A stretch of 64,000 nucleotides of DNA, taken from assembly GCF_964204645.1 (NCBI RefSeq), contig NC_134030.1, forward strand, positions 3,142,778 to 3,206,777, written 5' to 3'. The stretch is from Tubulanus polymorphus. Lineage: Eukaryota > Animalia > Nemertea. This document shows, in pieces, positions 1 to 64,000 of this stretch. Each line of letters starts with the position of its first letter. Positions within the stretch are counted from its first letter, which is position 1. The notes beneath the pieces are model-generated. The model was given only the letters and a program-made list of their open reading frames with translations, was not told where the DNA came from and did not search any database. The position numbers were made by a program, and so were the translations under genes.

Positions 1-2139
1 TTCATCTCGTCACCTCCGGGTCTCAGTATACATGTCGTTAAATCATGCTAAACGATTAAAATCCCCACAAATTTTCGAGCCAACGTCTTTTTCCACCAAA
101 GAACAGACGCTGATAGGAGGGATTATTCGTCGGTTTGGGGTCCATCGATCAGTAATCCGGTTCGCATTACTTCAGGTCGCAAGCAGCCACGTAGATGACA
201 TCATTTATTCATGAGGTAAGAATGTATGTAAACAAAATGAGCGAAACATCGGCGGTCGTGATTACCGGGACTTTGCCTCTACTGCTGACAGTCTGATCTC
301 TGATCGCTGGTAATCATCTCCGAGGTTACGTATGCCAACAAAATATTAAGATGGAAAATGTCGAATTGATAGGAGACGATCGACGACGAAAATCGAATTG
401 AAACAATTTTCTAAGAAGAAATAACATAAGCGCATGTAGTTTACTGTTTAGCTTGCTTCGGATCTTGGTTTCTTTCTTAAGATTAACTTTATTGGACTCG
501 CGATAGAACCGCGGCCCGCACAGCACTGTGATCACCAAACGGGGACTAGAACCCGCCTGCCACTCAGCAATCACAGTGAATGCAACAGCGCCTTGTGATG
601 TATATCGATATTTTATTGGAATTAAGTTTTGTATTTTTTTTTTCTAGTTCGAATACACTCATGTGAACCACTACTAGAGTCGAAGACCCGCTGTATCATC
701 TACCCAATCGCCAAATCTCATCATTCCCCAAATTTCTTAAAACTTCGATTTCAAATTTGCAATTCCACATTAGCTTAGCCCAGAAATTATAAATTTTTTT
801 CGCAGGCGTCAAATAATTTTCTAAAATTAATTTTCTTGTTTCTAGTTCGAATACACTCATGTGATATTGATCACCTTATCACACTTGGCAACTGCGTTTA
901 TTACATCATCTCATCGAAATGTTTATAGTCATTTTTATATATACAGTTTCAGTTTCAAATAATGAGCAGCAATGAGTTTGGATTTAACACAATAGAATTT
1001 AAACTATTTTAAAAATGAAGAGTTAAAACTGTTTCATTCGCAAGTCCTGGATATTACCTAAAAGTACCACGGTATGTGTGAGTCTCTTTCTTCCTTAAAC
1101 CCGATACACTCGTTGCGCCACTCTCCACGAGATCGCGTGTTAGATTTGCCAATATCGGCAAGAAGAGAAATTCGAGTTCAAATTTCCGATAATTAAATAC
1201 AGCCGAACCTCGTATGTAACCAGTCAACTAGAGCGCTTTAAAGTAAAAATTTAGCGCATTTCCGAACGGTAAACTTCGTCGAAAACATCGCCTAGGGATG
1301 AATAACGAAACGACGATGTTGTTGCCGCTGCCGCTGTTGCTGCTGTTGCTGCTGCCGCTGCTGCTCATGGAACGAATTCAATTTAAAAGTCTAGTATACA
1401 CGAAATCGACAATATGTCAAACATTTGCACGTTCAAGTGGATGAATTCATCTTGAAATAGTTGCAGTACAACAGAACGGCGAATAAATGATGTTAACAGT
1501 GTTTCCTTTGATTTGAATAGCAACATCGAATTTCATCATTACGTCACAGAAATGTGGCGAAGTCCTCGTTTGTACGAGAAGAGATGTTTATAGTCGATTC
1601 AACTAATTGACCGTAAGTGAAATAAGTCAATTAGAATAAATAAGTGGCTGGCTATTCATTCTAGAACCTGATTACGTAACGAAGTAGATTGAGACTATTC
1701 ACAGTCTATGAGGTACGTATACATGAAAAAGCTCGACGTATCATAGGGACGCTATAGTTCGTAGCAGGGAAAAGGTACATCTAGAAGGTCAGGTTTGACA
1801 GACCGTTTTTTAAAGTTGGCAAGAGTTGGCAACCATTGAATATAATGGTGACGTCACGTCACGTGCACGGTGCTAACTGACGTCACTTCCGGTTCCATAG
1901 TTGGACTGATTTTCAAAACTTTAATCATAGAATCTCAATTTACGGTTTTTTCTTAAATATTTACATTTTGATTTGCAAATTACAGCAAGGAATCGTGGCA
2001 GAACATGTGGAATGTTTTCCAGGTAGCTTCAGGAAACAAAACTTCAATTGAAGACTTGAATAGAAAACATCATAAAACCTATCATGTATTTAGCGTCGAT
2101 CGTTACTGAAATGTGAATTAGAATATTAAAATGGCTTAC

Positions 2140-9278
<7,139 letters not shown>

Positions 9279-10602
9279 TTGTAAGAGTAATCCATACGAT
9301 ACCGTACACAACTCAAACATATTCAAAATATACACATCATCCGATTCAACTTCATTTTGAAATCAACGATAAAATGAACAATTCCACTGCATCTTATATT
9401 CAAGAGTTATTTGATTCAGTAATCATTGATTAGGTTTGAATTGTTTTTGTTCTATCCGCGATGAGTTGGTTTCGATTGACTTGTTAGTATCCATCTCTGC
9501 CCAGTAGAGCGATACATCGTTACTGGATGCAACAGTGACAATCATCAATGAGATACTGTGTTACAGAGAAACTACTCCTAGTGGCAGCACTAGGTGGACG
9601 GTTCCTGTTCTTTTCACTTTCTGGCTGTTATTGTGACAGTAGGATGCAGTTTAACAGTTGTCCGTTTAGTTTGACTCTATGTAAAGCTAGATTATTTCAT
9701 TTCCAATGTCTTAACACAGGGATTGATCTAGTTGGTGGCTTTGGGGGTCTGGACCCCTGTATTCTCATCAAAGTTGCCTTTTTCTCATGACAGAGAATTT
9801 TGAAACCTATAAATTTGATATCCATCCTCTTAGGAGCCAGGTGGAACCTAGAGTGCTTGCCCCCAACACTGGCGTTCAGGAAATCCTAGATCCGCAAGTG
9901 GTTAGTCGAGAAATTGTCAAAAGCCAGTCAGTTTTCGAAACAGTCAAAACGAAACAATCAAAAACAATATTAAGTAATGTACATACAGCACTAACTTTAT
10001 TACTTCTATACTCTTGAATTGAATAATGACAGCATACAAAACAATCTTCACTTTTTCAAGGGATTTTCATTGCTTAAAACTAAAACATGTGTTAGAGACA
10101 ATTTTCTTATAGAAAAATTCAAATCATATTTGGCAAATATAAAGACGGTTAAATTACATAGTTTTTACTGTTTAGAACTAACTTTTACATTTTGATGTGA
10201 TTGAAAAAGATTCCTTTTGAAAAGTATCTCGCGACGGACAAATTAAAATAAACAAATTGCATGAGACAGATTCATACATCAGTTATATATCACTTATTCA
10301 CTAGATGTATTTGAAAATGGCACCAGAATTAAATTCAGCTGTTTTTATCTTACCGCTCGGTAACTATGAAGCAGCACAGATTGAGTAGAATGAATTGAAA
10401 CGCTAATCTCTTCACAGAGGGTTTGAGCAGATCTGCTAGCTTCAATCCAATGGGTCAGGATTCCTTAGTACCCCGCAATAGCTGTATAACTTGGAAGTAT
10501 TTCCCGCAGACAGCGCTTTGAGCGTGCAGTACTGCGGAAAAGCGCTTAACAAGAAAATTTTATTATTATTATTAACGTTTAGAGCCTCTAATGTAAGACA
10601 GA

Positions 10603-10783
10603 CAGGGTTCTTACAGATCAGAAAACCTTTAATTTCCTGATACAATTATGAGATATCCTCAGTGGGGACTGCTTGTTCTCAAGCAGCTCCTTTTGCCTCT
10701 CATCATCAGCAAGGATCATTCCTGATTTTCCCTGCAAGGAAAAATACATCCGAAATTCCCTGATTTAATCTGTAAGAACCCTG
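10603..10783. mobile_element. MITE with 16 bp TIR and 6 bp TSD
   Basis: cagggttcttacagat ... atctgtaagaaccctg, flanked on both sides by gacaga. Related degenerate sequence near 12260-12455 and 51262-51525. Confidence 0.75.
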
Positions 10784-11605
10784 GACAGAGTATTAGCTAC
10801 TAGCACATGATTTCATAGACATTAAATACAAAACTGTACGATATCGATTCAAATACAACAATTTCCTAAAATAAATAGCACATTATTCTACTGTTCGTGC
10901 ACCTCACTAGTCCAGCTTAATCAATAATTATCAATTCCACTCCTCTAATGTTAAATTGTGTGCAATGCAATATCATTTCTTGACAAGGTGTGAATTTTCG
11001 CTATAATATGATAATAAACACAATGAAAAAACTATTACGATAAATAAATATGTACATTTAATCAATAGACTACTGATATCATCTGTTCACTGAACCAGAG
11101 GAGTCGATCTGAACCAGAGGAGTCGATCCGCCGAAAAATGAATTATTATGTAATCTTTAGGAACCAGAAACTGAAGTATTTATTGGTCACTATACAGTCA
11201 AGATACTGTGAGACCTGCTTGATTTGGATATGGAATAATTTTGGATTGATTTGAATAGAATTCTTCCAGTTTATGAGAAATCTGAAATAAATATCATATA
11301 TATTACATACATTTATGTACTTGAACTGTATATATCCAGATGAAACTGATCCGAATTAAGCAGTTTTTCACTGTATTTGAGTGAAGGAGGGTTCTCGAAA
11401 AGGTAATACGTATTTGCTTACTTTCAGCCACCTCGCCTCATGCATGCAATTTAGAGTGATACATACACAGGGAGAAGTGGCCGATCATCCATCGATGTCT
11501 TTATCACGAATAACTGCTCAGAGTATGTATTTCAGGAAAATATTGAAAAGGAAACTGGCTTTCTACTCCTGCTGGCTGTACGCGTTATAGACCGCTGCGG
11601 TCAGT

Positions 11606-13799
11606 TTACAATGTAGCGGTCAGTGCAGCTACGATCCACGATAAAGTGAACACGAAATATCCGCTTCGGTAAAGTTCTTTCAATCCGAACCCATAACACA
11701 AATCCCACGACTGAAATAACAAAACACATTCGAAACATTAATTCCGGCAACTCGAAACGCTTGGTACCAGTCGGTAAACTGATCAAGTCGATGGATTTCA
11801 TTAACATTCAATTGGAAAAACCTTCTATTTGTCGGATTCTCAACTCAATATCCAGTCAACTCTGTATCTGGTCAGACTCACCAAGTCATTATTTGGATAA
11901 GTCATCAAATCACGTCAATTTTTGAATCTTAATTTGTATTTACGTTTCAAATTACTGAGTGCAAGTCGCCATTTGGATAAATCAAAAAAATTCGACTATC
12001 TTTGGAGAACAGGTTTGTTACGGACGTACCATGTGTCTGATACCGTTTATCAGGTGATATATAATCGGCCAGCACAGTATTGTTTTTGCGATGTAGATTC
12101 CGGCGGGTCCAATAGAGATTAGATCCATATAGTAGGGCAGTTTATGCGGCATCAATGGCATTACACATCCAAATCCACAAACAACTGTAATACAATAGAA
12201 ACATGCAACATTAGTAGTTGTAGAATAGCCTAACTCAATCACTTACCACCAACTTACAAATTCCAAGAGTTTTCCCTCATTTTTCGAAATGTTATAACAC
12301 AAAATTCCCTGAGTAAATCTCGAGGAAATTTTATGTCTAAGATGTAACAATTTAATCTTTTTTATGAATTATGTATTAAGAAATGTGTGGTCAACAACAT
12401 ATCCAAATTCCCAGGCTGTTTGCAAAATTTGTCAAATTCCAGGTTTTCCAGGTCAGTGACCAGTAGACCACTGGTAGATGGTTTCTAGAGTCTGAAACGT
12501 TGCGTCTTTACTTATTTATTTTAATTCTTGATAGATAAATTTCATTTTCAATCTTTCAAATTTGTAGAAAGTGAATTCTATTCAAATTATTAACACAACA
12601 TTCAATATCTACCGGTACAACCATTTTATGACATTTTTTTTCAAAGTTGCTTTGATTAACGATCAATCAGCAGCCTCAACAGAGACCAAAACATCTTATC
12701 AGCGCACTTTCACAGTTTCAAATTGTCGTTGCAATGGGGAAGTATATGTCTGAAAGGTTGCAGATTGATACATACAGTTAGCTATCCAATTTACCTATTC
12801 CCATTCCAATACCAGATATTCTATGCGTAATAGACAGCATCGATGTCAACTGCGCCCTAAAATATTCGAAAGGAAAATCACATTTAAATATCTTAAGTCA
12901 AATAGATTTCAACACTACAAAGGCCTAACTATACTGGACATAACCACTTTTATGGATAGAGAGAAAAACTTACGCGTAAATGGAAAGATGCGGAGATTGA
13001 GGCCTTCCGAGCTGAACTTCATTTTTATGCCAAAATTCTCTCATTTCTTCGATAGCTCTCTGATTGGTCGTTATCGGGAGACTGAAAATAAATAATATCG
13101 TCATCTTTAAGAACTGAAACGAATAAATCTTCTACATCCATTCCTCAGACTCAGGGTTTCCTTAGATCCGTTAGATTAGACAGGGTGGCCACTTTCACTG
13201 ACTATTCCCTGATGTGTACTGAATCTATGATGTTTTTACCTGTTTGTCATGAGTGGAATAGCTCGTGATGTTTGCTGTAGTAAACCTTGACGGCCGCATA
13301 ATCTAGAAAAACACATCAGAAAATACTACAATTAAAATTCGATTGATTATTGTTGTAGCTGAAACAACTACAGGTAATAACCATTACATCATAACAGTTC
13401 CCCAAAAAACTTTTACAGGTTCTAGGGGTAACCCATGTATACCTTATAATTAGATGTCTGGTATTCAGACTAAGACTAAAAAAAGGGTAGAGTCTAACCC
13501 TGGGTAATGTTCAGGTCTAAAATTAGGCTTAACGTGGATTGCGCAATCATGAAATTGGTTCTACCATCTGTAGATTGTATGAAAATATGGTAGTCCTAGG
13601 ATATGTTGAAAGGAAGGATTGTTGAGCCAGGACAGGAAGACAAGGGAAGGCGGAAATTTTTTGACATTTTCTATTTTCTAAGCCAGATCTACTTCGATTT
13701 TTACAGACTGAAGAGTTTACAATAATGCACGATACAGAGCTACAGCGTGTTAACTAATAAACAACATCAAAATCATTACCGTAACATCGATAGAGCCAT
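11606..13799 (-). CDS. SDHC: Succinate dehydrogenase cytochrome b560 subunit, paralogue A (170 aa)
   Basis: Exons 13799-13780, 13302-13240, 13081-12974, 12856-12795, 12184-12030 and 11710-11606 give MALSMLRLCGRQGLLQQTSRAIPLMTNSLPITTNQRAIEEMREFWHKNEVQLGRPQSPHLSIYAAQLTSMLSITHRISGIGMGIVVCGFGCVMPLMPHKLPYYMDLISIGPAGIYIAKTILCWPIIYHLINGIRHMSWDLCYGFGLKELYRSGYFVFTLSWIVAALTATL. Has RP.SPHL.IY, S..HR..G and H..NGIRH..WD motifs and a basic mitochondrial presequence. Confidence 0.95.
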
Positions 13800-14155
13800 T
13801 TTAACAGTCGTTTTTCTACGTTTTTTAGATGTTTTTTATTCGACCTCCACAAAACGTAGCTATCACAAGATTCACGCGATTCGCCGCAGGTCTAGGTACT
13901 TCGATATATCTCATAGAAAATAATCAAAACTATCATTTAAAACGACAAGAAATTTGGTATAGTATATTAATCAGACATAATATAGATATATTTTGAAACG
14001 AATTTTGAATTATTATTCTTGTTTATTATTGATAATTAGGGGCCAATTTATTGATCATGATAGACCAACAAGTGGAGCCGTGAATCGCGGGGTCGCTCTA
14101 TACAATTTGACGGATTTTCTCCGAGTTTTTTCATTTAAAAGCGAATTTATACAGA
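13800..14155. promoter_or_regulatory. Putative bidirectional promoter and 5'UTRs of the two SDHC genes
   Basis: Only 356 bp separate two divergent ATGs. Confidence 0.7.
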
Positions 14156-16561
14156 ATGTCGGCAATTTTGAGGTACATTTTTGCGTTTCCCTTGTAGATC
14201 GATAAACGATGTAGATTTAATCATGAGAAATATATTTTTCTATGGTTTTTACGGTCGAAGATTTCAATTCGAAACGATTCGTGGATCGAATAGTAGTCTG
14301 TCCAACTTCCGTTCGCGGTTACGTAAATGTGACGAGTTTGTTGAGAGTTTATTCTGCTGATTGAGTGGGTTTCTTTATTTTTTTTTAGGTTAGCAACACG
14401 AAGATGCCTTCTACAAAGAAGCACACCATTTATGACAAGGAGGTAAGTACCTCGCCTTCCTCTGATCACTAACTAAGACAAGTAATACTGACTCTCTGTC
14501 ATCTGTGTGAATCAAGATTCCTTGACCTAGTATTGGACAAAGTCAGGGGCGGATTTAGAGGGGGTTCAGCGGGTCCGAACACCCACTAAAATTCACAAGT
14601 TACCCTTTTTATTAGAGGCCAATGGAAAATCTATTTGAAATCCTGGATCCGCCCCTAATAGTCTAAGGCCAAAAAAATTGATACCTTGTTTCTCCGCTCT
14701 GCTGAGCTTAAATGTTGACCCGGCCGGCCGCCTATCTACCCTATACATTACTTTTTTTAAAATCGTGATCAATTTCACCATAACAGACTCGGCCGCTATA
14801 GAAATGAACTGTTTATAAATTTTATCATATTTTACAAAAATGACCCGGCCGCTGCGGAGAAACAAGGTATCATTTTTGTTTAGCCTAAATACTAGATGCA
14901 TAAGAGTCTTAACAACCCCTCTACTATAGTTGTAACTGGGGTTTTTCAAAGCTTTCTTTCTATTTTTGCCTGATTTTTTCTTTCAGTTTACCGATCACCA
15001 ATGATCAAAGAGCGATCAAAGAAATGGAATATTTTTGGCATAAAAACGAAGTGAAACTGTCGCGACCGATGTCACCACATTTATCTATTTACAAGTAAGA
15101 GTCACGTCTTTTCACACGACAGCAAGTTTTCAAATCCTTGTAGTCACGATGGAATCTCGAACGCTGCTGTGGGAATTGAAGATTCTACTTCTTATGGCAA
15201 GCAAACGATTTACCGCTCCGTGTCGCTAGTAACTTGGTCTTTCATATTGCGTGTTTATTAGTCAGAAATTGGATGAACTTTTCAAAATTTTAAATGAACA
15301 CTGAACAAATCAGTGAGTAGAAAAATGAATTTAATGTTCTGTGATGACAGGTGTCTAAAAATACAATTCAAAGTTAGTTGATACTGAACTAATCCTGACA
15401 ACATAAGACCGAGTGCTCATCACGCCATCTGGTGAGATATCTGGTGATGTGTGTGTTATTAGCGATTAATCATTATCTTCTTGTGTTATTTTATTTTTAG
15501 AGTTGAAGTCACCTCACTATTGTCAATCACTCATCGATTAACTGGAGTTGGTCTTTCTGTCGGTGAGTAATTCAGAAAAAAACAACTCTAACTTTTACAA
15601 AGACTCAAGGGATTTGTAAATTGGTAGAAAGTTTGTCATTTGCTATTTTCAGGTTTAATCGGACTCGGTTGGTTAAGTTTATACAACACTAATTTTCGAC
15701 TATTCGCCGATGGAGCTCTAGAACTGGTCGGACCGTGGGGAGTATTCGCAACGAAGGCCGTCCTCGTTTGGGGAATGGTTTATCATCTGCTCAACGGAAT
15801 CAGACATTTAGTAAGTTCACACGCAGAACCTAACCAAAAAAACGCTTCGATTTTAGTTGTAACCTGCGACCAGTTGTACAGTCATGACTTGAAATTCAAG
15901 AGTTAAGACCAGTCTAAGACCGTCTTAGTTCTACGGTGGAACCTCGTTACAGCGATCTTTGCGAGACCAGAAAATCTGTTCATTGCACGTAATGAACGTA
16001 AAGCCTAGCGCGCATCGACAGTGCGATTGGAGACAACTAGTTGCAAGGCAGTTTTCGGCGCATGAGAGGAACTGGCTGGATACGATCAGTTGCTTGAACG
16101 TGTCGATGTGAGCGAGCTTACGATTGGTAAGCGTCGATCTATCTCCAGTTCCAGCCAGTTGCCCATGTTCTACTTTTGAGCAACTGGTTGTACTCAATCG
16201 CAGTCATATCCGTCGATGTGCGCGCTCTGGATCTCGACGTTTGACATGCGCCATGGAGTTCATCCGAGATGCGTTCGGTAGCAACTAGTTGTCTCCAATC
16301 GCAGTGTCGATGTGCGCTAGGCTTAAGGATACGCCTGAAACCTGTTAGGGGTTAAACCTCTTTTGGACCTAAGTCATGACTTTGCAACTGAGGACCGAGT
16401 TCCACAGTTCTAATGGGTCTGTATTATAAATGATATTGAATTTCGGTTTGTTGCAGGTTTGGGATCGAGCCGTAGGACTGAAAATAAGTGCAATCTCTAA
16501 AAGTGGATTAGCGATGGGCGTGGCTTCGGTCGTGTTAGCGTTAGGTCTCGCAGCTCTCTAG
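14156..16561 (+). CDS. SDHC: Succinate dehydrogenase cytochrome b560 subunit, paralogue B (167 aa)
   Basis: Exons 14156-14172, 14389-14442, 14987-15094, 15501-15562, 15653-15810 and 16457-16561 give MSAILRLATRRCLLQRSTPFMTRSLPITNDQRAIKEMEYFWHKNEVKLSRPMSPHLSIYKVEVTSLLSITHRLTGVGLSVGLIGLGWLSLYNTNFRLFADGALELVGPWGVFATKAVLVWGMVYHLLNGIRHLVWDRAVGLKISAISKSGLAMGVASVVLALGLAAL. Same intron phases as paralogue A. Confidence 0.95.
14544..14657. mobile_element. Short CAGGGGCGGAT-TIR element
   Basis: caggggcggat ... atccgcccct. Related ends near 9717-9900 and 54136. Confidence 0.6.
14667..14885. mobile_element. PIF/Harbinger-type MITE
   Basis: About 30 bp imperfect TIR (ggccaaaaaaattgataccttgtttctccgc), TAA on both sides. 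Confidence 0.65.
16002..16323. mobile_element. PIF/Harbinger-type MITE nested in an older MITE (about 15868-16392)
   Basis: About 43 bp TIR agcctagcgc.catcgaca.tgcgattggagacaactagttgc with 2 mismatches, TAA TSD. Confidence 0.8.
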
Positions 16562-18245
16562 CAGTATAGTAGAGACACACAACAAATCAGTCACAGTCTT
16601 ACGCAGATAGATTCACTCAGGGTTTAATCAAAAAGCACCAAACTACTTTATTCAGTATTCTAGCCTTCCCCAGTTTGACATCATCACTCTTAACGCAGTA
16701 GGTATCAATCTGCTGTCTGCGCCCTGAACCCGCGGACCTGCCTGGACCCTTCAGATCCTCAGAATGAGCCATTCAAGATTTTGTTACTATTCTTCCTGTT
16801 TTTGATCATCTACACTTCATCTGAGACATTCTAATTGGATATGAACCGCAAAGACCATTTTATCAAAAACAAATTTACCAGCGCATTTTTAAAAACTGAT
16901 CATCCAGACTTCACTTTCTGAAGAGGAGTGGTTCAGGACCGAAGGAGTGTGGTTCAGGGTCCTGCATCAATCAGTACAATCAACAGTATTTCTCTTCAAT
17001 AATCAATTATTCCATTATTTAATCATAACGTTTTTCTATGTTTTTTTGTCAATTGTTTGTGTATTTTCTAGTATTATCTCATATGATCTCTTCATGTAAA
17101 AACATATATATATAAATATAACGAATGCTTGCCGGTGCACAAAGTCTACAAACATCGACTTACTAGAATCTGGTAGTAACCGACTTCAATCCTTCGAAAT
17201 CTGCCTTTCAAATGAATCCACGACTTCCAACGCGATTTGAAAATGAAAAAGGTTTTGATATCAGATTCCTAGAAGTCGATGGTAAAAGACTTGTCAGAAC
17301 ACAAGCGAAAACTCAGGGAACGACGCTGTACAGAAACCTAGATTATTTATAGATATTATTAGAGATTTGATATTTTACGATAGACTCAATTATTATTCTA
17401 CATTATATTATCATATATTGAACTAATGTACAAATGTATATTTGGTGTTTAAACTCATGTCATCTGTGTATAGTGTTTCCTCTACTAACTTGTCAATAAC
17501 GGATTCAGTTCTGTTAAGAGTTAAATCTGAATTAGAATTACAGTGTAGTTCTTTTCTGTTATTTGACTCAAAGGTTGAATTTTAACTCCAACCGTTGAAT
17601 TAGCTCCAGAATTGTTAAACTGGCTCCAAAACTGAGGAACCGGCTTCAGTTTTATATTGTAGTTCTTTAACTTGTTTAAACTCTAGGATTAAATCATTTA
17701 GAAATTAACGCATTAATTAGTTCATAGTGATCGGACTTCATTACCAGGATTCAGTTCCACAGTTCAAAGTTAAAACAACTGTACTTACTCCGCCAACTAC
17801 TGTGGAATTGGTTCTAGTTTTGGCTGTTGGTGTAATTACAATCGAACTTGCTTAACTTTGACTGTAGCCAACTCTGTAAAGTATTTTTACTCATTTCTTA
17901 AAATCTACCTCTCTTGGCCGCAGTATTTCACGTGTAGAACAAAAATTATCGCATTTTTCTTGATGAATCCAGTCTTTCTACCTCAACATTCTTAAACTAT
18001 TCCTTAATGTACCAGTACTATATTATAGTGTATTTCAATTTCTGTAATGTCACTACTAATATGATAATAAGATAAACCTGTGATACTGTAACTTTACGAT
18101 GATATTGCATGAAATATGTAAAATAGGTTAGTACTGAATTTTTGGGCGTGGTTGCACAGTCATGACTGGAAGTCAAAAAGTTGTCTATCTTAAGACTGGT
18201 CGTAAGTTGTCAGATAAGCTGTATAACTAGCTGAGATCGTCTTAA

Positions 18246-18516
18246 CCCTTTCAGTGCGTCTATGAATCAGTGATGGATTTTGCTAGTACACCGCACTGTG
18301 GTGCATTGATGAAATTAGTAATTAGTAAAAATCTCTCTTGAAAAATGGGAGCCCCTGTCAAACATAGTGAAATGATAGTAACTAACGATACACCGCACCG
18401 CGGTGTAGAGGCACTATAGTGGTATTCCCGTTATTCAACACACTAGGGTGGAATTTTTCAAATATTTTAAATTATCTCCAGCACTATAGGGAATTTATTA
18501 GTCAGCACTGAAAGGT
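18246..18516. mobile_element. piggyBac-type MITE
   Basis: TTAA-CCCTTTCAGTGC...GCACTGAAAGG(T)-TTAA. Homologous to 48614-48902. Confidence 0.85.
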
Positions 18517-20291
18517 TTAAACTGGTGTTAAATCTCAAACAATGTGACTGGGCAGCTGACGCTGGTGATGAATACTATGGAGAAATATGGTTATAGTTGT
18601 ATACATGAAGTTTGATACGTAACGAGTTAGAAATGAATGATATTGTATGTTAACAATGATCTCTCAAAGCATGACGACTATCAGTATTAGTAGCAAAAAT
18701 GCATGAATTCCTTCATATTTTTGGTATTAGTGAAAACCTCGCCACCAACTGTTATATACGTTAACTATGTTTGTTTACGGCATTTGTGCCACCCTACTAT
18801 AATATATGTACACGGTAAACTCACATTGGCGAAATTCTGAATAAAATGTTTGGGAATGTAGACATTAACGTGCATCATTGGGGAAATTGAATTTGGTATA
18901 TGACGCTCATTTCTGAATACACACCTGCTGAAAGAAAGTCAATTTGAAATCTGTTATATAACATTGTGAACTAGGCTTTAAACTGAGTTTCATGTGTGTT
19001 CCGTATGGCTGTAGATTGATTGTGTATTTTGTGACTGATAATAAATTTGGTTAGTGTTTTGAAATTGTTTGGTTTTCTGCTTTTTTCTGGGAATTATTTT
19101 AGATGAGCTGTTCCAGCAGACATGTGAATGTGGAGTCATGGTTTGTAGTTTTTTGTTGGGCTTACTTTTCAATTGCTACTTTTTTATTCACTAGTTTATC
19201 TGCAATATATTTGTCGCAACATTTGTTAAGTGATATAAAGAATTCATCAAATAACAAAAGCCAAGCACACATCACTTCTGGGCAATTAACATGTCCTTGG
19301 GCATGAATGACATGAGTGAAATTTATCAATATTTTTATCCGAAGATAGTAGTACATGTACAAACTACTGTATTAGTAGAATAGTCATTGATTCAATGGTC
19401 TGGAACCTTCAGCGTTTCGCTGAGCAGAAGGGCAGTGGCTTAAAAAAAACTGCAAAAACGAATTGTTTTGTAGAAAAATTGCCAGTTGAGTAGATACAGT
19501 GCTGTTTTTTAAAGTCTGAGAATTTTCTCGGAATCCGGCCAGCAAATCGGTAAATAGTTTGTCCACTACGGTCGTCCAAAGACTCTGGCAAGCGAATATT
19601 GGCAAGCTAATGTTAGTTCACGTTTTCCCCGCTACCATTATACAAAGAGGCAGCACTAGACGGTCGACATGCGACTCGCTATTTGACTGTGACGGGCGAG
19701 ATCATATTCAATCGTCAACCATCGAAAACGCTAATGTTTTGTTCAATGAAATTATTCTCTTAATAAAGACTTTAAGTAAATAGAAATGATTCTCAATCAC
19801 GACGAAATAAGAATCAATTCATGAACCAGGTCACAGAATGTAGCTTCATTGAAAATCACACGCGTTGGTAAAATGTCTAGCGCGCATATGAGCGCAATTC
19901 ACGAAAAACGTTACTTTTTTCGCATGAAAAATACTAAGAAGCGGTTACTTAGCACGTTACTGCTTCAAACCATGCGCCCCGTAGATAAGAATTGTGTCAT
20001 CAAATCAACGGTGTGTGTTTATTCAACTATAGTCCTGAATGCGACTTTAAGACAGGCCTAGCTATCTTGTGCTTATCATAAAACTTATCTTGAAACCTAT
20101 GATATCTCATTGATTAAACTGCACATGTATTAATTGTAAGTGTTTAGTTATACATGTATGTATATACACATTGAACTGTCCACCCTTATATTCAATTGAG
20201 TGAAAATAACGGCTCGGATGAAACGGAGATGGCGGTTAAACGATCCTACTGATTATGTCTGTTCTGATCGCGTTCATCATTAGAGAGAATT

Positions 20292-23200
20292 ATGTCGGTT
20301 TTCACTCTGGTGGTGTATGCACTCTTACTTCTGATAGTCAACAGCGAACAAACCGCAGGTAAATAGATATATACACCAATTGAAGAAGAAAGCTGTAAAG
20401 ACGATGTCAAACTAATAGAGCTGGATTTTCAAATACTATGCACCTGCTTCATAACAGGATTTACTTCTACGGGTATCAGACAACTTTGTTATAACAGCTT
20501 ACTGTTCTTGGGAAATAAATCAGTTTTGAAAATGGTACATCGTCGAAAAAATTTTTTTCTCATTTGAATTAGAAATTTGTCTATGAAATCCTAGACCCTA
20601 GGAGTCCACGATGACGAACCAACGAAGACATCGATTTCCAGCCTAAACCCTGCAACTTATTAATTACTTATGCTAATCATCTGCTATAAAGTTCATAAAG
20701 ACCTAGATTAGGGTGTTTTGAGTAATGGAAGAATTCGTTTTTGGAATGTTTTTACAGGATCTGATCCGACTAAAGTTTGTCCTGAAACGCAGTTGGCCAA
20801 CGCATTTACCAGGTTCAATGATATCTGCTATTACGCGACGGATAGGGATAATTGTAGCGATATCCTGGGCTCGAATCTACCTCAACCGAGAACAGTGCTG
20901 CAAACTTCTGCCATTGAAGAATTTATGGCGGAAAACGATATACCCGACACGACGATTGACATAAACCCATTTTTAACTGATTGGCACTGGACTGAAGGTA
21001 ATATCAGTTTTACACAGAACAGTTCCGAATATCGAAACGTGTATTATTTCTTGTTTGCCAGTTACTTCACTAAGACATTAAGCTATATACCAATGCTTCG
21101 TTATTGCTATACAATTCAAATATTTCATTGTGAAATTTTACACTTGATTGCTTAGAAGAGTTTACAAGAACAGTTTGATAAATGAAAAAGGATGCGGCCG
21201 CTGAAACAAGTGGGAAACATTATAGAAACTTATCATGGATATTTTCTACGTAGTTTCTCTAGTCTTAACTTCTAAAACATTGTTTTGGTAGATGCTACGG
21301 TTGTTTCGGCGCAGGGTTGTTATATGCACACGCAGAAGTTTCAATATTCCACAGTGGTTGCGACGATGACACCAGATTCCTGTAAACGCACTTGCCGATC
21401 TCTGTCGTACAAAATCGCCGCTGTTCAGGTACGTTATTTGCATCGTCGGCGTTTTTTCTTTCCATTCTGTGAAATAGAATAGTTTTACGTGCTTTTTTAG
21501 AATGGCAACAACTGTCATTGCAACATGACCTGGAATCCATATTTGTTGACCAGTGGGGACAAATGCACTGTCAAATGTAGCGGCGATGAACTCCAACTAT
21601 GTGGAGGTCAAGACAGCTATTACGCGTACCATATTTCGGGTAAGCAAAGAGACAAAGACCCCCTTATTACGAGTAGTTCAGGGCCTGATGTAAAACCTGA
21701 ATCATTTCATCAGATATTATGTCTAGTTCATGTCTTTAAGTCTAATTTAGACTGGAACTGAGAATTCTTTTGTAAGCTAGACCAAAGATGAGACGGTGTT
21801 TGTTTTGTATATTGTGTAGATACCGTCCAAGATTTCAACGTCTGGACTCGAGGAAACCCATCGTCGAATCGGGACACTGAAAACTGTGTGTACGTCCAAT
21901 ACGATAGGTCATTGGACGATGCTACGCATGTTTGGAAGACTGGAAAGTGTAGTGAACGGCTGCAATACGTATGTGGAACAAAACAAGGTAAACACGTTAA
22001 TGAGGCTGCAGGTGTATCGTTCTGGTTGACACCAATTTGAATTAACCTTTTTTTCAAATTTGTGAATTGACTTTGCGAGTCCGTACTCTTATCTACGAAC
22101 CTATAAATCTTGGTCATATTTCCAACGCTTATCCGAAAGCAAGGTCTTTTTTATTTGTTAGTATAGATAAAAATGGTACATCGAATATCTTTAGATCAAA
22201 CATAAGCTTTATCTCTTCTGGTAGGTTTGAACAGCAAGCCTTGTAAGCCATACCAAAAACAGATAAATGACGTATGTGTCACTATAACCTGGAAGTTAGC
22301 GAGTGCAACGTCCTGGCACAAGGCTAAATTAAGATGTGAAAACCTCGGCGGTTCATTACTATCCATCCGGGACCAGGCATTCAACGGAAAACTCTCCAAT
22401 ACATTATTCTTGTACGGCAGTGAAAAGCGATTTTGGGTCGGTCTGACGAATGTCGTTTGGACCTGGGGTAGAGTTAACGCACTTTCGGACGCTTACGGTA
22501 TGAAATGCCCAACTTATCCTATATATACCTCCGTATAACTAGTAATCAACATACGCTATTTGCTATATGCATCCATTTCTTAAGCTTATGGAATAAAGGA
22601 GACGTCCTGGAGTTCGAAAACTATTCTAAACATTAGTGATAGCGTATGTACATTCTTGGACTCTCGAACTCATTACTGGACCAGGAAGCAATGTTCATTG
22701 AACCAGTCTCATAAAATCTGTCAAAAAGGTAACAACAAAATGATAATATATTTTGGATTTTGGTATCTGATATCTACTTCATTAACTAATATACGGATAT
22801 GATCACATTCATCGTAGATGTTGGCACTAAGAATAGTCTAAAAGTCGTTCATTTCTATTATTTCAATAGCTTTAAAAGGTCCATGCGGGCTTATTTACAA
22901 AGTCTATAACGTCTTCATTTCCAGATGCACAGTTTCTTACAACCACGACCACTACTGAACCGACTACTACTACAGTCACTACTCCTAAGCCTAAACCTAT
23001 CACACCAGTTCCTACTAAACCGGAACCCACTACGACTCGCAAACCAACGACTACGTCACAGTTGACCACGTCACATAATCCTACAACCACGTCGAAGTTG
23101 ACTACGTCACAAAATCCCCCAACTACACAACAATTACCCACGTCACAGAATCCTTCGACCACACATCAAATGCCATCGTCACAAAGACCATGGACGACTG

Positions 23201-24969
23201 AAAGTGTCCTTTCGTCGACCACTGAATACAGCGCTACTAGTGGTAATAATTGTGACGTCATTATTCAACCTGGAAATTTAATCATTTACGTTGAAAATCC
23301 AAACTTTTTTATTTTCAGCGTCACCACAATCACAGTCACAATCATCTAATGGCTTTATATACGGTAATAACGCATAATATAACATAAAAATATGTAAGAA
23401 AATATTGAGAAGTTTAGAGGTCTTTTTGGCGTTTCTTCGACCTTTATTTTGATAAGTTTTGAAAAAGTACGACTCCGCTCGTTGTCAGAGTATATTCAAC
23501 AAAAATATTGACCAAAAGACTTTATCTGAATGTCATCAAAAACAATGTGATCATAATGTATAATATATATAAATGAGGTGGAACAATGTATACATTGTGC
23601 ACATTACATATCATATCCTGATTGTAATTGGATCGAATTAAATCGAATTATTTGAATGATTTACTTTCCAGCTATTACAGGAGCCGCAATCGGTGTTTGG
23701 TGTTTAGTGATCATTCTCGTCGTGTTCTTGATTATCTACATTAGAAAAAAGAGAAGGTAATTAGAAAAGAGACGTCTGTCTACACAGTATCAATAGAAAC
23801 ACCCCGCTATATCGATTCTATTGATAAACCGTGACTAGTCTCAACTATGTCTAAGCAACTCGGTCTGATTTCTCCAAGTGACACAGGAGTGTCACGAGTT
23901 GGAGTTAACTCTGAATTACAATCAGTTCATTTTCAATATGATATAAATCTTTGTCAAATCCTACGTAACTCAGAACTGTGAAAGTGTGTCCAGAACAGTA
24001 CCATTCTTTTGCCCGACCCCACTAATTATTCAAGAACTGTCGACTCGCTCCAAAAAAAAATCGAATATTCTTCTTTTGCAAAGCAAGTTATATCCACTGG
24101 TAGGATGATACAGATTTTCTGGTACCACGGCCAATCAAAATATTCCGTACATTCGGATGGGAAGAATAAATAATATGATAAAACCAACGTTTTGCAAATC
24201 AATACATTGATATTTAGAAAGGGTAGGACGATATATGGGCTTTCAGCACAGACCATCGTCAGGTATGATCATTTTTTCTCGATGGATTTCCCAAATGCTT
24301 CTGTTCATTTTGTTTTCCAGACAACGATCTGATAACAATGTCAGATTGGTATCTCGACTCCCGAGTAGGAAAGACCTCGCAAACGGTGCTAAATATCGCA
24401 ACAAACCGATGGTTTCCCAGAGATACATCGATATACCGGAACCAGCCGTGCGTTACGGCGGCGGAAGTTTCGTAAACGTAAGCGTTGATGACAGTGAAAT
24501 ATACTGCAATGACGTCAGACATGAAAGTGACGTCAGTGATGGCGATTATCTAGTACCGGATAGTTTGAAAAATCATAATTCGAACTCGGGACCACGGAAT
24601 CAGGATAATCCGTTATACATTAAACCGGCGAAACAACGAGGCGGAAGTGCGGCTAATGAGTACGAGAACCCGGATGATGTATTGCCACCAGGGGGCGTAG
24701 AAAATCCGGCGTATGGATTGAATATTTCAGAAAACAATTACGACGTTATTACTAACGCTACCTCTGAAAACAATACTCAAAATATTGCGATGAAGACCAT
24801 CGGCACCGCGCAATTGAACACTACCGACAGAAATCCCGAGTCAGAATCTGCGTATGACGTCATCATAAATGCGAATCACGTAGCATCCGGTCGCGGAACG
24901 GACGGTGTTGTTGATGATGACGAATATTCGTACGTGTATTCCGCTTACCCAGTCGCCAAACCAAAATAA
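20292..24969 (+). CDS. Type I membrane receptor: signal peptide, CTLD interrupted by WSC, second CTLD, Thr/Pro mucin stalk, TM, Tyr-motif cytoplasmic tail
   Basis: Eleven phase-compatible exons: 20292-20358, 20758-20997, 21292-21428, 21501-21639, 21820-21987, 22225-22497, 22585-22728, 22925-23242, 23319-23363, 23672-23756 and 24321-24969. WSC motif GCY..MTPDSC..C..AAVQNG..CHC..C...CSGD...CGG. CTLD motifs SWHKAKLRC..LGGSL, FWVGL and W..GNP...ENCV. TM AAIGVWCLVIILVVFLIIYI followed by RKKRR. Confidence 0.88.
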
Positions 24970-26384
24970 CCATTATTGCAAAAAAAACAAACTAAGATAC
25001 ATTTATGTAGTGCGTGTACACAAACACTTTGCTGAGGTTCGAGGCGGCCATAGTCAACAAAAAGCTCAATACAAAATCTCACAATACAAAAATTAGTCAG
25101 AAATGTTTCTTTGAGCTGATGTATTATTCGACGTTTCGACTTCTTCCTATTGATTGTCGTCAGCCTGCGGTAGTCCTCTATCATATGTGATGATATTGTT
25201 ATCATATAATCGTTACATCGCGGACTCGGACTGTTTCATCAAGATTTCCATCACATTCGACGTTTTGTGTAGATTTTTGTTTTGCCGAATTCAATGTTTT
25301 ATCTCTAGAATATGTTTATTTTAATCTTAGAAATAAATAAATTTGTTAAGTCTTACGCACGCGTTATTCATTTTCTCAAAAAAGTCGTAATTGTGGCTAT
25401 AATTATAGTTTTAAAGAGAAAAAGTCACGCGGTTTGAAACATTCCGGGAATTCTAAATATATTTTTACGTATGATTACATGATAATAGACAGGGACTTAT
25501 CGGTGACACTAGTTTTATGTTATTCCGTTTACAATATATTACAAATTGTCTTACACGAATTCAGCGTGATAACGACCTATCCCTGCTCCGGCTGCCGCGG
25601 AATGAGGGTACCTCCAAGAAGATATATTTACCCCGCGAGAACTGAGGCAAATGGAGTTTTACTATAACATCTATAGTTTGATATTTACATAATATATACA
25701 TAGACTAAGCGCTAATATTTCTCCACAGATCAAGAAAATGATTGATCATATAAATATAGATAACAGTAACGAATACTTAGAAAAATCGAGAGAGACCCCC
25801 TTCAACTATATTAATATACACAATAGTGATCTGTGTCACAAATATATATATGGTTGTGAGCGCTCTGCCAACAGCGACGACGACGTCGACGCGAACGATC
25901 TATTTGATTTAATTCCTCAAAGAGCTCTATATGTATGTCATTACGAGACGAGTTTTTTTTGAACGATGAATGCCGAGTCTTTGTTACTGTGTTCAATAAC
26001 GAATAGCGATTTAGAATTTGAAAAGCAGTTTACTGTTTATGTCGTACGAGGATAAAACTTTCAATAACGAAGCCTTGTACGTGTATCTCTCTTTCTCGAA
26101 GATTTAGCCGTCAATTTGAAATAAAGTAAGGGAACTTTCGGAGTCAGCGGAAAAAACAAGGTAAAGACAGATTCTTGGAGATATTAGTGGAACGTGTCAG
26201 AAGTATTTTCATCGTGTGGATTTTATAGTAAATTCGAAATTGAAAATCGAATATCTATTTCGGATGAAATTCACTGAGGACATGTCGATAATGACGTCAT
26301 CGATGCGGGTCTAGAAATCAGAGAGACTGTGATATGACGAAACGTTCGAACAATTCACCTGATCATCACAGAGTACAGCACAAT

Positions 26385-42355
<15,971 letters not shown>

Positions 42356-42370
42356 TTGAAACTGCAGCCG

Positions 42371-42425
42371 AGACCATTGTCCGTGAGACCAGTGTCCGTG
42401 AGACGAGTGCCCGTGAGACCAGTGC
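42371..42425 (+). repeat. 15 bp tandem repeat (about 3.7 copies) at the start of the 3'UTR
   Basis: gagacc(a/g).tg.ccgt units. Confidence 0.8.
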
Positions 42426-43139
42426 TAGCACACTGATCTTGGGTTATACCTATCTGTGATATCAACCGTTTCTAGTTATACTTAAAATACTGTGCGCAGT
42501 GTACTATTTATGAGGCAAAGTGGACGCTTTGAGTGATTTGTCTCAGACTGATAAACTTTTCTAAGTTATCATTTTACAAAGTCGGAGATTCGTACAGTGA
42601 AACCGAATGAAGATCAGACTCACAACTCATGAAAAACTGTTGTTGCTCGCGATAAAAAATGTCTAGTTGAATAAACCTTAAATGTAGACGTAGAACGTTG
42701 AATATTGTAAATTAATGTTATTTAATATCTGTTTATGAAACATAAGAATCGAATATTCAGTGTAAGTTACTATAGAAATATAATGCTCGTTAATTCTAAT
42801 TGTCAGTAAATATCCTACGGGTAGATGATATAAACGATATTTAAAAGTGGTTCTAAGAGGCTCTCGTGATTGGCTCTCCACCTGATGATGGAATCCGAAA
42901 TGTCGCCTCTTTCTAATTCTTGATTTAATAAATAGATTTCGTTTCTAACCTTTGCAAATTTGTATAAAGTGGGTTTCGATAAAACTCTAGGAGCTGTTTG
43001 CATATAGGTTGTATTAATCAGGCTTTCGCCTTATTTCTGTTTTCAAAAGTAGTTTCATGGAATTTTTTTGAATTCCAAAGTAAAAATTGGCGATAAAACT
43101 AAGATGAAATCTGTCGAAAATGTCACAACCAATAGTGGT

Positions 43140-43205
43140 ACTGATTTCGAGTGGTTCAGACGCTTGTTGGAGGATGAAAAGGGTGTCATAGGTTCGAGCC
43201 CAGTT
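43140..43205 (+). mobile_element. tRNA-derived SINE head remnant
   Basis: A-box-like tcgagtggtt and B-box ggttcgagccc; no cloverleaf. Confidence 0.4.
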
Positions 43206-43639
43206 ATCACATTAAGATCTCCTTACAATGCCAATATAAACAGGCAAGGCTAAGGTTCGAACATAGATCAACAACTCCAGACAATGCAAAATCATACGGT
43301 GACAGCATCCTCCAGAATCTTCAGAATGACGACGCATACCACTCAATCCACGCAGACCATAGACTCCTAGACTGTTGGGTTACCTTCACCCAATGAGATA
43401 ACAACTTATTGAGAATATGCATACATGTATTTACTTTTTAATTAATCACCGCATAGGATATATTTACACAAACAAAGATTTTAGTAAGTCACAGGACTAT
43501 AGGATATGATACTTTTTATTCGATTTTGAAGGATAGATTTTCTAATAAAGTCACCAACTCTAATTTCATTACATTTAAGTGAATAATATAGTCGCTATAT
43601 TTGGCTATTTGATGTTCGATGACTGATGAATTGTGTCAG

Positions 43640-46600
43640 TTATTTAACTCGGGCTCGTCTGTAAACAGTAACGGTACATTTTCGTTCAGCAACCTCGCAA
43701 ACAATATCAATATTTCCAGTGCTGTAATACGTTTCAATTCCGTAAACATACACAGGATGCACGAGCGTATCTTCATAAGCCATCAGACCGCTGACCAAGT
43801 TATCGGAAAGTACTCCCTCATTTTCCTGGCGGAATCTGTCGATGTTCGTCTGCAGGTTACGAACGAGTGCCTTCGTCGCGACGACGTGATTCAATCCGCC
43901 TGTTTTCGTGTAGAGTTTCTCAACGGTGAATGAAGTGCTTTCGATTTGTCTGATGTCCGTAGCTGTGGCAAAACCTTCTTCCGAAACCCTGTACGACACC
44001 GATGGCTGGATCTTGCGTTGTAGCGCGCGATTTGCTGCAAATACGATTTGAAAACATAACATTCATTCATTTATATCAATCCATATTGTGATAAATGATT
44101 TGAAAAATATTTTGTCGGGTAGTTTAAAGAGTGAAAACGAGCTCTAATAAACTAAGTAATCAACTTACGCAGTCCTTCCAATCCTAGTTGAATAGGATAG
44201 TGGTCACTAACTTTGATAGTCTGAAATATATATTCAATATTGGGTAATTCATCTTGAAACGGTTAAATTCAGAGGTTGTTTCTTTGCTCGTTTTGATTTG
44301 TTTCAAACCTGTCTTTCTGTAAGATGATATTCCTGGTCGAAACGGAATACTGTCGCCGAGTTATGGACGATGGCGCTTTTTAATTTCGGTCCAGCGGTGA
44401 CGAATCTTCAATAGAAATGTTTTAACTTTGACATCATGAGGAAACATAGTTCTATTTGGAGGTTAGATGGAAGAACAGATTAATCCATCGAGGTTTTTTA
44501 GTTCTGACATGTGGAATCGCTTGACAAAATTAGGTCAGTGGAGGTGTACTTGATAGAGGAGAAAACCTTACAAACAAAAGATGATAAGATAAACGATTCG
44601 TGAACAAGGCTACAATTGATGATGTCTAGAATTTATTTTCCTAACATTTTCGAGGTTTATCTAAATCCCATCTTCAGACGAAGCAGTAATTTCAATCAAT
44701 TTCATGTATTGATCCATTGGAAGATGGGGCTTAGAGAAAATCTCGAAACTGTTAGAAAATGAATGTCAGAATAAATGAAATTCGATCATCAATTGTTCAT
44801 TTTCTTCAAACACGGAGAAATGAACAATGAGTAGTTTATCATCGGTTATAGATCGTTTACCTGTCATATGTGCAGTCGGTTTGTTTAGTCGTTGTATCGA
44901 CGCAATCGTTGATCAACCAAGCGAATCGTTTATCTGTAAACAATCTCACAGACAACCAATCATTACCACTGGCATAATCACAATCTCCATTAAAATCACC
45001 ACCGATTAGGATTTCCTGCGACAAATCAGAATACAATATATGATAATCTAATATTTACTCATCACAGTTTATATAATACGTATGATATTCATCGTGTTAG
45101 TGAACAAATATCAAAGTTATCCTTCATTGAGAAACCGCCTCGTTTCACTAAACATCTTCATAAGATACTTCGCGTTTTCCTTTTATTGAGATTGTTGGAG
45201 TAAGCGTGACGTAAAACTACGATTCAATATGCCACCTACCTGAGTTCCCCATCGTGCAGCTAACACATCATACACATCAACTAGAGCATCGATTTCTTTT
45301 ACTGCTTGATCAGGTTCGGTGTGGATTACTATAAATCCAAACGTCTCCACCGCTGTAAGATCGAACATCATGATTACGAATTGAATGTAGAATACATCTA
45401 TTTATTTGACTTATACAATGACAAACGTTTAGGTCCCTGAGTCTTTTGTTACATGGGTGAAGAGATTGGACAAAAACATTATATATATATATTTGATAAA
45501 CTCCTGAAGCATTTGGACGGGTATCTTATCCGGGGGCTAACTCATTTGATATTGAATTGAGCCCCGGATAAAGCTAACACCAGTTTATGAAACCAGGAAA
45601 TTGATTTTAGTCAAATGATCATATTAGATCTATGGTGACAGTTGTAGAATCATGGTTTAGAATTAAGTCCGCAAGACCATCTCATTTCTAAAGGTAATCA
45701 AACAACTTAGGACCAATAGGATTCAATACCACGATTGGTAGAACACTATATCCGTGTTGACGCGATGAGGAGAGAATCCCACAATGATAATAAAAAGTCC
45801 GAAAATGAAACTTCGAGATAGTAGTTTATTTCAACGTTTCGACTATATCCTAATAGTCATCTTCAGGAATAATGAAGATGACTATTAGGATATAGTCGAA
45901 ACGTTGAAATAAACTACTATCTCGAAGTTTCATTTTCGGACTTTTTATTATCATTGTGGGATTCTCTCCTCAGGATTCAATACCACTTTTGAATTTGTCA
46001 TATGACTGTAAAACTGGCTCTGGTGATTAAATATCTTATATTCGTTAATCTGTATACCTTTGCCTGGCGCCTTGAATTTGACAGCATAGGGTTCCCTTTG
46101 AAATACGTCTTTTGGGTCGACGTATTGGTACGTATCTTCCACAGAAACTACATCTGACCTGAATTATTAATGCACGAAAAGGCGACATTATCAAATGAAA
46201 TATCTAGACATTTCTTCTGAAAACGAAAGTAATTAGTAGAATTTACCTATAGATAAATCCGTATTGTTCTTTACTGAAAGTTCTACCAAGGCGAGAGCTG
46301 ATGACGCTATCAAATGTTTTCCCCGTGTTTTGATTTGCCCTGCAAAGAGAGACCTCACATGTATCGTCTACCTATTGCTATATCAAGTTTTCAGAGAATT
46401 TCCACTAGGATCTGAACAATATATATCGTAGATTACTTACTGTTGAACTAATCTAACCAGAAATGGAAACGCAGTTTCAGACGAGTCCCTGATCTCTTGT
46501 ATAGCGATTATATCATATCTTGATATTATCTAATTCAAACGAATAACAATCATCAATTTTGATCCGGTCTTCCCTCATAGTTAATGCATGTTTGAGATGT

Positions 46601-46857
46601 TAGTTTGTTAAGAATTTCTCGTTAATCGAAGAAAAACGTTTTCCTAGTTTTTGTCGGAATCTTACCTTCACTAGTGTTGTCACAACTGCCGGATCTTGCA
46701 TCTTTCTCGTGCCGAAAACTTGCACGTTGAAAGCGGCGATTTTCAACGGAGGAGCCGCAAATTGCGGCAGTTCCTGTCGCCTACTTCTCGTCGTACCCGA
46801 GATACCGCGACACAGTGACAGCAAAAACAACAACGAACACGCTGTTGCGATCTGCAT
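43640..46857 (-). CDS. DNASE1: Secreted deoxyribonuclease I-family enzyme with about 130 aa C-terminal extension
   Basis: Nine exons: signal peptide plus LKIAAFNVQVFG, YDIIAIQEIRD, RLGR..SKEQYGFIYR, DVFQREP, IHTEP, GDFNGDCDY, DTT...DCTYDRFV and VSDHYPI, then spliced in phase to exon 44034-43640. Confidence 0.93.
44630..44765. mobile_element. Family C degenerate inverted repeat with hammerhead-like cores in both arms
   Basis: Minus strand CTGAAGA-T-GGGATTT..AAACCTC-GAAAATGTT; plus strand (g)GAAGA-T-GGGGCTT..AAATCTC-GAAACTGTT. Confidence 0.55.
45730..45971 (-). mobile_element. Family B 242 bp hairpin hammerhead element (DNase I intron)
   Basis: 37 bp tail plus perfect 99 bp arms (45767-45865 and 45873-45971) with a 7 nt loop. 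TSD aggattcaatac(cac). One difference seen versus 54980-55221. Confidence 0.9.
45830..45869 (-). ncRNA. Minimal hammerhead ribozyme motif (family B)
   Basis: UUC-CUGAAGA-U-GACUAU(UAGGAU)AUAGUC-GAAAC-GUU-GAA. Confidence 0.75.
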
Positions 46858-48613
46858 GGTGAAATCTGAAACAGATTTTGATTCGAATTTCAAAATGTTT
46901 GTTCGTCGTTGCAGATGGCCAGTCGTGTCAATGATGAAATTATGATTTCCTTTAGAATTGATGAAAATTAGTTATCCGTTATTACGATGGATGGATCACT
47001 CGTTCCAATATAAACAGGTGCATCCCTGATATTATATTCAATATTTTAACCAGTATGGTTTAGATGCCGAACACAATGATACATGATAGGCACCTGGGTT
47101 ACAACTGGCTCTGTGATAATTCTATGAATTATCTATATATGTAGGGCTTGTTTTTTTAGGGAGGAATGTAGTTTTGATATTATTATGATAAAATCCTTGA
47201 TGAATTTAACCTTGTAGCGATTTGCTGTAACTCAATACTGTTTTTAACAACCAGAAAACCTTTGACCTCAAATTCCACAGAATGTATTGTTCACATGTCT
47301 ATGGCCGTCAACTGTGGCATCTCACTTCCAGTTAGCGGTTTACGCTTGACGGTCAATATGACGCGTTGTGACGTCACGTGAATATGGTATCTAGGCTAAT
47401 ATATGACCCTTTAAACGTCAGGCAAAAATATTGAGTTCTCCTTGAATTCCAAAAAGTTAAATGATCATAGTTGCAATAAGTAGCAGACAAAGATAACGTT
47501 CTTATCGCAAGCTCAAACTGGCAGAATTCTGTAGCAGGCATTGATTGTAGCCTACCAAGGCCGCATAAACTAGATCATAAAAGTATATAGGTTTATGATT
47601 TTACTCACCAGTAGCGGGAATATTCGTGACACTTTCCAGTCAGGTTCGACGCGCGTTATGTGTTAAACTAAAGGAACCCAGTTCTCATAAATCACTAGTA
47701 TTTGTATATGACCTATTCATCCACTATGATTTGTGTCACAGTAATTTTTATTGAAACAGGGAATACGGGCTTCAATTCATGTCAACATTGTAAAACGCCT
47801 ACTATAAAATACTTTAACCCTTTTATTTCCATGTACTTGACCTAAGTAGATGTCCTTTTACCCGCTTTTGACAGAACCATTACGTGTGTATGTAACTTGT
47901 ACCATTTGTTGTGGTTTAACAGCTTATGAACAATTACTCGGTTCATTTTTCTCGCTAAATTTCATCAACTGAACAACTTTGAATCTCGTGACTCGGGAAT
48001 TGAAACATGCACTCTTTCGCGTTGGAGCCGCATGCAAAATCATCTGATGTTATTGTGCAGTTTTTTCGTTAGTTCGATGTTTAAAGTCCATTGAAATGTA
48101 ATCCGGATCATCAAATAAGGGAAGAACAGTGATAATGTATCGAAAGTCTCCGGGGGTATTTTCGGATGCCACCTTGAGAATGCCCTTTTTATCAAGACAG
48201 ATATCGTTAAAACCAATACAAATCTGACATCATCCCTTCAGAAATTGCATCTTGTATTTGGTTCTAACTCCAAGGAGAGCCCATCAACCTGTAGGCACAA
48301 ATCAAGACCTTAACAAATATTTTCCAATAAGCGGCCCGAAAAGTAGACTTGCTACAAACTATGGCCAGAATAATTAATCCAGACAATGAATAACAGGGAA
48401 TTTCTGAATGATATGTAAACATAATTTATTGTTTTGCACAAATCGAACTATTCAATAGGAATGCAATAATTTATTAAATACATACATCATATATAAATAT
48501 TTATAGCACGATAATCAGCAACACATAAATCAGCATAAAGTAAACATGACTTAGCTCTATAAATCAATACAGCTGAATGAATGAGATCTTATTCGACTCC
48601 TTTAACAGTTTAA

Positions 48614-48902
48614 CCCTTTCAGTGCGGTCTACACCGCAGTGCGGTGTATAAATCAGTGATGGATTTTGCTAGTACACCGCACTGCGGTGTATTGATGTAA
48701 TTAGTAATTAGTAATTATCTCTATTGAAAAATGGCAGAAAGTTTCAAACATAGTGAAATACTAGTAACTAACGATACACCGCACTGCGGTGTAGACGCAC
48801 TATAGTGGAATTCCCATTGTTCAACACACTAGGGTGGAATTTTTTAGAATTTTCAAATTTTCTCCAGCATTATAGGGTATTAATTAGTCAGCACTGAAAG
48901 GG
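48614..48902. mobile_element. piggyBac-type MITE
   Basis: Perfect CCCTTTCAGTGC TIRs, TTAA TSD, internal TACACCGCA.TGCGGTGTA palindromes. Confidence 0.9.
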
Positions 48903-49392
48903 TTAAATCAATAACTGTGGAACTGGTTCCATCAACTGTACAACTGGGTCCACAATCCTGAAACCTTACACGCAACAAACATTACAGTAAATACTGTTTA
49001 AGCGTTTACCTGGAAGACATTATACGGTTATATAACGGATAACCTTCTGAAAATTTTCCATCAATCTAAGGTGACTAAACGTCCATTTCACGGGCCAGTA
49101 GCACAAACCGTTGGTTAAAGATAACTGGTGGATAAATTACACACGGACAAATGGAATTAACTCTTACCAACATTTGACTAATGGCCCATGTACAGTACAG
49201 CCTTTATGGCTCTGCTTTGGGCTCCCTTTATCCATCATGCGTTATACGTTCATTTTACATTGTAAAATACTAAATATTTGATAATGAAATAATTGATAAT
49301 GAAATAATTGATAATGGGAACAAAATCTGGCTGTGCTTTAACAATATCTCATTGCAGCATCTGCATTTGAAAACAATTTACATGTAAAATTG

Positions 49393-49522
49393 TATAGACC
49401 TTATTCACATGGCATAACAGCGTGACATATTGTCGACAGAGCGGCTAAACTGAAACAAAAGTCACGGTCGAACTGACAATGATATGACACGATGTGACCA
49501 GTACATGTGAATAAGGTCTATA
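49393..49522. mobile_element. Short MITE with TAGACC termini
   Basis: tatagaccttattcacatg ... catgtgaataaggtctata inverted ends. Confidence 0.75.
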
Positions 49523-49589
49523 TATCACGATTAATCTCTACACAACGCGTCATAATAATAATCATCCTAATAATCATCTAAATAATCAC

Positions 49590-49702
49590 CAGGACCCAGT
49601 TCCACAGTTCTGAGTTAAGATTTGACTCTGAGTTAACTCACTGAAAATGCACTAATTTTAACTCAGAGTTAACTCTAACTCACAACTGTGGAACCGACTC
49701 CA
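49590..49702. mobile_element. MITE of the abundant ccagttccacagt family
   Basis: Palindromic; closely similar to 36203-36316 and 36472-36583. Confidence 0.8.
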
Positions 49703-49838
49703 GTTCATATCAGAGTGAAATAACTCACACCAAACTATAGAAAATAAACCACCACTTGGTGTTAACAACAGTAAAACAAAAACACTGTTCATCAGTTTCA
49801 TTTACTACCACTCCTTCAGTAATCCAGTCTGTCGACTT

Positions 49839-50130
49839 ATCAGCGGTCGACCATTTTGTCAGCGATTGACAGGCTTCTCAGCTGTTGACCAGTTTATCAG
49901 CAGTTGACCGGTTTCTATCAGTGATTAACTGGTTCAGCAACTATTGACCTTTCTAACAGCGGCCGACTCGTTCGTCGGTGCTTGACCGAATAATCAATGG
50001 TCGACTGGAATATCAGTCATCGACCGGTAAATCAGCTGTTGACCGGTTAATCAGTGATCAACTGTTTAGTGGAACTCGATTCGTTTATCAGCCGTTAATC
50101 AGTGGTAAATCGTTTTATCAGTGCTCAATC
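49839..50130. repeat. Degenerate 19 bp tandem array (about 15 units) in the BACE 3'UTR
   Basis: Consensus about atcagc.gttgaccggttt, e.g. atcagcggtcgaccatttt / ctcagctgttgaccagttt / atcagctgttgaccggtta. Confidence 0.8.
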
Positions 50131-50256
50131 TGTTCTCAAAATCTCCATCAATAGTGAATTCCAAACTGGTCTCGACACGTTTTTGTTGTGAACACAATTT
50201 CCAGTAAAGAGAGATCCAGTTAAACCCAAAACTGTTCAGACCTTTCAAGGCATTAA

Positions 50257-56566
<6,310 letters not shown>

Positions 56567-57389
56567 GTTCGTTTAGGCAATTATTCCTGATTCAACTGCT
56601 GCTCGCAACTTTGTCATCTAATTGTAATTGATAATATGCTGTGGTTCATATTGCGGAAATTCACTGATCACTGATCATCTGAAAATACAACCATTGAAAG
56701 CAGACGTAAGAATGACACACAAAAATCAATGATGAAACACTGTGTGCGTCCACAGGGCTATACTTAGTATTGCCCCCACCAAAAATTTTGGAAAAATGCC
56801 CTTTCTTAAAAATATTATTGTTAAATCCAATAGAAATTCAATGTTGAATCTTTCACTTTGGATAAACATTTTGTTATAGGCCTAACAGAGTGAGAGTTTT
56901 TGTTAGGGTAGTGCTTTGAACTAGACCATTCTCTATCAAGCCCAAAAGGCCAAGTGTTGTATACCATTTTAAAATCTTATCTCATTTTCATTCATGTGGT
57001 GGAGCTCAACTCCAAAGTCGAAGTCAAATAGTAAATACCGCGACACGGAGGGAGTAAACAAATTTCAAAACGATTAAAGTCGAAACTTCCACTCCTCCAC
57101 TGACAAAGACTTTGAATGAATCACTCACACAGTCACACTCGCAGCAGGACCAGCTACTATTATATAATATAATAGACTAGAGGTAGCCTAAAAATAGAGG
57201 CGGTTCTTCTGGGACTTGACTCGATGTATAAAAATTACTGTGAATAAAGCAAAGTCATCCATTAAAAAGACAATACTCACTTAATATAACTATAAACGTC
57301 ATTGGTTTTTTTTTCATGTGTAGCTTAGGCCTATATGGCTTGAGAAAAGCCTAGTGATTAAAGCAGCATAGTCTAATTCAATGAATACG

Positions 57390-57425
57390 TAAATTACTTC
57401 CGGGTTACCGGTAGGTGCTGCCCTC
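57390..57425 (-). promoter_or_regulatory. Probable BACE promoter (ETS site) upstream of a non-coding first exon
   Basis: acttccgg at 57396. Minus-strand donor gtgagt near 57280 and acceptor near 56680, upstream of the ATG. Confidence 0.4.
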
Positions 57426-58136
57426 TAATACTTTGAAAAAGATTAAGTAACTAATTGCTTTAGCCTAGTTCTATATTGGTGACCTTTATATTAAAATGAT
57501 TATCAGAACGTCTACTAAAATAGGTTTTCAACTGATATGAATTAAAGATAAATTTTCAGTAGACTGTTTGGTAGACTGGTTACCGGTCTAACCGGCAATC
57601 AGTCGTCAGTGGTGGTGATAAACGGGTGGCTCCGATATTATCAACCATGGCAACTCCATTTTTTTCGCACGAATCCCTTAACATCATTGAATGTCCGATC
57701 ATTTGATTTCTTTACTTTAAACGATGTGTATTATGATGTAGGCTGCTCTGCATATAGTTAGTTACCTAATCGTTGGTGGTGAACTTTTTATAATCGGATG
57801 GGCTTATACGCGGTCACATTGTGAAGTGAAACTAAACCACGACATCTCTGTACGGCAAGTTAACAACGATGAAGTGCCCTCATCACGATTCAGATGGGCC
57901 AAAAACCCGCAGTACCACGGTGAGAATCGGCAAATTGACTGCAGTCATGCCGGTGCACGGCGAGTTGTTGCTGCGCAGAAATTGACAATCCTCGTCCTCT
58001 GTTGAGCTTGCCGGCAGCAGGTCCAGTCTTTTTCGCAGGGACTATAGACTCAGCATGGGCAGCAGAACCATCAATATTTGAATATTGAGTTCTGCAGTGC
58101 GAGTCCGGACCCGCGCCACCGACTGCGTCAAAATTT

Positions 58137-58287
58137 TGACTGTTAGGTGCTGCCGCTACATATTACATTGACGGCGAATATGTGAACTAACTTGACAATC
58201 CAATATTCTTAATGTGGCATGTGAGTAGTAAGTTAATTCGCACATTCGCCGTCAACGATATGTATAGGGGCAGCACTTAAAGGTTAA
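58137..58287. mobile_element. Degenerate palindromic MITE
   Basis: tgctgccgctacata..ttgacggcgaatatgtgaa is inverted relative to ttcgcacattcgccgtcaa..tatgtataggggcagca. Confidence 0.6.
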
Positions 58288-59022
58288 AGTGGGCGTCTGA
58301 TTTTGTACGCGGGGTGTCCGTAGTTCGAACCTAGTAACTTCTGACGAAGTTTAGAGGATGTGCCGCGTTTGAACCCAGTAATTACTGGCACTGATAGCGA
58401 GGTGCTGATACTGAATAGAGGATGGAATACAATTATTGCAGATATTCACCCAGAGGAAGTTCGGCCGATCGACTGCCAATACGTTTATAGTTCGATGTCC
58501 GATAAGTTAGAAGGCTCCAACAGTCCACGGCATACGACGTTTCAAAAAAATAGGGAAATTTTCTTTTTAATCGGTGGTCAGAGATTTTTACCTCCTCTAA
58601 ACTTTTTATAGTAGGCTAAAGTTTAAAAGATACTGGGAAAAAAATTACTAACTTTACTGGAACCAACATCATACATATATTAAGTATACTTTACATTATA
58701 TTTTTCAGTACACGACCCATTGCGGCAAATCTACGAGGGATAGACGTTTAGGCGTAGAGAGAAAATACCGGTTGTGCAAAAATGTAGATGTCTAGATTAC
58801 AATTTATTACAAACTATACATTCATAACTTAAATAGGATCAAATTCAATCTACTACATGTATACAGATTGATATAAAAAAGCATCTCAAATTTTCTTAAT
58901 TGTACGAACGATAATACCGAAATAAGGCTGCTGCTGCTAAATATGTACTTTTACGAGATCTGGCTTTAAACAGTGCAACGGTGCAATGAGATTAAGTTTA
59001 TAGTGAACTGTTTCTAAAAGAA

Positions 59023-61707
59023 CTAGATTTCTCTTGTTTCTAACAGCAATAGTTTCAGACGCTTCCAGAAACGTTTTTGAGCCCGAGTTGTAGTCGGGTA
59101 ACGGAGACAGGTTACGTGTTTCATTAACGTTTTTATATATTTCGGTAGAGATTCCTCCCTTACGTCGTACAGAAACAGCAGAATGATGACGTTACGTCTG
59201 TTTTCGAGTGACGTCATCGTGGCCTGATTCACTTCGAATTCCGTCCACGTTCTGCGGATGAAAGCGTACGAAATGGGGAAAATGACCCACTTGGAATTTG
59301 TGACGGCATCAACGATACTTAAACACTCGTAGCGACCGGCGGGAAAATCACGACCATCGATGCACAACGTAAAGCTAACATCTTCCCGATCTTCGAGTTC
59401 CGGCCGTAAATAACCCATCACGAAATCGCTATCCTCTTGGCTGTACGGCAGGTAAACATCAAACCTTCTGGTCGAGAAATCAGCATCCAATTCCCGATAA
59501 CCTCCGCGTCTTTGTCTGGGTGTGTGACATTTGACATACCAGAAATATTTAACATCCCACCTGAACACATAGAACACTGTAAGTGTTATACAGATTAGTA
59601 CGACTGGACTAATCGTAAACGCGATTAGAAAATACGGATTATTACCGCATTTGATCCAGTTCGGTTCATAATCTCTTATAGGTTTCCCTCTCAGTTCAGG
59701 TGGGCCCACGCAATGTACGTCGCTATCTTCTTTACGAACCCATTCGCTAAACGCTTCTAATCTACAGTCGCATAGTAAATGGTTATTTTCCAGGAAAATT
59801 GTCTTCAATTCTGGCAACGAACGAAATACATCGACCAATTTTTTGTTGATCGTCACGATCTGATTGTCGTTCAGCTTGATAGTTTCAAGTTTTTCTTTGC
59901 CCTTCACTAAATCATGTGGAACGTGTAGCAAAACATTTCGTGACAGTTGCAAATATTTGATTTTGTCCGTGTATTTGAGGAAGTCACCACGAATCGACCG
60001 AATTCGATTCATTGACATGCTTAGATATTTCAGACGAGGAATGGGTCGAAATATACAATTCATTTCATCGAAAAATTGGCTTTGACCGAATTCGTTACTG
60101 GTTAGAACCAATCTTTCCAACGACGTTCCGGCAAATACTTCACACGAGTTATTGTCGAGGTTGAAATACAGGTTGTTAAACGCTAGATCGAGATCTTTCA
60201 AATGTTTCATTCCGGTAACGTTTATGACCGTTGGGTTCAAACCCAATTGACGCCGTATTAGAAAAGGATTAATGTGGGTTAAAATCAAGACTTCCAGATT
60301 AACCAGATTTGTAAAATCTACCGAACATGTTGGACTCGGGCACATCGTCGCATGCACCAATCGCAATTGTTTCAATGCACGGTGTTTTGGCATCTTGAAA
60401 TTATGCCCATTCGGGTTGTTGAGCTTGATGGCGCAAAAATCAAAATTCAAAATCTCCAACTTCTGGTGTCTTTTTATAAATTTCGTTATATTTAGGTTGC
60501 CCAAATTGTTCCACGATGCTTCTAAACTGCGCAAACCTTCTGGAAATTTGGGGAGAGATTTCATATTACAGAATGAAATGTCGATGTTCTGTAAATTGGT
60601 CATCTTTAACAGTGGGTTCCCGCTCATCTTGATATTTTCGTTTTTCGATAGATCCAATTCCTTGAGATTGGTGTACGGCAGAACAGAAACGAAATCTCCA
60701 TTCATTATTTCAATCGAACAATCTTTAAGGTTTATATTCGTTAACGGGAGTCGATTCAGTCCACCTAACGCCTCACGTATACCCCCGCGGAAATCATTGG
60801 AACTAACGTTGAGATAATGTAACATTTCAAACTTTGAAAAGTCTCCTTGTTTTATGTTGTTTCGATCGATCACGAGCCTTTTCAGTTTTGGGGCTTTGAA
60901 TCTATTCGAATCGACTGTTGTTATGTTATTTTCAGAAATACCCAAGTGGACAAGTTCTGGTAAATCCACGGCTGGTAATTTGTCGATTCGGTTTCTCCCC
61001 AAATATAGATGCGTCGTGTTTCGGGGAACGCTTGGAAACTCGTCAAGGTTTTTCCCAACGCATGAGACCAACAGCTGTGATGAAGACCTAAAATATCAAC
61101 AGCAAAATGGGCTATTTTATTTCAATTTCTAAATTGACGATCTCAAGAACTTTTTATAGAGGTATTGCACGGACTACTGTTTACATGCGTCATATTGGAC
61201 GTGAAATACAATAGCAGCGAACGGCGAGTTTTAAATTGAGTTGCCTTCTGCACTTACGTCCAATACGATGTCAGGTGCATTGCCAGTTTCTAGAATCAAT
61301 TTTAGAAATTAATTCTATAAATGGAATTAATCTAGAAATCCGTCTTTCTAAAACCAAGACAGATTTTTTCATCAATTTTGTACATTTTGTTTTATAGCAT
61401 GCATGCGTAGATATATATTTCAACTTTATGTAAAGCAAATAGCTTTTTTGGGCTCACTTTTCTTTCGTATTTTTGCAGTTTCTTATCTTATATTAGACAA
61501 TAATTATTAGATAAGTGAGGTGAGATTTAAGTATTTCACGTGTGACTCATTTTTGCTGATCTGTCATTACCTGGTGCAGTTGCATTTCGACGGGCAGTCT
61601 GCCGTGTCGTTCAACTGTAAGCTTTCATCATCAGATGCCGCAGCTATAACACGTAATGATAAATCCACCAAAAACAACACAGAACAAAATGAAATATGTC
61701 GATACAT
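59023..61707 (-). CDS. Toll-like receptor, single cysteine-cluster type (733 aa)
   Basis: Exon 61707-61571 (signal peptide, CPSKCNCT LRRNT) plus exon 61087-59023: LRRs, LRRCT (NHLLCDC..C..P..LRG), TM and TIR (FDVY..YS, CIDGRDFPAG, W..FE, FWKRL). Confidence 0.95.
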
Positions 61708-62221
61708 ATTGGAGAAGAGTTGACGTGTTTATATAGGTGGGCGTTTTAACACAGAATGTCGTGTGAACGTGTTTGCTTTTATTTTTAGCGCGTCCCTTAA
61801 AGGAACGGGTTTCCCCAAACACTTCTAAACATTTCACTCAAATTTTTATAAACATCGTCATCGATGTCTCGACGGGTGCCGTTTATTCATAGTCAAAGGA
61901 AACATGAATGTCCCCTAAGAGCTCTGTACAACCCCGAAGGGCTATTTAACCTGTCTTTCAGAGCTATTTTTACTACAAAATATAGGTTGTTCTGACTGTA
62001 GTATAATATGAAAGGTATACGTATATTGTAAAAATGTTTTTCTCCTTCAATTAATCAACGTAAATAAGTACGAGTCATGGTATCAAAATTTCCATGAATA
62101 GTTCAACGATTAAGATCAAACGCTATTTCCTGATTTTCGTATATATTTATTATTGTAAATTACATCAACCTCACGCGATTGCAAATTCACGTTTTTTCCC
62201 GAGTGTCGAAAATCGGAATTT

Positions 62222-63878
62222 TCACTTTGTCCAACGGGAAAAACCTATTTCAACGCCCAAAAATATCAGTGAGATAAATACCCCAATTATTAGCATAACA
62301 AGAGGTCCCACAAACGTGTTTAAGTAGATGACATGAGTCTCTTCAGGAACGGAATCGGTTGAGAATATTTTGCCGGCACCGACTCGTGGTGCAGCTCGAC
62401 TGTTTGTATCCAGCTTCCCGCAGTCGACCGGAGATGTTGCGTGCCACCATTTCTTATAAAGTTCGTCTAAAACTCGGTTTTGTTGCAGTAATGTAACGGC
62501 ATCTCGTACTCGAGTGTTATAAGGAGAACCTATCGGCAAAGCTAAGCCGTACTCGTTTGAGTTCAGTAATCCCCCTATTTGAATCAAACTACAGTCACGA
62601 GCGCTCACGTATTCCAAAAGCGTACTTTCTCCGAAATAGGCGTAGCCCCCGCGCTTGACGCGACCTATACCACCATAGGCCGACCTGACGTTTGTGGAAC
62701 GATTGTAAATTTCTTTGTAGACGGGGTTTGTGGAATATTTCAAAAAGTTACTCGTTACGCCATTTTCAATTGCACCAAATCTGAAACGAGAAATGAATTA
62801 TCAATTCCGTTTCCAGATACATATATCAAGGCAGACGGTGTTGGAAGCTGATCAGTTGCATAGTAAGGAGTTGGATTTGACTCGAAATGAAGCAAAATAC
62901 TTCATCTCACAACCGGAAGTGAGTCCTGTTTCCAGAAACATTATGATTTAGAATATGGAGATTATCTGGGGAAATGTCATTCTCTTACTTAATCTTTGTG
63001 TTGTTGAGTAGGTCTCTAGCCGAATTGTACTGGATTTCAAAGTCTGTTTCAGTACGAAATGTTTTCATTCCACGAAACAATAAAATCACGTACGTGGCAA
63101 CACTGACAAATCGAAACATCCACCATATAATCATTAGGCTTCTGGATGCTAGAGATCTAGGCTGCCAACTTCCATCTGAAAGAACGTATATTAAACGGGC
63201 TTCTTCTAATTTCTATAACACATCTTACGAGGAATTCTGTATTTGATTCCGCAGGTTTTTACTTTTATTCAGAAGCTTCGCGAGATTGCATTTCCTTGAA
63301 AATCCCTTGCAATGGGTTTGAATGATATAACTTATTGTCAATATATCAAAATACTTGAATAGATTCAATACAATGAATATGACAAGGGAATGTAGGTATA
63401 TCGTCAGTGAATAGAATCACCTTTGACCAGGTCACTACAGCTAACATGTTTACCATACATAATTGACCAGACAAACTTCCAAGCTTTATCTTCAACTTCC
63501 CGGAAGGGATATTTCATTGTTTTTCAATCAAAATTGTTTCGGATTAGGTTTTAATAGTATTTTAAAACCCTAATCCTTACCCTGAATGCCAGGATTCGGG
63601 TATGTTATTAAACCCATATACATATCCGAATGACTGGAACTTCGAAACTATTAAGGCCATTTTTCTACGTAATCTTGTTTCTATTACGGGTGGATGATGA
63701 TAGCAGATTTTTGACACTCACTATATAAAAAGCCCGTAAGAGCCAGCCAAAAACATTCCCGCATCTCGTGGAAACAGTTATTATTCTGTTGCGATTGTCT
63801 TTCTCTTGAATCTTGTACGATTCGATCGAAAACGTCGTAAGGGTTAAAGCGATGGTTCAACAACAATAACAAACTAAT
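62222..63878 (-). CDS. Ionotropic glutamate receptor / IR-like protein, 3' part (end of M1, M2, M3, S2, M4); 5' part lies beyond the window
   Basis: Exons 63878-63722 (RFNPYD, CFWLALTGFLY), 63175-62989 (PRSLASR..IWWMF) and 62780-62222 (FGAIENGVT, GGYAYFGESTLLEY, C.LIQIGGLL...YGLALPIGSPY, L.KKWW, M4). Confidence 0.9.
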
Positions 63879-64000
63879 CTGAAATACGGAGTATTTTCGT
63901 AAAATAGAATTCAAGACCAGTTCCTCGGAGGTTCGGAATAAGAATATGATTCATTTTCAAATAAAACCCCTGGTTAAGTGTTGGTGGTGATCTTTTGTAA

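Follow-up and report, generated by a model that had tools for sequence, protein, structure and literature searches.

Two SDHC genes at one locus

The window analysed here (64,000 nucleotides of the genome of the nemertean Tubulanus polymorphus; contig NC_134030.1, positions 3,142,778 to 3,206,777) contains two intact, six-exon SDHC genes arranged head-to-head, with SDHC-A on the minus strand, SDHC-B on the plus strand, and 356 bp between their ATGs. Our gene models bear out the original prediction of intact paralogues in this arrangement with the same number of exons and the same intron phases: all ten introns are GT-AG, their phases run 2,2,2,1,0 in either gene, and the encoded proteins are 170 aa (A) and 167 aa (B) long. 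Both genes are already included in the RefSeq annotation, and the models agree with the T. polymorphus database proteins XP_074652403.1 (P0002) for SDHC-A and XP_074652555.1 (P0001) for SDHC-B.

All exons of SDHC-A lie on the minus strand. Coding exon 1 (13780-13799) carries the ATG at 13799, and depth in the bin 13761-13957 is consistent with contig 16 of RNA run X5 extending to this exon. Exon 2 (13240-13302) encodes a probable mitochondrial presequence, identical in P0002; exon 3 (12974-13081), with its splice joint present in contigs, encodes the matrix arm, including a one-residue insertion. Exon 4 (12795-12856; Q-site SxxHR and the start of TM1) and exon 5 (12030-12184; the end of TM1, the loop helix, and TM2 with heme His128) likewise have their splice joints in contigs. 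The coding part of exon 6 (11606-11710) supplies TM3 and the stop; X5 record 16 spans 11200-11710, and the 3' UTR extends beyond 11200. SDHC-B, on the plus strand, starts with coding exon 1 (14156-14172; ATG at 14156; bin depths consistent with X5 contig 17) and a probable presequence in exon 2 (14389-14442). There follow the matrix arm in exon 3 (14987-15094; X5 record 17), the Q-site SxxHR in exon 4 (15501-15562), a diverged TM1 end and loop together with TM2 and heme His125 in exon 5 (15653-15810; X5 record 17), and TM3 with the stop in the coding part of exon 6 (16457-16561). The 3' UTR of SDHC-B may be long (a 1822-nt contig of run X4 starts at 16497).

The divergent intergenic region (13800-14155, 356 bp, without strand) would hold both 5' UTRs and the promoter or promoters, and it is enriched in CpG (observed/expected 1.97 vs. 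1.14 in the window). The word GAATCGCG occurs about 75 nt upstream of each ATG (13873-13884, minus; 14080-14091, plus); this mirrored match is weak, because the pattern was picked after both sites had been seen and is missing from the stretches of SDHA, SDHB, SDHD and NDUFS2 that were read. An Rfam scan returned only a sub-threshold SNORD73 match (E 0.2).

Both copies are transcribed, as the original prediction presupposed: spliced public contigs cover SDHC-A (X5 record 16 and X4 record 11) and SDHC-B (X5 record 17). The six public RNA runs used carry no tissue, sex, stage or hypoxia labels, and their contig depths cannot rank genes. Read in that way, the A:B contig depth of 11.2:7.2 in run X5 is not a ranking of the two genes; because depth there is similar for both, SDHC-B was not silent in that sample. 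The depths in run X4 (458 for A vs. roughly 28-46 for B) are a hint only, and from run X6, labelled as the same species, almost nothing aligned at 90%.

Age and divergence of the two copies

Identity between A and B amounts to 78/165 residues overall and falls from exon 3 (27/36) and exon 4 (10/20) to exon 5 (19/51) and exon 6 (9/34); the first two values reproduce earlier hand counts exactly. Synonymous sites between the copies are saturated (pS 0.78), which bears out the old duplication that had been proposed, and all four of the listed coding variants are silent. It follows from this saturation and the silent variants that both copies are old and constrained. Four of the five intron pairs lack similarity, and intron 4 retains about 50 nt that can be aligned at about 70%. 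Given the open frames, the splicing and the saturated synonymous sites, we reject the reading of either copy as a pseudogene; an allele pair or assembly duplicate is rejected on pS and the dissimilar intron pairs, and recent gene conversion of exon 3 on its saturated synonymous sites.

In the full-length tree A and B are sisters (support 97/92), and the one-residue insertion in exon 3 is found in just 4 of 185 SDHC sequences (A, B, that of Lineus, and P0003, another, probably nemertean, SDHC). Judged by sequence, copy A is the closer to a typical SDHC and B is the faster in its membrane helices: branch lengths are 1.19 for B vs. 0.57 for A over the full length and 2.95 vs. 1.0 on exons 4-6, where B also has more unique changes than A whichever of the seven non-nemertean outgroups is used (p<0.05 for three of them). 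The consensus residues that B has lost (e.g., the TM2 Pro and the TM3 Tyr) follow no functional theme. Exons 4-6 alone leave A and B apart in the tree, with a joint clade not rejected (p-AU 0.215). The graded divergence on which the original prediction was built stands insofar as the matrix arm is conserved and the membrane part strongly diverged; it is not, however, peculiar to this pair, since P0003 shows it against A or B as well (61-64% in exon 3, 32-33% in exons 4-6). P0003 and the Lineus protein P0021 also have long branches and lack some conserved residues, among them the SxxHR His. Sequence searches and the tree yielded no B-type orthologue outside nemerteans; there is no second SDHC within 10 kb on either side of the Lineus SDHC, and that locus and the window have no neighbours in common.

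Heme, quinones and complex II partners

Each protein scores far above the cut-off of Pfam PF01127 (83 bits for A and 84 for B, against 25.8) and matches human SDHC (E 4e-28 and 7e-27, respectively). The predicted model of SDHC-B (mean pLDDT 85) has helices at 63-91, 95-136 and 143-166 and resembles SDHC chains most closely in fold; the matrix arm and three transmembrane helices of SDHC-A were assigned by alignment. Exon 4 alone found no match in PDB, and a word search for the reading frame that contains B exon 5 and adjoining intron letters likewise returned nothing. The alignments agree with the earlier claim that the heme ligand and the SxxHR motif are retained: the axial His of heme b in TM2 (A H128, B H125) and the Q-site Ser and Arg (A S72/R76, B S68/R72) all fall in invariant columns.

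A remodelled quinone site, as originally proposed, is not supported, because A and B hardly differ at the known quinone-contact residues. The positions equivalent to Ascaris L60/W69/S72/G73/R76 (pocket residues from PMC6859908 and PMC10019194) are L, S, S, I and R in both copies, such that the Ascaris CybL residues W69 and G73 occur in neither and are replaced by Ser and Ile. Not every rhodoquinone user has these two residues: Echinococcus has Phe73 (PMC10019194).

The genome contains two SDHC loci only; the sole other match has stops and an E of 2.8, and was rejected as a third copy. Duplicates of SDHA, SDHB and SDHD, suggested earlier as companions of the pair, were searched for across the genome, and a single clear locus was found for each subunit; a candidate second SDHD, L007, proved to be a low-complexity false match unlike the SDHD locus. 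NDUFS2 and cytochrome c also have one clear locus each, in what is a small sample of respiratory genes where diverged copies could be missed.

In COQ2, two homologous exons stand in tandem (C5:20101473-20101603, 131 nt, and C5:20102556-20102689, 134 nt). One is e-like and the other a-like, and because both lengths are 2 mod 3, their joint inclusion would shift the frame. The first diagnostic position is Leu in the e-like exon and Phe in the other; the second, in the e-like exon, is Ala rather than Ser. Tandem COQ2 exons of this type mark animals that make rhodoquinone (PMC7434440; bioRxiv 2024.06.25.600561), and kynureninase (KYNU) is also present. The e-like exon suggests that T. polymorphus probably makes rhodoquinone, as the rhodoquinone part of the original prediction requires. 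Our literature search found no work linking nemerteans with rhodoquinone.

Possible readings: isoforms, redundancy or an oxygen switch

The reading we favour, and hold to be slightly more likely than not, is that A and B are interchangeable anchor isoforms divided by tissue or stage, like SdhC and CG6629 of Drosophila. Within nemerteans, SDHC would long ago have undergone an inverted tandem duplication, yielding two large anchors, each with three helices and a bound heme. Either could combine with the one SDHA, SDHB and SDHD, so that two isoenzymes would result. The quinone pocket is essentially unchanged between the copies. The matrix arm, which packs on SDHB, has stayed conserved because both copies would meet the same partner (the N-terminal helix of avian SDHC touches 12 SDHB residues; PMC13066397), and B has evolved faster in the membrane helices and intermembrane loop. 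A would probably serve generally, with B as a secondary isoform in proportions that vary with tissue or stage; a germ-line role for B may be suggested, the male germ line being the best-documented animal case.

In Drosophila, which also has two SDHC genes in one animal, the testis-specific CG6629 exists alongside the ubiquitous SdhC (CG6666), and germline-specific duplicates are mostly the more diverged copy, as B is in Tubulanus (PMC6154878, PMC7560327). All Drosophila mitochondrial duplicates with a tissue bias are testis-biased, and in humans such bias is weak (PMC5737092). CG6629 has been shown to be testis-specific and post-meiotic, one of many testis duplicates; in Tubulanus the other complex II subunits are single, and the SDHC duplication is of independent origin. 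Among the genes sampled no fly-like set of respiratory duplicates was seen, which counts against an isoform split, as do the similar depth of A and B in X5, the weak human testis bias, the failure of exons 4-6 alone to group A with B, and the tendency of short divergent promoters towards co-expression more than reciprocal expression.

The two genes could instead simply be expressed redundantly at a fixed ratio from a shared promoter, retained by dosage or passive subfunctionalisation. We regard this as unlikely. The fast evolution of B would then reflect relaxed constraint on the minor copy, the membrane segments of SDHC being quick to change in this lineage in any case, and the joint presence of A and B in X5, the long branches and lost residues of P0021 and P0003, the same exon gradient against P0003, and the themeless losses of B are all as such redundancy would have it. 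However, purely redundant copies seldom last until their synonymous sites are saturated and still keep an open frame, as A and B have done, and the depth ratio changes by a factor of about six or more from one run to the other, a weak objection. If instead the split were older, possibly pre-nemertean, with exon 3 homogenised by ancient gene conversion between inverted neighbours, the 78% identity of A and B in exon 3, as high as the outgroups reach (mean 42%, maximum 77%), would be explained together with the 34% in exons 4-6, below the outgroup mean, and the failure of those exons to join A and B in a tree. This is improbable: synonymous saturation in exon 3 matches that elsewhere (pS 0.85; 11/25 identical codons vs. 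13/34), and at codon positions 1 and 2 of exon 3 the P0003 of a different animal comes as near to A (0.80) as B does. A single A/B clade on exons 4-6 is not rejected, and both the alignable piece of intron 4 and the failure of our searches to find a B-type orthologue outside nemerteans argue against it.

That one copy, likeliest B, tunes complex II to rhodoquinol:fumarate reduction under hypoxia is also unlikely, and the fuller version, with an oxygen-driven divergent promoter toggling A and B and B favouring fumarate reduction without altered quinone contacts, a little more so. Such tuning would act through the surroundings of the heme, SDHD packing or contacts with lipid, and not through direct contacts with quinone. 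The tandem COQ2 exons with a Leu in one of them, kynureninase, and the concentration of B's changes in the membrane part favour it, as does Ascaris, where the SDHA and SDHD isoforms in use change with oxygen tension (PMC6859908). Against it stand the like Q-contact positions, without W69/G73, the Ala of the e-like exon and the fact that our literature search turned up nothing on nemertean rhodoquinone; furthermore, C. elegans uses rhodoquinone with one SDHC, and helminth duplications of SDHB, SDHC and SDHD were not considered quinone-site adaptations (PMC6859908). The literature we searched describes no SQR/QFR switch based on SDHC in any animal, the known Ascaris switch being one of SDHA and SDHD, and there is nothing in the sequence that ties the pair to low oxygen. 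Most improbable is the departure of one copy from complex II, for instance to the TIM22 role raised earlier. Yeast Sdh3 does partner Tim18 in TIM22 (PMC13066397; chain 6lo8_C), and the membrane parts of A and B are 34% identical against a mean of 43% between SDHCs of different phyla. Yet this genome has one SDHD and no second SDHD-like (Tim18) partner, L007 being spurious, and B has kept its matrix arm, every Q-site residue and the heme His, features that a protein outside complex II could afford to lose.

Second SDHC genes are less exceptional than had been supposed when SDHC was taken as usually single-copy, being known from Drosophila, Hymenolepis microstoma, Zymoseptoria and yeast. That of H. 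microstoma (PMC6859908), a parasitic flatworm and an independent event, is likewise a lineage-specific duplication in a rhodoquinone-using group with quinone-binding positions kept in both copies. In Zymoseptoria (ZtSDHC3; PMC6941823) and yeast (Shh3), the second SDHC can replace the first in a working isoenzyme; ZtSDHC3 has a changed Q-site residue (I78 vs. A84) and alters inhibitor sensitivity, whereas A and B agree at nearly all mapped Q-site positions. Alternative subunits would give two forms of complex II in a rhodoquinone-using animal, as in Ascaris suum, but Ascaris exchanges SDHA and SDHD by stage around a single SDHC with W69/G73, and it is there that an oxygen switch has been shown.

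Should B prove to be an isoform of particular tissues or stages, it would be a further, independent animal case among the few known SDHC duplicates, and the two genes would form a natural pair that shares its partners and pocket while its membrane helices are only a third identical; such a pair would help to reveal the part played by the membrane anchor apart from binding quinone. Were the oxygen switch true, it would constitute a new route for reversing complex II. The e-like exon of COQ2, a side finding that may be as useful as the SDHC pair itself, suggests rhodoquinone use in a phylum outside the published list of nematodes, flatworms, molluscs and annelids.

Structure of the SDHC gene pair

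The head-to-head SDHC feature is real. Rebuilt from the window, SDHC-A (minus strand, ATG at 13799, stop ending at 11606) and SDHC-B (plus strand, ATG at 14156, stop ending at 16561) each have six coding exons, and their products of 170 and 167 aa are identical to Tubulanus polymorphus RefSeq proteins XP_074652403.1 and XP_074652555.1, respectively. All introns are GT-AG, with phases 2,2,2,1,0 in each gene, and the two ATGs lie 356 bp apart. Both proteins pass Pfam PF01127 and, when aligned to human and avian SDHC, keep the heme His and the SxxHR motif of the quinone site; the AlphaFold model of B shows three long helices besides the matrix helix, with SDHC chains as its top fold matches. There are five Cys in A (three in TM1, the others where the consensus is Ala or Gly) and one in B.

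The motif GAATCGCG is found just twice in the window (13873-13884, minus strand; 14080-14091, plus strand), mirrored about 75 nt upstream of each ATG, and is possibly a duplicated promoter element, the statistics being weak. The sole remaining intron similarity is in intron 4 (12185-12794 in A, 15563-15652 in B), where a stretch of about 50 nt close to the 3' ends can be aligned at about 70% (score 41, with shuffled sequences giving 24 ± 3); a sub-threshold SNORD73 match (E 0.2) at 12643-12710 in A lies apart from this segment. Intron 2 of B holds a small element (14671-14880, 27-nt inverted ends), taken as a high-copy MITE-like repeat because its contig depth is very high, and intron 5 of B contains, at 15871-16390, a MITE-like element (16001-16324, 44-nt inverted ends) nested in a second one with 20-nt inverted ends, likewise at high copy. 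Elsewhere in the window, a long open frame (59023-61071, minus strand) encodes a Toll-like receptor with LRR repeats and a TIR domain.

Divergence along the protein and at the quinone site

Identity between A and B in exons 1 to 6 is 3/6, 10/18, 27/36, 10/20, 19/51 and 9/34, reproducing the earlier counts for exons 3 and 4. The graded divergence is genuine: the two are unusually alike in exon 3 (78% vs. an outgroup mean of 42%) and unusually unlike in exons 4-6 (34% vs. 43%). By itself, however, it does not indicate that the two copies diverged by design, since P0003, an SDHC from another animal, repeats the gradient against A or B (61-64% in exon 3, 32-33% in exons 4-6). Given that the SDHC arm packs on SDHB (PMC13066397), the pattern looks like a common constraint on this arm, set against rapid change of the membrane segments in this lineage. 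Silent sites are saturated (pS 0.78, with dN about 0.54, over exons 3-6) and no less so in exon 3 than in the rest, which excludes a recent conversion of that exon; at its first and second codon positions, A is as close to P0003 as to B.

Residues 51-83 of A align with Ascaris chain 3vr8_C 51-83 at equal length, and 49-84 with yeast 70-105. Quinone contacts are L60, W69, S72 and R76 (PMC6859908) and G73 (PMC10019194) in Ascaris, and L81, W90, S93, R97 and I98 in yeast (PMC13066397). At positions 60, 69, 72, 73 and 76, A and B alike carry L, S, S, I and R. The differences that the original prediction placed just upstream of this site exist but are partly trivial: Lys64 of B is the commonest residue, and its Glu66 is also found in oyster. 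A and B further differ at 77 (Ile/Leu) and 65 (Ala/Val), the latter corresponding to a Trp at the entrance of the pocket in vertebrates. Bigger departures of B fall at the end of TM1, in the intermembrane loop, at a Pro in TM2 and at two Tyr in TM3.

Origin and rate of change

In a tree of 41 sequences, A and B are sisters (support 97/92), with branch lengths of 0.57 and 1.19. A one-residue insertion before RPxSP is confined to 4 of 185 SDHC sequences: A, B, P0003 and P0021 of Lineus longissimus. On this character the marine sequence P0003 is probably nemertean, and the duplication would date to the nemertean line, provided that exon 3 underwent no ancient conversion, a separate matter of history that we regard as improbable. 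Exons 4-6 taken by themselves leave A and B apart, but do not reject the grouping (p-AU 0.215). In these exons, changes unique to B outnumber those unique to A in the comparison with each of the seven non-nemertean outgroups, significantly so in three.

P0021 (L027:10001-11870), the single SDHC identified in Lineus, has diverged strongly close to the quinone site, with Asn for the His of SxxHR and Phe for the preceding Tyr. Its gene has no intron separating exons 2 and 3, and no second SDHC lies within 10 kb around it. P0003 has Phe in place of that His. Rapid evolution may characterize nemertean SDHC as a whole.

Two probable anchors for complex II

When the 268-Mb genome was searched with a profile, A and B were the only SDHC loci to appear. 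Duplicates of SDHA, SDHB and SDHD did not emerge: each yielded one locus, as did NDUFS2 and cytochrome c (a single clear one apiece), although such searches can overlook diverged copies, the Pfam model by itself having failed to detect B. A weak second SDHD match was rejected as low-complexity sequence. At the SDHD locus (L025:1385-1860; G000:C6, about 402.9-403.4 kb), partial tandem copies of one exon's 3' end and donor region lie in the next intron, within a purine-rich low-complexity tract. With single SDHB and SDHD loci, A and B would therefore share both partners. A role for one copy outside complex II is very improbable, no Tim18-like partner being evident in the SDHD search of the genome, which diverged copies can escape.

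Transcripts were judged from intron-skipping contigs in public runs that carry no RNA label on record. In run X5, record 16 represents gene A, whose joints there are exact CT..AC. Record 17 contains exons 3, 5 and 6 of B, the 61 letters between exons 3 and 5 fitting exon 4; bin depths are consistent with exons 1 and 2 in both genes. Run X4 holds A as a spliced contig. Contig depths (A 11.2 and B 7.2 in X5; A 458 vs. about 28-46 over B in X4) are no valid measure for ranking genes by expression but hint that the A:B ratio varies between runs. Redundant copies expressed at a fixed ratio seem rather unlikely. All four coding variants listed, two in each gene, are synonymous; nine more variants exist beyond these. 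A 2015 run under the same species label (X6) has almost no overlap with the window at 90% identity, and may come from a cryptic species or have been mislabeled.

Bearing on a possible oxygen-dependent switch, COQ2 has two homologous tandem exons of 131 and 134 nt; these, e-like (L024:2474-2604; G000:C5:20101473-20101603) and a-like (L024:3557-3690; G000:C5:20102556-20102689), encode Leu and Phe, respectively, as their third residue. The second diagnostic residue, however, is Ala in both. Tandem pairs of this kind are a marker of animals that synthesize rhodoquinone (PMC7434440); of the two diagnostic residues, the first is reportedly the better guide (bioRxiv 2024.06.25.600561). Because of these exons, with Leu at the first diagnostic residue, and a kynureninase found in the genome, T. 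polymorphus likely makes rhodoquinone; our literature search found no publication on rhodoquinone in nemerteans, a phylum outside the published list of producers. This context sustains the hypoxia idea but points to neither A nor B in particular. That the pair forms an oxygen or rhodoquinone switch is nonetheless rather unlikely: C. elegans uses rhodoquinone with a single SDHC, and helminth anchor duplications, including the two sdhc of Hymenolepis microstoma, leave quinone contacts unaltered (PMC6859908).

We somewhat favor two complex II isoenzymes, in which A would be the anchor in general use and B, which evolves faster, an isoform partitioned according to tissue or stage. In Drosophila, SdhC is ubiquitous and CG6629 testis-specific (PMC6154878, PMC7560327); tissue-biased mitochondrial duplicates are all testis-biased in flies, far fewer of them being so in humans (PMC5737092); and fungal SDHC has been duplicated many times, its paralogues yielding working isoenzymes (PMC6941823). 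A and B may work much as the Drosophila and fungal paralogues do, a likeness that assigns them to neither a testis nor an Ascaris class. The pair is a further case of SDHC duplication, of a kind already known from other organisms.
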